NCBI GenBank assembly: GCA_951812955.1
Contig: OX638340.1
Location: 256,001 to 320,000 of the forward strand
Origin: an uncultured Gemmatimonadota bacterium
GTDB lineage: Bacteria > JAAXHH01
DNA: 64,000 nucleotides
Direction of reading: 5' to 3'
Position 1 is the stretch's first letter, and every line of letters begins with the position of its first letter. Made by a program: the position numbers and the translations under genes. Positions 1 to 64,000 of the stretch are shown piece by piece. The notes beneath the pieces were generated by a model that saw only the letters and a list, made by a program, of their open reading frames with translations, ran no database searches and was not told where the DNA came from.

Positions 1-114
1 TACCATCCGATCGGTTACGGACTCCGAAAACCCTGGGTGAAGGGATATGCCACGCGTCCCGACGGCACGGTAGGCAGCATGGTGTGGGACAAGGTTTATA
101 TCGGTGAACACTGA
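1..114 (+). CDS. C-terminal fragment of a protein running off the window start; resembles the C-terminus of family-5 ABC substrate-binding proteins
   Basis: Frame-1 translation ...TRPDGTVGSMVWDKVYIGEH* ends at TGA 112-114. The tail resembles ...RYPDGTVGGLMYSRLYKSRK at the end of the SBP at 19668..21311. Confidence 0.4.
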   Translation, partial: YHPIGYGLRKPWVKGYATRPDGTVGSMVWDKVYIGEH

Positions 115-133
115 CCGAAGAGAGGGCGGGGAC

Positions 134-1432
134 ATGGCCAGCGATCTCACTTCCGCGCCGGCGAATCAGCGTATCAACATGAGTTGCGGGCAGACGCCCC
201 TCTCACCTGCCTGCCTCGCGGCCATCGGGGAGCAGCTCGTGGAACCGGTCTATTATGCTCATTACCCCGAGGTCGAAAAAGAAACCTGTCTCCTGCTCAA
301 GCGGTTGATGCATACCAAAAACGGTCCCATGCTCATGCCGGGATCCGCCGTTTACGGCCTCGAAGCGGCCATGCTAAGCACCGTCGAGTCCGGTGACCAT
401 GTGCTGACAGTCCAGACCGGCGTCTTCGGCCGGCTGCTGACGGAATTGGCCCGGTTCGCGGGCGGTAATACGACTGAGATCGCCCTCGAGGAAGGACAGG
501 CTGTCGACCCGGAAACGATCCGTGGATATCTGCTCGACGACCCGGAAATCAGGCAGGTTGCACTGGTTCACTGCGAGACCACGACGGGCACCCTGAATCC
601 CATCGAGGCAATCGGGCGAATGCTGAAGATGGAGTTTCCCCACGTGATCTACATGGTAGACTGCGTGTCGTCCTTCGGAGGGATCGAAGTGCGTGTCGAC
701 GACTGGGGCATCGATCTGATGGTCACCACGACGCAGAAGTGCCTGAACGCGCCGCAGGGCCTGGCGTTAGTCGTAGCCAGTGAAAAGGCCTGGGACAAGA
801 TCGAAAACCTACGTAGCGCGCCGCGCGCCATGTGCCTCGATCTCCACTCCTGGCGCCGCTACGGCATGGACGGAGGCGCCGCGCTGGGGTACGACACGTT
901 CGACAGGGCGGGCGTTCCGCGTGCGCAAAGACCACATCCACGGGACTGGCCCGTTCACGGCCCCCATCCGTCCTACACCCTGGTCGTGGGACTGCACGCG
1001 TCGCTGAAGGCCATCATGGACGAGGGGCCGAAACGCGTCTACCGCCGCCAGTACGTCGCGTCCAGGGCGGTGCACGCGGCGTTGAGCGCCATGGGTCTCA
1101 GCATCGTAGCCGCGACAGAGAAGTCGGCCGCGCCTGTGGCGACGCGTATCGCGCAGCCCGCATCGCCGGACCAGCTCGACATGACCGAATTGCACCGGAT
1201 CCTCTTCGAAGATCACGGCATCGCGATCAGCAGCCTTGCCCGTATAGGGACCATGGGCTTTATGGCCGAACCCGGGCCGGTGCTTCGCACCATGTCTGCG
1301 TTGGAGCATACCCTGAACACATTGGGATGGGATGTGGAAGTAGGCACGGGCGTAACGGCGGCCAGGGAGGTATTCGAGCGCTCGGAGGTTTTTTACGGCC
1401 GGGCAGTCGGAAGCCAGGACGTATCCCCATGA
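134..1432 (+). CDS. Class V aminotransferase (serine-pyruvate / alanine-glyoxylate aminotransferase family), PLP-dependent
   Basis: 442-aa ORF with a PGP-like N-terminus (MSCGQTPLSPA) and the S-x-Q-K PLP-lysine context TTTQKCLNAPQG. ATG at 134 has AGAGGG 7 nt upstream; an alternative ATG is at 179. Confidence 0.7.
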   Translation: MASDLTSAPANQRINMSCGQTPLSPACLAAIGEQLVEPVYYAHYPEVEKETCLLLKRLMHTKNGPMLMPGSAVYGLEAAMLSTVESGDHVLTVQTGVFGRLLTELARFAGGNTTEIALEEGQAVDPETIRGYLLDDPEIRQVALVHCETTTGTLNPIEAIGRMLKMEFPHVIYMVDCVSSFGGIEVRVDDWGIDLMVTTTQKCLNAPQGLALVVASEKAWDKIENLRSAPRAMCLDLHSWRRYGMDGGAALGYDTFDRAGVPRAQRPHPRDWPVHGPHPSYTLVVGLHASLKAIMDEGPKRVYRRQYVASRAVHAALSAMGLSIVAATEKSAAPVATRIAQPASPDQLDMTELHRILFEDHGIAISSLARIGTMGFMAEPGPVLRTMSALEHTLNTLGWDVEVGTGVTAAREVFERSEVFYGRAVGSQDVSP

Positions 1433-1480
1433 CCGCGCTCCGACAGGCCTGCTGTCGGAGTCCTGGCTCCATCCCCGTCG

Positions 1481-3250
1481 CTACTGATCGTCCTCAGGAC
1501 CGCTGGATCCGAACAGCCACTGCCACATATTCATGCTTCGGTCCTCAGCTGCACCGTCCTTCACGACGTCCTCGGTGACGTACAGCGTTGTAGACAGGTT
1601 CAGATGCTTGTCGACGCGTAACGCGAAACCGCCCAGGTCGTTACGCTCCAGCGCCTCGGTCCGCAGGTAGGGCTTCCACAGTTCGTTATGCTGACTGTGC
1701 CACAGGAACACGCCGGCCACGTCTTCGACCAATACGCGTTCTGCCTCGCGGTACAGCGCCATGCGACGGGACGGATCTCCAATCAGGTGATTGGCGATCT
1801 CCATGATGGATTCGAAACGTTCGTTGTACCAGGCATGGCGGCCCGTCGAAAGCCAGATACCAAGTAGATTGCTGGGATCCAGGTAGTCGTATCCATAGGG
1901 GATCATGGCGAAGGCGATGTTGCCTTCGTACATGGATTCCATGAAGAGTTTGGCCTCGGTGTTCTGCACGCCGATGTCGATGTTCAGATTCTGCTTGAGC
2001 ATAGCCTGTACCGCCTGGGGAGCCTGCCCCCCTTGCAGGTTGGTCCCCCTGATCCACATAATGGTCGGCGGAAACCCCTTGCCGTTCGGATAGCCGGCTT
2101 CCGCAAGCCGTTGACGTGCCAGGACAGGGTCGTATCGCTGTATGGGGGCGAGTTTCCCGGGATTCGCCGCGGGGAAACCTTCGGGCAACATCGACGTTGC
2201 GGGTACGGCAACCCCCCGAAGAGCGGAGTCGACCATCGCGTCGTTGTCTATGGCATGGCTGAAGGCCTGCCGCACCCGCAGGTCGTTGAATGGCGGCTTG
2301 AAGGTGTCCATCATCAGGTAGGTGGTACCGAAGGCCATGTAGGTGTCTAACTGGTCCCTTAGCCGGGGATCCGCCCTGACGCGGTTGATTTCCGCCTGGT
2401 TGGACAGCACGACGTGGTCCACGTCCCCGGTTTCGTAGGAGGAAAGCATGGGTGGCTGGGCCGCCACGTTGAACAGCCTGTTGACCACCCGCTCAAGATA
2501 GGGTTTGTGGGGCCCCCGGTAGTGGGGATTCGGCTCCAGCACGATGCGGTCAAGCTTCGACCATTCCACCAGCCTGAAGGGTCCGCTTCCCATCAGTGTT
2601 TCCGGCTTTGTAGACCAGCCCGCACCATATTTATCGAAAAGATGAGTGGGCGTCACCCAGCTGAAGGCCAGGATCAGGGGCAGGTAGGGAGTGGGATCTT
2701 CGGTTGTTATTGCCAGGGTGTGATCGTCCAGCGCTTTGACACCCAGGGAGTCGAGAGGCTGCTTGCCGGCAACGACCGCGCCCCAGTTCGTGATCGAACG
2801 GTAGTACCATTCGAGATCAAACCCCGTATTGGGGTCCGCCCACCGCTTGAAGGTGTCTTCGAAGTCATGCGCCGTAAGGGGATGACCGTCGGCGAAGATC
2901 AGGTTGGACTGGAGGTAAAAGGTCCAGGCGAGCCCGTCGTCCGATACAACCCACCGCGTCGCCGCGGCCGGCAGCAGGTTGTAGTTCCGATCCATGCGCA
3001 CAAGCGGTTCGTTGACCAGCGCATAGTCGTGTCCGACCACCTGGTAGTGGGAGGTGGCCATGTCAAGGTAGCGGTTCTCGGCCTTGAAACTGGTGAAGAC
3101 CTGGTACTCGGGCGGGGCCGCGTCGGGAGGAAGTGGTATGCCGATGGAGTTGATGTAGGGAGCGGGCGGGTCCGCGTCCTGCCAGGCCAATGCGGCCGTG
3201 CAGGCAATGCACGTCGCGGAGAGGAGCGCGACTATGAACCGGACTCTCAC
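1481..3250 (-). CDS. ABC transporter substrate-binding protein, family 5 (peptide/nickel/opine type), with signal peptide
   Basis: 589 aa. Hydrophobic N-terminus (MRVRFIVALLSATCIACTAALA), then the typical SBP-5 fold length and motifs. No permease or ATPase genes adjacent. Confidence 0.85.
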   Translation of the reverse strand: MRVRFIVALLSATCIACTAALAWQDADPPAPYINSIGIPLPPDAAPPEYQVFTSFKAENRYLDMATSHYQVVGHDYALVNEPLVRMDRNYNLLPAAATRWVVSDDGLAWTFYLQSNLIFADGHPLTAHDFEDTFKRWADPNTGFDLEWYYRSITNWGAVVAGKQPLDSLGVKALDDHTLAITTEDPTPYLPLILAFSWVTPTHLFDKYGAGWSTKPETLMGSGPFRLVEWSKLDRIVLEPNPHYRGPHKPYLERVVNRLFNVAAQPPMLSSYETGDVDHVVLSNQAEINRVRADPRLRDQLDTYMAFGTTYLMMDTFKPPFNDLRVRQAFSHAIDNDAMVDSALRGVAVPATSMLPEGFPAANPGKLAPIQRYDPVLARQRLAEAGYPNGKGFPPTIMWIRGTNLQGGQAPQAVQAMLKQNLNIDIGVQNTEAKLFMESMYEGNIAFAMIPYGYDYLDPSNLLGIWLSTGRHAWYNERFESIMEIANHLIGDPSRRMALYREAERVLVEDVAGVFLWHSQHNELWKPYLRTEALERNDLGGFALRVDKHLNLSTTLYVTEDVVKDGAAEDRSMNMWQWLFGSSGPEDDQ

Positions 3251-3285
3251 GGCAAATCCCCTTCTTCCCCGTCGGGTGATTCCGG

Positions 3286-3642
3286 TTACTCCAGGTACAG
3301 GATCACCTTGCCCGCTTCAATCTCCACCCGGTAGGTCTTGACCCGCATGCGGGGATCGTAGAGCGCCTGGCCGGTGGCGAGGTCGAACTCCCACTGGTGC
3401 CACGCGCACTTCAGGACCTGCTTCTCGTGGTGATCGACCGAGTATACTTCATCGGCCGTGACATAGGGTCTCAGTCGGCCGAGGCAGAGCGGTCCGCCCT
3501 TGTGTGGACAACGGTTCCTCAGGGCGTAGTACCGGCCGTCGACGTTGAACACGCCGATCCCGCCGCGCCCGCCCGCGGGGACGATCCGCCGCTCTCCGGG
3601 GGGCAGGTCATCCACGGCGGCGACCTCGTATCGCTCGCTCAT
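3286..3642 (-). CDS. Rieske [2Fe-2S] domain protein (small NirD / Rieske-ferredoxin-like)
   Basis: 118 aa with the CPHKGGPL ... CAWHQWEF pair of Cys-x-His / Cys-x-x-His motifs. Overlaps the upstream amidohydrolase gene by 4 bp. Confidence 0.8.
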   Translation of the reverse strand: MSERYEVAAVDDLPPGERRIVPAGGRGGIGVFNVDGRYYALRNRCPHKGGPLCLGRLRPYVTADEVYSVDHHEKQVLKCAWHQWEFDLATGQALYDPRMRVKTYRVEIEAGKVILYLE

Positions 3643-4748
3643 CTGGTGGGGCTTCCCTGTTCGTCCAGGCCGTATAGATCCCGCGCGGTTTCCACGAATA
3701 CCTTTCGCTTCAGTCCCGAGTCAATCCCGGGCAGCACCGAATCGGGTGATTCCCAGTCCCAGTGAGGATAGTCGCTGGCGTAAACGAGGATCTCGTCCGC
3801 GTGAAGCCAGTCCAGGAAAGTACTGAGATCCCGGCGGGTCGGCGGCTGTTCCATGGGCTGGCATCCAAACCGGATGTGGCCGCGTATGTATTCACTGGGC
3901 AGGCGCTTGACCCAGGGCGTGTAGTCGCGTACCGCCTTCCAGTCCGCGTCCATATGCCACATCAGGCCCGGTACCCAGAAGGTGTCGTGTTCAATGAAAA
4001 GGAATTTGAGATCGGGGAATTTCTCGAAGGTCCCTTCGCAGATCAGGCTAACGACGTGGGCCATGGCGATCTGGGGACGGGCCATGCGCATTTCCAGGTA
4101 GTATGAAGGGTACCCGGCCGCCGTGGGGGCGTTGGCTATCCCGGCGCCCTCGACACCGAAGTGCACGCACATGGGAAGACGGCACGCCTGCGCGGCCTCG
4201 TAGATCGGGTCGTAGAACCGGTTGCCGAAGGGCATCCGTCCGCCGGCGGGCATGATGACCTGCAATACCTCGGGACGGTCGCCGATGCGCCGGATTTCCG
4301 CGGCCGCCTGCTGCGGATCCGTCGGCGCCACCGCCACCGACGCGCGGAAACGGCCGTCCGCCTTGATCCAGGTCTCCAGGGTCCAGTCGTTGAAAGCCCG
4401 GCACATGGCGGCGCCATAATCCGCGTTCGGGTGCACCGCCGCGCCGTACACGGTCACGCCCGTCAGTAGAGCCACGTCAATGCCGTACTCGTCGAGATGA
4501 TGCTCACGCGCCAGGTCGATGTTGCTGCTGGGGTGGGTCTCGGTGTGTTCCCATAATTCGGCGCGGCATCCGCCTTTCGGGAGGTTGGTGTACCCGACGC
4601 CGGGCATCATGGACCCGAAGTCCTTCACGTATTCCACGTAATGATCGGGGAGATAGGGGAACAGGTCTTCGATTTCCACCACACCGTGGTGCAGGTCGCA
4701 GTCGATGAGATTTAACTTCGAAGCGGACTTTCGTGCGACCTCGGCCAT
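3639..4748 (-). CDS. Amidohydrolase-2 family metal-dependent hydrolase (ACMSD-like)
   Basis: N-terminal IDCDLHH (HxH metal site) and C-terminal DYPHWD. Start taken at MAEVARKS (ATG 4746-4748), which has GGAAGG upstream. The longer ORF to 4820 is possible. Confidence 0.7.
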   Translation of the reverse strand: MAEVARKSASKLNLIDCDLHHGVVEIEDLFPYLPDHYVEYVKDFGSMMPGVGYTNLPKGGCRAELWEHTETHPSSNIDLAREHHLDEYGIDVALLTGVTVYGAAVHPNADYGAAMCRAFNDWTLETWIKADGRFRASVAVAPTDPQQAAAEIRRIGDRPEVLQVIMPAGGRMPFGNRFYDPIYEAAQACRLPMCVHFGVEGAGIANAPTAAGYPSYYLEMRMARPQIAMAHVVSLICEGTFEKFPDLKFLFIEHDTFWVPGLMWHMDADWKAVRDYTPWVKRLPSEYIRGHIRFGCQPMEQPPTRRDLSTFLDWLHADEILVYASDYPHWDWESPDSVLPGIDSGLKRKVFVETARDLYGLDEQGSPTR

Positions 4749-5068
4749 GGTCTGAGAAAACCTTCCAGAAGCTCCGCGTAACAGGTGGGAATGGTGTTTC
4801 TGCCATAAACACGCAATCAAGCGGTCCTGTCAAGCTGATTCAGTGATTCCGCGCCTCGGGCCGATGCCGGGGTTGCCAGATACGCGGAAGACGCTCAATT
4901 TAAAGCATGGCCCGGTATCGCGGCGAGCCTGCGGGACCGGCTCTGCCGGCGAACGAGGCGACCCGGTGAAATTTGTACTTTTCATTTATCGGCCAGACAC
5001 TAAATTTCCATACCGTTTCGTACTTGCGCCTTAAATCGACCGCGTAGCCAAATCTGCATTGGACGCCT

Positions 5069-5791
5069 ATGATATCCTGGATTTACGACCCCGAGGCATG
5101 GGTCGCCCTCGTCACGCTTACGACCCTTGAGATTGTGCTGGGCATCGACAACATCGTCGTGCTCTCGATTCTCGTAGGGCGTCTGCCGGCCCACCAACGG
5201 CAACGCGCACGCATCATAGGACTCGGGCTGGCCATGATCATGCGGCTGGGGCTGCTGCTCACGCTGGCCTGGATAATGACCCTGACGGCAACACTGTTCA
5301 CCGTGTTCAGCGAAGCTATTTCGGGCCGGGACCTCATTCTGATATTAGGAGGACTGTTCCTGCTCGTAAAGAGTACGACCGAGATCCATGGCACGTTCGA
5401 GGAACATCGCAAGACCGAAACTACCCCCAAAGTGAGCTCCTATGCAGGCGTGTTGATACAGATCGCGCTGATCGACATCATTTTCTCGCTGGATTCGGTC
5501 ATTACCGCGGTCGGTATGGCGGAACACGTACCCGTGATGATGCTCGCGATCATCATCGCCGTACTCTTCATGATGATGGCCGCCAGATCGATCGGGGATT
5601 TTGTCGATACCAATCCTACGGTGAAAATGCTGGCGCTGAGTTTTCTCGTGTTGATAGGCGTAGCGCTTATCGCCGACGGACTCGATCTTCATATTCCCAA
5701 GGGTTACATCTACTTCGCCATGGCCTTTTCGGTCGGCGTGGAGATGCTGAACATGCGCCTGCGGCGCCACCAGGACGGTTCCGGCAGTTAG
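5069..5791 (+). CDS. TerC family integral membrane protein
   Basis: 240 aa, multi-TM, with the GIDNIVVLSIL motif typical of TerC/Alx/YjbE proteins. Confidence 0.85.
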   Translation: MISWIYDPEAWVALVTLTTLEIVLGIDNIVVLSILVGRLPAHQRQRARIIGLGLAMIMRLGLLLTLAWIMTLTATLFTVFSEAISGRDLILILGGLFLLVKSTTEIHGTFEEHRKTETTPKVSSYAGVLIQIALIDIIFSLDSVITAVGMAEHVPVMMLAIIIAVLFMMMAARSIGDFVDTNPTVKMLALSFLVLIGVALIADGLDLHIPKGYIYFAMAFSVGVEMLNMRLRRHQDGSGS

Positions 5792-5825
5792 CAGGTACAG
5801 AAACACCGAAACTGGAGATGACCAC

Positions 5826-6806
5826 ATGGAATACCGGCAACTCGGCCGTTTCGGCGTGCGCGTGTCTCCCATCTGCCTCGGCACGGCGTTCCGGGGCTTC
5901 TGGGCCGGCCGGACAAACGAGAAGACCTGCATCCGGACGATAGAAACGGCGGTGGATCTTGGGATCAACTTCATCGACTGCGCGAACTTCTACTTCGGCG
6001 GCAGGTGCGAGGAAGTGCTGGGCAAGGCCCTGGCCGGCATGAAGGACAAACGGGACAACCTGGTGATCACCAGCAAGGTCTGGAGCGAGATCGGGCCGGG
6101 CCCTAACGACAGGGGCACCTCGCGCTACCATATCATGCGGGAGATCGACCGTTCGTTGAGACGCCTGGGCCTGGACCATATCGATCTCTATCTACTGCAC
6201 CACTTCGATCCCGACACCCCCCTGGACGAAACAATGGACGCCATGAACGATTTGGTCAGGCAGGGCAAGGCCAGGTATGTCGGCATGTGCAACTACACGG
6301 CCGCGCAGGTCGTCGAGGCGTTGTGGGTAGCCGACAAACACGGCTTTGCCAGGCCGGTCTGCCTCCAGAATCACTACAACCTGATCCATCGTTCCGCCGT
6401 GGAGACCGAACTCCTCGACCGGTGCCGTCGGCACGGGCTGGGGATGATGACGTACAGTCCCATCGCCGTAGGCCTGCTTACGGGCCGGTGCCGGCGGGGC
6501 GAGGATCCGCCCGAGGGCTCGATCTGGACGAAAGATATCGAGCGGTACAGGAAAACCATGACGCCAGCCGTCGATCAACTCATCGCCACGTTGATCGACG
6601 TGGCCGCGGAGCTTGACAGAACCCCCGCGCAGGTCGCTTTCGCGTGGATCCTGGATCATCCCGATGTAACGGCCGCGATGACCGGTCCGGACCAGCCGGA
6701 ACACGTGGAAGAGGTCTGCGGCGGGACGGGCTGGAAACTGCCTGCCGAGATCCGAAGTAAGCTGGACGAGGCTTCCGCCCCGGAACGCCTCGGTCAGTCT
6801 GCGTAG
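5826..6806 (+). CDS. Aldo/keto reductase family oxidoreductase
   Basis: 326 aa. N-terminus MEYRQLGRFGVRVSPICLGT with ...IDCANFY... and ...DLYLLHHFD...; classic AKR signatures. Confidence 0.9.
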   Translation: MEYRQLGRFGVRVSPICLGTAFRGFWAGRTNEKTCIRTIETAVDLGINFIDCANFYFGGRCEEVLGKALAGMKDKRDNLVITSKVWSEIGPGPNDRGTSRYHIMREIDRSLRRLGLDHIDLYLLHHFDPDTPLDETMDAMNDLVRQGKARYVGMCNYTAAQVVEALWVADKHGFARPVCLQNHYNLIHRSAVETELLDRCRRHGLGMMTYSPIAVGLLTGRCRRGEDPPEGSIWTKDIERYRKTMTPAVDQLIATLIDVAAELDRTPAQVAFAWILDHPDVTAAMTGPDQPEHVEEVCGGTGWKLPAEIRSKLDEASAPERLGQSA

Positions 6807-6858
6807 CAAGATTTCCTGCCGGGCCGTTGTGCTCCGCTGGTCCGCGGCTCATTGCCAT

Positions 6859-6884
6859 CCCCGGCACGGTCCTGCGGGGTTTTA
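6859..6884 (+). terminator. Candidate rho-independent terminator downstream of the AKR gene
   Basis: CCCCGGCA-cggtcc-TGCGGGG forms a 7-bp GC stem with one bulge, followed by TTTTA. It lies 53 nt after the AKR stop. Confidence 0.4.
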
Positions 6885-6887
6885 TCC

Positions 6888-8204
6888 CTATCCGTCTCCC
6901 GTATCCTGCTCATCCATATCGGCCATCCGATCGATCCTGAGCCGTTGGACACGGGTAGGCAAAACGCGCAGCGCCGTCATCAGATGTGCTCCGGTACGGA
7001 CCTGTTCCCCCTGCTTGGGAATGTGACCCAGCAGTTCGATCATGACCCCGCCCGTGGTATCCGAGGTCAGTTCATCGGGAAGTTGCAGCCCGCAGGCGCG
7101 GATGACCTGGTCGACGGGACAACTGGCTTCGACCTCGAAACGGTGGGGTCCGGTCCGCACGATGAGCGGCGCCTCACTGTCGAATTCGTCTTGAATTGGA
7201 CCTACCAGTTCCTCGAGTACGTTTTCCAATGTAATCATACCGGAAACCGTGCCGAACTCGTCCACCAGGACGGCAAGCATGGTATTTCGGCGCTGGAATT
7301 CCAGGAGCAGCGCGTCCAGCTTGATGGTCTCGGGCAGGAACAACGGATCCCGTGCGATTCCTTCCAGACTGGAGGAGCCCTGTTCGTCGAACAGGATCCG
7401 GAACAGGTCCTTGACGTGTACAATCCCGACGATCTGATCCAGGTCCTCGTCGCACAGCGGGAAACGCGTATGTCCCGATTCGGCTACCACGCGCAGTTTC
7501 GTTTCCCGTTCGTCGTGCTGGTTCAGGTACACGATCTGGTTGCGGGGCAGCATGTAACGGCGCGCGACTTTTTCTTCCAGGTCGAGCACGTTTTCCATGA
7601 TCCTTCGCTCCCGCCTGGTGACGTGGCCTCCGGCTACCATGGTGACCAGGGTCATCCGCAATTCAGGTTCCGTGATGGATTCGCCCTGTTCGTTCATGAT
7701 ACGTATACCCAGGCACCTCAGCATGAGGTTGGCGCTGATGTTCAGCAACCAGATGAATGGCCGGAATATCCGGTAGAAGACGACGAGCGGAATCCCAATG
7801 GCGAGGGCCACCTGCCGGCACTTCTGCAGTGCGACGAACTTGGGGACAAGCTCTCCCGCGGTGATCAGCAGGAAGGTCATGACCGCAAAGGCAACTGGAA
7901 TCGCAATGAGATGGGAGGTCTCCGCGGAGAAACCCAGGGTGATTACGAGCGGTTCGAGCAGCGCGGCCATGGTCCGTTCGCTGAACCAACCGAGACCAAG
8001 GCTGCCGAGCGTGACGCCAAGTTGGCACGAAGAAAGGTAGGTGTCGAGGCTGTACAGGATGTTACGAACGGTCTGCGCGGTTCTGCTGCCGTCCTTCGCC
8101 AGCACTTCGATTTCAGACAGGCGTATCTTCACCAGCGCGAATTCCGCAGCTACGAAGAAGCCGTTGAACGCGACCAGCAGCAGGACGATGATTAGGTCAT
8201 TCAT
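6888..8204 (-). CDS. HlyC/CorC (CNNM) family transporter: DUF21 membrane domain, CBS pair and CorC_HlyC domain
   Basis: 438 aa. N-terminal TM region MNDLIIVLLLVAFNGFFVAAEFALV, then CBS-like and C-terminal transporter-associated regions. Confidence 0.85.
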   Translation of the reverse strand: MNDLIIVLLLVAFNGFFVAAEFALVKIRLSEIEVLAKDGSRTAQTVRNILYSLDTYLSSCQLGVTLGSLGLGWFSERTMAALLEPLVITLGFSAETSHLIAIPVAFAVMTFLLITAGELVPKFVALQKCRQVALAIGIPLVVFYRIFRPFIWLLNISANLMLRCLGIRIMNEQGESITEPELRMTLVTMVAGGHVTRRERRIMENVLDLEEKVARRYMLPRNQIVYLNQHDERETKLRVVAESGHTRFPLCDEDLDQIVGIVHVKDLFRILFDEQGSSSLEGIARDPLFLPETIKLDALLLEFQRRNTMLAVLVDEFGTVSGMITLENVLEELVGPIQDEFDSEAPLIVRTGPHRFEVEASCPVDQVIRACGLQLPDELTSDTTGGVMIELLGHIPKQGEQVRTGAHLMTALRVLPTRVQRLRIDRMADMDEQDTGDG

Positions 8205-8263
8205 GGTTCAGGGGGATGATCGGAGCGTACCCGTCGCGGTTGAAGTTAGTGAACCAGGGGAAT

Positions 8264-8731
8264 TCAGCGAACGGAACCACCGAATTTATCGGTCAGCACT
8301 TCACGACGGTAATCGAAAATCGCGTTGAGCTGGTTCTTGACGATCGCTGCATGTACCATACGGCCCAGGAATCCAAATGGCAAGGCATAATGGATCAGGT
8401 CGACCATTTCCACGCCGTGCTCTGTAGACCGCAATCGGTGTTCATGGTGCCAGAATCTGTATGGTCCGGATCTCTGCTCGTCAATAAAATACCTAAGTGG
8501 TTCTGCCTGAGTAATTTCCGTGACCCAGTTAAAGCAGAACATTTTGTATAGCGCGAGCCTGTAGGTGATGATGAGGCCCGGGTATACGCAGTCGGGCAGT
8601 TCGGAAGTAACGGTCAGTCCGACCCCCGGCGGAGTCAGATTGCGAAGATGCTCGGGGCGGCACAGGAAATCCCAGGCGGCGTCCAGGGATACGGGCAGAA
8701 TCTGCGTACGCTGCAACCGGTAGACATGCAT
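8264..8731 (-). CDS. SRPBCC superfamily protein (START/Bet v1-like; polyketide cyclase/dehydrase-like)
   Basis: About 155 aa from MHVYRLQR...; the aromatic-rich ...RFWHHEH... core is typical. The ORF extends to 8848, but the MHVYRL start fits the family length. Confidence 0.55.
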   Translation of the reverse strand: MHVYRLQRTQILPVSLDAAWDFLCRPEHLRNLTPPGVGLTVTSELPDCVYPGLIITYRLALYKMFCFNWVTEITQAEPLRYFIDEQRSGPYRFWHHEHRLRSTEHGVEMVDLIHYALPFGFLGRMVHAAIVKNQLNAIFDYRREVLTDKFGGSVR

Positions 8732-8939
8732 GGAATCCGGATCTCCTGTTCGAATTATCCGACTAACCGGGGTCTGCCCCGTCGCAATGCCGACAGGTGT
8801 GCCCCTCCAGTCCGAAGCCGCTATTCCGGATACTACGGGAATCCTCAATGCGAGTCAATCCACATTGGCCGGGTGGGGGAATCGCGCGTGCGCACCGACC
8901 TTGACATTGCGTGGTCCCGGTCTTAACTTTCGCCACACT

Positions 8940-9848
8940 ATGGTCATACTCGTTACTGGCGGATCGGGGTTGATCGGCCGCCGGCTGATCCCATACCTCG
9001 AGACGCGCGGCCACCGGGTCGTTCGCTTGGTCAGATCCAGAGACAAGGTCGGCGAGAATGCGATCTTCTGGTCCTCCTCCGAAGGCCGCGTTTATTGGGA
9101 CGAATCCGGTGGAATAGACGCCATCGTGCACCTGGCGGGCGAGTCGATCCTGGGCCGATGGACCAGGGCCAAGAAGGCCCGGATACGCGACAGCCGCGTC
9201 GACCCCACCCGCAACCTCTGTGCGTTTCTCGCAGGGATGGAGGCACCGCCCAGGGTCCTGGTGGCCGCGTCGGCCACCGGATTTTACGGCAACCGCGGCA
9301 AAGAACCGCTCGTCGAGGAGTCCCAGTCAGGTAACGGCTTTCTTCCCGGGGTATGCAGGCAGTGGGAAGCGGCGACGGGACCGGCCCGCGACGCAGGGAT
9401 CCGGGTCGCGAATCTGCGCATCGGTATGGTACTGACTCCCGAAGGAGGCGCGCTGGCCGCCATGCGCATGCCCTTCCGGCTGGCGCTGGGCGGAAGAGTC
9501 GGGGACGGTAGACAGTACATGAGCTGGATTACCCGGGACGACCTGGTTGCCGCAATCCGTTTCATCCTGGAATCGGACGAACTGGACGGACCCATAAACG
9601 CCGTTGCCCCCGGGTCCGTTGACAATGCGGAGTTTACGCGGGTTCTGGGTCTTGCGCTGCATCGTCCGACCCCCTTTTCGGTACCCGCCTTCGCAGTCCG
9701 CCTGTTGTTCGGCCAAATGGGAAACGACCTGCTTCTCGCGAGCGCGAAAGTCATACCCGAACGTCTTCAGCAAGCGGGTTTTCAATTCGAGCACGCGGAT
9801 CTGAAGTCTGCGCTGAACGACCTGTTGCAGACGAGACCTTCGACATGA
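8940..9848 (+). CDS. TIGR01777 (YfcH-like) NAD-dependent epimerase/dehydratase family protein with C-terminal DUF1731
   Basis: MVILVTGGSGLIGRRL Rossmann motif at the proposed start (ATG 8940). The length and C-terminal region match the YfcH family. Confidence 0.8.
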   Translation: MVILVTGGSGLIGRRLIPYLETRGHRVVRLVRSRDKVGENAIFWSSSEGRVYWDESGGIDAIVHLAGESILGRWTRAKKARIRDSRVDPTRNLCAFLAGMEAPPRVLVAASATGFYGNRGKEPLVEESQSGNGFLPGVCRQWEAATGPARDAGIRVANLRIGMVLTPEGGALAAMRMPFRLALGGRVGDGRQYMSWITRDDLVAAIRFILESDELDGPINAVAPGSVDNAEFTRVLGLALHRPTPFSVPAFAVRLLFGQMGNDLLLASAKVIPERLQQAGFQFEHADLKSALNDLLQTRPST

Positions 9849-9909
9849 ACAGGAAGGACCGGTTCTCCACGAATGCGGCGCCTCATGCCGCGTCGATCCC
9901 TATGCAACG

Positions 9910-11528
9910 ATGGTCATGAACTCCGATAACCCGCATCAGCCGGCACAAACAAGGCCATCAGCTTCGGGTGGATTCCTGGACGCCATAGAGCGGATCGGAA
10001 ATCGCCTGCCTGACCCCACGACGCTCTTCCTGGTCGGTGCACTGTTCATCGTCTTCCTCTCAGACATCGCGGCCCGCGGGGAGTGGACCGTAGTGCAGCG
10101 CCTGCCGGAACAGGTTATCCTGCAAGATGGATCGGCCGGTGTGGCGTGGCGCGAGACCGGGGAGACCTTCACGTCCACCAGCCTGCTCACCCGGGACGGG
10201 CTCTTCTGGGTCGTCGGCAACATGGTTGAGAATTTCATGCGCTTCCCGCCCCTCGGCGTTGTCCTCGTGGGCATGCTGGGCATCGGAGTGGCGGAACGGA
10301 CGGGGATGATCGCCACCGTGCTCAAGGCGTTCATGCTGGCGGTCCCGGGGAGGTTGCTGACTCCGGCCATGGTCTTCATCGGAATTATGTCGTCCCTTAC
10401 ACTGGACGCCGGATACGTCATACTTCCGCCCCTCGCGGCGGCGCTGTACAAGGCCGTGGGCCGGTCTCCGCTGGCCGGACTGGCCGCCGTATTCGCCGGC
10501 GTATCCGCGGGATTCAACGCCAATCTGTTCGTGACCGGGCTGGACCCCCTCCTGGCCGGTCTGTCCACGGCCGGGGCACAGACGATCGACGCGGCATACC
10601 AGGTTGCCGCCACGTGCAACTGGTATTTCATGATTGCGTCGACAGTAGTCATGACGCTGGTAGGGTGGCTCGTTACGGCCTGGTTCGTCGAAAGGCGCCT
10701 GGCGGGCAAGTCACCCGAGGAAGGCGGTCCGGCGCCCGCGACGTCGGCCGGACCGGAAGAACACGCTATGACGGCGGTGGAGAAGCGGGGCATGGTCCGG
10801 GCGTCCCTGGCGTTCTGCGTGGTGCTTTCGGCCATCGTGTTCCTGATTCTGTGGCCGGGCGCACCGCTGTACGGGACGGGCAGGTTGTTCGACCGCTGGG
10901 TGGAGGCCATCGTGCCCCTGCTTCTTTTCTGCTTCATCCTGCCCGGCATCGTGTATGGCATCTCGGTGGGCGCCATTAAGAACGACAAGGATGCGGCCCG
11001 CCTGCTCATAGAAACGATCGCCACCATGGCCCCGATCATCGTGCTTGCCTTCTTCGCCGCCCAGTTCATCGCCTACTTCCAGTATTCGGGTCTGGGCCGG
11101 ATGCTGGCGATGGCTGGCGGCCAGGCCCTCGGCCAGGCGCAGATGCCGGCGTGGATGCTGATCATCGCCTTCATCCTGGTCACCCTGGTGTTCAACCTGC
11201 TCATCGGGTCCATGTCGGCCAAGTACGCGCTCTTCGCGCCAATCTTCATACCCATGTTCATGATGGTGGGCATAAGCCCCGAACTGACGCAGGCGGCCTA
11301 CCGGATCGGCGACTCCGTGAGCAACACCATCACGCCGCTGAATCCCTACCTGGTGATCATCCTGGTCTTCATGCGCCAGTTTGTGCCCAGGGGGGCATGG
11401 GCACGCTGATTTCCACGATGCTCCCCTATACCGTGGTGTTTGCCGTCATCTGGACCCTTGTCCTCGTGATCTGGATGGCGATGGGCATCCCCCTCGGGCC
11501 GGCGGGCGGCCTGGTCTATGTCCCCTGA
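9910..11528 (+). pseudogene. AbgT family (p-aminobenzoyl-glutamate / MtrF-type) transporter, interrupted by a 1-bp frameshift in a G6 homopolymer
   Basis: The 9910..11409 ORF ends ...FMRQFVPRGAWAR*. The conserved AbgT C-terminus (GMGTLISTMLPYTVVFAVIW...) continues in the +1 frame to 11528. The G run at 11390-11395 has 6 G; 7 would restore the frame (..VPRGGMGTLIS..). Confidence 0.7.
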
Positions 11529-11594
11529 ACAGGCGTATACGTCGGATTTTAGGCGCCGTTCGAGCGCTGAACGGCCGTTGAGGCAGCGTGATGG

Positions 11595-13019
11595 TCACGG
11601 ATTTTCTGTCTTCGCCGCCGCATTCGAGCGCCGGCGCAGGTACAGGTAGGCAGGGATGCCGAGGGCAATCAGGGCGAGGCCCGATATGGACTCAACGGGG
11701 GTTTCGAAGAGCATGTTGGCGAGAATGCCGGCGGAACCGGCGATGAACAGCAGGGGAACGGCCGGGTAGCCCCAGGCTTTGTAGGGCCTGGGCAGGTCGG
11801 GCTGTTTCCTGCGCAGGGTGAATACCGCGGCCGCCCCGGCGATCCACAGCATGAGATTGGCGAAGGTGACAAAGGTAATCAGGTCTTCGAACGTACCGCT
11901 GAGGGTGAGCACGCATGCCCATGCGGCCTGAAAAATCACTGCCTGACCCGGTGTGCGGTACCTCGGATGTACCGTGCCCGCCCGTTTGAAGAACAGCCCG
12001 TCCCGCGCCATGGCGAAATAGACACGGGGTCCCACCAGGATGCTGGCGTTCAGCGCGCCGACGATGGACACGATGACGGCAGCCGAGATCAGTACGGCGC
12101 CCGTTTCTCCGAAGAGGGCGTTGGCAGCCACTTCACCGACCCGGACGATCCCGGCCATTTCCCCTACCGGCATGGCCTTCAGGTAGATGTAGTTCACCAG
12201 CAGATAGACCACGGTGACGCTCGCGGTGCCCACGACGAGAGCCCGGGGCAGGTTTCGCGCCGGGTCCCTGACCTCTCCCGCTACGAAGGTAACTTCCTCC
12301 CATCCGGCGAAGGCCCAGGCGACGGCGATAAGGGCGACGCCGAAAGCGACCACCAGTTGCCCGAAGTCAATATCCTGCGGGTTGATCCTGAAGTCGATGG
12401 GCTGTGTGGACCCGCTCCAGAGTCCGAACAGGATGAACAAACCGAGCGCGGCGACCTTGATCACCGAGGACACGTTGGTGATGTGCTTGCTGAAGGTGAC
12501 GCCCCGGTAATTTACGACCGTAAGCAGGACGACCAGGGCCAGTGCCGTGACGTGGCCGGCGGAAAGGGAATACTGAAACGTCCAGCCTGGAAGGGCGATT
12601 TCGGTTTCGAAGAATACGTTGGCCATCCCGAAGGAGGGGATGAAGTACCCGGCGTATTCTGCGAATCCCACGGCGAGCGCGGCGATGATTCCGGTCAGGT
12701 ACATGGTGAAGGACACCCAGCCGAAGAGGAATCCGCAGAACGGACCGTAAGCTTCCCGGAGATATACGTACTGGCCGCCGGCCCTGGGCATGGCGGCTCC
12801 GAGCTCGGAGTAGGCCAGCGCGCCGGCGAGGGCGTGCAGTCCGCCGAACAGCCAGGCAAGGAGTATGAGCGAGGCCGAGGGTATGCCCCGGGCCATCAGG
12901 CCGGTGGTGAGGAAAATCCCCGAACCGATCACGATGCCGATAATGATCATCGTGGTGTCGAAAAGACCGAGCTGGCGGACCAGGCCAGTCTTTTCTTTTT
13001 GATCGCTCGGAATTGCCAT
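11595..13019 (-). CDS. APC superfamily amino acid permease
   Basis: 474 aa with 12 predicted TM segments. The N-terminal block GLFDTTMIIIGIVIGSGIF is typical of amino acid/polyamine permeases. Confidence 0.85.
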   Translation of the reverse strand: MAIPSDQKEKTGLVRQLGLFDTTMIIIGIVIGSGIFLTTGLMARGIPSASLILLAWLFGGLHALAGALAYSELGAAMPRAGGQYVYLREAYGPFCGFLFGWVSFTMYLTGIIAALAVGFAEYAGYFIPSFGMANVFFETEIALPGWTFQYSLSAGHVTALALVVLLTVVNYRGVTFSKHITNVSSVIKVAALGLFILFGLWSGSTQPIDFRINPQDIDFGQLVVAFGVALIAVAWAFAGWEEVTFVAGEVRDPARNLPRALVVGTASVTVVYLLVNYIYLKAMPVGEMAGIVRVGEVAANALFGETGAVLISAAVIVSIVGALNASILVGPRVYFAMARDGLFFKRAGTVHPRYRTPGQAVIFQAAWACVLTLSGTFEDLITFVTFANLMLWIAGAAAVFTLRRKQPDLPRPYKAWGYPAVPLLFIAGSAGILANMLFETPVESISGLALIALGIPAYLYLRRRSNAAAKTENP

Positions 13020-13057
13020 ATATTGAGAATAGGGGACGTTCCGCGGGGTGGCCGCAC

Positions 13058-13969
13058 ATGGATGCGATCACGGCCCAGGCGGGCATATGGAAGTGGAAAG
13101 CGAACCTCCATGTTACGGGGACGGTTCGCCTAAGTCAAGGTGGGATTGCTGCAGGAAGGAAACCTCGATTGAACGATACGGCGCTGGACCTCATCGACTC
13201 GACGACCTACCCCATTCACCGGCCAGGATCGGCCACGTACAGCGCACTTGTCGCAAGGTGCAGGGATGATCTGGCGGACCGAAGCGCCTGCCTGTTGCCC
13301 GGATTCGTCACGGAGGAGGCCAGGGTACGGATGGTGGCCGAGGTGGACCGTGCCGCGCCCAGCGCTTTTCCTTGCCGGAACGCCCATAACGTATACCTCG
13401 AGGAGCACGACGGCGCCTTTCCGCCCGACCACCCCCGGCGAAGGCTCCAGGCAACGGACCTGGACTCGGTCGCCTTCGATCAGATGCGTCCCACAGACGG
13501 TCTGCACCAGTTGTATTCCTGGGATCCGCTCCTTTCCTTCATAGCCGACGTCCTCAACAAGGAACACTATTACAGGATGGCCGACCCCTTTGCCGCGCTG
13601 ACGGTTAACGTCATGCGAGAGGGACAGAACCACGGCTGGCATTTCGACGAGTCCGAGGCTACGACTACCCTGATGGTACAGGCGCCCGAAGAAGGCGGCG
13701 CATTTGAGTACGCACCGAACGTCCGTCCGGAGGAAGGCGGGTCATACGATACCGTGGAACGGGTGCTGCGCGGCAGCTATCCGGACGTACGTACACTCGC
13801 CGTGAAGCCCGGTACGCTGATCCTCTTCGTCGGCTACCATTCCATGCACCAGGTGACACCGGTCAAGGGTCCGGTTACCCGGTATGTCGCCACGCTCTGC
13901 TATAAGGACCGGCCCAATGTCTGCAACAGCCCCGAGGTACAGAAGCTGTTCTACGGTCGGACGGCATGA
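13058..13969 (+). CDS. Putative Fe(II)/2-oxoglutarate-dependent oxygenase (prolyl-4-hydroxylase-like jelly-roll)
   Basis: HxD...H arrangement (GWHFDESEATTTLMV ... EGGAFEY ... YHSMHQV) resembling the 2OG-FeII_Oxy_3 pattern. Start taken at MDAIT; the ORF opens at 13013, overlapping the divergent permease start. Confidence 0.45.
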   Translation: MDAITAQAGIWKWKANLHVTGTVRLSQGGIAAGRKPRLNDTALDLIDSTTYPIHRPGSATYSALVARCRDDLADRSACLLPGFVTEEARVRMVAEVDRAAPSAFPCRNAHNVYLEEHDGAFPPDHPRRRLQATDLDSVAFDQMRPTDGLHQLYSWDPLLSFIADVLNKEHYYRMADPFAALTVNVMREGQNHGWHFDESEATTTLMVQAPEEGGAFEYAPNVRPEEGGSYDTVERVLRGSYPDVRTLAVKPGTLILFVGYHSMHQVTPVKGPVTRYVATLCYKDRPNVCNSPEVQKLFYGRTA

Positions 13970-13999
13970 CGAAGGGAGTTTACGGGAAGAAGGTCGTTT

Positions 14000-15307
14000 T
14001 TGGAGATCGCTCAAGGACCAGGAGGTGGACCATTGCACGCAGTGATCATTGGGAACGGCGTAACAGGGGTAACAGCCGCCACGCGGCTCCGGCAGCTTCA
14101 GCCCGACTGGAAGGTCACGCTGGTATCGGGTGAATCGGCCTTCCACTATTCCCGCCCCGCACTCATGTACATCTTCATGGGGCACATGACCTACGAGGCG
14201 ACGAAACCCTTCGAGGACAGTTTCTGGCGAGACCAGCGGCTGGACCTGGTCCGAGACTGGGTCACCGCCATCGATATCGACGACAGGCAACTGGTTCTAC
14301 ACCGGAACGGACGCCTGCCCTACGACCGTCTGCTGATCGCCACCGGCGCCAAATCGAACAAGTTCGGATGGCCGGGCCAGGACCTCGATGGCGTCCAGGG
14401 CCTGTACAACCTGAAAGACCTGCATCAACTGTATAAAAACGCCGAACGGGCCAGTCACGCGGTCATCGTCGGCGGCGGGCTGATCGGCATCGAACTCGCC
14501 GAGATGCTGCATTCGAGGCATATCCACGTCACGTTTCTCATACGCGAGCCCTCCTACTGGCGCAACATCCTGCCCATGGAAGAATCGGGCATGCTGAACC
14601 GGCTGATCGAGGAGCAGGGCATCGGCCTGATCAAGGAGACCAACCTGAAGGAAATCGTGGACGACGGCACAGGAAAGGTCGAAGCGGTCATTACCGAGTT
14701 CGACGACCGGATCGACTGCCAGCTGGTCGGTCTGACGCCGGGTGTTTCGCCCAACACGGACCTGGTCAAGTCGACGCCCATCGAAACGGGGCGGGGCGTC
14801 CTGGTCGACAACGCGTTCCGTACGAACATACCCGACATCTACGCCGCCGGGGACTGTGCGGAAATCGTCAGCCGGAACGGGGGACGCAACCTGATCCAGC
14901 AGGTCTGGTACACGGGCAAGAAGCAGGGCAAGGTCGCCGGTGAGGTGCTGGCCGGACAGGATACGGAGTACGACCCTGGGATCTGGTACAATTCGGCCAA
15001 GTTCTTCGACCTGGAGTACCAGACCTACGGCATGATTCTGAATACGCCCCAGCCCGGAGAGCGCCACCTTTTCTGGGAACATCCATCCCATCGCCACGCC
15101 GTCCGCATCGTCGGCGTCGACGGGTGCATCAAGGCATTCAATTTCATGGGGATCAGGGCCCGCCACGAAGTATGTGAGCGGTGGATTGCCGAGCGGCGTA
15201 CCGTGGAGTACGTCCTGGACCACCTGGAAGAAGCCAACTTCGATCCGGAGTTTTTCGTCCGCCACGAGTCGGAGATCGTTCGCTCATTAAAGGAGCAACT
15301 CGCATGA
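14000..15307 (+). CDS. FAD-dependent pyridine nucleotide-disulfide oxidoreductase family protein, ferredoxin/rubredoxin-reductase-like
   Basis: Two GxGxxG dinucleotide folds (IIGNGVTGVTAA and VIVGGGLIGIELAE), ...YSRPAL... like the PY.RPpLSK motif of ferredoxin reductases, and AAGDCAE. Confidence 0.75.
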   Translation: MEIAQGPGGGPLHAVIIGNGVTGVTAATRLRQLQPDWKVTLVSGESAFHYSRPALMYIFMGHMTYEATKPFEDSFWRDQRLDLVRDWVTAIDIDDRQLVLHRNGRLPYDRLLIATGAKSNKFGWPGQDLDGVQGLYNLKDLHQLYKNAERASHAVIVGGGLIGIELAEMLHSRHIHVTFLIREPSYWRNILPMEESGMLNRLIEEQGIGLIKETNLKEIVDDGTGKVEAVITEFDDRIDCQLVGLTPGVSPNTDLVKSTPIETGRGVLVDNAFRTNIPDIYAAGDCAEIVSRNGGRNLIQQVWYTGKKQGKVAGEVLAGQDTEYDPGIWYNSAKFFDLEYQTYGMILNTPQPGERHLFWEHPSHRHAVRIVGVDGCIKAFNFMGIRARHEVCERWIAERRTVEYVLDHLEEANFDPEFFVRHESEIVRSLKEQLA

Positions 15308-16758
15308 GCACACCGCCCGCTGCACCGACGTTGATCGATCCGGAATCCATTTCGTACTTCTACGACGAGGAGGCCGAAGGGTTCGGCGAGCCCGAGTCCG
15401 CGGCGGAGGCGCCCAGGAACCCGGGCATGATGGTCTCCGCCGGCGTGATCGGGCTGGGTTTCCTCGCGCTCGTCGTATCCCTGCTCGGTATGCCGCTCTC
15501 AGGCGCCTGGACGCCCTTCCTGCTGTCCTTCGGCCTGCTGTCTGCCGGAACCATCGGTTACGTCTGGTTCACGTACAGGGACACGGTGCCCGGTATCAAG
15601 CACGACGGCATCATGTTCGGAAACACGACACACCGCGGCGCCATCGCCTGGGCGCTGGGCATCGCGCTCACCGGGTTCTACGTCGTACTGTACTGGTGGC
15701 CCGAATACCTGTCGCGTGCCATCGCGCTCGTTGAGCCGCTGTCGCAGGTCCTGGCGGGGCAGCCGGCGAACCAGTGGTTTCTATACGGGTTTCTCTACAC
15801 GATGGCCGTGGTGCTCTTCGGATTCCGCATGTTCATGCGTTACCGCCACAACCGTTATCACATCATCCGAACGATTTCGGTCATGTTCTTTCAACTGGTC
15901 CTGGCCTTCGTCCTTCCCCAGTTCCTCCGCGCGCTGAACGAACCGGAGTTCTACTTCAGCTACTTCTGGCCCCTGAAGTACGACTACCTGTTCCCCGGTA
16001 CCGTGGATTACCTGGTCAACAGCCCGGGCGCCCTGGGTTCGTTCATGGTGTTCTGGGGGGTGGCCTGCACGTTTATCGCCACGCCCGTGCTGACCTATTT
16101 CTACGGCAAGCGGTGGTACTGTTCCTGGGTATGCGGCTGCGGCGGGCTCGCCGAAACCCTCGGCGACCCCTGGCGGCACCTGACGCCCAAATCGACCGTA
16201 TCGTGGAAAATCGAACGGGCGATCATTTACGCGGTGCTCCTGCTCATCATCGCGACGACGGCCGTGCTCTGGGTGAGCAGCACGTCCGAAGGCGCGCTGA
16301 GCGCCATTTCCGCTCCGTTGAAACAGTGGTACGGTTTCTACATCGGCGCGGTCTTCGCCGGGGTCATCGGAGTAGGGTTCTATCCCATACTCGGCAATCG
16401 GGTCTGGTGCCGCTTCGGGTGCCCGATGGCCGCGGTGCTGGGCATCATCCAGCGCTTCTTCTCCCGGTTCCGAATCACAACCAACGGCGGGCAGTGCATG
16501 TCCTGCGGTAACTGCACGACCTATTGCGAAATGGGCATCGACGTGCGGGCCTATGCGGAGCGCGGCGAGAATATCGTCCGGTCTTCCTGCGTGGGATGCG
16601 GGGTCTGTTCGGCCGTGTGTCCCCGGGGCGTGCTCAAGCTCGAGAACGGCATGTCCCACGGAGACCGCTACCCGGGGTCCGACAAACCGCTGAGCGCTTT
16701 CTCCGAGGCCGTCAGCAAGGGCGCCAGGGTCTACGGCGACCGCGATGGCTACGTATAG
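15304..16758 (+). CDS. Polytopic membrane protein with C-terminal 2x[4Fe-4S] ferredoxin domain (NapH/MauN-like polyferredoxin)
   Basis: The start ATG overlaps the upstream stop (ATGA at 15304-15307). Multiple TM helices; CSWVCGCGG, then CMSCGNCTTYCEMG and CVGCGVCSAVCPRG (CxxCxxCxxxCP). Confidence 0.7.
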   Translation: MSTPPAAPTLIDPESISYFYDEEAEGFGEPESAAEAPRNPGMMVSAGVIGLGFLALVVSLLGMPLSGAWTPFLLSFGLLSAGTIGYVWFTYRDTVPGIKHDGIMFGNTTHRGAIAWALGIALTGFYVVLYWWPEYLSRAIALVEPLSQVLAGQPANQWFLYGFLYTMAVVLFGFRMFMRYRHNRYHIIRTISVMFFQLVLAFVLPQFLRALNEPEFYFSYFWPLKYDYLFPGTVDYLVNSPGALGSFMVFWGVACTFIATPVLTYFYGKRWYCSWVCGCGGLAETLGDPWRHLTPKSTVSWKIERAIIYAVLLLIIATTAVLWVSSTSEGALSAISAPLKQWYGFYIGAVFAGVIGVGFYPILGNRVWCRFGCPMAAVLGIIQRFFSRFRITTNGGQCMSCGNCTTYCEMGIDVRAYAERGENIVRSSCVGCGVCSAVCPRGVLKLENGMSHGDRYPGSDKPLSAFSEAVSKGARVYGDRDGYV

Positions 16759-16788
16759 TGGCCTTGCAGTACAGGGCGCCACCCTGTA

Positions 16789-17694
16789 CTACCTGACCAG
16801 GAAAATAACCACCGCGACCGTGACGATGCTGCAGATGGTGGACAGGAACACGGCGTTGGCCGCGAAATCCTCCCGGCTGCCGAATTCCATCGCGATCAGC
16901 ACGGTATTGATCGCGGTTGGATAACTGGTGGATACAACCAGGATCGGGGCGATTCTGGGATCGATGTCCAGCAGGAGCACGAGGCCGTAGCCGATCAGGG
17001 GAGAGACCAGCAGACGGCAGACCAGGGACGCCAGGCTGGCTTTCCACTCCAGCGTGATGGGGGTCCGGGCCAGCTGCATGCCCAGGGTGACCAGAGCCAT
17101 GGGAACGAGCGCTTCGGCCAGGTACTCGATCGGAAGCCAGATAAAGCCCGGGAGCTGCAGGCCGTAGTTCCGGATCGCGAAGGCCAGGATCAGCGCATAG
17201 ACGAATGGCATCTTGAAGGACTGCAGGAAGGCTCTCCGGGCGGACAGGCGTCCAATCGAAACGAAGAACAACCCCAGGGTGAAAACCAGAAAGTTCTGGA
17301 CGGCCAGGACGATGGACTGGACGGCCAGGCCCAGGGAGGGAAAAGACAGTTCACTGGCCGGAAAGCCGTAATTCCCGCTGTTGTAATACATGACGGACAG
17401 GCTGAAGGCCTGTTTCATGTCATTCCGGTACCGCATGACCAGGGATCCGATCACACTGAGCACGTAAAGCGCGACCAGCATGAGCAGGCAGAATACGGCG
17501 GTGTCCCATACGAATTCGGAGGAAAGCTCAGACTGGGTGAGGGATACGACGAGCGTAGCGGGCATGACTAGGTACAGCAGTATCCGCGTCAGGGCCTGCA
17601 GGTCGAACCGCCATTTTTTCTGGAACAGGTACCCGAGCGAAATGAGAACGAAAATCGGGGCGATGATGTCGATCAGGATGTTCAGAAATGGCAT
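16789..17694 (-). CDS. AEC (auxin efflux carrier) family transporter
   Basis: 301 aa, about 10 TM. N-terminus MPFLNILIDIIAPIFVLISLGY is typical of AEC/malonate-type permeases. Confidence 0.8.
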   Translation of the reverse strand: MPFLNILIDIIAPIFVLISLGYLFQKKWRFDLQALTRILLYLVMPATLVVSLTQSELSSEFVWDTAVFCLLMLVALYVLSVIGSLVMRYRNDMKQAFSLSVMYYNSGNYGFPASELSFPSLGLAVQSIVLAVQNFLVFTLGLFFVSIGRLSARRAFLQSFKMPFVYALILAFAIRNYGLQLPGFIWLPIEYLAEALVPMALVTLGMQLARTPITLEWKASLASLVCRLLVSPLIGYGLVLLLDIDPRIAPILVVSTSYPTAINTVLIAMEFGSREDFAANAVFLSTICSIVTVAVVIFLVR

Positions 17695-17755
17695 CGGATC
17701 GCCAGGGAAGGGGTCAGGACAGGTTAAGGTGGAGAGCTCGCGCCGATGTCAGCTT

Positions 17756-18538
17756 TCACGCAAAAGGATCGAAGCGGCCGTCCGCCGCCGTCCACCCCCC
17801 GTCGACGAACATGACGGAACCCGTGGTGTATGAGCTGGCGTCAGAGGCCAGGTAGAGGACGGCCCCCGCGATTTCCTCCGGTTTGGCCCATCGCCGGAGC
17901 ATGGTCTTGTCGGCGTATGCGCCGTACCAGTCCGGCTGCCGTTTGATCTGGGCCGTCAGCGGCGTATCCACGACGCCGGGGGCGATTGCGTTGGCCCGTA
18001 CGCCCTTGTCGGCGAGTTCGGCCGCCAACGCGCGGATCATGAGGACCACGCCGGACTTGGTCGCTGCGTAGACGCCCTGTCCGGGCTCCACCACCTGGGA
18101 CCGGATACTCGAGAAAACGATGATGCTGCCTCCGCCGTTTTCAGACATGGACCGTGCAGTTTCACGTACGAGGCGGAAGGTTCCCTTCAGGTTGAGATCG
18201 ACGACCCGGTCGTATTCCTCGTCCGTGTAGTCGAGAAGCTTTTTTCGAATGTTGACGCCAGGCGTGCTGACGAGGGCGTCGGGGGGAGAAATCCGATCAA
18301 GCACCTGCTGGATCTGTCCGGTATCCCGCATATCGAGCGCGACCGCTTCGGCCGATTCACCGTGTGCGCGAATCTCGTCGGATACGGAGTCCGCCGCCTC
18401 CTCCCGCACGTCCGCGCAGACCACGTGTGCGCCGAACTGGGCGAGGCACATGGCAGAGCACCGGCCGATGCCGCTGCCGGCGCCGACGACCAGCGCGTTT
18501 CGGCCCGTCATATCGAAGAGGTTCTTGTAGTCGGCCAT
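17756..18538 (-). CDS. SDR family short-chain dehydrogenase/reductase
   Basis: TGRNALVVGAGSGIGR (TGxxxGxG), a YAATK catalytic Y-x-x-x-K, and PGVVDTP. Confidence 0.9.
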   Translation of the reverse strand: MADYKNLFDMTGRNALVVGAGSGIGRCSAMCLAQFGAHVVCADVREEAADSVSDEIRAHGESAEAVALDMRDTGQIQQVLDRISPPDALVSTPGVNIRKKLLDYTDEEYDRVVDLNLKGTFRLVRETARSMSENGGGSIIVFSSIRSQVVEPGQGVYAATKSGVVLMIRALAAELADKGVRANAIAPGVVDTPLTAQIKRQPDWYGAYADKTMLRRWAKPEEIAGAVLYLASDASSYTTGSVMFVDGGWTAADGRFDPFA

Positions 18539-18753
18539 GTAGGGTCTCGGGTTATCGATGATTACGTCCTGCCGTGCGTCATGTTGGCCGGTCGATCCGG
18601 GATCCGGTGGACCAGCGGAACGGCCACTATCTTAGAGTGAGGGTCCGCCCCTGTCAAGAGGTTCGGTCCCGAACGGGTTGGGCGTTTAGTGTCGAATGAA
18701 GCAAGTATGCTCCAATGGAACCAGGGGCACGGAACTGCCTGGGGAGGAAGGTA

Positions 18754-19644
18754 ATGACCGGGAAAACGCTCATTGTCGCGAATCCGAAATCGGGGTGCGG
18801 GCGTGGCGTGACCTACGCGGAGCGGGTACGGGAATTGTTGGCTGCGAACCAGGTGTCCGCCGAAATCCGCCACACATCGACCCGGGGCGAGGCGGAGACC
18901 ATCGCGGCGGAAGCCGTGCGCACCGGGTATTCCTGCGTCGCCGCGTGCGGCGGCGACGGGACCGTGCACGAAGTAGTGAACGCACTGGCTGGAACGGATG
19001 TCAACCTCTGCATCCTTCCCTGCGGGCGCGGAAACGATTTCGCCCGGGCGATCGGTATCCCTGCCTCACCCGAAAAGGCGGCATCCATTCTACTTCAGAG
19101 CCATGTCAGGCCCTTCGACCTGGGAAAGGTGAACAACCGGTACTTCGCGACAGTGGTGACGCTGGGATTCGATTCGGAGGTGGCCAGGCTGGTCTATGAC
19201 GGCGAAGTGCCGCTCAAGGGCATGGCAGCCTACCTCTGGGGCCTGGCGCGTATGCTGCGTATTTACCGGGGCGTGGATCTGCGCATGTCCGGCGATTTCG
19301 GTACGATTAATCAAACGGTCCTGCTGGCGGCCACCGGGAACACCAGCACTTACGGCGGCGGGATAAAGATCGTGCCGAATGCCAGTCCGACGGACGGGGA
19401 ACTCGATGTCTGCCTCGTGCGCATGATGAGCCCGAGCCGTGTCCTGCGCATATTTCCAAGGGTCTACTGGGGCGGCCACCTGAATCACCCCAGCATCTTC
19501 TCGTACAGGACGGGTAGTTTGAAAATGGAAACGGAACAGCCGGTTGTGCTGTTCGCCGACGGCGAACCCATTGGCGAGACGCCCGCGGAGATCAGGTCCG
19601 CGCCCGGCGCGCTGCGGGTAGTGTGCCCGGACCCTGCGGCCTGA
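18754..19644 (+). CDS. Diacylglycerol kinase catalytic-domain lipid kinase (YegS/BmrU-like)
   Basis: N-terminus ...LIVANPKSGCGRG... with a GGDGTV motif. GGAGGAAGG sits 5 nt upstream of ATG 18754. Confidence 0.8.
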   Translation: MTGKTLIVANPKSGCGRGVTYAERVRELLAANQVSAEIRHTSTRGEAETIAAEAVRTGYSCVAACGGDGTVHEVVNALAGTDVNLCILPCGRGNDFARAIGIPASPEKAASILLQSHVRPFDLGKVNNRYFATVVTLGFDSEVARLVYDGEVPLKGMAAYLWGLARMLRIYRGVDLRMSGDFGTINQTVLLAATGNTSTYGGGIKIVPNASPTDGELDVCLVRMMSPSRVLRIFPRVYWGGHLNHPSIFSYRTGSLKMETEQPVVLFADGEPIGETPAEIRSAPGALRVVCPDPAA

Positions 19645-19667
19645 ACGGCGTACTGGATTCTACTGCG

Positions 19668-21311
19668 TTATTTCCGGCTTTTGTATAGCCGTGAATACAT
19701 GAGGCCGCCTACGGTGCCGTCGGGGTACCTGGTATAACCCTTCAGGTTCGATTTGCGAAGCTGCATCGTGAGGGGATGGAACACGAAGGCGGCGGCGTAG
19801 TCCCCCACGAGAATCTCCTCCGCCTGCCTGTAGAGACTCGTGCGCCTTACCGGGTCCAGTTCCGCACCGGCGCTTTCCACCAGCGCATCGAATTCGGAAT
19901 CCGCCCAGTCGTGCCGCCCCGCGCCTTTCGGCTGGGAGTGCCAGGTCATGTCGAGCATGTTGCGGGGGTCCATGTAATCGGCGACGAACCGCAGAAAGCC
20001 GAAGTCCATTTCCCAGTTGTACAGTTTGCTCATGTAGGCCGTCCGGTCCAGGGTCCGGATGGAGACTTTAACCCCGAGGTGCTCCAGCAGCATGCTCTGA
20101 ATAGCGACGCCCGCCATCTGCATGGAAGGCGTCGGCGCCCGAATCCACATTTCCTGCCTGGGAAACCCTCTTCCGTTCGGATAGCCGGCCTCCCGCATCA
20201 GCGTTTTCGCCCGCTCGGGATCGAAAGCCTGGTACGGTTTCATGGCATCGCCGTTGTACTCCTTGAAGTCCGGGGGCATCATGGAATAGGCCGGTGCAGC
20301 AGCCCCTCTCAGGACCACCTGGCTGATAGCCTCCCTATTCAGCGCACGTGCAAAGGCCTCCCTTACTCGTATGTCATTGAAGGGCGGATCGGACGTGTTG
20401 AAGAACAGGTACCAGGTCGTTCTTCCGGGAGATCTGACGAGTTCCCGGCTGAGCACCGGGTGCCGTTCGATTCGATCCAGGTCGTTGATGTCTACCGTTT
20501 CCACGTCCACTTCGTTGTTTTCGTAGGCCAGGACGGTCTGCGCCGCCGCGTAGCGGAAGGGATGAATGACCTTCTCCAGCAAAGGTTTGTGGGGACCGTT
20601 GTACATGGGATCGGGCACGAAGGTCATGTGGCTGCCGGTCGCCCATTCGGCCATCCGGAAGCCGGAATTCGACACGATGTTTTCGACTTCGGTCCATCTC
20701 CGGCCATGTTTCTCGACGGCCCATCGCGGCGTGGGGTACGCCAGGCCGAAGGACACGACGTGGGGAAAATGGGGCGCGCCGCGCTCCAGAAGCACCTGCA
20801 GCGTTAGATCGTCCACGGCCCTGACGCCCAGTTGAGCCAGATCCTCGATATCTCCGAGACTGATTTCCTTCGCGTTCATGATGTCATAATAGAAGAAGGC
20901 GTAGGGATTGGCGTTGGCGGGATCGAGCATGCGTCTGAAAGCGTAGACGAAATCGTGGGCCGTAACGGGCCTGCCATCGTTCCAACGCGCGCCGGGACGC
21001 AGATGGAACGTCCATTCCCGGGCGTCGTCGGAGACGTCGTAACCGGTGGCGGCGGCCGGGATGGGCTGCCACAACTCGTCTCTGATGAGCAGGGTCTCGA
21101 AGGGCAGCAGCGTGGACTCGCCGTCGTACAGGTTGATCTGGATGTCGAGGCTGCGCGGTTCGGGACTCATCACGCGGAAAACCTGCTGGTCCGGCGGCGC
21201 CGCGTCGGCGGGCAAGGCGACACCGACCGAATTGGAGTGTTGACCATGGATAAGACAAGCCGGCGACAGAGTAGCCGCGGCCAGAAGCAAGACGGAGCGT
21301 ATCCTGAACAT
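19668..21311 (-). CDS. ABC transporter substrate-binding protein, family 5 (second full paralog)
   Basis: 547 aa with a signal peptide (MFRIRSVLLLAAATLSPACL). Shares architecture and several blocks with 1481..3250. No transporter partners adjacent. Confidence 0.85.
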   Translation of the reverse strand: MFRIRSVLLLAAATLSPACLIHGQHSNSVGVALPADAAPPDQQVFRVMSPEPRSLDIQINLYDGESTLLPFETLLIRDELWQPIPAAATGYDVSDDAREWTFHLRPGARWNDGRPVTAHDFVYAFRRMLDPANANPYAFFYYDIMNAKEISLGDIEDLAQLGVRAVDDLTLQVLLERGAPHFPHVVSFGLAYPTPRWAVEKHGRRWTEVENIVSNSGFRMAEWATGSHMTFVPDPMYNGPHKPLLEKVIHPFRYAAAQTVLAYENNEVDVETVDINDLDRIERHPVLSRELVRSPGRTTWYLFFNTSDPPFNDIRVREAFARALNREAISQVVLRGAAAPAYSMMPPDFKEYNGDAMKPYQAFDPERAKTLMREAGYPNGRGFPRQEMWIRAPTPSMQMAGVAIQSMLLEHLGVKVSIRTLDRTAYMSKLYNWEMDFGFLRFVADYMDPRNMLDMTWHSQPKGAGRHDWADSEFDALVESAGAELDPVRRTSLYRQAEEILVGDYAAAFVFHPLTMQLRKSNLKGYTRYPDGTVGGLMYSRLYKSRK

Positions 21312-21492
21312 ACTGTTTCCCGGGTTGGTTGGAACTGGACCGTTTGTACCGTTGATGCGCGGTCAATATAGACCCGCCGGCGAAGGAAGGTCAAGAGATA
21401 GTCCATCGTCTTGTATTTGCTTGACATCCTCCATCCCGGTGACTACTTGATTACACTGTTTGTCAGTCACTATCCATGCGCTGTTCCCGGTC

Positions 21493-22611
21493 ATGCCCAT
21501 AATGTCCGAAAACACCTTTACCTTCGACCGCGTCGTCCGGATCGCAATCGCCGCGGCAGTGATCTGGCTGCTGATTGCCTTTATCGCCTACGTGAGCGAC
21601 ATTCTCATCCCTTTCGCGGTCGCGCTGCTGCTCGCCTACCTGATTAACCCACTGACTTCATGGCTGCAGCGAAAGCTGCCGTTCAAACAGCGGATCGTCT
21701 CCGTACTGCTGAGCCTGACGGTTATCCTGGGCGGCGTGGTCCTTTTTCTGGCGATTCTGATCCCCATGGTCGTTTCCGAGGTCGTGCATATGCAAAATCT
21801 GCTGACCGGAGTGGTGAACACGGATCAGTGGCAGGCGGCTCTGCAGGACTACGTGCCCGAGGAAATCCGGGTCTACATCACGGATCTCGTCGCGTTTGAA
21901 GAACTCGTCCACCTGCTGAACTTCGAAAACATCAGGGTTTTCTTCCAGCAGATCCTGCCAGGCATCTGGGGTGTGTTCTCGGGTACAGTCAGCTTCGTGA
22001 TCGGGTTGGCGGTCGTGATCATCATATTGCTCTACCTGGTCTTCATTCTGCTGGATTATGATGAGATCACCGAGGGATGGAAGGAATTGATCCCCGATCG
22101 GTACAGGCAGGTGGTGCTGGACGTTGTATGCGACTTCACTACGGCCATGAGAGTGTATTTCCGTGCCCAGGCCCTCATAGCCTTTATCGTGGGACTGCTC
22201 TTCGCGCTGGGATTCTGGTTGATCGGGCTGCCGATGGGTATTCTGCTGGGCCTTTTTATCGGCCTGCTCAACATGGTGCCCTACCTGCAGGTCGTGGGGC
22301 TCATTCCGTCCGTGCTGTTTGCAGTTGTGGCGGCGTTGGGCGCGGGCGAGAGTATCTGGATCATGCTGGGTCTCGTGCTTGCCGTGTTCGCCGTCGTGCA
22401 GATAATCCAGGACGCCATACTGGTTCCCCGGATCATGGGAAAGGTGACCGGGTTCAATCCGGCCGTCATCCTGCTCTCCCTGTCCGTCTGGGGCAAGCTG
22501 CTGGGCATTCTGGGACTGCTGATCGCGCTTCCGGCGACGTTCCTGATCCATTCGTACTACAAGAGATACCTGAAAGGCGCTCTTACGGAGGAGAAGCCGG
22601 TTCAGCCTTGA
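21493..22611 (+). CDS. AI-2E family transporter (PerM/YhhT-like)
   Basis: About 370 aa, 7-8 TM. The ...LLNMVPYLQVVG... block is typical of AI-2E. The ORF opens with TTG at 21460; the first in-frame ATGs are 21493 and 21502. Confidence 0.75.
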   Translation: MPIMSENTFTFDRVVRIAIAAAVIWLLIAFIAYVSDILIPFAVALLLAYLINPLTSWLQRKLPFKQRIVSVLLSLTVILGGVVLFLAILIPMVVSEVVHMQNLLTGVVNTDQWQAALQDYVPEEIRVYITDLVAFEELVHLLNFENIRVFFQQILPGIWGVFSGTVSFVIGLAVVIIILLYLVFILLDYDEITEGWKELIPDRYRQVVLDVVCDFTTAMRVYFRAQALIAFIVGLLFALGFWLIGLPMGILLGLFIGLLNMVPYLQVVGLIPSVLFAVVAALGAGESIWIMLGLVLAVFAVVQIIQDAILVPRIMGKVTGFNPAVILLSLSVWGKLLGILGLLIALPATFLIHSYYKRYLKGALTEEKPVQP

Positions 22612-22695
22612 TTGGACCATGACGACGAAGCGCCGTAACATTCCGTTCAATAGCCGACACAACCTGGGAAGCAGACGACGAATAAGGAGCGGTAA

Positions 22696-23190
22696 ATGGA
22701 AAGAATCTCATGGGACGAGTATTTCCTTCGCATCGCATATGCCGTTTCGGCGCGTTCGAATTGCATTCGCAGGCATGTCGGCGCCGTGATCGTGAACGAC
22801 AAGATCATTACCAGCACGGGCTACAACGGTACCCCCATGGGCATACCCAACTGCTTCGACGGTGGATGTAAACGATGCAACTCGGACGGGCCGTCCGGGG
22901 CGAACCTCGACGAATGTGTCTGCATGCACGCCGAGGAAAACGCCATCCTTTTTGCCGCGCGCCACGGTTCGTCCACGAGCGGCGCAACGCTTTACGCCAC
23001 CAACAAACCCTGCCTGGGCTGTCTTAAAAAGTCCATTCAGGCGGGGATTCGCCGGGTTGTTTATGCGGAGCAGTACACCTACACGAAATCCATTGAGGAA
23101 GTGTATGACTGGCTGGTGGAAGAATCCGGTATCGAGATGGTCGAATTGAAATTGGACGCGAGTCCTGAAGCGGTCGTGAATACCGCCTGA
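22696..23190 (+). CDS. dCMP deaminase (ComEB-type cytidine/deoxycytidylate deaminase)
   Basis: CMHAEENA (H-A-E zinc motif) and PCLGCLK (PCxxC) motifs; 164 aa. AAGGAG upstream of the ATG. Confidence 0.85.
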   Translation: MERISWDEYFLRIAYAVSARSNCIRRHVGAVIVNDKIITSTGYNGTPMGIPNCFDGGCKRCNSDGPSGANLDECVCMHAEENAILFAARHGSSTSGATLYATNKPCLGCLKKSIQAGIRRVVYAEQYTYTKSIEEVYDWLVEESGIEMVELKLDASPEAVVNTA

Positions 23191-23284
23191 GGTTGGTGAG
23201 ATTCTGCTTGACGCATGAATCGGAAGCACGGAAATTACGCGGCGACTCCTCCATCGATTCTGTACCCCTGTTACGGGGGGCGTA

Positions 23285-24022
23285 TTGCATACCAGCGATC
23301 GCATAACGCAATCGGATTTCGAGTATCTCCGGCTGCAGGATACCGGGCCGGTGGGCATATCATTTTCCGATGTGTATCCCGATTACCATCCACAGGATCG
23401 CGTGGGGTTTGTTTGCCCCCGGCTGGAAGACGGTGTGCTCGGGCTGTGCGCTGCCGTCCTGGGCCTGGCGACCGGGTTCTACGATCGCCTCCGGTCGAAA
23501 GGGAACGAATTCTTCGACTATCCACTGCACCATGCCTTCATCGGAGGGAGTGAGGCGCGGGTACGCACGCGAAGCGGAGATCTGGACCTGTCCACCTGGG
23601 AGATGGGAAGCGCCTGGGGATGGCTGGACGTCTGGCCGGAGACCAACTGGCATCTCTGCCCGGCGACTCCGGAATGTATGCTCGAAGCGTTGTTTAGACA
23701 CCAGGTCAACCGGGTATGTTGGCCGGCTTCGTTCATGCCGGGTTCCGTAGAGAAACCGCTTTCGCATTACGCGTATAAGCTGTTGAGCGGCAGGCTGAAA
23801 TCAGTCTGGTATTACGACTGCGGGGACGGGAACCTGGAAGTCCGTGCATCGGGTTCCGCGGCGGACGTCATCCGGGAGAGCCTGGAACGTCTTCCCCAGG
23901 GTGCAGCGGTTAGGGACCACGCGTCGGAAATATCATTCGGTCCATGGATTGGTAACCATTTCAAAACAGTGAAACCCCAGGCATTTCTAGAAGATATGGC
24001 GGTCTGCTTCACTGATGATTGA
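23285..24022 (+). CDS. Hypothetical protein; I recognise no family
   Basis: 245-aa ORF with coding-like composition. It sits 100 bp upstream of the PhyH-HEAT gene on the same strand and may be co-transcribed. Confidence 0.4.
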   Translation: MHTSDRITQSDFEYLRLQDTGPVGISFSDVYPDYHPQDRVGFVCPRLEDGVLGLCAAVLGLATGFYDRLRSKGNEFFDYPLHHAFIGGSEARVRTRSGDLDLSTWEMGSAWGWLDVWPETNWHLCPATPECMLEALFRHQVNRVCWPASFMPGSVEKPLSHYAYKLLSGRLKSVWYYDCGDGNLEVRASGSAADVIRESLERLPQGAAVRDHASEISFGPWIGNHFKTVKPQAFLEDMAVCFTDD

Positions 24023-24122
24023 ACCAGTGGCAGGACCTGAAATCAGATTTCGAACGAACTACAGAAGGCCTGTCATGATGACCGTCAGGACCGGCCGCTG
24101 TGCAAGAAAGGAGAAGTGATTC

Positions 24123-25523
24123 ATGGTGGACAGATCCTTCCTGTTCGATGACGACGCCATGCGCGACTTTATCGTAAACGGCTACCACGTGATCAACGTG
24201 GATCAGCCGGTTGCGCTCCACGACGGGATTTACGAGAAGACGAAGGCGATCATCGACGATGACGGGAATCCGGGAAACAACCTGTTGCCGCGTGTGCCCG
24301 AGATCCAACAGGTCTACGACGATCCTGCTGTTCAAGGCGCACTGACGAGCCTGCTCGGACCGGACTACGTCATGCACGCTCACCGCCACCCGCACGTAAA
24401 CCCGCCGAACAGCCGTGGAGGCAGCTGGCACAAGGACAGTTACTGGGGTTACACCAAGGTGCGGGATCACCATCCGCGGTGGATCATGGCCATGTACTAC
24501 CCCCAGGACACCCCGGTTGAAATCGGACCGACGGGGGTAATACCCGGCAGCCACTACTTCGAGTCCCGCGAAGAGACCGTAGGAGGGAACGGGTCGGTCC
24601 CAGATGGATTCCCCGCGAGCGGCAAGGCGGGAACCATTACCATCATACACTTCGACCTCTGGCACCGGGCGTTTCCGAACGCAACGGACAAGGTCCGCTA
24701 TATGATGAAATTCCAGTTTACGAGAATGTCAGAGCCGAACCGCCCCTGCTGGAACAATCAACGAGATGAAATCGACCTGGGCGACCTGTCGGACGATCCC
24801 CGGAGCGCCATGTGGCGGAACATGTGGCACTGGCTTGCCGGAAACGGCTCGGCGGGAGCCAGGCGGGAAGGCGAGGAACACGTCGAGGCGCTTGCCCGGG
24901 ACCTGACGCATGAACTCGAACAGAAGCGTTTGCACGCGGCCTATAACCTGGCCGAGTGCGGAGAATCCGCGCTTCCGCATTTCCTCGAAGCACTGCAACA
25001 CGAAAGGGATGAAGTCCGGCGTGAAGCGTGTTATGGACTAAGCGCGCTGGGTACCGCCGCCGTAGATCCGTTGGTCTCTCTGCTCGGACACGAGAACGAA
25101 CGCGTCAGGGGATACGCGGTTTACGCCCTTGGAGACATCCGGCACCACAACCCATCGGTTACGGGGCACCTCGCGGGTCATACAGACGACCCATCGCCTT
25201 TTGTCCGGCAGAACGTGGCCGATGCACTGGGCCAGATCAGGCTGGCTGCGGATTCGTCCGTTCCCGCGCTGATCGGTATGATGAAGGACGAGGATGAGCA
25301 GGTTCGGTCCAGAACCGCCTATGCGCTGGCCCGATTCGGAGTCGAGGCTCAGACGGCCGTTCAAGACCTTGCGGATGCGTGCTACGATGAAAACCGGTAT
25401 GTACAGGGGCATGCCGCCGTTGCCCTCGAACAGATCGGCACGCCAGAAGCCCTGCGCACGCTGCTGCACTGGCTGCAGGCCTCGCGGTGGTGTCCACTGA
25501 CGACGGCGAAGAGCACGTTTTAG
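24123..25523 (+). CDS. Phytanoyl-CoA dioxygenase (PhyH)-family domain fused to C-terminal PBS-lyase-type HEAT repeats
   Basis: N-terminal half has GGSWHKDSYWG and GTITIIHFDLWH (HxD...H 2OG-oxygenase ligands). C-terminal half has four or more HEAT-like repeats (..ERVRGYAVYALGDI.., ..PFVRQNVADALGQI.., ..EQVRSRTAYALARF.., ..RYVQGHAAVALEQIG..). Confidence 0.7.
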   Translation: MVDRSFLFDDDAMRDFIVNGYHVINVDQPVALHDGIYEKTKAIIDDDGNPGNNLLPRVPEIQQVYDDPAVQGALTSLLGPDYVMHAHRHPHVNPPNSRGGSWHKDSYWGYTKVRDHHPRWIMAMYYPQDTPVEIGPTGVIPGSHYFESREETVGGNGSVPDGFPASGKAGTITIIHFDLWHRAFPNATDKVRYMMKFQFTRMSEPNRPCWNNQRDEIDLGDLSDDPRSAMWRNMWHWLAGNGSAGARREGEEHVEALARDLTHELEQKRLHAAYNLAECGESALPHFLEALQHERDEVRREACYGLSALGTAAVDPLVSLLGHENERVRGYAVYALGDIRHHNPSVTGHLAGHTDDPSPFVRQNVADALGQIRLAADSSVPALIGMMKDEDEQVRSRTAYALARFGVEAQTAVQDLADACYDENRYVQGHAAVALEQIGTPEALRTLLHWLQASRWCPLTTAKSTF

Positions 25524-25564
25524 CGGTCGGCACACCCCGATTTAATCCGTGGTCTTGCGCTGTC

Positions 25565-25597
25565 CATGCGGTCCGCCAGCCCATGCGGTCCGCCAGG
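25565..25597. repeat. Tandem direct duplication, 16-17 bp x2 (ccatgcggtccgccag), in a convergent intergenic region
   Basis: Read directly: ccatgcggtccgccag at 25565-25580, then cccatgcggtccgccag at 25581-25597. Confidence 0.9.
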
Positions 25598-25617
25598 TAC
25601 GAGTTCACTCCCGCCTG

Positions 25618-27588
25618 CTACCAGTCGTGTATCATGTGGCCCTGTCCGGGATAGAACAAGGCATCCACAAAGAACGACAGAACGATACCCAGCGTGTAAC
25701 CGAGCAGGACGCCAAGGAAGAACCGCTGACCCGTGCGGTAGGTGCTGGTCCCGACCTTCAGCAGAATGAACTTGGCGAGCCATGCGAGGAAGACGGACAG
25801 GATCGAGTCCCGGATATTGCTGGCGAAACAAATGGCGAAACCCACCGGGGCGAGGGGCCACCAGACCAGCCAGTGCCGGAGTTTCAGCAGCAACAGGAAG
25901 GTCGCCGCGCCAGCCGCCATGAACCAGGGCTCGTTCTGACCCAGGGACAGCGGGTTCTTCATCCAGGTTACGATCTCGTCGTAGTAGTTCTTGTTGAGCC
26001 CGTCGAACGCCCCGCCTCCGAAGTTATATGCTCCGATCGCATAGCCCGACTGTATCGAGTAAGCCAACGCCGTGACCATGCTGACGAGAAAGGTGGCGGC
26101 GAGTACGAGCAGCAACCCTTTCTTCCTCGGCCAGAATCCGTCCGCCAGGCGATCTGCCAGCACGACCGAACCCATACCCAGCCCGCGCCAGTTCCGCGCA
26201 TACGCGCTGGCCAGGCCCAGTGCCGTAAGACTTGGCGCCGATACGTTCCCTGAACCCAGGGACAGCACCGTGATCTGGTGCGCGTTCACGGGCAAATCGA
26301 GGAACACCACCCCTGTTTCGGCGATTACCTTTGTCGTGCCGAAGTATAGAATGAACAGAAATGCCAGGAACACCGCCATCACCGAAAACGCCAGGCCGGA
26401 CTGGTACAGCCATGCGCAGATAAATACGGATCCAAGCAGGAATCCGATCACGGCGGTCCTGTAGGACACGAGTTCCTTTGTATCGTCCAGTCCGGAGTCC
26501 CGCCCAATCGCTTTCTTGACTACGCCCGCCAGGTGCCGCCTGGCGGCCCAGAGACTGTAACCCACGTACACCAGGAATCCGCCGAAAAACTGTGCGTTGA
26601 CGCCGCCGCTGCCGCCGGGACCGCTGCTGGCCGTGTTGAGTCCTATGTAATTCAGTGCGCCGATTTCGAGCAGCCCCAGCATGAAGAAGACCCAGATGCT
26701 CAGCAGGATATCTACGTTGATAAAGTAGCCGAAGCCGAGCATGTAGGGGCTGATACGCAGGGGAATGGAGGGGAACATCGGACTCAATTGGAGCGGAGTC
26801 TCGAAGAAGGTGCCGACGGGGAGCTGCGGCACGATATGGGCGAAGGACACGATATTCCAGAGTGCGATGGCCAGCGCGAGGATGAACCCGATCTGGAACA
26901 GGCGGTCGTAGACGAGTCCTGGCCAGCGGCCGGGAGACTGGTCCCCGGCTATGAGTTCGAGGGGTACCTGGACGAGGGGAAAAGTTAGCCGCTCGTACTC
27001 CACCCACTGTTTTCTGAATATGGTAGCCACGCAGGCGCCGACGACGAATATCGCGACGAAAAAGCTCATCCACCAGGCGACGGGGATGATCCACGGGGAC
27101 CAGGGTATGGCGCCTCCCGGAGGCAGTCCTTCGTAAAACCACCCCATGGCGTTGTTCTGGTTGCTCGCCACGAGCCATTCCGGCAGAAAGGGGTGGAAGA
27201 GCTCCACCCACTGGTTTTCCGGCTGGGCGAAGTAAAAGGGCGTCGATATGATGGTCAGGAAGTACGACACGAAGGCCTTGCCGGGTATGAGGCTCGAAAT
27301 CAGCAGGATGCAGAAGATCAGCGCGAGTTCTCTGCCGGTGAATGCGGCCCGTTGGGACATACCGCGTACCAGGGGATTGTACACGAAGGTGACGAGCAGA
27401 AAGAGCGCCAGGGCGGAAATGGGCAGGTGGGCCACCGACATGCGGGACGTGTGCAGGATATAGGTCCCGTACGTCACCCAGATGTTGAGGATGATGGCCA
27501 GGACCAGTCCCGTGGCGAGTGACCTCGACGTGATCACGGAGGCTGGCGGGGATTCCCTTGTCGGTATATGCTTGGTTGTGTCAGTCAA
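25618..27588 (-). CDS. Large polytopic membrane protein of unknown function (paralog of 60969..62993)
   Basis: 656 aa, 14 or more hydrophobic helices and glycine-rich loops. Shares the ERLTFPL block (VEYERLTFPLVQVPLEL) with the second copy. Confidence 0.6.
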   Translation of the reverse strand: MTDTTKHIPTRESPPASVITSRSLATGLVLAIILNIWVTYGTYILHTSRMSVAHLPISALALFLLVTFVYNPLVRGMSQRAAFTGRELALIFCILLISSLIPGKAFVSYFLTIISTPFYFAQPENQWVELFHPFLPEWLVASNQNNAMGWFYEGLPPGGAIPWSPWIIPVAWWMSFFVAIFVVGACVATIFRKQWVEYERLTFPLVQVPLELIAGDQSPGRWPGLVYDRLFQIGFILALAIALWNIVSFAHIVPQLPVGTFFETPLQLSPMFPSIPLRISPYMLGFGYFINVDILLSIWVFFMLGLLEIGALNYIGLNTASSGPGGSGGVNAQFFGGFLVYVGYSLWAARRHLAGVVKKAIGRDSGLDDTKELVSYRTAVIGFLLGSVFICAWLYQSGLAFSVMAVFLAFLFILYFGTTKVIAETGVVFLDLPVNAHQITVLSLGSGNVSAPSLTALGLASAYARNWRGLGMGSVVLADRLADGFWPRKKGLLLVLAATFLVSMVTALAYSIQSGYAIGAYNFGGGAFDGLNKNYYDEIVTWMKNPLSLGQNEPWFMAAGAATFLLLLKLRHWLVWWPLAPVGFAICFASNIRDSILSVFLAWLAKFILLKVGTSTYRTGQRFFLGVLLGYTLGIVLSFFVDALFYPGQGHMIHDW

Positions 27589-27620
27589 TCAGGTCTCGCA
27601 TCGGTCTATGGATACCGGAT

Positions 27621-27687
27621 CAGCAGGCCGTCGCGGCGTATGTCCTTGCGTCAGCAGGCCGTCGCGGCGTATGTCCTTGCGTCAGGC
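27621..27687. repeat. Tandem direct duplication, 31 bp x2 plus partial third, between the sulfatase stop and the membrane-protein start
   Basis: cagcaggccgtcgcggcgtatgtccttgcgt at 27621-27651 and again at 27652-27682, then cagGCAG. The sulfatase stop (27682-27684) overlaps the end of copy 2. Confidence 0.9.
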
Positions 27688-29031
27688 AGACTGGCGTTCC
27701 CGCCATTCGACCTCCATGGGATCGGGGATGGCGTAGGGTTTGACGCGTTGTTCGTGCAGCCACTCCGACAGGTAGTGATCCATGCGTTGCTGGATTTCCG
27801 GCCGTTCCAGGGCCAGGTTGTACGTCTGATTCGGGTCGTTACGCATATCATACAAGGCCACTGGATCGAACCGGTAACCGAAGTCGTCGTACGTCCTGAC
27901 CATGAGATGGCCGGGTGTCCGCACCGCCCGTTGCAACGTGTACAGGCCGTGACCCCAGACCAGGAAGTCGTGCAGGTGGCAGCGTCCGGTCGCGAGTCCT
28001 TCCGCGAAAGACCGGCCGTCATAGTATTCCGGTACTTCCCCGCCAATCAGGTCGATCAGCGTGGCGCTGAAATCTACATTGTATAGCAGGTCGTCACAAG
28101 AGGATCCTGGCGGCGTAGTCCCCGGCCACTTGATGATCAGCGGGACCCGGTGTATGCATTCGTCGGCGCAGACGTGATCCCCGTAGATGCCGTGCTCTCC
28201 CATGGCCTCGCCGTGATCCGCCGAGACGATGACCGCCGTGTCGTCCAGGCTGCCCAGGGCGTCCAGCACCTGCTCCACGTGATGGTCGGCGTACCGGATC
28301 TCCGCGTCGTATCCGGTCACCAGGTGATTCAGGTCGTCCGTGTTCCGGATGGCGTCCGGCATATTCGGCGTGGGACTGGGCCGGTTCTGGGGAAAGAGGT
28401 GGGACGCGGTGAACCAACCGTCGATGTCCTGGTGGCCGCGGATCGCTTCGTTGTCCGGCCAGCTCACCGCCGGCGGATGGGCCGTCATACGTTCGAACCG
28501 GTCGCGGGGGGCTTCGTAAACCCGGTGCGGGTCCCAGTAGTTGATGTACAGGAAGTAATCGTCCCGGTCGCCGTTCGCGGCGATCCATTTCAGTACGGCT
28601 TCGTTGACCTCGTCCGCCGTCTCGTCCCCCGTCTTCAGGTTGGGCGAATGGAACTCCGACCAGCCCAGCCCGAACCAGGTCGCGCAGTGCCGGGTGGGGA
28701 AGTTGGAGAAGCAGACCGTGTCGTAGCCGTGCTGGCGCAGCCGTCTTTGCACCAACTGGTTCCGCTCGTCGGGCCCGCCGTAGCGCTGCTCCAGGATGTG
28801 AAGCCTGGAAGCGGGACCGCCGTGGGTCACCACGCCGTTGTTGATCCCGAAACGGCCGGTTATCCAGCCGTGCCGCGAAGGCATGCAGGGAGAGTCTGCG
28901 CAGTAGTACCGGTCGAACCGCATCCCCTGCGCGGCGATTTCATCGATGGCGGGCGAGGTGGGCCGGCCGTAGCCGTAGCAACCCAGGTGGTCGGGCCTCA
29001 GACTGTCGATGTCGAAATAGACGATGCGCAA
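27682..29031 (-). CDS. Sulfatase (formylglycine-dependent arylsulfatase family), no signal peptide
   Basis: N-terminal YCADSPCMPSRHGWITGR matches the C-x-P-x-R...TG sulfatase signature. The protein starts directly in the catalytic core, so it is predicted cytoplasmic. Confidence 0.85.
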   Translation of the reverse strand: MRIVYFDIDSLRPDHLGCYGYGRPTSPAIDEIAAQGMRFDRYYCADSPCMPSRHGWITGRFGINNGVVTHGGPASRLHILEQRYGGPDERNQLVQRRLRQHGYDTVCFSNFPTRHCATWFGLGWSEFHSPNLKTGDETADEVNEAVLKWIAANGDRDDYFLYINYWDPHRVYEAPRDRFERMTAHPPAVSWPDNEAIRGHQDIDGWFTASHLFPQNRPSPTPNMPDAIRNTDDLNHLVTGYDAEIRYADHHVEQVLDALGSLDDTAVIVSADHGEAMGEHGIYGDHVCADECIHRVPLIIKWPGTTPPGSSCDDLLYNVDFSATLIDLIGGEVPEYYDGRSFAEGLATGRCHLHDFLVWGHGLYTLQRAVRTPGHLMVRTYDDFGYRFDPVALYDMRNDPNQTYNLALERPEIQQRMDHYLSEWLHEQRVKPYAIPDPMEVEWRERQSA

Positions 29032-29070
29032 GGAGGATTACCGGAATCCTGTGTATATTGAGGGAGACCG

Positions 29071-30351
29071 CTACGCCGCAACGGCCTTGTCGATGATTAC
29101 CTTCATCTTGTCGCCGTGTTTGTGTCGGCTGGCGGCTTCGATGAGGGCTTCGATGGGCAGAAACCCGTTGTCCTGGAGCCAGTGGGCGATGGCGGCCAGT
29201 GCGGCGCCTTTCGGTCCGCCCGTCTTTCTGAAATCCCCGGTCACCACGTTGGACGGACCGGACTGATCGGGCGGATCGAGCGGACCGGGACTCCCTCCAA
29301 GCTCGGTACCAAGCTTCTCGTCCGCGATCACAAGGGTGTGGCCGCCGATGCGGGACTGCACCTTGTCCAGCCCATCCTGCGATATGACGATCATGATGTC
29401 GGGACAGTCGATCCCGGTGTAATGGATGGGGTCCCTGGAGAGGATGACTTCCGCGACGGAAAACCCCGTGCCGATCGTGATGGGGTAATCGCCCTTCTTG
29501 GTGGCGGACAGGCCGGCCGTAATGCCCGCGGTGGACAGCAGGTCACCCGCGGACTGAATGGCCTCACCGGCCGAACCGGCGACGATGATCTCCAGGCGGC
29601 CGTCCAGCGGCGCATCGCATGTGCGTTCGATTGGTTTCAATCCATCCAGCAGGGAGCGGCCGGTAGCCCGGTGCGGCATGCCAACCGCGCGACTGTTCCG
29701 CGTTACTACGCTCTCGTAGTCCGCCGTATCATGGAGTTCCTGTACTTTCCTCAATCCGTACGCAGGACACATCTCCACGATTTCGATGAGGGAGAATCCG
29801 GAGGTGGACAGGGCCTCCTTCCAAAGCTCTGACGTGTCCTTGCCGATGAACGTCCGTGCGGTGTACGCCGCGCCGGCGTTGTGCGCCAGGGCGCAGATGT
29901 CGTATCCTGGCACGGCCGATTCCGGGCGCTCCGGTTCTTTGAACTCGGTGGAGGACAGTCCACTGGTCTGTCCGCCCGTCATCCCGTATACCATGTTGTT
30001 CTGAACCACGAGGGTGAGATCCAGATTGTGCCGTGCCGCTTCGAGCAGGTGCTGCAGGCCGATCGTGGCGCCACCGTCGCCCTGCAGGGCGATGATCTTC
30101 TTCTCCGGATGCTCCAGTCCCATGCGGATGCCCATGGCCAGGGCGACCGCCCGGCCGTGGAGCCCGTGAATGGTGTGGCAGGTCAGGAGCGGATCAACGA
30201 GCCCCGTGCAGCCGATGTCGCTTACCACGATGACGTCGAGCGGGTCCACGTCCATGTCCGCGATCGCCTTGCTCATGGATTTGTTGGCGACGGTATGACC
30301 ACAGCCCGGGCAGTAGGGCATTTTCAGGTCATTCAGGATGGTTTCCTGCAT
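29071..30351 (-). CDS. korB: 2-oxoacid:ferredoxin oxidoreductase beta subunit (TPP-binding) fused to a C-terminal gamma-subunit domain
   Basis: N-terminal CPGCGH..DIGC..GLHGRA, then GDGG...VYGMTGGQ TPP motifs. C-terminal about 150 aa (LEIIVAGSAGEAIQSAGDLL...GDYPITIGTGFSVAEV) looks like a POR-gamma domain. GGAAGGAG SD. Overlaps korA by 19 bp. Confidence 0.75.
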   Translation of the reverse strand: MQETILNDLKMPYCPGCGHTVANKSMSKAIADMDVDPLDVIVVSDIGCTGLVDPLLTCHTIHGLHGRAVALAMGIRMGLEHPEKKIIALQGDGGATIGLQHLLEAARHNLDLTLVVQNNMVYGMTGGQTSGLSSTEFKEPERPESAVPGYDICALAHNAGAAYTARTFIGKDTSELWKEALSTSGFSLIEIVEMCPAYGLRKVQELHDTADYESVVTRNSRAVGMPHRATGRSLLDGLKPIERTCDAPLDGRLEIIVAGSAGEAIQSAGDLLSTAGITAGLSATKKGDYPITIGTGFSVAEVILSRDPIHYTGIDCPDIMIVISQDGLDKVQSRIGGHTLVIADEKLGTELGGSPGPLDPPDQSGPSNVVTGDFRKTGGPKGAALAAIAHWLQDNGFLPIEALIEAASRHKHGDKMKVIIDKAVAA

Positions 30352-31466
30352 TGCCTTACTCCTTCCGCGATCTCCTGCGGGGTGATCATATTGCCGATTT
30401 TGTTGACGCCGAATACCCGGCCGTCCTGACGGTTGCCAAAGAGCAGTTCCCGTAGCAGGCCGGAGATATTTTCTTCCACGACGACGATGTGCTCGTATGC
30501 ATCAAGCAACTCGTAGATACGCGGCGGTACCGGCAGCAGCGTTTTCATGACCAGGAGCGAAACGGAGTCGCCGCCCGAGCGGAGTGAACCGACCGCTTCC
30601 CTCGCGGCTTCCGCCGAGATGCCGTAGGTCAGGATGACCGTGTCGGCGTCCTCGGCCCGATCATGGTCGTAAAAGGTGTAATCATCGATACGCTGTTCGA
30701 TCTTGTTCTTGAGCCGTTCGGTATTGCCGAGGGCTTCGGGGCTGTTCTTCTGCGTAATACCTTCCATGTCATGGGTAGATGAATTCAGCCGGACCTGGTG
30801 CAGGTCGTTGCCCAGTGGCAGGAATGGCGGCGCCAGGTTCCCGTTGACCCCGTAAGTCTTGTACTCCCCATTTCCTTCGAACACGTGGCGTTCCGCCCGC
30901 TGCACTTCCCTCAAGCTGGAAATGTTCATGTTCTGGTTGGTCATGACCATTTCCTTCGAGGTCAATAACACCACCGGTGTGCGGAGGTTTACCGACGTAT
31001 GCACGCTGGCGGCCGCCATGTCCCAGCAATCGTTCAGGTTCGAGGGACAGAACACCGGAATCGAATACCCTCCGGAGATGCAACCCCTTAGGAGGAGCAG
31101 ATCCCCCTGGCCGCCCGTGGTGGCCGAACCGGTACTCGGCCCGAGGCGCTGGGCGAGGATAATGACCATGGGCAGTTCCATCATGAAGGACATGTTGATG
31201 GATTCGATCATCAGGGCGAAGCCTGGAAAGGCGGAGGCGGTGACAGGAAACACGCCCGAAGACGAAAAACCTGCGGACCACTGTAGCGCGGTGATCTCGT
31301 CCGGTGCTTCCAGGGCAATGGGGATGCGCTGTTTGGCGCCCGCGAAGAGCCAGTTGACGGGGGTGATGGGGTATCCGATGTAAGCGCCCACCCCGGCCCG
31401 GGCCATCGCTTCGATGATCAGTCTGGATCCGTCCAGAAAGACCATGCGTTCACCGTCAGCAGTCAT
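30333..31466 (-). CDS. korA: 2-oxoacid:ferredoxin oxidoreductase alpha subunit
   Basis: 377 aa. ...GYPITPVN...AGFSSSGVFPVTASAFPGFALM...GPSTGSATTGGQGD... are the signature blocks of KorA/PorA domains I and II. Confidence 0.8.
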   Translation of the reverse strand: MTADGERMVFLDGSRLIIEAMARAGVGAYIGYPITPVNWLFAGAKQRIPIALEAPDEITALQWSAGFSSSGVFPVTASAFPGFALMIESINMSFMMELPMVIILAQRLGPSTGSATTGGQGDLLLLRGCISGGYSIPVFCPSNLNDCWDMAAASVHTSVNLRTPVVLLTSKEMVMTNQNMNISSLREVQRAERHVFEGNGEYKTYGVNGNLAPPFLPLGNDLHQVRLNSSTHDMEGITQKNSPEALGNTERLKNKIEQRIDDYTFYDHDRAEDADTVILTYGISAEAAREAVGSLRSGGDSVSLLVMKTLLPVPPRIYELLDAYEHIVVVEENISGLLRELLFGNRQDGRVFGVNKIGNMITPQEIAEGVRQCRKPS

Positions 31467-31481
31467 CGTCGTGTTCTCCGG

Positions 31482-33497
31482 TTATTCCTGCATGGATTCC
31501 GCCACGATCTCGGCGATATCCCGGACCCGCATGGGTTCGCCGGCCCGCTTGTTGGCGTCGTTCATCATCCTGGCACAAAAGGGACAACCCACGGCCAGGG
31601 TATCAGCCCCGGTTTCTCTGGCCTCCCGGAAGCGATTATCGCTGACCGCTTCCCTGCCTTCTTCTTCTTCTTTCCAGACCTGGGCGCCGCCCGCTCCGCA
31701 GCAGAATGACCGGTTCCTGCTCCGGGCCATCTCCACCAGGTTTGGCCCGGCGGCCGCCAGCGCTTCCCGAGGCGCTTCGTACTCGCCGCCGTGGCGTCCC
31801 AGATAACACGGGTCGTGATAGGTTGCCCGCGTCCCTTCCTCTCCGTTTACCGCGATCCTGCCGTCGTTCCTGAGATCGGCGATGAGCTGCGTGTGGTGCA
31901 TGACCTCGTAACGCCCACCCAGCGCGCCGTACTCGTTCTTCAGGGTATGGAGGCAGTGGGGGCAACCCGTGACGATGCGTTTGCGGTCGGCGCCCGCCGC
32001 GTTCAGCGTTTCGATGTTGCCTTCGGCAGCCATACTGAAAAGATACTCGTTTCCGGCTCTTCGCGCCAGATCTCCCGTGCAGGACTCGTCATTCCCAAGC
32101 ACGGCGAAGTCTATACCGGACCGGTGCATGACCGTGGCGATGGCCCGTGCCGTGTCCCGGGCGCCCGGGTCGAATGCTCCGGCGCAGCCGACCCACAACA
32201 GCACGTCGTAGTCCGGATTCTCCGCGACCGTCGGTACCTTGAAATCCAGGGCTTCGGTCCATTCCATGCGGTCTCCGGCCATCTGCCAGGGATTGCCGTT
32301 TCGCTCGATTCCGGTAAAGGCGCCTTTCAGTTCATTCGGAAAGGCACTTTCCATCAGCACCTGGTTCTGGCGCATGGAAAGGATGTCGAACATGGGTTCG
32401 TTGCCGACGGGGCAGGCTTCGGTACAGGCCCCGCAGGTCGTACACGCCCACAGCGCGCTTTCGCTTATGGCGTAGGTGAGTAGCGGTTCTTCGTCGCCTC
32501 CACCCGTCGCCAGGGATTTCATGTGATCGCGGAGGTGGTACCGCTTGTTCACCTCGAGGGCCGCCGGCGACAATTCCTTGCCCGTGGCATAGGCGGGACA
32601 GGCGTCCTGGCACCTGTTGCACATGATGCAGGCGAAAGCGTCCGTGATGTGGGTCCGGTTCAGGTCGGTGATCCGGCCGGCACCGAACTGCTCGATGGAT
32701 TCGTCTTCGAAATCCAGGGCATCCATCGCGCCGGGACTGTTTCGATCCGGGGACGTCATCAGGTTGAAGGGGCCCATAAACAGGTGGGCATGTTTCGAAT
32801 AAGGGAACCAGGGAAGGAAGGCCAGAACAAGGCCGACGGCGATCCACCAGCTGGCATGCAGCCCTGCAGTCTGGAATGAAGGTTCCAGGTCCGCCAAGAG
32901 TCCGGCTGCCAGCGCGGCAACAGGCTGCCAGGGGTCCGGTCCGTGTATGGCGATGTCGAAAGAAGCGCCCAGCAGCCGGAAACCGACGTGGCCGAGGATG
33001 AAAAACCCCACGATCAGGGAATCGCGTTTGATACCGTCCACCGCGCCCGGGTGCAATTTAACCTGCGGAGCGACGTCGAGGGTCCTGGACTTCACGATGA
33101 ATCGTCGGATGAGCAGGACAACCATACCTGCCAGCACCGCCGCAGTCATTAGATCGACGAGGAGCCGATATATCCGCCCGGCGGCGTTCTCGCCCGGGAA
33201 AACGAAGCCGGGTACCATGCCTTCCAGCACGTCTATCAGGTTGACTGCCACGTAGAGGATAAACCCCCACGCGATCGCCGTGTGCGCCAGGGAAACGAAA
33301 GGCCGGTTTCGGATCATGTTGTTCTGGCTGACCACTGCCTTGATCCCGGTCATCAACCGGCCGGCAGGTCTGTCCCAGGACAGGCGCCCCTGGCCTCGCG
33401 TAATTATGCGAATCATGCGCCGAAAGGTGACGGATGCCAGGTACAGCGAGACAACTGCGACGATCGCGAAGAGGATTTTTTCGATGGGAGAAAGCAT
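31482..33497 (-). CDS. Membrane-anchored Fe-S oxidoreductase (2x[4Fe-4S] plus two cysteine-rich CCG domains); ETF-linked quinone oxidoreductase type
   Basis: N-terminal 5-6 TM helices, then CIMCNRCQDACP and CTTCGACTEACP ferredoxin motifs. C-terminal CCG-like repeats (GCAGAFDP...CTGD; CCGAGGA...GCPFC). Directly downstream of etfBA. Confidence 0.8.
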   Translation of the reverse strand: MLSPIEKILFAIVAVVSLYLASVTFRRMIRIITRGQGRLSWDRPAGRLMTGIKAVVSQNNMIRNRPFVSLAHTAIAWGFILYVAVNLIDVLEGMVPGFVFPGENAAGRIYRLLVDLMTAAVLAGMVVLLIRRFIVKSRTLDVAPQVKLHPGAVDGIKRDSLIVGFFILGHVGFRLLGASFDIAIHGPDPWQPVAALAAGLLADLEPSFQTAGLHASWWIAVGLVLAFLPWFPYSKHAHLFMGPFNLMTSPDRNSPGAMDALDFEDESIEQFGAGRITDLNRTHITDAFACIMCNRCQDACPAYATGKELSPAALEVNKRYHLRDHMKSLATGGGDEEPLLTYAISESALWACTTCGACTEACPVGNEPMFDILSMRQNQVLMESAFPNELKGAFTGIERNGNPWQMAGDRMEWTEALDFKVPTVAENPDYDVLLWVGCAGAFDPGARDTARAIATVMHRSGIDFAVLGNDESCTGDLARRAGNEYLFSMAAEGNIETLNAAGADRKRIVTGCPHCLHTLKNEYGALGGRYEVMHHTQLIADLRNDGRIAVNGEEGTRATYHDPCYLGRHGGEYEAPREALAAAGPNLVEMARSRNRSFCCGAGGAQVWKEEEEGREAVSDNRFREARETGADTLAVGCPFCARMMNDANKRAGEPMRVRDIAEIVAESMQE

Positions 33498-33555
33498 CGG
33501 CGTCCTGCGATCTCGATGTGCCGCCGTGTGAAAACGCGATGCACGGTGTACCGGA

Positions 33556-34542
33556 TTACCGGCCCAGCCGTTTCCTCACTTCTTCCACGATGGCGGGCAG
33601 GTAACTGAACAGGTCGCCGGCGATGCCGTAATGGGCGTACTTGTAGAGCGGCACGTCGGCGTCCTTGTTGATCGCGACGATCACGCGGGCGTTCTTCATG
33701 CCCGCCAGGTGTTGTATCGCGCCGGAGATCCCGCACGCAATGTACAGGTCCGGCTGAACCGTCTTACCGGTCTGGCCGACCTGGTGGACATAGGGAATCC
33801 AACCGGCGTCCACCGCGGCCCGGCTCGCGCCGAGCGCGCCGCCCAGGGCGTCAGCCAGTTCCCGTACGGGCTGAAAGCCCTCCGGTCCGCCCACGCCGCG
33901 GCCGCCGGAGACGATGATGCTGGCTTCGGTCAGGCTGACCTTGCCGTCCGCGGTCTCGACGGACTCCACCCGGGTTGGGATCTCGTCTTCTGCCTGTTCG
34001 GCAGGAATGTCTACGGCTTCCCCGGTCCTGGATTCATCCCCGTAGGCGGGTTGGAATACATTGCGCCGTACCGTGATAATCCGGTGCCCGGTTCCTGTGA
34101 ATTTCACCCTGGAAACCAGGTTGCCCACCAGGGCTGGTCGGACCGCGACCAGCTGGTCTCCCTCGATGTGCAGGTCCGTGCAGTCCGGCGCCAGGCCCGC
34201 ATCGGTGAGGGCGGCGACATAGGCCGTTAGCTCGAGGCCAGCCGTACTTGCCCCCGCCAGGATTACGGAGGGCGGTTCGTTCTCCAGAATCCGCGCCAGC
34301 AGTTTCGCATAGGGCTCTACCCGATAGCGGACCAGGGAAGCGTCTTCCGTGGTATATACGCGGTCCGCGCCGGCTTCAATGGCCTGCCTTGCGATATCGG
34401 CGACCTGGTCGCCGAAAACGACGGCGGTCAGGGATCCGTCGAGATCGCCGGCGACTTTCGACGCGGCAGCCATCGCCTGCCAGGCGATCGGGTCCGCCTG
34501 CCCATCCTCCTGTTCAATCCATACGAGTACGTTGCTTGCCAT
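33556..34542 (-). CDS. etfA: Electron transfer flavoprotein alpha subunit
   Basis: 328 aa. C-terminal FAD-binding block ...[14 protein letters not shown]...[16 protein letters not shown]...[15 protein letters not shown].... Confidence 0.9.
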
Positions 34543-34563
34543 CCGTAATGCTTCCGCCTAGAT

Positions 34564-35355
34564 CTAGATCACTTTTTCTTCAATCAACCGGTCCACGAGA
34601 ATCCTGGCGGCATCTTCGGGACCGCCATCGATCATTTCGACATTCGCTTCCCTGATCGGGGGAAGCTCCGCCTGCCAGGCGACCTTCGAAGCACCGGCAC
34701 CTACAGCGGACGCATCAAGACCGAGATCTTCACATTTCCAAACGGGAATACTGGCCCTGGCCGCCTTTCGTATGCCGATGAGACTCGGGTACCTGGGCTC
34801 GTTGATCTCCTTGACGACGGTGATCAGCGCCGGAAGGCGGCTGGTGACCGTTTCCCGTGCACGCTCCAGCAGGCGTACCGCTGTAATGGTCCGGGCCGAC
34901 GGATCCAGGCTCTTGAGATCCGCCACGTAGGAGACGAGCGGGACGCCGAGCAAGGCCGCGATCTGCACGGCCGTCGCGGCGGTATTGCCGTCTATCGCCG
35001 CCCTTCCGCCCACGATCAGATCGAATGCACCGATCCTGCGGATGGCGGCGACCAGGATGCGCGCCGAAGTGAGGCAGTCGCTGTCCGCCATGACCGGGTC
35101 AGACACAAGAATGGCTTCATCCACCCCCATGGCCAGGGCGGTCTTCAACGCGTCGGCGGCTTCGGGAGGTCCCAGGCAAAGGGCAGTCACCTTGCCGCCG
35201 TGCTCCTCCCGGGTCTGTATGGCCGTTTCCAGGGTATACTCGTCCCAGGGATTGACGATCCGGGGACCGCCCTCGGCGGAGAGTCTCATGCCGTCCATGG
35301 CGGCGGACAACTGGGCCGTATCGGGCGTCTGCTTCACCAGGGCGATGATATTCAA
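34564..35355 (-). CDS. etfB: Electron transfer flavoprotein beta subunit
   Basis: 263 aa. MNIIALVKQTPDT...VNPWDEYTLETAI...DLIVGGRAAIDGNTAATAVQIAALLGVP is the classic EtfB pattern. Confidence 0.9.
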   Translation of the reverse strand: MNIIALVKQTPDTAQLSAAMDGMRLSAEGGPRIVNPWDEYTLETAIQTREEHGGKVTALCLGPPEAADALKTALAMGVDEAILVSDPVMADSDCLTSARILVAAIRRIGAFDLIVGGRAAIDGNTAATAVQIAALLGVPLVSYVADLKSLDPSARTITAVRLLERARETVTSRLPALITVVKEINEPRYPSLIGIRKAARASIPVWKCEDLGLDASAVGAGASKVAWQAELPPIREANVEMIDGGPEDAARILVDRLIEEKVI

Positions 35356-35394
35356 CTAAACGTTACCTCGTCATGACAGTACGGCTGTACCTGG

Positions 35395-36597
35395 TCAGTT
35401 CTGCCAGTAGTCCGGATCGAAGGCGGGCATTTCGCACCGGAGCGGCCGGTCGGTCCGGTTGCCGAACACGTAATCAGCCTGCATGAGCTGGTGTATCTGC
35501 GACGTGCCCTCGTAGATCACGGCGCTCTTGCTGTTGCGCAGATGGCGTTCCACGTCATATTCGTCGGAGTATCCGTAGGCGCCGTGCACCTGTACCGCGT
35601 CGCTGGCCGTGGCGAAGGCCGATTCGGTGCAGTACCACTTGGCCATGCTCGTCTCGCGGGTGTTCCGTACGCCCCGGTTCTTGAGCCAGCCGACCTTGCG
35701 CACCGCCAGTTCGCCCAGGTCTATACGCTGCTTCATCTGGGCGATGAGCTGTTTCACGAGTTGATGGTCGCCGATAGGCTGGCCGAAAGTCTTCCGCTGG
35801 CGGGCGTACGACACGGACGCTTCCAGGCAGTATTTCATCATGCCGACAGCACCCGCGGCGACGGTATAGCGGGCATTGTCCAGGCAGGACATGGCGATTT
35901 TGAATCCTTCTCCTTCTTCTCCAAGCCGATGGGTTTCCGGCACGGGGACCTCGTCCATGTTGATCCAGCCCGTGTTGCTTGCCCGCACCCCCATCTTGCC
36001 CTTTATGGTACCGGTTGTCAGTCCGTCCCAGCCGCGCTCCAACAGGAAAGCAGTGATACCGCGCGTACCCTCTTCCTGGCTGGTTTTAGCGAAAACGAGG
36101 AACCTGTCGGCCACGTCCGATAGTGTGATCCACATTTTCTCGCCGCTGACCAGGTAGGTATCGCCCTTCTTCCGTGCACGGCTGGTCATGGCGGCCACGT
36201 CCGATCCCGCGCCGGGCTCCGTCAGCCCGAAACAGGCTATGTGCTCACCGGTGGCCAGGGCCGGCAGGAACCGTTTTTTCTGTTCCTCCGTGCCCCACTG
36301 AAAGATCGGAAGGGCGTGCAGTCCAAGGTGGACCGCGATCGTCTCCCTTACAGACGAGTCGGCCCATTCGAGCCCCTCAGACAACAGTCCCAGGGAAATA
36401 AAGTCCATGCCGGCCCCGTCGTAACGGACCGGGAGGCAGATGCCCATGAACCCCTGCGCCGCCATCTTGGGAAGCAGGTCGTGGGGAAAGGTACCGTTTC
36501 GGTCGTGTTCCCTGATGGTCGGCAGGATTTCGTTTCGGGCGAAATCATAGACCATCTGCTCGACCATCTTGTGTTCTTCACTCAGTTCGAAATCCAT
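35395..36597 (-). CDS. Acyl-CoA dehydrogenase
   Basis: Canonical ACAD N-terminus [23 protein letters not shown] at ATG 36595-36597. ...[12 protein letters not shown]... and C-terminal ...[11 protein letters not shown].... The longer ORF begins with GTG at 36642. Confidence 0.85.
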
Positions 36598-36656
36598 GAG
36601 ACCGTCATTTGGTTTAGTGGGTAGAAACTCCGTTGCGTGCACGGGTATTGCTTGCT

Positions 36657-36687
36657 GCGGAATTCCGCCGGAACGTCCGGAATCCGG
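36657..36687. promoter_or_regulatory. Cluster of three palindromes built on CCGGA/TCCGG upstream of the acyl-CoA dehydrogenase operon (candidate operator)
   Basis: GCGGAATTCCGC is a perfect 12-bp palindrome at 36657-36668. CCGGA-acg-TCCGG and CCGGA-a-TCCGG follow, 60-90 bp upstream of the ACAD start. Confidence 0.35.
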
Positions 36688-36690
36688 AGC

Positions 36691-37875
36691 TCAGCTGCCA
36701 GCAGCCCCGGCCACTTTGCTGAAGTCTCTTCCGGGCTTTGCAGCCGGCCGGGTTACAGGGATACTTCGCATGACTTCGAGAAACCGATCCACGTCGCCGT
36801 CCGTGTTGTAGAAATGGGTGGAAACGCGGGCTCTTCCCACGCCGCCGTAAGCTCCGAATATCAACACGTTTTGATCCTCCAGGACATGGGTTACCGCATT
36901 CACATCCTCCGCGGTAAAACAGACGTTGCCGGCCCGTTCCTTGGGCGCCCTGGGCGTGATGACTTCCCAGCCCAACTCCGTCAGGCCATCCCATACGCGG
37001 GTACTCAACCGCAGCACGTGGTCCTCGATCCGGTCGATGCCGATGCCCAGCAGGCAGTCGAGGGCGTTATCCAGGATGTATACTCCAATCCAGGTCTCGT
37101 TGCCTGGCGTAAACCTGCTGGCGTCCGCCCGGGGAATGTAAGCTGAGGGATCCTTCCAATCGGGAAGAAAAGCCGGAGTGTGCCAGCCCACAAAGGGAGG
37201 ATTGAGTTCGGGTACCCGTTCCCGGTTCCAGTAGAATATGCCCACGCCATGTACGGCCATGAGCCATTTGTAGCAACTCGACACGACGAAGTCCGCGTAT
37301 TGCGCCTCGATCGGAACGGCTCCCGCGGAGTGGGTAACGTCGAGACAGAGCAGGGCGTTCTTGCGATGCACGAGATCGGACAATTCCGGCAGCGGAAGAC
37401 GCTGGCCCGTGAAGTAACTGACATGACTCACGTTGACCACCCTGGTGTTCTCATCTATTGCTTTGTCAAGATCTTCCAAGTCTGTGCGCCAGTTGTTGTT
37501 TTCAACGATTCGAAGTTCCACGCCCCGGTCCTTCAACAGGGTCCATGGAAGCACGTCCGAGGGAAACTCCACGTCGGCGACCACCACGTTGTCCCCGGGT
37601 TTCCAGTCGAGTGCGTAGACAAGCAGATTGATGCCCTCCGATGTAGAGGTCAGGAAACCAATATCATCGGACGGAACGCCGAAAAGCCGTCCGACCTTCT
37701 CCTTGCATTCCCCGGATACCACTTCCAGACGCCTGCGTCCTTCTTCACCCAGCAGCTTGTCCTCGAAGAAACGGTGGACCGCGTCACCGTGTGTCTTCAG
37801 CATGGGAGACTCGCCGCCGGTGCACAGGTGGGTAATACCCTGGGTTCCAATGAACTCGGATTGATCGATCAACAT
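36691..37875 (-). CDS. Class V aminotransferase / cysteine desulfurase-like PLP enzyme (selenocysteine-lyase-like fold)
   Basis: Start at MLIDQSEF (ATG 37873-37875) with AGGAGA SD. ...NVSHVSYFTGQRLP...LCLDVTHSAG... and ...SSCYKWLMAVHG (PLP-lysine context). Confidence 0.7.
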   Translation of the reverse strand: MLIDQSEFIGTQGITHLCTGGESPMLKTHGDAVHRFFEDKLLGEEGRRRLEVVSGECKEKVGRLFGVPSDDIGFLTSTSEGINLLVYALDWKPGDNVVVADVEFPSDVLPWTLLKDRGVELRIVENNNWRTDLEDLDKAIDENTRVVNVSHVSYFTGQRLPLPELSDLVHRKNALLCLDVTHSAGAVPIEAQYADFVVSSCYKWLMAVHGVGIFYWNRERVPELNPPFVGWHTPAFLPDWKDPSAYIPRADASRFTPGNETWIGVYILDNALDCLLGIGIDRIEDHVLRLSTRVWDGLTELGWEVITPRAPKERAGNVCFTAEDVNAVTHVLEDQNVLIFGAYGGVGRARVSTHFYNTDGDVDRFLEVMRSIPVTRPAAKPGRDFSKVAGAAGS

Positions 37876-38106
37876 CGGTTTCTCCTGGTGAACTAGGTGC
37901 GGTAATGATGCGTCTGAACCAACATAACAAAATAGGGCGCTACGCCATCGGTGTACAGCAAATTCAACGCCGGTCTTTCCCTGTGTGCCCCATCCCTTGT
38001 CCCGCCGATGGATATTCGATCCGGCCATAAAATCACGGACCCCTGAACTCATGCCCGAAGAGGCATCAGCGGAACTTTCAATAAATCGAACGAGTGCTTA
38101 TTTTAG

Positions 38107-38134
38107 TTGGTCGCAAATTGCCATGCTCTATATT
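38107..38134 (+). promoter_or_regulatory. Candidate sigma70-like promoter for the amidohydrolase gene
   Basis: TTGGTC (38107-38112), a 16-bp spacer, then TATATT (38129-38134) in an AT-rich patch about 40 bp upstream of ATG 38172. Confidence 0.3.
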
Positions 38135-38171
38135 GTAATCAACCAGATAACTCCTCCCCCGGTTTCGTGCT

Positions 38172-39152
38172 ATGGTTCTTGATTTCCACACCCATTTCTA
38201 TACCTCCGCTTACCTTGACGAGATCGAAAAGGGAGGATACCAGGCGGTGCTGGTCAGGGACACCGACGGTAATCGCCTGCTGAAGCTGGATGGCGACTAC
38301 AGCTTGATCGCGCCTGCACACTTCGATGCCGATCGGGTGATCGAGCACATGGACCGGCATGGCGTGGATCGGCAACTCCTCACTTTTTCCATCCCGGGAC
38401 TGCACGTCGAGGAGCCCGATGCCGGTCGTCGGCTCGCCCGCGTCGTGAACGAGGCCCTTGCCGCGACCGTCGCCCACTACCCCGATCGCTTGTCGGCCCT
38501 GGCGGTCCTTCCCCTGCATGACCCGGCCGCATCGGCCGCCGAACTGTCGCGCTCCATGACCGAGCTGAATCTGCGGGGCGGGCTTCTATTCTCGAACATC
38601 AATGGCAAGTCCCCGGGGGATTCCGAGTTTCACGAACTCTACGCCGTCGCTTCGACGCTGGACGTACCGCTTTTCCTTCACCCTACCAGTCCACCTTCAA
38701 TAAAACCGTTTATGCAGTACAGGCTTACGCCCATTGCGGGATTTCCCTTCGACACCACCCTGGCTGCCGTACAAATGGTACTGAGCGGAACGATGGCGGC
38801 GTTTCCGGAATTGAAGATCGTACTCGGCAACCTGGGAGGGACCGTCCCATTTCTTGCGGGCCGGATCGATCAGGGGTACATTGCCTATCCCGAGGCCAGC
38901 GAGAAGCTGGACCGGCCACCGTCCGCATACCTCAGGAACATGTACTTCGAATCCGCGGGCATGCCCAGCGGCGGGGCGCTTCGCCTGGCGATCGACTTCG
39001 CCGGTGTCGATCGCATCATGTTCGGTTCCGACTTCCCCCAGCAGATCGCCGATGTCGACCTGGGTCTTCGAATCATTGAAGAACAGGGGCTGGATGAAGC
39101 GGACCGGCAGCGTATCGTCGGCCTCAACGCAGCAGGACTTTTGAAGATATAA
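38172..39152 (+). CDS. Amidohydrolase-2 family metal-dependent hydrolase (second paralog)
   Basis: MVLDFHTHFY (HxH metal site) and C-terminal ...MFGSDFPQ.... 326 aa. Confidence 0.75.
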   Translation: MVLDFHTHFYTSAYLDEIEKGGYQAVLVRDTDGNRLLKLDGDYSLIAPAHFDADRVIEHMDRHGVDRQLLTFSIPGLHVEEPDAGRRLARVVNEALAATVAHYPDRLSALAVLPLHDPAASAAELSRSMTELNLRGGLLFSNINGKSPGDSEFHELYAVASTLDVPLFLHPTSPPSIKPFMQYRLTPIAGFPFDTTLAAVQMVLSGTMAAFPELKIVLGNLGGTVPFLAGRIDQGYIAYPEASEKLDRPPSAYLRNMYFESAGMPSGGALRLAIDFAGVDRIMFGSDFPQQIADVDLGLRIIEEQGLDEADRQRIVGLNAAGLLKI

Positions 39153-39176
39153 GGCTATTCACGGGTAAGATTTAAA

Positions 39177-39236
39177 TACCGTTATGCCAGGCAAAATACC
39201 GTTATGCCAGGCAAAATACCGTATTATCAGGCAAAC
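39177..39236. repeat. Tandem direct repeat, 20 bp x3 (third copy degenerate), upstream of polA
   Basis: taccgttatgccaggcaaaa at 39177-39196 and 39197-39216, then taccgtattatcaggcaaac at 39217-39236. Confidence 0.9.
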
Positions 39237-39317
39237 AAGCTATAACAACAACGGCCGTGGAAGGTGCGGTTTGCACCCGTCGCGGACCGGTTCCCACGAA
39301 GCCGGAGCTGTGAACCT

Positions 39318-42080
39318 ATGACCGAGTCGCAGAAGACCCTCTTTCTCCTGGATGGCATGGCCCTGGCCTACCGCGGTCATTTCGGCCTGATCCGCAACCC
39401 GAGGATGACCTCGACGGGCATGAACGTTTCCATGGTGTTCGCCATCGCCAATACCATCCTGGGCATTTTGAATAAGAACAAACCCACCCACATCGCCGCG
39501 GTGTTCGACACGCCCGAGCCCACTCATCGGCACGAACAGTATCCCGAGTACAAGGCGCAGCGGGACGCCATGCCCGAGGACCTGAGCATCGCCCTGCCCT
39601 ACCTGTTCCGGTTGATCGAGGGATTCAATATCCCCGTGATCCGCGTGCCCGGCTGGGAGGCCGACGACGTGATCGGCACCCTCGCGAAACAGGCCGACGA
39701 AGCGGGGTATACTACCTTCATGGTCACGCCGGACAAGGACTATGCGCAACTCGTCTCGGAGCAGTCCTTCATCTGCAAGCCCGGGAACACCGGGGACAAC
39801 TTCGAAACCATGGGCGTGGACGACGTGCTGGAGAAATGGGGGATCGAGCGCATCGACCAGGTAATCGACATGCTTGGCCTGATGGGCGACGCCAGCGACA
39901 ATGTGCCCGGCGTACCGGGAGTCGGCGAGAAGACCGCGCAGAAGCTCATCGCACAGTTCGGTTCCGTGGAGAATCTGCTTGATAACACGGAACAGTTGAA
40001 GGGCAAGCAGAAAGAGCGGATCGAGGAAAACCGGGATATTGCCCTGTTATCGAAGAGTCTCGTCACCATCGAACGGAACGTCCCGCTCGAGGTCACGCCG
40101 GATTCGTTCACCGTGAAAGACAGGTGCGATGAAGACCTGAAGAAACTGTTTGTCGAACTGGAGTTCAATACCCTGGGCAAGCGGCTATTCGGCGACGACT
40201 TCTCGGCGGCGCCAAGGTTGACCGTCGCCGGCAGCCAGGAAGACCTGTTCTCCGATGACCAGTTGAAGACGATTGCGGACGTGGAACACGATTACCGGTG
40301 CGTCGATAGCCCCGAATCCCGCGCCGCGCTCATCGAAGCACTGTCCCGTGCCTCTTCTTTCTGCTTCGACATGGAGACGACCAGCCTGGATCCCAAGACC
40401 TGTGAGATCCTCGGCTTTGCCTTCGCGATCGAGCCCCACACCGGATTCTACGTGCCCATGCCGGACGGACGGGAGGATGTACTGCGGGTCGCAGACGAAT
40501 TCCAATTCCTCTTCGACGATACCGGCAAGGAACTCATCGGGCACAACATCAAGTTCGATCTGTCCGTGCTCCGGTGGCACGGGATAACCGTCTCCTGCCG
40601 CATCTTCGACACCATGCTGGCGGCCTACGTGACCGTGCCGGACCTGCGGAGGACCATGGACTATCTGTCGCAGGCCCTCCTGGGCTACACGCCGATCTCC
40701 ATCACCACCCTCATCGGCGAGAAGGGCGAAGAGCAGGGCACGCTCAAGGATGCGCCGCTGGAGAAAGTCGTCGAATACGCGGCGGAAGACGCGGATGTCA
40801 CGCTGCAGCTAGCGGCATTGCTGCGGCCCCGGATCGGCGAGATGAACCAGGATACGGTCTTCACCGACATCGAGTGTCCCCTGGTGCCCGCCCTGGTGGA
40901 AATGGAACACGAAGGCGTGCAGATGGACGTGGGGCAGTTGGAGCACCTTTCCAGTCTGCTGGACGAAGAGATACAGCGGTCCTCGGACCGGATCACCGAA
41001 CTGGCAGGGGAACCCGTCGATTTCAATTCGGCAAAGCAGCTTGGTCACATCCTCTTCGACAAGCTGCAGATCGATCCAAACGCCAAGCGCACAGCCAAGA
41101 CCGGGCAGTATTCGACGGCGGAAGCCGTGCTCCGCAGACTGGCGCCCAAGCACGAAATCGTGGAGCAGATCCTTCATTACCGGATGTGTACCAAGCTCAA
41201 TTCCGTGTACGTGAGCCAACTGCCCCATTCCGTATTCCAGCAAACCGGTCGGGTACATACCTCCTATGAACAGGCCGTGATCGCCACCGGCCGGATCCAG
41301 TCCCACGGACCCAACCTGCAGACCATTCCGGTCCGCACGGAGATGGGCCGCCAGATCCGAAAGGCCTTCGTGCCCCGGGACGACGACTTTTTCCTGATGG
41401 CCGCGGACTATTCCCAGATCGAACTGCGCATCGCGGCCGAACTCAGCCGGGACGAAGGCATGATGGAGACCTTCATTCAGAAAGAGGACATCCACTCCGC
41501 TACGGCCATGAAAATCTATGACGTGGATCCTGACGGGGTGACCGACGAGATGCGCAGGCGCGCCAAGACCGTCAATTTCGGCATCATCTACGGCATCTCC
41601 GCCTTCGGGCTGGCCGAACGCCTCAACATCCCGAGGGGACAGGGCCAGGAATTGATCGACCAGTATTTCGCGAAGTATCCCGGCACGCGCAAGTACATGG
41701 ACGAAACGATCAAATTCGCGGAAGAGAACGGTTTCGTCGAGACCATGACAGGCCGGCGTCGGTACCTGCGTGACATTAATTCACGCAACAACACGACCAA
41801 GCGCGCCGAGGAGCGCGTCGCCATCAACTCCCGCATCCAGGGCACGGCGGCCGATCTGATCAAGCTGGCCATGACCCGGATCCACGAAGAGTTGAAAAAG
41901 CGGGAATGCAGGACCCGCATGCTGCTGCAGGTGCATGATGAACTCGTATTCGACCTGCATAAATCGGAAGAAGAGACCCTGCCCGGGCTGATCGAGGAGT
42001 GCATGCGGGGCGCACTGCCCATGACCGTGCCCATCGAGGTGGAGATCGGGATCGGCGCGAACTGGTTGGAAGCGCACTAG
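39318..42080 (+). CDS. polA: DNA polymerase I (5'-3' exonuclease, 3'-5' exonuclease and polymerase domains)
   Basis: 921 aa from MTESQKTLFLLDGMALAYRGHF. Includes ...VTPDKDYAQLV... (5' nuclease), ...CFDMETTSLD... (3' exo), and ...RRAKTVNFGIIYGIS...LQVHDELVFD... (pol motifs A-C). Confidence 0.95.
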   Translation: MTESQKTLFLLDGMALAYRGHFGLIRNPRMTSTGMNVSMVFAIANTILGILNKNKPTHIAAVFDTPEPTHRHEQYPEYKAQRDAMPEDLSIALPYLFRLIEGFNIPVIRVPGWEADDVIGTLAKQADEAGYTTFMVTPDKDYAQLVSEQSFICKPGNTGDNFETMGVDDVLEKWGIERIDQVIDMLGLMGDASDNVPGVPGVGEKTAQKLIAQFGSVENLLDNTEQLKGKQKERIEENRDIALLSKSLVTIERNVPLEVTPDSFTVKDRCDEDLKKLFVELEFNTLGKRLFGDDFSAAPRLTVAGSQEDLFSDDQLKTIADVEHDYRCVDSPESRAALIEALSRASSFCFDMETTSLDPKTCEILGFAFAIEPHTGFYVPMPDGREDVLRVADEFQFLFDDTGKELIGHNIKFDLSVLRWHGITVSCRIFDTMLAAYVTVPDLRRTMDYLSQALLGYTPISITTLIGEKGEEQGTLKDAPLEKVVEYAAEDADVTLQLAALLRPRIGEMNQDTVFTDIECPLVPALVEMEHEGVQMDVGQLEHLSSLLDEEIQRSSDRITELAGEPVDFNSAKQLGHILFDKLQIDPNAKRTAKTGQYSTAEAVLRRLAPKHEIVEQILHYRMCTKLNSVYVSQLPHSVFQQTGRVHTSYEQAVIATGRIQSHGPNLQTIPVRTEMGRQIRKAFVPRDDDFFLMAADYSQIELRIAAELSRDEGMMETFIQKEDIHSATAMKIYDVDPDGVTDEMRRRAKTVNFGIIYGISAFGLAERLNIPRGQGQELIDQYFAKYPGTRKYMDETIKFAEENGFVETMTGRRRYLRDINSRNNTTKRAEERVAINSRIQGTAADLIKLAMTRIHEELKKRECRTRMLLQVHDELVFDLHKSEEETLPGLIEECMRGALPMTVPIEVEIGIGANWLEAH

Positions 42081-42091
42081 CAAGCCGGCCG

Positions 42092-42182
42092 TAACTGGAA
42101 GATGGACATTGTCTGGAAGATTGATAGTTAACTGGAAGATGGACAGCGATCTGGAGATTCTGATCGCAGGCGGCCTGGAAGA
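42092..42182. repeat. Tandem ~37-38 bp repeat x2 plus partial third, containing five CTGGA(A)GA(T) cores at about 18-24 bp spacing, upstream of the Rieske-fusion operon
   Basis: taactggaagatggaca at 42092-42108 and 42129-42145. tctggaagattgata at 42112-42126 matches tctggagattctgat at 42150-42164. A fifth core ctggaaga is at 42175-42182. Confidence 0.85.
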
Positions 42183-42221
42183 CATCAGCGAAAATCACAC
42201 AAACAGAAAGGCAAGGATTCC

Positions 42222-44012
42222 ATGAGCTCAGGAAACGGCTGGATCCGGGTCGGAACTACGACCGACATAGCGCCCGGGGAATCCCGCGCCGTTAGAATCA
42301 GCGAGGGCCGCAGCGTTGCCCTCTTCAACGTCAACGGCCGGATACATGCTACCGACAACCAATGTCCCCACATGGGGTTTCCACTGACCCGCGGCGTGGT
42401 GAAGGACGGCATCCTGACGTGCGACTGGCATGGCCGCAGTTTCGATCTGGAAGGCGGCGGCTGCTTCAATTACGAATGCGACGACCTGGAGACGTACCCC
42501 GTCGACATTCGAGGAGATGAACTGTGGGTGCAGGCCGGGGACGCCACCTACAAGCGGCGGGACCAGCACCTGCAACTGCTCTGGGAGGGCCTGCTGAGCG
42601 GGGACTCGTGGACGATTTCGAAGGCCACTGCCCTCCTTCTGTCCGGTGGTGTTTCAGAACACGACATCGTGCAGTTGATCTTGCGCCACCTGGGCCGTCA
42701 CGTCGCGTCGGAACGGGACGCGGGCGGCGGCGGCGATGTCGTTTCACTCCTGGTCTCCGGTCTTGAAGTCGGCAAAAGGTTTGACGGAGAAGACCGGCTG
42801 ATGGCGTTGTCGCTGGCCGGCCGCGCAGCGTCGGGTAGGGCGTCGGAAAGGCTCGAGGTCATTACGCTGCCCCCTCCCGTCCGCTGGGATCAGATAGACG
42901 ACTGGGTACGCATGTTTTCCCGAAACATGCAGGATTTCCGTATCGAACGGTGTTTGCACACGGCCTGCGAGAACGGCCACCAGGACCATATCTTCAAACT
43001 GTTGTTCGAGTGTGCGGTGGCGCCGTACTTCCTCGGATTTTCCCGAAACGTGGCCAGCCTGGGTGATCTCGCAAGGGTGGTGGATACCTTCGGATGGGGC
43101 GAGGCGTCCGAACTGGTCTGCAACCTCGGCGCAAAGATGACGGGCCGAGGGCGCGACGAGCCGGAGCGGTTTCACCGGGATGCCGTCCGGCTGCTCACCG
43201 AACTCGCGCCTGAACTGGAATCACATGATTACGAAGGGAACACGCGCACGGAATACGACGAGAACGCCCTCGTGGACGCCCTGTTGAGCGTCGATATCGA
43301 GCGGTCTTTCGAAGCCGTGACACGGGCCCTGCGGGACGGCGTGGCGATCGAGCGTCTTATCACGACCTTCGTGCTGCTCGCCGCCGACCGCATGGCGCGT
43401 ACGCCCGTGAACGTCGACGCGGGGTGGGGACCGCTGTCCACCGAGTTCAACCTGGCGGCTTCCCTGCGACATGTCCACGCATACGGTGGGCCCGCTGCAG
43501 CGGCGAAGGGCCTGTACCATGCGGCCTGGCAGATTTTCGACAACCGATGGATCAATATCCCCGCACGGTCGCTCGACGAACCCCTTCCCGCCCATCGAAC
43601 GGACACACCGGACGCGGCAGCCGCTTCGGATCTCATTGTCCATTCCATCAAGTCGCTGGATATCCACGGGGTGGGCGATCAGGTGGTGGGTTACCTCAAC
43701 AGCGGATTCGACGGGTCGGACCTGCTCAAGGAAGTGGGACGGGCGATCCTGTGGGACGATACCAACATGGAGCTCCTTCCCACACTGCGCGTCGCGTTCA
43801 ACGAATGGGAAGGTTCAGGGGGTGGCGCAGGCGGCGGAGACGCAAGCGGGGGTGGCGCAGGTGGAAAGGGCCATCCGTCCCGGTATCAGCTCCTGGTGGG
43901 ACTGGTGCGCTACGCCACGGATGTGCGATTGAACAAGAACAGCATGGCCTCCATCAACACGGCCATGCGATTTTCTGAAGGCCGGACGACCGTAGAGGTG
44001 TTCGACGAATAA
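42222..44012 (+). CDS. Rieske [2Fe-2S] domain (NirD / Rieske-ferredoxin-like) fused to a ~480-aa C-terminal domain of unknown function
   Basis: N-terminus CPHMGFPLTRGVVKDGILTCDWHG (CxH-x16-CxxH) ...LETYPV. The rest is helical-looking, with no motif I recognise. Confidence 0.7.
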   Translation: MSSGNGWIRVGTTTDIAPGESRAVRISEGRSVALFNVNGRIHATDNQCPHMGFPLTRGVVKDGILTCDWHGRSFDLEGGGCFNYECDDLETYPVDIRGDELWVQAGDATYKRRDQHLQLLWEGLLSGDSWTISKATALLLSGGVSEHDIVQLILRHLGRHVASERDAGGGGDVVSLLVSGLEVGKRFDGEDRLMALSLAGRAASGRASERLEVITLPPPVRWDQIDDWVRMFSRNMQDFRIERCLHTACENGHQDHIFKLLFECAVAPYFLGFSRNVASLGDLARVVDTFGWGEASELVCNLGAKMTGRGRDEPERFHRDAVRLLTELAPELESHDYEGNTRTEYDENALVDALLSVDIERSFEAVTRALRDGVAIERLITTFVLLAADRMARTPVNVDAGWGPLSTEFNLAASLRHVHAYGGPAAAAKGLYHAAWQIFDNRWINIPARSLDEPLPAHRTDTPDAAAASDLIVHSIKSLDIHGVGDQVVGYLNSGFDGSDLLKEVGRAILWDDTNMELLPTLRVAFNEWEGSGGGAGGGDASGGGAGGKGHPSRYQLLVGLVRYATDVRLNKNSMASINTAMRFSEGRTTVEVFDE

Positions 44013-44036
44013 CGAACAACGGAGAGGTAACGGAAT

Positions 44037-45788
44037 ATGTCAACGGAACAAAACGGATTCGTACGGGTGGCGGCAACGGACGAAGTGGTGGACGGCAAGC
44101 CCAAGGCCGTCAAGGTGGAGGGAAGGAGCATCGCCCTCTTCAAGCATAACGGGTCGGTATACGCCACGGACAATCAATGTCCGCACATGGGATACCCGCT
44201 CACGAGAGGGCGCGTTCGCAACGGCGTGCTGACCTGCGACTGGCACGGATGGAGTTACGACCTCGGCGGCGGCGGTTGCTTCACCGGCGGGTGCGATGAC
44301 CTGGAGACCTTTCCGGTCGAGGTGCGAAACGGCGACGTGTTCGTGAACGTAAGCGAAGGCGGATCAAAAAGGTCGGACGCACACTTCCTGCTCTTGAAGG
44401 AAGGACTCTATTCAACGGATCAGTGGACCATCTCGAAGGCCGTGGCCATCATGCTGGCCCGGGGCGTGTCCGAGACGGACACGTTGAACCTCATCATCCG
44501 TCACGGCGGCCGTCACGTCGCGACTGAACGGGGCGCCAACGATGGTGGTGGAGAGGTCTCCGATTTCATCAATGGGATCAAGGTGGCCCGACAGTACGAG
44601 AGCGACGACCGGATCATCCCGTTGACCTTTGCCGCCCACGGGCTATCCGGTCGCGCGGGGGACCGGCCGAGCATCCAGCGGCTGCCCGATCCGATCACCT
44701 GGGAGAAAATCGAGGGATGGATCCGGGTGTTCTCCAAAGACAAGCAATGGGAAGGCATCGAGAAGTGCCTGATCACCGCCCGACGGCTGGGTGGACACGA
44801 TGGCGAGATCCTGCCGCTGCTCTACGAATGCGCCGTAGCCCCGCATTTCCTGGGCAATTCGAACAATTTGCTCAACATCGGCTACATCGCGGAAGTACTC
44901 GAGGAATTCGGCTGGGACGAAGCAGAGGAACTGGTCTGCAACCTCTCGGCCAAGATCCTGGGACAGGAGCGGGGACTGCCCGACGAGATCAGGCAGTCGG
45001 CCATCGACCGGTTCATCGCCGACACCGAAACGCTGGATTCCATCGGCGACAGACCATCTGACGGTTCCGACGCAGCCTTCGACGAAGACGCCTTCGCGGA
45101 GGGTCTGGTCAGCGGCGAAATCGGACCGACCTTCGGCGTGGTTACCCAGGCGCTCAAAGACGGCGTTTCTATCGAGCGCATCGTGACGACCATGGTGGTG
45201 CTCGCGGCGGACCGCATGGCGCGCACGCCGGTTAACATGAACCCGGGATGGGGAGGCCTGGTCCGCGAGATGATGATGGCCAGCGCAATCCGAAAGGCTT
45301 TGAGGTACGGTGGGCACCGAGTCGCCGCCCAGGGTCTGTACCACGTCGCCTGGCAATTCTACGGCGACCGGTGGCTGAATATCACCCATCGTCCGTTGTC
45401 CGAGGCGCGCGGAGACTTGCAGCCGGGCAGCGCGGACGAATCCGAAGCTATCGAAGGCGTCCTTTCTTCCATCGAGCAGATCCAGATCAGGGATATCGGA
45501 AGACAGACCCGGGATTACCTGCGGTCGGGGTACTCGGGCGACGCGTTGCTCCGGGAGCTCGGTCTCGTGATCCTCAAGGACGACAACGGCCGGAACATCC
45601 TGTCCACGCTGCGTACGATCTTCGACGAATGGACCTGGTGCGAAGATCACCCTTCGCGCAACCAGTTGCTGGTCGGCCTCGCACGCTGGGCCACCGACGT
45701 ACGCCGCGCCACGGGAAGCCAGTCCGCCGCCGCGACCGCCCTGCGATTCGCCAAGGGCCAGACCGCGGTGGACCTGTACGAGGCGTAA
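44037..45788 (+). CDS. Rieske-domain fusion protein, tandem paralog of 42222..44012
   Basis: CPHMGYPLTRGRVRNGVLTCDWHG. Conserved C-terminal blocks are shared with the paralog: RHxGRHVAxER, ECAVAPxFLG, ELVCNL, LAADRMARTPVN, GLYHxAWQ, LLVGLxRxATDVR. GGAGAGG SD; 24 bp after the upstream stop. Confidence 0.7.
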   Translation: MSTEQNGFVRVAATDEVVDGKPKAVKVEGRSIALFKHNGSVYATDNQCPHMGYPLTRGRVRNGVLTCDWHGWSYDLGGGGCFTGGCDDLETFPVEVRNGDVFVNVSEGGSKRSDAHFLLLKEGLYSTDQWTISKAVAIMLARGVSETDTLNLIIRHGGRHVATERGANDGGGEVSDFINGIKVARQYESDDRIIPLTFAAHGLSGRAGDRPSIQRLPDPITWEKIEGWIRVFSKDKQWEGIEKCLITARRLGGHDGEILPLLYECAVAPHFLGNSNNLLNIGYIAEVLEEFGWDEAEELVCNLSAKILGQERGLPDEIRQSAIDRFIADTETLDSIGDRPSDGSDAAFDEDAFAEGLVSGEIGPTFGVVTQALKDGVSIERIVTTMVVLAADRMARTPVNMNPGWGGLVREMMMASAIRKALRYGGHRVAAQGLYHVAWQFYGDRWLNITHRPLSEARGDLQPGSADESEAIEGVLSSIEQIQIRDIGRQTRDYLRSGYSGDALLRELGLVILKDDNGRNILSTLRTIFDEWTWCEDHPSRNQLLVGLARWATDVRRATGSQSAAATALRFAKGQTAVDLYEA

Positions 45789-45820
45789 CATGGGTTGAAT
45801 CGGTTGCGAGGTGAATGGGC

Positions 45821-47122
45821 ATGGACACCGATCATTCTGGCAAGCGTCTTTACGAATGCTATCATCAAGACCCCGACGAGGCCGACCGGATTCTGTTCGG
45901 ACGCCGTACTCACCCGGACCGTCGCGGATTCCTTAAGAACGCGGGCCTGGCGGCCATGGGCGTGCTGGTCGGCGCCGCGATACCCTTTCATCGCAACGTC
46001 CCTGCCCATTTCATTCCGGTCGTGCTCGCCGCAGAGAACACCATTCAGGGCAAGGACGGCCTGACTGTCCTCAACGATCGCCCCATGTGCGCGGAAACGC
46101 CGCCACACCTCCTCGACGACGCCATAACACCCACCGCAAGACACTTCGTCCGCAATAACGGATTGATGCCGGAAGACCTGGACGCATCGCGCTGGAAACT
46201 GGCGATCGACGGACTGGTCGACAGTCCGTTGATACTCACCCTCGAGGATCTTGAAGGCCGGTTCGAGGTCGTCACCCGGGCGTTGACCCTGGAATGCGCG
46301 GGAAACGGCCGGGCATTCTTCGACCCGAAGACGAATGGCGAACAGTGGACCTACGGTGCCGTTGCCTGCTCGGAATGGACGGGAGTGCGGTTTTCCGACG
46401 TACTGACGGCCGCCGGAATGAAGCGCGAAGCCGTCTACACCGCGCACTACGGCGCCGATACCCACCTGTCCGGTGTGGAGGCCGGACTTCCCATCTCCCG
46501 CGGCGTACCGATCGAAAAGGCCATGGATGGACACAGCCTCATCGCCTTCGCACAGAACGGGCGGCCGATCCACCCGACGAACGGCGGCCCATTGCGGCTG
46601 ATCATACCGGGATGGCCCGGGTCTTGTTCCCAGAAATGGTTGACCCGCATTGAGATTCGGGACCAGGTACACGACGGACCCAAGATGACCGGCTCGTCCT
46701 ATCGGTTGCCGAGTCGAAGGATCGAACCCGGCGAGGCCGTGGACGAAAAAGACTTCCAAATCATAGAAAGCATGCCGGTAAAGTCGCTCATCACCCACCC
46801 GGCGACGGGGCACAGATCGAATGACAGATCAGTGGAAGTACGGGGACATGCGTGGACGGGTGAGGGACGCGTCACCGCGGTTGATCTTTCGATCGACTTC
46901 GGGTCAACCTGGAAGCGTGCGTCGCTGGAGGAACCGGTCAACGCCTTCGCCTGGCAGAACTGGCGCGCTTCGTTCTCGTTTCCACAGGCGGGGTATTACG
47001 AGGTTTGGGCGAGAGCCACCGACTCTCTGGGCGTCAGCCAGCCCCACGCCATCGCGTGGAATCCGGGTGGCTACCTAAACAACGCCATGCACCGCGTCGC
47101 GGTGTACGTGGAATCTGAATAG
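45821..47122 (+). CDS. Sulfite-oxidase-family molybdopterin oxidoreductase (SorA-like), Tat-exported
   Basis: Twin-arginine motif DRRGFLKNAGLAAMGVLVGAA, the Mo-ligand Cys context LTLECAGNGRAFF, and a C-terminal dimerisation (Ig-like) region. GAGGTG lies 7 nt upstream of ATG 45821; an ATG at 45815 is also in frame. Confidence 0.8.
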   Translation: MDTDHSGKRLYECYHQDPDEADRILFGRRTHPDRRGFLKNAGLAAMGVLVGAAIPFHRNVPAHFIPVVLAAENTIQGKDGLTVLNDRPMCAETPPHLLDDAITPTARHFVRNNGLMPEDLDASRWKLAIDGLVDSPLILTLEDLEGRFEVVTRALTLECAGNGRAFFDPKTNGEQWTYGAVACSEWTGVRFSDVLTAAGMKREAVYTAHYGADTHLSGVEAGLPISRGVPIEKAMDGHSLIAFAQNGRPIHPTNGGPLRLIIPGWPGSCSQKWLTRIEIRDQVHDGPKMTGSSYRLPSRRIEPGEAVDEKDFQIIESMPVKSLITHPATGHRSNDRSVEVRGHAWTGEGRVTAVDLSIDFGSTWKRASLEEPVNAFAWQNWRASFSFPQAGYYEVWARATDSLGVSQPHAIAWNPGGYLNNAMHRVAVYVESE

Positions 47123-47208
47123 ACCTGAACGATTCCTACCAATTCGAAAATGCCTTTGTAGTTACGACTATTCAATAAAGGGATTTGGATAGAAGCATTG
47201 AGTTACTA

Positions 47209-47237
47209 TTGACAATGTATCAATTTTGATACACATT
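47209..47237 (+). promoter_or_regulatory. Candidate promoter (TTGACA) with an overlapping 8-bp inverted-repeat operator upstream of the toxin-antitoxin pair
   Basis: TTGACA at 47209-47214. TGTATCAA-tt-TTGATACA (47216-47233) is an inverted repeat where a -10 element would sit. The patch is AT-rich. Confidence 0.4.
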
Positions 47238-47248
47238 GAAACTACGAC

Positions 47249-47593
47249 ATGCACATATTGCGCGTCGTTTTTTACACGACTAAAACAGGTCGCGAACCGG
47301 TTCGTGACTGGATGGCGTCTCTAACCCGTGACGAAAAGAAGATTGTAGGAGTGGATTTAAAAACAGTCCAGTTCGGCTGGCCTTTGGGCATGCCACAAGT
47401 GCGCAAACTGGATCGTGGGATTTGGGAAGTAAGGTCAGCACTTAAAGGGCGCATAGCACGAGTGCTGTTCACAGTTCAAGGTAACAGCATCGTTTTATTA
47501 CACGGGTTCATCAAGAAGGTTCGTAAGACGCCCTATCAGGATCTACGTCTCGCAAAAACACGATTGGCTACGTTGGGAGATACGTCAGGATGA
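47249..47593 (+). CDS. Type II toxin, RelE/ParE superfamily (HigB / Gp49-like)
   Basis: 114 aa. ...GIWEVRSALKGRIARVLF...IVLLHGFIKKVRKTPYQDLRLAKTR matches the phage-related-protein toxin fold. Low local GC. Overlaps the next gene by ATGA. Confidence 0.75.
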   Translation: MHILRVVFYTTKTGREPVRDWMASLTRDEKKIVGVDLKTVQFGWPLGMPQVRKLDRGIWEVRSALKGRIARVLFTVQGNSIVLLHGFIKKVRKTPYQDLRLAKTRLATLGDTSG

Positions 47594-47877
47594 CTTCGGA
47601 TGACCGTCACATTGGAAGCGACTTCGATCTATACCTGAAGGAAGAAGGACTGATTGTAGAAGTTGAAAGAGTCGCGATAAAGCGTGCAGTCGCCTATCAA
47701 GTAGCTCAATTCATGTTGAATCAAGGTCTGAGCAAGACAGAAATGGCCCGGCGCATGCGCACAAGTCGCGCCTCACTGGATCGTCTTCTTGATCCTAACA
47801 ATGGATCTGTCACACTGCAAACCCTGGAACGGGCGGCCGATGCACTGGGACGGCGCTTGCATATCTCGCTGGTTTGA
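47590..47877 (+). CDS. HTH (XRE-type) antitoxin, HigA-like
   Basis: 95 aa. C-terminal helix-turn-helix ...QGLSKTEMARRMRTSRASLDRLL.... 4-bp overlap with the toxin gene. Confidence 0.7.
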   Translation: MTSDDRHIGSDFDLYLKEEGLIVEVERVAIKRAVAYQVAQFMLNQGLSKTEMARRMRTSRASLDRLLDPNNGSVTLQTLERAADALGRRLHISLV

Positions 47878-47984
47878 ACGTGACCTCGAAGGACTTCTGT
47901 AACGCAGTACTGATCTAGTTCACCATCCTGCGAGTACTCAATGTTGTGATCGTCAAATCACTGTGGACGGTTAGTCTCGCCTAC

Positions 47985-48839
47985 CTACACGCTATCCACC
48001 GCGGGGCGCGGCAGATCGGCCCAATGGCCGGTGGGATCGGATCCCTTGACGATCACGCCTTCCTTGTTCCAGTTCAGTTCGGCGCGGACGGAAGCGGCGC
48101 AGAACCTGAGCGTCAGGCCGCAGCGGCGGCGGTCCGACGTGTTGAGTCCCGATCCGTGCAATAGCAGGTCGCTGTGGAGCGAGATCTCTCCCGCCTCAAG
48201 CTCGATATCTACCTCGGTCCCGAACATCCCCACGTCTTCCACGGTCTGGTTGAGCACGTTGTTCTCGGCTTCCTCGCTCAGGTGGTAGGTCAGGTGCCCG
48301 TGGTGATGGGATCCCGCCACGAAGCGCATGCAGGCGTTGCCCGTGTCCGCATCGTCGATGGCCAGCCAGGCGGTCACCGTTTTCGACGGCGAGAGGGGCC
48401 AGAAACTGGCGTCCTGGTGCCAGTTGACGATCTTGCCGTCACCGGGAAGCTTGCAGAAGAAATGGGCGCCCCAGCCCACGACGTCGTCGCCCAGGAGGTC
48501 GCTGATGTAGGCGACGATCCGTGGCTCGTTCATGATATCGTGGACCATGCCCGATTTCAGGTGGGCCGATATGATGGAGTAATTGTGGTCCCCCCGCGCC
48601 ATGACTTTTTCGATCATGCCGTCGAATTCATTCCGTATGTCGCCGATCTCCCCATCCGAGTAGATCCTGAACGGCTTCAAGTAGCCTTGCTCATTGAACG
48701 TGTCGATCTGCGTGCTAGATAACACGGCCGGATGCTCGTTGCGTACCGGGTGGTACTGCAGGTCGCGGGACATGCGGACCAGGTCTTCCGGGGTAGGCAT
48801 CTGCTTGAAACGGGTGTCCTGCAGGGTCGTCTGCGCCAT
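47985..48839 (-). CDS. Phytanoyl-CoA dioxygenase (PhyH) family protein
   Basis: 284 aa. NWHQDASFW (HxD) and HGSG near the C-terminus. AGGAGG SD. Confidence 0.8.
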   Translation of the reverse strand: MAQTTLQDTRFKQMPTPEDLVRMSRDLQYHPVRNEHPAVLSSTQIDTFNEQGYLKPFRIYSDGEIGDIRNEFDGMIEKVMARGDHNYSIISAHLKSGMVHDIMNEPRIVAYISDLLGDDVVGWGAHFFCKLPGDGKIVNWHQDASFWPLSPSKTVTAWLAIDDADTGNACMRFVAGSHHHGHLTYHLSEEAENNVLNQTVEDVGMFGTEVDIELEAGEISLHSDLLLHGSGLNTSDRRRCGLTLRFCAASVRAELNWNKEGVIVKGSDPTGHWADLPRPAVDSV

Positions 48840-48878
48840 GGTTTTTCCTCCTGTTGGCCGTTGGCCCGATCGCCGTCT

Positions 48879-50057
48879 TCAGCCCTCGTTTTTTGTCTTC
48901 AGTATGACGTTCTCGGATTCCCTTTCCCATGTTTCGTTGTAGACCAGTGGCCTCGGTCTGCGCGGCGGGTAATCCGGAGGGGGATTATCCGGGTCGTTCA
49001 GCTCCAGGCGGTCGCGGCCCCGGGGCGCTTCGTACCAGTGTTTTTCCCGTTCGGCCGCTTCAATCTCCCTTCGGAGGATGAACTCCGCGTGATCGAAACC
49101 GGAGATCGCCGCGTCCGCCAGAAACACGCGGTGCACCTCGCGGCCGTCCCAGGTTTCCAGGTCCGGCAGGATCACGGGGCCCGTGCAGACCTGAAACTCG
49201 GCGTCTTCTTCGTTAATATTGATCAGATCCACAGGAAACTCAAGGGTAACCTGCATGTTCCGGTCCGCCCGGTCCGCCCGGTCCGCCTGGTCCGCCTGGC
49301 CAGCTTGGACTGTTTGGCTCGCCTGGCCTGCTTGACCCGTTTGACCCGTTTGACCCGCTAGGCCCGGCTGGTCCGGATCATGACAGACAGTCCAGGCGAT
49401 CCTGCCATTCATGAGATCCCGGTTGATCGTCGCGTCCACGACAGCCCGCGCGTCCGTCAGGGTTTCCTCGGAATCATACTGCCTGATATCGATTTCGTGG
49501 GCCTGGAATTGTTTTTCAAGCGGAGTACCCCTGTATTCGGCGGCCTCGTTACTCGGTCTTCGCGATATAGGGATGCTCTGACTTCGGCTAAACGCCATGC
49601 GCCATTCGTCGCTGGGAATCTGAAAGAGGTTTCGGCGGGCGATCGTGTATTCCGTGCGACACGGAGCGCCCAGGTAAATTTCGGTACGGTGTCCCGAGTC
49701 CAGGTCTTCCACGGTACAGGCCGCCTCGAGGTGGAACCGCACCTGGTAGGCCTGTCCCGGCACCCCGACAAAACCGCCCGTATACTTGTAGACCGGATCG
49801 GGTTTCCAGGGCGAGGATTTCCAGTGGAAAGAAGAGCGATGGAAAGCGATCATGGGCCTGGTCTTCGGCTTGGTCTTTGTGGCATTCGCATACCGGGCCA
49901 TCCGGGCTTGAAATGTGCTTCTCTCATTTGTACCGATTTGATGCGGCAATGTCCCAAAATGACCTATTCTACCCATGCAGGCAATACAAAACTGCGTTTC
50001 CGCCCTGCGGACCGCGACCGTGATTTTTGTTGCGAGCGTGGGGTCCGCAGGATACAT
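48879..50057 (-). CDS. Hypothetical protein with an internal 3-aa-periodic low-complexity tract (GQT/GQA/ADQ/ADR repeats)
   Basis: Long ORF with a clear stop at 48879. Start uncertain: candidate ATGs at 50057, 49976, 49901 and 49853, none with a good SD. The repeat PGLAGQTGQTGQAGQASQTVQAGQADQADRADRADR separates two non-repetitive domains. Confidence 0.35.
   Translation of the reverse strand: MYPADPTLATKITVAVRRAETQFCIACMGRIGHFGTLPHQIGTNERSTFQARMARYANATKTKPKTRPMIAFHRSSFHWKSSPWKPDPVYKYTGGFVGVPGQAYQVRFHLEAACTVEDLDSGHRTEIYLGAPCRTEYTIARRNLFQIPSDEWRMAFSRSQSIPISRRPSNEAAEYRGTPLEKQFQAHEIDIRQYDSEETLTDARAVVDATINRDLMNGRIAWTVCHDPDQPGLAGQTGQTGQAGQASQTVQAGQADQADRADRADRNMQVTLEFPVDLININEEDAEFQVCTGPVILPDLETWDGREVHRVFLADAAISGFDHAEFILRREIEAAEREKHWYEAPRGRDRLELNDPDNPPPDYPPRRPRPLVYNETWERESENVILKTKNEG
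49261..49380. repeat. 9-bp-periodic degenerate tandem repeat inside a CDS (encodes the GQx/ADx tract)
   Basis: cggtccgcc x3, tggtccgcc, ... tgacccgtt x2, tgacccgct ...; a decaying 9-mer array. Confidence 0.8.
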
Positions 50058-50080
50058 TGGAAGTACGTTTCAAGAAGCGT

Positions 50081-50142
50081 ATGACGGCGCGCAACTCCGG
50101 AAAATGACGGCGCGCAACTCCGGAAAATGACGGCGCGCAGCC
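50081..50142. repeat. Tandem direct repeat, 23 bp x2.7, upstream of aceE
   Basis: atgacggcgcgcaactccggaaa at 50081-50103 and 50104-50126, then atgacggcgcgcagcc at 50127-50142. Confidence 0.9.
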
Positions 50143-50172
50143 CTATCGTTCACATCGGTCCACGGACTGGAA

Positions 50173-52854
<2,682 letters not shown>

Positions 52855-52857
52855 CCG

Positions 52858-52897
52858 GCGTAACGCGTAACTCCGCGTAACGCGTACTCCGCGTCGG
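52858..52897. repeat. Tandem direct duplication, 16-17 bp x2 plus partial third, rich in self-complementary ACGCGT, between convergent genes
   Basis: gcgtaacgcgtaactcc at 52858-52874, gcgtaacgcgtactcc at 52875-52890, then gcgtcgg. The ACGCGT cores could pair as a hairpin. Confidence 0.85.
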
Positions 52898-52911
52898 CTG
52901 TTCAGGCGTGA

Positions 52912-53727
52912 TCAGGCGTACAAGGCGTTACTGAAGGCGCGGCGATACTGGCGCGTCGTGGGGTCGCGCTCACCGAGCAAACCGAAAATCGCCACGCAAC
53001 TCCGGCGGGCGCCGTCGTCGTCGTAGGCTCTATTCCTCTCCAGCACTTCGATGAAACGCTGCAGGGCAAGATCATATGCGCCCGACCTGAGGAATTCAAT
53101 GCCCTGGACATAGACCGGCTTGACCGGATCTTCCTCCAGACCTTCCGGCGCGTCGAGGTGAAGGAACAGGCCGGCTATGGTCCGCATGGCCTCCGCCGAG
53201 TCATGAAATTCCGTACCAGGTTCGATCGGTCCCAACAGGTCCAGGCTCCGGCCGGGGTCTTCATTCAGAATAGTGCGTGCCAGGCATACCGCCGCCTGTT
53301 CGTTGTCCGGCTCGGACGACAGGACTTCCTCGAGCAATTCGCGGGCCGCTGCCATATCTCCTTCTCCAAGACGCAGGAGCGCTACCTCCAGTTGTTGCGC
53401 GTGGGGACTCGGCAGCGCCTTTTTGAGCCACTGTTCGATCATGGGCTCCGGCAGTGCGCCCGTGAACTCGTCTCTTACCTCGCCGTCTACGAACATTTTG
53501 ACGTTCGGTATTCCCTGAATCCCGTATTGCCGGGCAATTTCCGTGTGAACTTCGGTGTTTACCTTCACGAGTTCCCACCGGTCCCGGCTGCGTTCGGCGA
53601 TGGATTCGATCACGGGTCCTAGCATCTTGCAGGGCCCGCACCATTCCGCCCAGAAATCGACCAGCACGGGGATCGTGCGGCTTCGTTCCACGACCTCTGT
53701 ATTGAAGTCCGAAACCTCGTAGTTCAT
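52912..53727 (-). CDS. Thioredoxin-domain protein with C-terminal TPR-like region (YbbN/CnoX-type chaperedoxin)
   Basis: WAEWCGPCK thioredoxin active site near the N-terminus, then a helical repeat region of about 170 aa. Confidence 0.8.
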   Translation of the reverse strand: MNYEVSDFNTEVVERSRTIPVLVDFWAEWCGPCKMLGPVIESIAERSRDRWELVKVNTEVHTEIARQYGIQGIPNVKMFVDGEVRDEFTGALPEPMIEQWLKKALPSPHAQQLEVALLRLGEGDMAAARELLEEVLSSEPDNEQAAVCLARTILNEDPGRSLDLLGPIEPGTEFHDSAEAMRTIAGLFLHLDAPEGLEEDPVKPVYVQGIEFLRSGAYDLALQRFIEVLERNRAYDDDGARRSCVAIFGLLGERDPTTRQYRRAFSNALYA

Positions 53728-53832
53728 CGCCAGTCCTCACCGGTTCACGGCGCGCTTGGTGACAAGCCGTCTGTTGACATACCTGTTGGCCGGGGTTATC
53801 TTTCGATGCGGTTTACCCGGGTGAACGGACCT

Positions 53833-54528
53833 TCATCCGTCGTCTCCGAAGAGTCTTCGTCGCGTATCGATCACGATATCGGCCATGTTTTCCCACGACG
53901 TGCGGGACGTGTTGAAAACCATGTGGTACAGCGTCGGGTCCGTCCAGTCGCGGTGATAGTTGTGCTGCAAGTACAATGCCCGCTGCCGGTCCTTCTCCTT
54001 GATGAGTTCCGCGGCCCGGTCATGCGCAAGGTTCATCTCGTCCATAATCACGTCGACTCGGTATTCGAATGGCGCGATGAACCGGGTGTGGAAGACGTTA
54101 TTGCTGTCCGACAGGATGCACTGGCTGCCGCGCCCGACGATGATGATATGTTTTCTGTCGGACAGCGAACGGATGGTATCCTGGAGGATCTGGAGGTATT
54201 CTCCCCGATCCAGAAACGTGTTCTTGAGCGAAGTGGGATCCTTCGTTCCTTCGTCGTCCCCCGGTACATAGGGCCAGATGAGCGGCGGATATTCAGGGGA
54301 CAGGGAGTAGACAGTTGTGGGGGTGAACAATTCGCCGAGAAATCGCCTGATGGTCGATTCTCCCACTTCGTCCAACTGCTCGACGACATCTTCCGAAACG
54401 CCCGCGGTATGGGCGATCTCGGCAATGAGTTCCTTGTCCACGCAATCATAGCCGAGGCGGTCCGCGATGATCTTCGCGATGTCCTTCCCGCCGCTGCCGT
54501 ATTCTCTGGCAACCGTTATGATGCTCAT
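53833..54528 (-). CDS. Cytidylate-kinase-like family P-loop protein
   Basis: MSIITVAREYGSGGKDIAKIIADRLGY is the typical CMP-kinase-like N-terminus; 231 aa. Confidence 0.7.
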   Translation of the reverse strand: MSIITVAREYGSGGKDIAKIIADRLGYDCVDKELIAEIAHTAGVSEDVVEQLDEVGESTIRRFLGELFTPTTVYSLSPEYPPLIWPYVPGDDEGTKDPTSLKNTFLDRGEYLQILQDTIRSLSDRKHIIIVGRGSQCILSDSNNVFHTRFIAPFEYRVDVIMDEMNLAHDRAAELIKEKDRQRALYLQHNYHRDWTDPTLYHMVFNTSRTSWENMADIVIDTRRRLFGDDG

Positions 54529-54593
54529 GATGGACTCCTTAGTTGCGTGCAGCCGTCGAAGGAGGCGAGTAAACCGTTAGAAAGCGCCCCGCC

Positions 54594-55442
54594 ATGCCCC
54601 TTCATGAACCGTTGGACGAGACCGCGGGCTTCCTGGGTTCGCAGGGGTTTGCAACGGCCCGTATCGGGATGATCCTGGGCACTGGATTCGGTGCTTGCGT
54701 CCAGGCAGTCGAACAGAAATCCGTTGTGCCCTACGGTTCTATCCCCCATTTTCCGGAGTCGACCGTCAAGGGCCACGAGGGCAACCTCGTCTTCGGCGCC
54801 ATGGGCGAGGCATCCGTGATTGTGATGCAGGGCCGTATCCACCTGTACGAGGGATACGACGCGAGCCAGATTGCGTATCCCCTCGAGGTGATGCGCCGGT
54901 TCGGCGTCGAGGTTCTGATCGTGACCAATGCCGCCGGTGGACTGAATCCGCGGTACGCGCCGGGGGACCTCATGGTCGTTCGCCAGCATATCCATCCCAT
55001 TGGCCGTCACATGATGGGAAACCTGACTCCAGGAACAGACCGTGATCCCTGTTACGATGAGGATTTGAGGGCATCGCTTCTACAGATTAGTATACAAAGA
55101 AATCGGTCTGTTCAACAGGGAATTTTAGCATGGATGCCAGGACCTTCTTTCGAGACCCGTGCCGAAATCTCTCTGCTGAAAACGCTGGGAGCAGATGCGG
55201 TGACCATGTCTACCGTACCGGAAGTACTGGCAGGCCGGGGGCTTGGTATGCGGACCGCGGCCGTATCGTGCATATCCAATGTCTGGACCGGTCGAACCGG
55301 CGAATCCGCAGACGTCGCCGACGTAGTGTCAACGGTTGAATCGTCGGCCGGCCTCTGTTCGGATCTGCTGGTCCGCCTGATCCGCCAGGTCCACCAGATC
55401 GGTCTGGCCGGTCGGGACCGCAGGGTGACTGGCCAACATTAA
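54594..55442 (+). CDS. Purine nucleoside phosphorylase (PNP/MTAP family 2)
   Basis: ...IGMILGTGFG...YGSIPHFPESTVKGHEGNLVFG...VMQGRIHLYEGY.... Confidence 0.85.
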   Translation: MPLHEPLDETAGFLGSQGFATARIGMILGTGFGACVQAVEQKSVVPYGSIPHFPESTVKGHEGNLVFGAMGEASVIVMQGRIHLYEGYDASQIAYPLEVMRRFGVEVLIVTNAAGGLNPRYAPGDLMVVRQHIHPIGRHMMGNLTPGTDRDPCYDEDLRASLLQISIQRNRSVQQGILAWMPGPSFETRAEISLLKTLGADAVTMSTVPEVLAGRGLGMRTAAVSCISNVWTGRTGESADVADVVSTVESSAGLCSDLLVRLIRQVHQIGLAGRDRRVTGQH

Positions 55443-55483
55443 GACGGTTGTAATTTAACATTTATAACGCAAGCGAGTCGAAT

Positions 55484-56359
55484 ATGGCCTGGTTTGAAAG
55501 AAGACAGCGGGGTTTAAACCCGCAGAAGCGCAAGGAAATCCCGAAGGGGTTATGGGTAAAGTGCGACAAGTGCGACGCCATGCTGTACAAGGCGGAGCTC
55601 GAACGGGACTTCAATGTGTGCACCCAGTGCGGGTTTCATTTCAAGATCGGCCATCAGGCGTATATCTCCCTGATCATGGACACGGACACCTTCGAGGAGA
55701 CCGACACGGATCTGCGCACCGTCGATCCGCTCGAGTTCAAGGAGAAGGAGAACTACCCGGACTACATGAAGCGGTACCAGAAAAGGACGGGCATGAGGGA
55801 GGCCGTGGTGTCGGGCACCGGCCGCATCGACGGAAGGCTCGTATCCCTGTCCATCCACGACGGTTCCTTCCTGGCCGGGAGCATGGGGTCCGTGGTCGGC
55901 GAGAAAGTGACGCGATCCATCAGAAGGTCGCTCGACCTGGAGATACCGCTGCTTGTGGTCGCCACTTCGGGGGGAGCCCGCATGCAGGAAGGCATCCTCT
56001 CCCTCATGCAGATGGCGAAGACTTCCCTCTGGCTGAACCGCCTGTCGGAGGAGAAGATCCCTTTTGTTGTCGTGATTACGAATCCGACCATGGCCGGCGT
56101 GATGGCGAGTTATGCATCGCTGGGAGACTTTACCCTGGCCGAGCCGGGCGCCATGATGGGCTTCGCCGGTGGAAGGGTGATCGAACAGACCATAGGGTCG
56201 AGTCTGCCGGAAGGATTCCAGACCGCCGAGTTTTTCCTGACCAAAGGTTTCGTGGACCAGGTCGTACCCAGGACCAGTTTGCGGGAGAAGCTGGTCACGA
56301 TCCTGGGTTTTTTCCCGGATCGGGAGAAGAAGGAAGCACAGGCAAAAGAAGCGCCTTGA
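55484..56359 (+). CDS. accD: Acetyl-CoA carboxylase carboxyltransferase beta subunit
   Basis: N-terminal zinc-ribbon CDKCDAMLY...CTQCGFHF, then the carboxyltransferase core ...GGARMQEG...MAGVMASYA.... Confidence 0.9.
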   Translation: MAWFERRQRGLNPQKRKEIPKGLWVKCDKCDAMLYKAELERDFNVCTQCGFHFKIGHQAYISLIMDTDTFEETDTDLRTVDPLEFKEKENYPDYMKRYQKRTGMREAVVSGTGRIDGRLVSLSIHDGSFLAGSMGSVVGEKVTRSIRRSLDLEIPLLVVATSGGARMQEGILSLMQMAKTSLWLNRLSEEKIPFVVVITNPTMAGVMASYASLGDFTLAEPGAMMGFAGGRVIEQTIGSSLPEGFQTAEFFLTKGFVDQVVPRTSLREKLVTILGFFPDREKKEAQAKEAP

Positions 56360-56480
56360 TGTGCCTGCCGCCAAGCAGGATGGCCCTGCCCTGTCGCCCT
56401 GTCATGAGCGGTACGATGTGGTACCGTCCCTGGACCAGTGCGCCTCTGGCGGGCTCCCAGCCTCAGGCAGCTCGCAGGCG

Positions 56481-57890
56481 CTACGATTCCAGCATGAGCT
56501 TGTTAAGTGAATCTTCGGGGACGACCGGGTAGTCTCCGCTGAAGCAGGCCGTACAATACCCCGTCCCTGACTTGCCGTATTCCTTCGCGATTTTTACCAT
56601 GCCCTCGATGGACAGGTAACCCAGGCTGTCCGCACCCAGGTATGTGCGAATCTCATCCACCCGGGTCTGCGAAGCGATGAGCTCGCCCCGGCTCTGCATG
56701 TCGATCCCGTAATAGCACGGGTGGCGGATGGGAGGACTGCTGATCCGTACGTGTACCTCGGAGGCGCCCGCGCTGCGGATGAGTCTTACCAGCTGATTGA
56801 GCGTCGTGCCCCGCACGATGGAATCGTCCACGAGGACCACCCGCCGGTTTCGCAACACGCCCTGGACCGGGTTGTACTTCAGTCTCACCGTGAACTCCCG
56901 CATGGACTGGTCCGGGTCGATAAATGACCTTCCCACGTAGTGATTCCTGATCAGGCCGATTTCGAACCGGATTCCCGAATGCTCTGAGTAGCCCAGCGCG
57001 GCTGTCGTGGCGGAATCGGGCACGGCGATGACGATATCGGCGTTCACGGGGTGCTCCTCCGCCAGCCGGCGGCCGAAACGCCGGCGGAACTTGTCGCTGT
57101 TTTCCCCGAAAACCTTGCTGTCGGGCCGGGCGAAATAAATGTATTCGAAGATGCAGGAGGCAGGTACCGCGCGATCGAAGGGAAAGTAGGACTGGATTCC
57201 GTTCTCGTCGATGACGACCATTTCTCCCGGGTTCACTTCCCTGACGTACTCCGCGTTCATGATGTCGAAGGCGCAGGTTTCCGAAGCGAGCACGTGGGCA
57301 TCCCCGATGCGTCCCAGGCATAGCGGGCGGAATCCGCGGGGATCCCGGACGCCAATGAGTTGCTTCCCGGACAGGAATACGATGGAATAGGCGCCTTCGA
57401 CGTGGCGTAAGGCGTCGGAGATCATGCCGGGCAGATCGGATTCGTTCGATCGCGCGATGAGATGAAGGACGATCTCGCTGTCGGACGAGGTGCGGAAAAT
57501 CGATCCGGACTCTTCCATCGACAGGTGGAGCGCGCCGGTATTGGTAAAATTACCGTTGTGAGCGGTGGCCAACTGTCCGCGCTTGAAGTTGACCATGAAT
57601 GGCTGTGCGTTGTCTACGTTGGATGTGCCGGTGGTGGAATACCGGTTGTGGCCGATGGCGATATGGCCATCAAGATCGGCCACGCGATCGCCGTGCTCAT
57701 AGGCTTCGCTGACCAGTCCCATGGCGCGGTGAGAATCGATATGTTCGCCGTCGGAGACGGCCATGCCGGAGCTTTCCTGGCCGCGGTGCTGGAGGGCGTA
57801 CAGGCCCAGAAAGGTCAGCTTGGCGGCGGCCGGGTCGCCATAAATGCCGAAGACACCGCACTCCTCGCGAATTTCGTCGTCTTCCCACAT
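56481..57890 (-). CDS. purF: Amidophosphoribosyltransferase (with short N-terminal propeptide)
   Basis: ...EECGVFGIYG... (Cys nucleophile after the propeptide), ...DPRGFRPL..., and the C-terminal PRTase motif VVLVDDSIVRGTT. Confidence 0.95.
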   Translation of the reverse strand: MWEDDEIREECGVFGIYGDPAAAKLTFLGLYALQHRGQESSGMAVSDGEHIDSHRAMGLVSEAYEHGDRVADLDGHIAIGHNRYSTTGTSNVDNAQPFMVNFKRGQLATAHNGNFTNTGALHLSMEESGSIFRTSSDSEIVLHLIARSNESDLPGMISDALRHVEGAYSIVFLSGKQLIGVRDPRGFRPLCLGRIGDAHVLASETCAFDIMNAEYVREVNPGEMVVIDENGIQSYFPFDRAVPASCIFEYIYFARPDSKVFGENSDKFRRRFGRRLAEEHPVNADIVIAVPDSATTAALGYSEHSGIRFEIGLIRNHYVGRSFIDPDQSMREFTVRLKYNPVQGVLRNRRVVLVDDSIVRGTTLNQLVRLIRSAGASEVHVRISSPPIRHPCYYGIDMQSRGELIASQTRVDEIRTYLGADSLGYLSIEGMVKIAKEYGKSGTGYCTACFSGDYPVVPEDSLNKLMLES

Positions 57891-58003
57891 TGGCTCGCCC
57901 CGGTTGTGTTTTCAAGAAACCCACCGACATTATACGCGCCGGCCACCACAATGTCCACCGCAATTTCACAGAATCGCCGTACTTTGTAACCGGGCCATTT
58001 TCG

Positions 58004-58032
58004 TTGACACCGCGGGTAGCGAAACCTACATT
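58004..58032 (+). promoter_or_regulatory. Candidate sigma70 promoter for ndk
   Basis: TTGACA (58004-58009), a 17-bp spacer, then TACATT (58027-58032), about 55 bp upstream of the GTG start. Confidence 0.4.
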
Positions 58033-58085
58033 GCACGTGGTTGAAATCCACTGAGTAGACCCACTTTTTCAAGGAGAATCAGTCT

Positions 58086-58547
58086 GTGGAACGAACGCTT
58101 GTCCTCATCAAGCCGGATGCCGTGCAGCGCGGGATGATTGGCCTCGTCACCGGACGTTTCGAAAGCAAGGGGCTCAAGGTCGCCGGTCTCAAGATGATGC
58201 AGCTGACCGATGGGATACTGAACGAGCACTACGGGCACCTGTCCGACAAGCCCTTTTTCCCCCGAATCAAGTCCTTCATGCAGGAAACGCCGGTAGTGGC
58301 AATGTGTCTTGAAGGCGTCGATGCCGTGGACGTCGTGCGGGGCCTTTGCGGCGTGACGAACGCGCGGCAGGCCTCCCCGGGCACGATCAGAGGCGATTTC
58401 GGCATGAGCGTGCAGTGCAACCTGGTGCACGCTTCCGATTCCCTGGAGACGGCGCGGGCCGAAGTACCCCGTTTCTTTTCCGACGCCGAGCTGTTCACCT
58501 ACGCGAAGGCGGATGACACTGTCGTCTACGCCGACGATGAGCGGTAG
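58086..58547 (+). CDS. ndk: Nucleoside-diphosphate kinase (GTG start)
   Basis: ERTLVLIKPDAVQRGMIG... and ...NLVHASDS... (active-site His). AAGGAGA SD 6 nt upstream of GTG 58086. Confidence 0.9.
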   Translation: MERTLVLIKPDAVQRGMIGLVTGRFESKGLKVAGLKMMQLTDGILNEHYGHLSDKPFFPRIKSFMQETPVVAMCLEGVDAVDVVRGLCGVTNARQASPGTIRGDFGMSVQCNLVHASDSLETARAEVPRFFSDAELFTYAKADDTVVYADDER

Positions 58548-58568
58548 TCGGCCCCACCCCGGCCAGGC

Positions 58569-60785
58569 ATGGACATTCTCACCGGTACCATCGAACGCAT
58601 CACCTACCAGAGCGAGGAGACCGGCTACACGGTCGCGCGAATGCGCGCCGAACCGGACGCCTGCCGGACTACCGAGAACCTGGCCCGCGCATCCACGCGG
58701 GACGGACTGCTGACCATAACGGGCGAACTTGCGAAAATGGCGCCCGGCGAACGCGTCGAAGTCGCCGGATACTGGGTAACCCACAAGCAGTACGGCAAGC
58801 AGTTCAAGATCGTAGATTCCAAGACGATCCAGCCCACTTCCGCGGACGGCATACGCAAGTACCTGGGTTCGGGGCTCATCAAGGGACTCGGGCCGGCCAA
58901 GGCCGCGATGATCGTCGATCATTTCGGCGAAGACACCCTCACGGTCATCGAAAAGACGCCGAACCGGCTGTCCGAAGTCAAGGGCATCGCGCGGAAGACC
59001 ATCGCCGTAATCAGATCCGGCTGGGAGGAACAGAAGCACATCCAGGAGGTCATGCAGTTTCTGATCGGTCATAACGTCAGCATGGCCTACGCGGTGAAAA
59101 TCTACAAGACCTACGGTAACGAGGCCATCAGGCAAGTCACGGAGAATCCTTACCGCCTGTCCACGGACATCTGGGGCATCGGTTTCAAGACCGCCGACAA
59201 GATCGCCATGAACCTGGGAGTCGATCCCGGAGACCCCGCCCGGGTCCAGGCCGGCATCAGGTATGTCCTGGAGACCCAGGCCGATGACGGTCATGTCTAC
59301 GTGCCCTTCGAAGCGCTCGTGGAGGAGTGCATCGGTTTTCTGGACGTGGATCCCGCCGCCATTCCGACCGGTCTTGAAGCCCTGGTCAAGGCCGAGGTCG
59401 TCCTTCGCGATGACGACCGGGTTTATCTCCAGCCTCTCTATTACGCCGAGCAGGGGATAGCGCGGAATATCGCCCGCCTGGCCGATCATCGGCGCACCCC
59501 GCCGTCCACCGGACGAATCGACGAACACATCGGGCATATAGAAAAGGAACGGGGCATCGTCTTCAACAGGGAACAGCGCGAGGCGATCCACACTTCTGCT
59601 TCTCAGAGCGTCCTGGCGATAACCGGAGGGCCCGGAACCGGCAAGACCACCTGCGTGCAGGGCATTGTCTACCTGTTCACGCGCGTGGGCGGAAAAGTGT
59701 TGCTCGCGGCGCCGACCGGCCGTGCCGCGAAACGGCTGTCCGAAGTGACCGGCGCCGAAGCAAAGACCATCCACCGGCTGCTCGAGTTCAACCCGGGCGT
59801 CATGGAATTCGGCCGCGACCAGGATAACCGGCTGGAAGCCGACCTGGTCATCCTGGACGAGTCCTCCATGGTGGATACGGTCCTGATGAACGCCCTGCTT
59901 CGGGCCGTGAAGACCTCCGCCCGCTTCATCATGGTCGGCGACGTCGACCAGTTGCCTTCGGTGGGCGCGGGCAACGTCCTCCGGGATATGATCGACGCCG
60001 GCCATGTACCAGTGGTCCGACTGACCGAGATCTTTCGCCAGGCCCTGGAAAGCAGCATCGTGATGAATGCGCACCGGGTAAACCGGGGCGAAATGCCCGA
60101 CACGAAGAACAGGAACGAGGGCGATTTCTTTTTCATCAACGAACCCGACCCGTCGGCCGGCGCGGATCGGATCGCCGAACTGTGCACGGATCGCCTGCCC
60201 CGAAGCTACGGACTCGATCCCTTCAACGATATCCAGGTGATCACCCCCATGTACCGCGGGGATATCGGCGTGGATCAACTCAACCTGAAGCTGCAGCAGG
60301 TGCTGAATCCGTCGGGGTCCTCCCTGCAGCGGGGCGACCGGGAACTGCGCGAAGGCGACAAGGTCCTGCAGACGCGGAACAATTACGGGAAAATGACCTT
60401 CAACGGCGATATCGGCCGCATCAGGCAGATCGACCCGGATGCCCAGACCGTGGACATCTCCTTCCAAGATACCGTCCGGTACGACTATGGCGAACTGGAC
60501 GAACTGATCCTGGCTTACGCCATCAGCGTCCACAAAAGCCAGGGATCCGAGTATCCGGCCATCATCCTGCCGCTCTACAGCACCCACTACATCATGCTGC
60601 AGCGAAACCTGCTGTATACCGCGCTGACCCGGGCCAGGGCGCTGGCCGTCATCATCGGGACGCCCAAGGCCCTTGCCATCGCGGTGAAGAACAACCAGGT
60701 CGTCGAGCGCTACACGGGTCTCCGGGAAGCGCTGGGCGCATCGATTGGCGACCGGACCGGGGTCCTTCCGGACCTTTCGCCATGA
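58569..60785 (+). CDS. RecD2-like ATP-dependent DNA helicase (RecD/TraA family, SF1B)
   Basis: 738 aa. Walker A AITGGPGTGKTT, ...LVILDESSMVD... (motif II), ...VGDVDQLPSVGAGNVL..., and C-terminal ...YAISVHKSQGSEYPAIIL.... Confidence 0.85.
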   Translation: MDILTGTIERITYQSEETGYTVARMRAEPDACRTTENLARASTRDGLLTITGELAKMAPGERVEVAGYWVTHKQYGKQFKIVDSKTIQPTSADGIRKYLGSGLIKGLGPAKAAMIVDHFGEDTLTVIEKTPNRLSEVKGIARKTIAVIRSGWEEQKHIQEVMQFLIGHNVSMAYAVKIYKTYGNEAIRQVTENPYRLSTDIWGIGFKTADKIAMNLGVDPGDPARVQAGIRYVLETQADDGHVYVPFEALVEECIGFLDVDPAAIPTGLEALVKAEVVLRDDDRVYLQPLYYAEQGIARNIARLADHRRTPPSTGRIDEHIGHIEKERGIVFNREQREAIHTSASQSVLAITGGPGTGKTTCVQGIVYLFTRVGGKVLLAAPTGRAAKRLSEVTGAEAKTIHRLLEFNPGVMEFGRDQDNRLEADLVILDESSMVDTVLMNALLRAVKTSARFIMVGDVDQLPSVGAGNVLRDMIDAGHVPVVRLTEIFRQALESSIVMNAHRVNRGEMPDTKNRNEGDFFFINEPDPSAGADRIAELCTDRLPRSYGLDPFNDIQVITPMYRGDIGVDQLNLKLQQVLNPSGSSLQRGDRELREGDKVLQTRNNYGKMTFNGDIGRIRQIDPDAQTVDISFQDTVRYDYGELDELILAYAISVHKSQGSEYPAIILPLYSTHYIMLQRNLLYTALTRARALAVIIGTPKALAIAVKNNQVVERYTGLREALGASIGDRTGVLPDLSP

Positions 60786-60968
60786 GATTCGGGAAAGGAA
60801 ATACACCTTGACAGTGATAAGTGGGGTCCTATCTTGTCTGACTTGGTATCCGACCATGCATGACCCTACGAGTTTTAAATAGATAACTGCCAATGCATAT
60901 AATTAGTATCTAGTTGGCGTACAGGGTGTTACAGGAATCAACCGCTGTATCCCTTCAGGGGGTGTCCG

Positions 60969-62993
60969 GTGTCGGTGCGTGAAGAGGAAATGAAGGAAGA
61001 CAGTCCGGAACAGTATCGGAATGCCGATACCGCGTTGTTCGGAGAATCGGACGAACCCTACCTTTCAGGATTCAACCTGAAGACGATCTGGGCGTGCCTG
61101 TTCGTCGGTTTCGTCATGTTGCCGGGATCGATCTACCTGAGCCTGGTGACGGGCGGGCAGACTGGCGCGGCGGACTGGGTTACCGTCATCCTGTTCCTCG
61201 AGATCGCCAAACGGTCCCTCGTCAAGATGACCCGGCAGGAAATCATGATCCTGTACTGGGCCGCGGCCGGACTGGCCGCCGCGGGGAACGCGATGAACAC
61301 CGGCATCACCGGCGGTCCCTTCGCCCACCTGATCTGGGAGCAGTACTACCTGCAGTCTCCGGAAGCCACGGGCATCGCCACGCTGATCCCCACCTGGGTC
61401 GTCCCGACGCTGGATTCCGGGGCGCTGGCGAGCCGGACGTTCTTCCACATGGACTGGTTCGTGCCCGTCCTCGTCCTCACCGCGGTGACCGTCCTCTTCG
61501 CGGTCAATTCCTATTCGATGGGGTACATCCTCTTCCGGGTTACCAACGACGTGGAGAGGCTGACCTTCCCCCTGGCGAGGGTGCACGCGGGCGGCGCAAC
61601 GGCGCTGGCCGAGACTTCGCAGAACAAGGAGGGCTGGCGATGGCGGGCATTCAGCATCGGATCCGTAATCGGGGTGTCCTGGGGACTCCTGTACGTGATG
61701 ATACCCATCCTGTCCAGCACGTTCCTGGTCACGCCCATCACCATATTGCCCATCCCCTTCATCGATTTCACCACCAGTCTCAAGGAAGTGTTGCCCGCGA
61801 CCATGGTGGGCATCGGGACCGATCTCGGCACCCTCGTCGCGGGATTCGTCCTGCCCTTCTGGGTCGTGATCGGCACCTTCGTGTCGTCGGCCGTAATCGC
61901 TTTCGTCGCCAATCCCCTGCTCTATCACAACGGCATCCTGACCACCTGGGAACCCGGGATGTCGCTCATTCCGACCCAGATATCCAACAACATCGATTTC
62001 TGGCTCAGCTTCACCATCGGCGCTTCCCTCGTCATCGGCATCGTGGGATTCACGGCGACCATCCGGGCCATTCTGAAATCCAACCGGGAGAAGCGTAACG
62101 ATTCCGACGGGGACACGGGGGTGCGTCCGACGCCGGAGGGCCGGGGCGACCTGCCGATCTGGCTCGTATTCATCTTCTGGTTCATCAGCACGACGGGATT
62201 CGTGGTCATACTCTACTTTCTGATCCCCGACTTTCCGTGGTGGATCAGCGCCATCTTCGGATACCTCTGGTCGCCGGTGTTTTCCTATATCGGGGCCCGG
62301 ATGATCGGCATCACCGGCTCACCCTACGGTTCCTCCTTCCCCTTCGTCAAGGAAGCATCCTTCCTGCTGTCCGGCTACAAGGGGGTCGCCGTGTGGTTCG
62401 CGCCGATACCCATCTTCGAACACGGAAAGGTGGCGGAAACCTTCAAGCAGCTGGATCTCACCAAGACGACCTTCGGCAGCGTGGTCAAGTTAACCGCGGT
62501 GACCACCATCCTGATGTTCGTTTGCAGCTTCATCTTCTACTCGCTCGTGTGGAAACTTAATCCGATCCCGTCGGCAGCCTATCCCTTTGTGCAGAAGATG
62601 TGGCCCCTCAACGCGGCCATGCGGACCATCTGGGTGAAGTCCACCCTGCCCGGCGGCATCACGTTCATCTTCGATATCATCAAGATCGAGTACATCATCG
62701 CCGGTCTGGGCGTAACGGGCGGGCTGTTCGGTCTGCTCACGCTCGTGGGCGCCTCGCCGCTTTTCTTCTACGGCCTGGTTGGCGGCCTGGCCATGCCGCT
62801 CTGGCAGACCCTGCCGACCTTCTTCGGCGCCATCCTTGGGCGCTACTACTTCTCCAAGCGCTTCGGCGAAGAGAATTGGATGGCCTATGTGCCCATTGTT
62901 CTGGCCGGCTACGGGGCCGGCATCGGACTCATAGGCATGATCGCCATCGCCATCGCGCTGATATCCAAGGCGATTTCGCAAATCGTGTACTGA
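60969..62993 (+). CDS. Large polytopic membrane protein of unknown function (paralog of 25618..27588)
   Basis: 674 aa, many TM helices, shares VERLTFPLARV with the first copy. The ORF opens with GTG at 60969; the first ATG is 60990. An AT-rich putative promoter region (60800-60905) lies upstream. Confidence 0.6.
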   Translation: MSVREEEMKEDSPEQYRNADTALFGESDEPYLSGFNLKTIWACLFVGFVMLPGSIYLSLVTGGQTGAADWVTVILFLEIAKRSLVKMTRQEIMILYWAAAGLAAAGNAMNTGITGGPFAHLIWEQYYLQSPEATGIATLIPTWVVPTLDSGALASRTFFHMDWFVPVLVLTAVTVLFAVNSYSMGYILFRVTNDVERLTFPLARVHAGGATALAETSQNKEGWRWRAFSIGSVIGVSWGLLYVMIPILSSTFLVTPITILPIPFIDFTTSLKEVLPATMVGIGTDLGTLVAGFVLPFWVVIGTFVSSAVIAFVANPLLYHNGILTTWEPGMSLIPTQISNNIDFWLSFTIGASLVIGIVGFTATIRAILKSNREKRNDSDGDTGVRPTPEGRGDLPIWLVFIFWFISTTGFVVILYFLIPDFPWWISAIFGYLWSPVFSYIGARMIGITGSPYGSSFPFVKEASFLLSGYKGVAVWFAPIPIFEHGKVAETFKQLDLTKTTFGSVVKLTAVTTILMFVCSFIFYSLVWKLNPIPSAAYPFVQKMWPLNAAMRTIWVKSTLPGGITFIFDIIKIEYIIAGLGVTGGLFGLLTLVGASPLFFYGLVGGLAMPLWQTLPTFFGAILGRYYFSKRFGEENWMAYVPIVLAGYGAGIGLIGMIAIAIALISKAISQIVY

Positions 62994-63111
62994 GTAAATC
63001 CGGAACCGTTCGAGGATACTGCAGATTCGGGTCGGTTGGTGGCGCAACGCCACTGGTACCTTCCGTTGCGCGGTGTCTCTTATCGAGTGCATCGGTGCGC
63101 AGAGTCAATGC

Positions 63112-64000
63112 CTAGTGGTATTCTCGCAACGGTTCAATCGATTCGGCCACGCGGGCGGCTATGTCTCGCGGCACCCGCGGATTGAATGGACCGCCCTCGC
63201 CCGCCTCCACGTCTTCCCATCCCCCGATAATCATCGCCTCGATTACCGCGGAATAGTTATACTGCCGGCTATTCATGAACCGCAGATGTTCGAGGCCTGA
63301 TATGCAGGCTTCCACGCGGGCCGATTCCGCGAAGTCGTCCCGGCGCTGGGCGTTGTTGATTTCATCCGCCGCGCGGGCCGCGACGATGGCGATGCCGGAG
63401 GTGTGGCCCCTGGCGCCCATTTCGGCGGCCCGGGTGCTCCGGTCGCCGATCCCCCACATGACGATGCCGTCATCGCCGATGCCTTCGATAAGCGGAGCGA
63501 CCTCTTCCTCGCTCGTACCCACCTTCACGCCGACGATGTATTGGCAGTCATTGACGAGCCGGACGATCGGATTCACGTAGTCCGCCGAACGCATGTACAG
63601 CAGGAAGCGGGCGCCACAATCTGTGCCCAGCCCCTCGGCGAAAGCCATGTAATCCTCGTAGGTCGCTTCGTGATCGGCAACGCCGGTCAGTGGCATGATG
63701 AGGTAAACTTCCGGCGGACGGGGCAGGGCCGATTGCCTGCGCACGAGTTCCTCGGCCTGGGAAAGGGGATTCGGTACGATACCCGACATCAGGAACCCGT
63801 CGTCTCCCATCTCCTCGCTGGTCGCAGCGATGACCCGGATCTGGTCCTCGAAGGAAAAGTGGTGGATCAGGCTCGTGCCCGCAATCCCGATCACGCGCTT
63901 CCGGTTTCCGTCCAGATAGTTGTTGTCCATCAGGTACCGGACGTTCTTCCGGTGGCCGTCCAGGTCGATAGCGCCGCCGCGGAAAGGCACGACGGGTATG
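63112..64000 (-). CDS. DapA-family (dihydrodipicolinate synthase / N-acetylneuraminate lyase family) protein, 5' end beyond the window
   Basis: ...LMDNNYLDGNRKRVIGIAGTSLIHHF...YIVGVKVGTSEEE... matches the DapA/NAL TIM-barrel family. The in-window ORF begins with GTG at 63990, and the family N-terminus is missing, so it is partial. Confidence 0.65.
   Translation of the reverse strand, partial: IPVVPFRGGAIDLDGHRKNVRYLMDNNYLDGNRKRVIGIAGTSLIHHFSFEDQIRVIAATSEEMGDDGFLMSGIVPNPLSQAEELVRRQSALPRPPEVYLIMPLTGVADHEATYEDYMAFAEGLGTDCGARFLLYMRSADYVNPIVRLVNDCQYIVGVKVGTSEEEVAPLIEGIGDDGIVMWGIGDRSTRAAEMGARGHTSGIAIVAARAADEINNAQRRDDFAESARVEACISGLEHLRFMNSRQYNYSAVIEAMIIGGWEDVEAGEGGPFNPRVPRDIAARVAESIEPLREYH

Follow-up and report, generated by a model that had tools for sequence, protein, structure and literature searches.

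A conserved tandem pair of Rieske proteins fused to a large, predicted all-alpha domain without annotation

Rieske oxygenases are well known to be built of a Rieske domain at the N-terminus and a catalytic domain at the C-terminus. The alpha subunits of these enzymes (NdoB, CarAa, KshA, SxtT) are oligomeric, with one subunit's cluster working for the active site of the adjacent subunit, and their larger C-terminal domain adopts an alpha/beta fold of the Bet v1/START-like kind and contains an iron site of the 2-His-1-carboxylate type. Soluble Rieske ferredoxins and NirD proteins (BphA3/BphF, T4moC, CarAc, NirD) are stand-alone proteins of ~105 aa. The DUF4243 or "questin oxidase" dioxygenases (BTG13, 7Y3W; PaD, 8Z4Q; GedK; BruN), a recently discovered class, are in the literature that we examined stand-alone biosynthetic enzymes without a Rieske domain, known from fungi, from plants, and from bacteria as OzmD; that literature characterizes them mainly in fungal natural-product pathways. 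Their iron site is defined by four His side chains together with one carboxylated Lys, which in PaD are H63, H166, H317, H394, and K397. Enzymes of the SorAB, SoxCD, and MsrPQ type have periplasmic c-type cytochromes or membrane b-type heme proteins as their known partners.

The window analyzed here, the whole stretch of 64,000 nucleotides, contains two adjacent genes, A and B, followed by a third, C (Table 1). An earlier note, made from the sequence alone, had placed two neighboring genes for ~590-aa proteins at this site, and the open reading frames agree exactly with the coordinates it gave. The 24-bp A–B gap with a good Shine–Dalgarno sequence that it described is as reported, and its gap of ~30 bp between B and C, also with a Shine–Dalgarno sequence, measures 26 bp to the first ATG of C and 32 bp to the second (45821), with GAGGTG preceding. 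Neither junction has a terminator-like site in this window. Pairwise alignment of A and B gives 46% identity and 66% positives over the full length, far beyond chance, and all of the blocks that the note had listed as common to the two C-terminal domains (RHxGRHVAxER, ECAVAPxFLG, ELVCNL, GLYHxAWQ, LLVGLxRxATDVR) are present in both proteins. A and B are tandem duplicates, both with a Rieske domain joined to a large domain that lacks annotation; with lengths of 583–596 aa and an extension of ~470 aa, they are unlike the stand-alone Rieske ferredoxins and NirD.

Table 1. Features of the A–B locus and the adjoining gene C, in window coordinates.
Feature	Position	Strand	Basis
Gene A, 596-aa Rieske-helical fusion, upstream paralog	42222..44012	+	ORF and translation
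Gene A Rieske [2Fe-2S] domain, residues ~7-104, C48-P-H50 ... C67-D-W-H70	42240..42533	+	PF00355 E 1e-16, PF13806 E 3.7e-13
Gene A all-alpha C-terminal domain, residues 110-596	42549..44009	+	Predicted helical
A-B spacer, 24 bp, GGAGAGG ribosome-binding site	44013..44036	+	Sequence inspection
Gene B, 583-aa Rieske-helical fusion, downstream paralog	44037..45788	+	ORF and translation
Gene B Rieske [2Fe-2S] domain, residues ~8-104	44058..44348	+	Pfam
Gene B all-alpha C-terminal domain, residues 110-583, 22 helices	44364..45785	+	Predicted structure
Gene C, 435-aa Tat-exported sulfite-oxidase-family molybdoenzyme, judged outside the A-B module	45815..47122	+	Pfam, NCBIfam, synteny

Both proteins match PF00355 (E 1e-16 for A and 2e-20 for B) and Rieske_2 over residues ~7–104, and the four ligands in the motif C48-P-H50-x16-C67-D-W-H70 are invariant among 56 homologs. 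This motif is of the N-terminal CxH-x15–17-CxxH form found in Rieske oxygenase alpha subunits; the domain as a whole is nearer to the ferredoxin components than to the oxygenase alpha subunits, and we assign it to the soluble ferredoxin type. A and B fall below the equivalog cutoffs of both NirD (TIGR02378; 53.8 and 50.7 bits against 74.65) and HcaC (43.6 and 45.0 bits against 150), and they differ from both families by an extra invariant cysteine pair, C81 and C86. Direct reading of the N-termini revealed neither a hydrophobic nor a twin-arginine leader in A or B. These results bear out the earlier description of a NirD/Rieske-ferredoxin-like N-terminus without a signal peptide, and A and B are predicted to be cytoplasmic. 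No Pfam domain other than Rieske was detected in either protein.

The gene pair is widely conserved. We collected 80 related genome loci from MAGs labelled Latescibacterota, Gemmatimonadota, Acidobacteriota, and Poribacteria and divided them into 21 close-clade loci (B at least 88% identical) and 59 distant loci. The two genes share a strand, with A upstream of B, in 78 of the 80, the remaining two being cut by contig ends, and the A–B gap is at most 150 bp in 52 loci. Orthologs of A paired with B are 53–91% identical and those of B, from MAGs labelled with several phyla, 58–99%; between MAGs of different phylum label these values are 53–60% and 58–66%, respectively, versus 46% between A and B. 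At 127 positions, among them every Rieske ligand and a large number of charged residues, conservation is at least 95% in both paralogs, whereas fixed differences between A and B are found at only 13, a pattern that fits a pseudo-symmetric heteromer. The duplication is probably old, and the two copies are equally constrained. When the 1,004 ORFs of the 80 loci were clustered all against all, no conserved partner gene emerged across clades besides A and B themselves. A–B is an autonomous two-gene module, kept together in bacteria labelled as several phyla. By inspection, sigma-70-like hexamers are present just upstream of A in two Poribacteria loci (L031 and L046). Repeats upstream of A were weighed as an operator candidate and rejected: they are tandem duplications of the 3' end of polA that vary between strains.

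The C-terminal domain (residue ~110 to the end) has no match in Pfam-A or NCBIfam at E ≤ 0.1; the earlier note had recognized no motif there. When Pfam was searched at E ≤ 10 with 48 family members (A, B, and 46 relatives), the only C-terminal matches were two faint ones to MgsA_C (E 0.023), and none of the 48 matched PF14027. Profile searches of the PDB with three different alignments returned Rieske matches or noise only, with neither 7Y3W nor 8Z4Q among them at E ≤ 10. The best 50 Foldseek matches in the PDB are exclusively Rieske, and oxygenase entries found by structure comparison align over the Rieske part only (~100–125 residues). The domain is predicted to be entirely helical, with ~470 residues and 22 helices, and structure comparison identified BTG13 and PaD as the best and sole global fold match of both paralogs. 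The predicted domain thus resembles the DUF4243 non-heme-iron dioxygenases in its overall all-alpha fold of ~22 helices, with a helix count equal to that of PaD; at 7–10% identity this resemblance is at the fold level only. The earlier description of the domain as unrecognized holds for its sequence, but in its predicted fold the domain resembles a characterized enzyme family. In contrast to the known DUF4243 members, A and B are bacterial, Rieske-fused, and paired, and the spacing of their conserved His and Lys residues does not match the defining iron site. Database entries name the relatives of A and B only as "Rieske (2Fe-2S) protein" or "nitrite reductase/ring-hydroxylating ferredoxin subunit," our literature search found no publication pairing Rieske with questin oxidase, and the DUF4243 literature that we examined does not mention Rieske fusions. 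A Rieske domain joined to a large unannotated domain and duplicated in tandem appears to be an undescribed architecture; in this part the earlier claim of novelty stands, but the link to a periplasmic molybdoenzyme that it included does not (see below).

Searches also identified a sister subfamily (P0297-like) of >2,300 proteins labelled Chloroflexota, Deinococcus, Zixibacteria, Entotheonellia, and Latescibacteria. Its members have the same two-domain architecture and length as A and B at ~20% identity (single-sequence searches reach E 1e-22) and share with them K134, E242, R312, R393, W405, R445, N448, D516, R550, and R570. Unlike A and B, they are not paired in tandem in the three contexts inspected, where each stands as a single gene, and these contexts have no consistent neighbor genes. 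Five histidines (H268, H275, H401, H524, and H561) and K282 are invariant in the sister subfamily; the corresponding positions in A and B are P269, a variable residue, P398, N520, D554, and, for the lysine, Y283, so that any ancestral His-rich site would be gone from A and B. In the alignment of the whole superfamily only E242 and R393 are invariant, with G376 and W405 nearly so, which is unlike a shared catalytic metal site. Many of the residues that are invariant in A and B are found at helix ends and in loops (392–398, 445–448, 516, 531–543, and 554–556), and these align near the invariant histidines of the sister subfamily. This coincidence suggests one conserved functional pocket that would have an altered chemistry in A and B. 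Some sister modules are fused to signaling output domains: a class III adenylate cyclase is C-terminal to the module in P0343, P0399 (a cluster of 21 sequences), P0430, and P0499, a soluble Ser/Thr kinase is N-terminal to it in P0505, in which no hydrophobic linker was seen, and an ECF sigma factor is N-terminal to it in P0339. Our literature search found no publication on fusions of a Rieske domain and an adenylate cyclase.

We posit, with a probability of roughly 0.4, that A and B are paired subunits of a cytoplasmic, heteromeric Rieske redox protein of an undescribed family, whose mechanism we infer as follows. A–B would operate in the manner of the alpha subunit of a Rieske oxygenase, but on another catalytic scaffold: single electrons would move between the Rieske cluster and the conserved, polar pocket of the helical domain, perhaps the pocket of the partner subunit, and a small molecule would be oxidized or reduced there. 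The strict co-occurrence and constant order of the two genes and the core conserved in both paralogs lend indirect support to a physical complex of A and B. The order of domains, an N-terminal Rieske domain and a larger C-terminal domain, is that of the alpha subunits; however, the C-terminal domain of A and B is all-alpha in place of the Bet v1/START-like domain with its 2-His-1-carboxylate site, and no Ring_hydroxyl_A or VanA_C-type Pfam family was detected in either protein. This reading is weakened by the lack of any PF14027 match in sequence, even up to E = 10, together with the Rieske-only Foldseek matches, and A–B has no linked genes for a reductase partner or a substrate pathway. The output-domain fusions of the sister subfamily also count against it, as they favor sensing over catalysis.

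Those fusions are the main argument for an alternative that we consider unlikely but worth weighing, namely that the Rieske and helical domains together form a sensory module for redox state, O2, or a small ligand, with the stand-alone A–B pair signaling through protein–protein contacts instead of catalysis. The attachment of the sister module to a cyclase, a kinase, and a sigma factor possibly points to a sensing role in that subfamily, and the absence of conserved metabolic neighbors from both groups, like the restriction of strict invariance to E242 and R393, is in keeping with a sensor. However, the fusions are a small minority (4/120 among the matches listed), all of them in the sister subfamily, and enzyme domains too are occasionally fused to cyclases. 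A and B themselves have no output or DNA-binding domain, and in our judgement their 58–66% identity across phylum labels and 127 shared positions are far above what is expected of a sensor domain. We know of no established Rieske-based sensor.

A second alternative takes the fold match at face value: the helical domain of A and B would bind a mononuclear iron and cleave or oxygenate a hydroquinone-like aromatic, as BTG13 and PaD do, with the Rieske domain keeping the iron reduced or supplying electrons. In addition to the global fold match of both paralogs and the helix count of PaD, the invariant H116, H156, H538, and K134 of A and B and the nearly invariant H436 add up to four histidines and one lysine; H436 lies at about the fractional position of PaD H317, and H538-P-x-R541 recalls H394-x-x-K397, although these parallels are numerology and not alignment. 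The conserved His and Lys residues of A and B are found 7, 22, 44, 324, and 426 residues into the domain, compared with 63, 166, 317, 394, and 397 in PaD, and the position that resembles the lysine of HxxK is an arginine, which is not carboxylatable. The very low identity, the lack of a PF14027 match, and the loss from A and B of the histidine set of the sister subfamily also argue against this alternative, which we regard as improbable. Moreover, BTG13-type enzymes have no need of external electrons, and a separate reductase readies their substrate (PMC12173810, PMC11575538).

The adjoining gene C encodes, as the earlier note had noticed, a Tat-exported enzyme of the sulfite oxidase family directly 3' of B: it matches Oxidored_molyb (4.8e-50) and Mo-co_dimer (1.8e-20), and its TAT signal scores above the cutoff of TIGR01409. 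It is a relative of the SorAB, SoxCD, and MsrPQ enzymes, with a Mo-binding Cys motif, and falls below the equivalog cutoffs of SorA, SoxC, and SorT. The note had joined A–B and C into a functional unit with A and B as dedicated electron carriers, but the genome neighborhoods of the homologs speak against this. C is present in 18 of the 21 close-clade loci and nowhere else, being absent within ±8 kb from all 59 distant loci (50 of them with at least 3 kb of downstream flank). Even within the close clade, 1.2–5.0 kb of mobile or defense genes (Sel1-repeat, Fic, DUF262, and methyltransferase genes) separate B from C in 8 of the 18 C-bearing loci, and two loci lack C altogether. The other genes around A–B in the window are housekeeping genes (polA, PDH E1, accD, purF, ETF). 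A sulfur-metabolism context, which gene C and FGE-like genes inserted in Poribacteria had brought to mind, is unsupported given these housekeeping surroundings and the clade-specific nature of the insertions. The predicted cytoplasmic location of A and B, together with the Tat signal of C, implies that A and B cannot be direct electron carriers of C, and they share neither the compartment nor the conserved linkage of the SorAB/SoxCD type of partner. Despite the common orientation of the three genes, their short spacers with ribosome-binding sites, the lack of terminator-like junction sites, and the position of C at most 200 bp from B in 10 close-clade loci, a partnership of A and B with C, whether as electron carriers, as pathway partners, or through a cytoplasmic desulfonating step that frees sulfite for oxidation by C in the periplasm, is very improbable, already largely refuted by synteny. 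On this comparative evidence we consider A–B to be unrelated in function to C.

Beyond the preferred reading of A and B as paired subunits of a Rieske redox protein, we tentatively advance a broader one, to which we give somewhat less credence. A, B, and the sister subfamily may belong to one bacterial superfamily, so far unrecognized, that connects a Rieske cluster with an all-alpha domain of BTG13-like fold and would be, next to the classical Rieske oxygenases, a second structural route to oxygen or redox chemistry coupled to a Rieske cluster. The His-rich branch may also have been recruited to sense redox state or O2 on behalf of cyclases, kinases, and sigma factors, and the A/B branch may be an obligate heterodimer in which the His-rich site has given way to an Arg/Asp/Glu-rich pocket with new chemistry. 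If so, thousands of entries named "Rieske (2Fe-2S) protein" would have in common an unannotated domain remotely related in structure to BTG13 and PaD, and the fusion of Rieske to a BTG13-like scaffold would be a second structural type of Rieske-paired catalytic domain. The cyclase, kinase, and sigma factor fusions raise the possibility of a Rieske-based sensor. For annotation, the helical domain merits its own family model, and the adjoining sulfite-oxidase-family gene is no guide to the function of A and B. In Poribacteria associated with sponges and in MAGs labelled Latescibacterota that derive from sponges and corals, A–B is highly conserved, which makes it a reasonable target for heterologous characterization.

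Genes A and B encode paralogous proteins that are 46% identical when aligned end to end; an earlier note on this DNA had recognized them as tandem paralogs. Both proteins contain a Rieske domain at residues ~7–104 (Pfam E values of 1e-16 and 2e-20, respectively) with the motif C48-P-H50-x16-C67-D-W-H70. The earlier note also described a Rieske N-terminus lacking a signal peptide and an unrecognized C-terminal domain, and both descriptions hold: neither protein has a signal peptide, and the remaining ~470 residues (the C-domain) have no Pfam or NCBIfam match. The Rieske domain includes an additional cysteine pair, C81/C86 (GGGCFxxxCDDL), that is invariant in all 56 A/B orthologs, is kept in one distant P0277-like branch, and is missing from most members of a His-rich sister branch of Rieske-helical proteins; this pair could form a disulfide or provide an additional metal or redox site.

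Features of the A–B–C region in window coordinates
Feature	Position	Strand	Remark
polA	39264..42080		upstream of A
CTGGAAGA-like direct repeats	42085-42200		five copies, polA–A intergenic region
gene A	42222..44012	+	ORF, 596 aa
C81/C86 motif of A	42462-42479		
gene B	44037..45788	+	ORF, 583 aa
C81/C86 motif of B	44277-44294		
gene C	45815..47122	+	ORF, 435 aa
Gp49/HigB-like toxin gene	47249..47593		between C and PhyH-family gene
HTH antitoxin gene	47590..47877		4-bp overlap with toxin gene
PhyH-family dioxygenase gene		-	downstream of toxin/antitoxin pair
392-aa ORF	48879-50057	-	unannotated, adjoins PhyH-family gene

The ORFs of A, B, and C, the last encoding a sulfite-oxidase-family molybdoenzyme, match exactly those placed by the earlier note. 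Reading of the sequence shows a 24-bp A–B spacer containing GGAGAGG and a 26-bp B–C spacer with GAGGTG ahead of the C ATG, and neither junction contains a terminator-like site. The farther neighbors are housekeeping genes (PDH E1, a thioredoxin-TPR protein, a PNP-family phosphorylase, accD, purF, ETF, and acyl-CoA dehydrogenase). Repeats comparable to those upstream of A lie just 5' of A in four other surveyed loci (L009, L010, L011, and L019) and, judged by sequence, look like tandem duplications of the final ~20 bases of polA (AACTGGCTGGAAGCGCACTAG). Because their copy number and sequence vary among closely related genomes, we regard the tract as a hypervariable microduplication and rule out a conserved operator. 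Downstream, collinearity with the closest relative (locus L001, ~96% DNA identity) is lost across the toxin gene; positions 47111-47612 correspond to only ~270 bp in L001, from which the toxin gene may be absent. The 392-aa ORF has no Pfam or NCBIfam match and is kept beside the PhyH-family gene, at 67–91% identity, in loci of the close clade (B at least 88% identical to B of the window).

Word-indexed searches retrieved 833 homologs with B and 881 with A as the query; the best 120 of each set are ~580-aa proteins named solely "Rieske (2Fe-2S) protein" or "nitrite reductase/ring-hydroxylating ferredoxin subunit". Scanning one genome per species yielded 80 loci, in 78 of which an A ortholog lies 5' of a B ortholog on the same strand, the other two being cut by a contig end. 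The close clade (B 88–99% identical) consists of uncultured bacteria, several of them known from assemblies associated with sponges or corals, and the distant loci (B 58–69% identical) belong to MAGs labelled Acidobacteriota (Blastocatellia, Bryobacteraceae), other Latescibacterota, and many Poribacteria. Public taxonomic labels of the close-clade lineage are inconsistent: loci with A–B 88–99% identical (L001–L019, L044, and L052) are labelled "Candidatus Latescibacterota", "Gemmatimonadetes/Gemmatimonadota", or plain "bacterium". The A–B gap is at most 150 bp in 52 loci and exceeds 1 kb in 16. In Poribacteria, an FGE/SUMF1-like gene (257 aa; L041, L049, L054, L061, and L073) or an ankyrin-repeat gene (~425 aa; ~20 loci, e.g., L046 and L063–L066), both assigned by our own reading of the sequences, lies between A and B, splitting them by up to 6 kb, or directly 5' of A. 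Across MAGs of different phylum labels, A orthologs are 53–60% and B orthologs 58–66% identical, which exceeds the identity between A and B; the duplication is thus an old one of which both copies were retained. A total of 127 positions are at least 95% conserved in both A and B and only 13 are fixed differences, a sequence pattern consistent with A and B being similar subunits of one complex. Clustering of all 1,004 ORFs from the 80 loci revealed no other gene family common to different clades.

A confident AlphaFold2 model of full-length B, built from a 56-sequence alignment (pLDDT 87.7, pTM 0.85), has a β-rich Rieske domain followed by 22 helices, and the C-domain of A was modelled alone with similar scores (pLDDT 88.7, pTM 0.89). 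In these predictions, the fold match of the C-domain to BTG13 (7y3w_A) and PaD (8z4q_A) is specific and reproducible. BTG13 and PaD are DUF4243 all-α non-heme-iron dioxygenases with an unusual iron site of four histidines and one carboxylated lysine; PaD, which like the B model has 22 helices, uses H63, H166, H317, H394, and K397, and the related BruN uses H63, H166, H308, H386, and Kcx389 (PMC12173810, PMC11371914, PMC11575538). The DUF4243 profile (PF14027) gives no match even at E<=10 and PDB profile searches did not retrieve the BTG13/PaD entries; the modelled likeness is one of fold only, without a sequence-level link.

We propose, with a probability of roughly 0.4, that A and B assemble into a heteromeric Rieske redox protein of the cytoplasm, in which electrons would pass between the cluster and a ligand pocket of the BTG13-like helical domain, following the logic of a Rieske oxygenase on a different scaffold. 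Four observations lead us to prefer this reading tentatively: the layout is that of a Rieske domain joined to a catalytic domain, the fold matches that of enzymes, conservation is very high between MAGs with distant labels, and the genes are strictly paired.

Searching 1.84 billion cluster representatives exhaustively by HMMER, with the B C-domain as the query, gave only 232 matches at E<=1e-3, of which three are close full-length clusters and the others are fragments or distant relatives (21–30% identity). Most distant relatives likewise combine a Rieske and a helical domain in ~580–600 aa; a small number have no Rieske part or contain WD40 or DUF1080-like domains. The largest of the distant branches, the sister branch, was searched by profile and comprises >2,300 proteins, with labels that include Chloroflexota, Deinococcus, Zixibacteria, Entotheonellia, and Latescibacteria; in the three contexts that were read, they are encoded by single genes without conserved neighbors. 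Some of its members are fused to class III adenylate cyclases (proteins P0343, P0399, P0430, and P0499), a soluble Ser/Thr kinase (P0505), or an ECF sigma factor (P0339), which hints that the module may serve as a Rieske-based sensory input domain. The main rival to an A–B redox protein, supported by these fusions, is that A and B form a sensor; we consider this less likely, since such fusions are rare, the sister branch is distant in sequence from A/B, and A and B have no output domain.

The helical domain of the sister branch has five invariant histidines (H268, H275, H401, H524, and H561) and two invariant lysines (K134 and K282), a set suggestive of a metal site. In A/B, the histidine positions hold P269, a variable residue, P398, N520, and D554, and Y283 replaces K282; K134, E242, R312, R393, W405, R445, N448, D516, R550, and R570 are common to both branches. 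A/B have their own invariant residues (H116, H156, H538, D128, E146, E298, E350, D392, E411, E531, and many arginines) and a near-invariant H436, and much of this set lies at helix ends or in loops, aligned near the sister-branch histidines. We read this alignment as one functional pocket whose chemistry probably differs between the branches. A true BTG13-type iron dioxygenase is improbable: the His and Lys residues conserved in A/B are out of step with the DUF4243 spacing, and the sister-branch histidine set is lost.

Gene C, which the earlier note had recognized as a Tat-exported member of the sulfite-oxidase family, encodes a protein with a Tat signal and the two domains of that family, and scores under the SorA, SoxC, and SorT cutoffs. 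It is present in 18 loci, every one in the close clade, is missing from two close-clade loci despite a full 8-kb flank, and occurs within ±8 kb in none of the 59 distant loci, 50 of which have at least 3 kb downstream of B. The B–C distance is 30–199 bp in 10 of the 18 loci and 1.2–5.0 kb in the other eight. In the close clade, this junction is a hot spot for insertions (L003, L007, L008, L009, L010, L013, L019, and L044), with 1.2–5-kb cassettes encoding, by our reading of translated ORFs, Sel1-repeat proteins, a Fic-family protein, a DUF262-like protein, and a DNA methyltransferase. Given these frequent insertions, co-transcription of C with A–B is not required, and B–C adjacency in so closely related a clade mostly reflects shared ancestry. 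The most striking part of the earlier claim, a redox system joining A/B to C, thus fails on distribution and insertions and also on compartments, A/B being cytoplasmic and C Tat-exported; we judge such a partnership highly improbable.

Neither Pfam nor NCBIfam has a model of the helical domain, source databases name these proteins by "Rieske" alone, and our literature search found no paper on a Rieske–DUF4243-like architecture; the partner domain also differs from those of known Rieske-coupled redox proteins. The A/B family is real, widespread, and strongly conserved, and offers a testable lead, a Rieske cluster that we infer to work with a BTG13-like scaffold; the sister branch may in addition include Rieske-based sensors.
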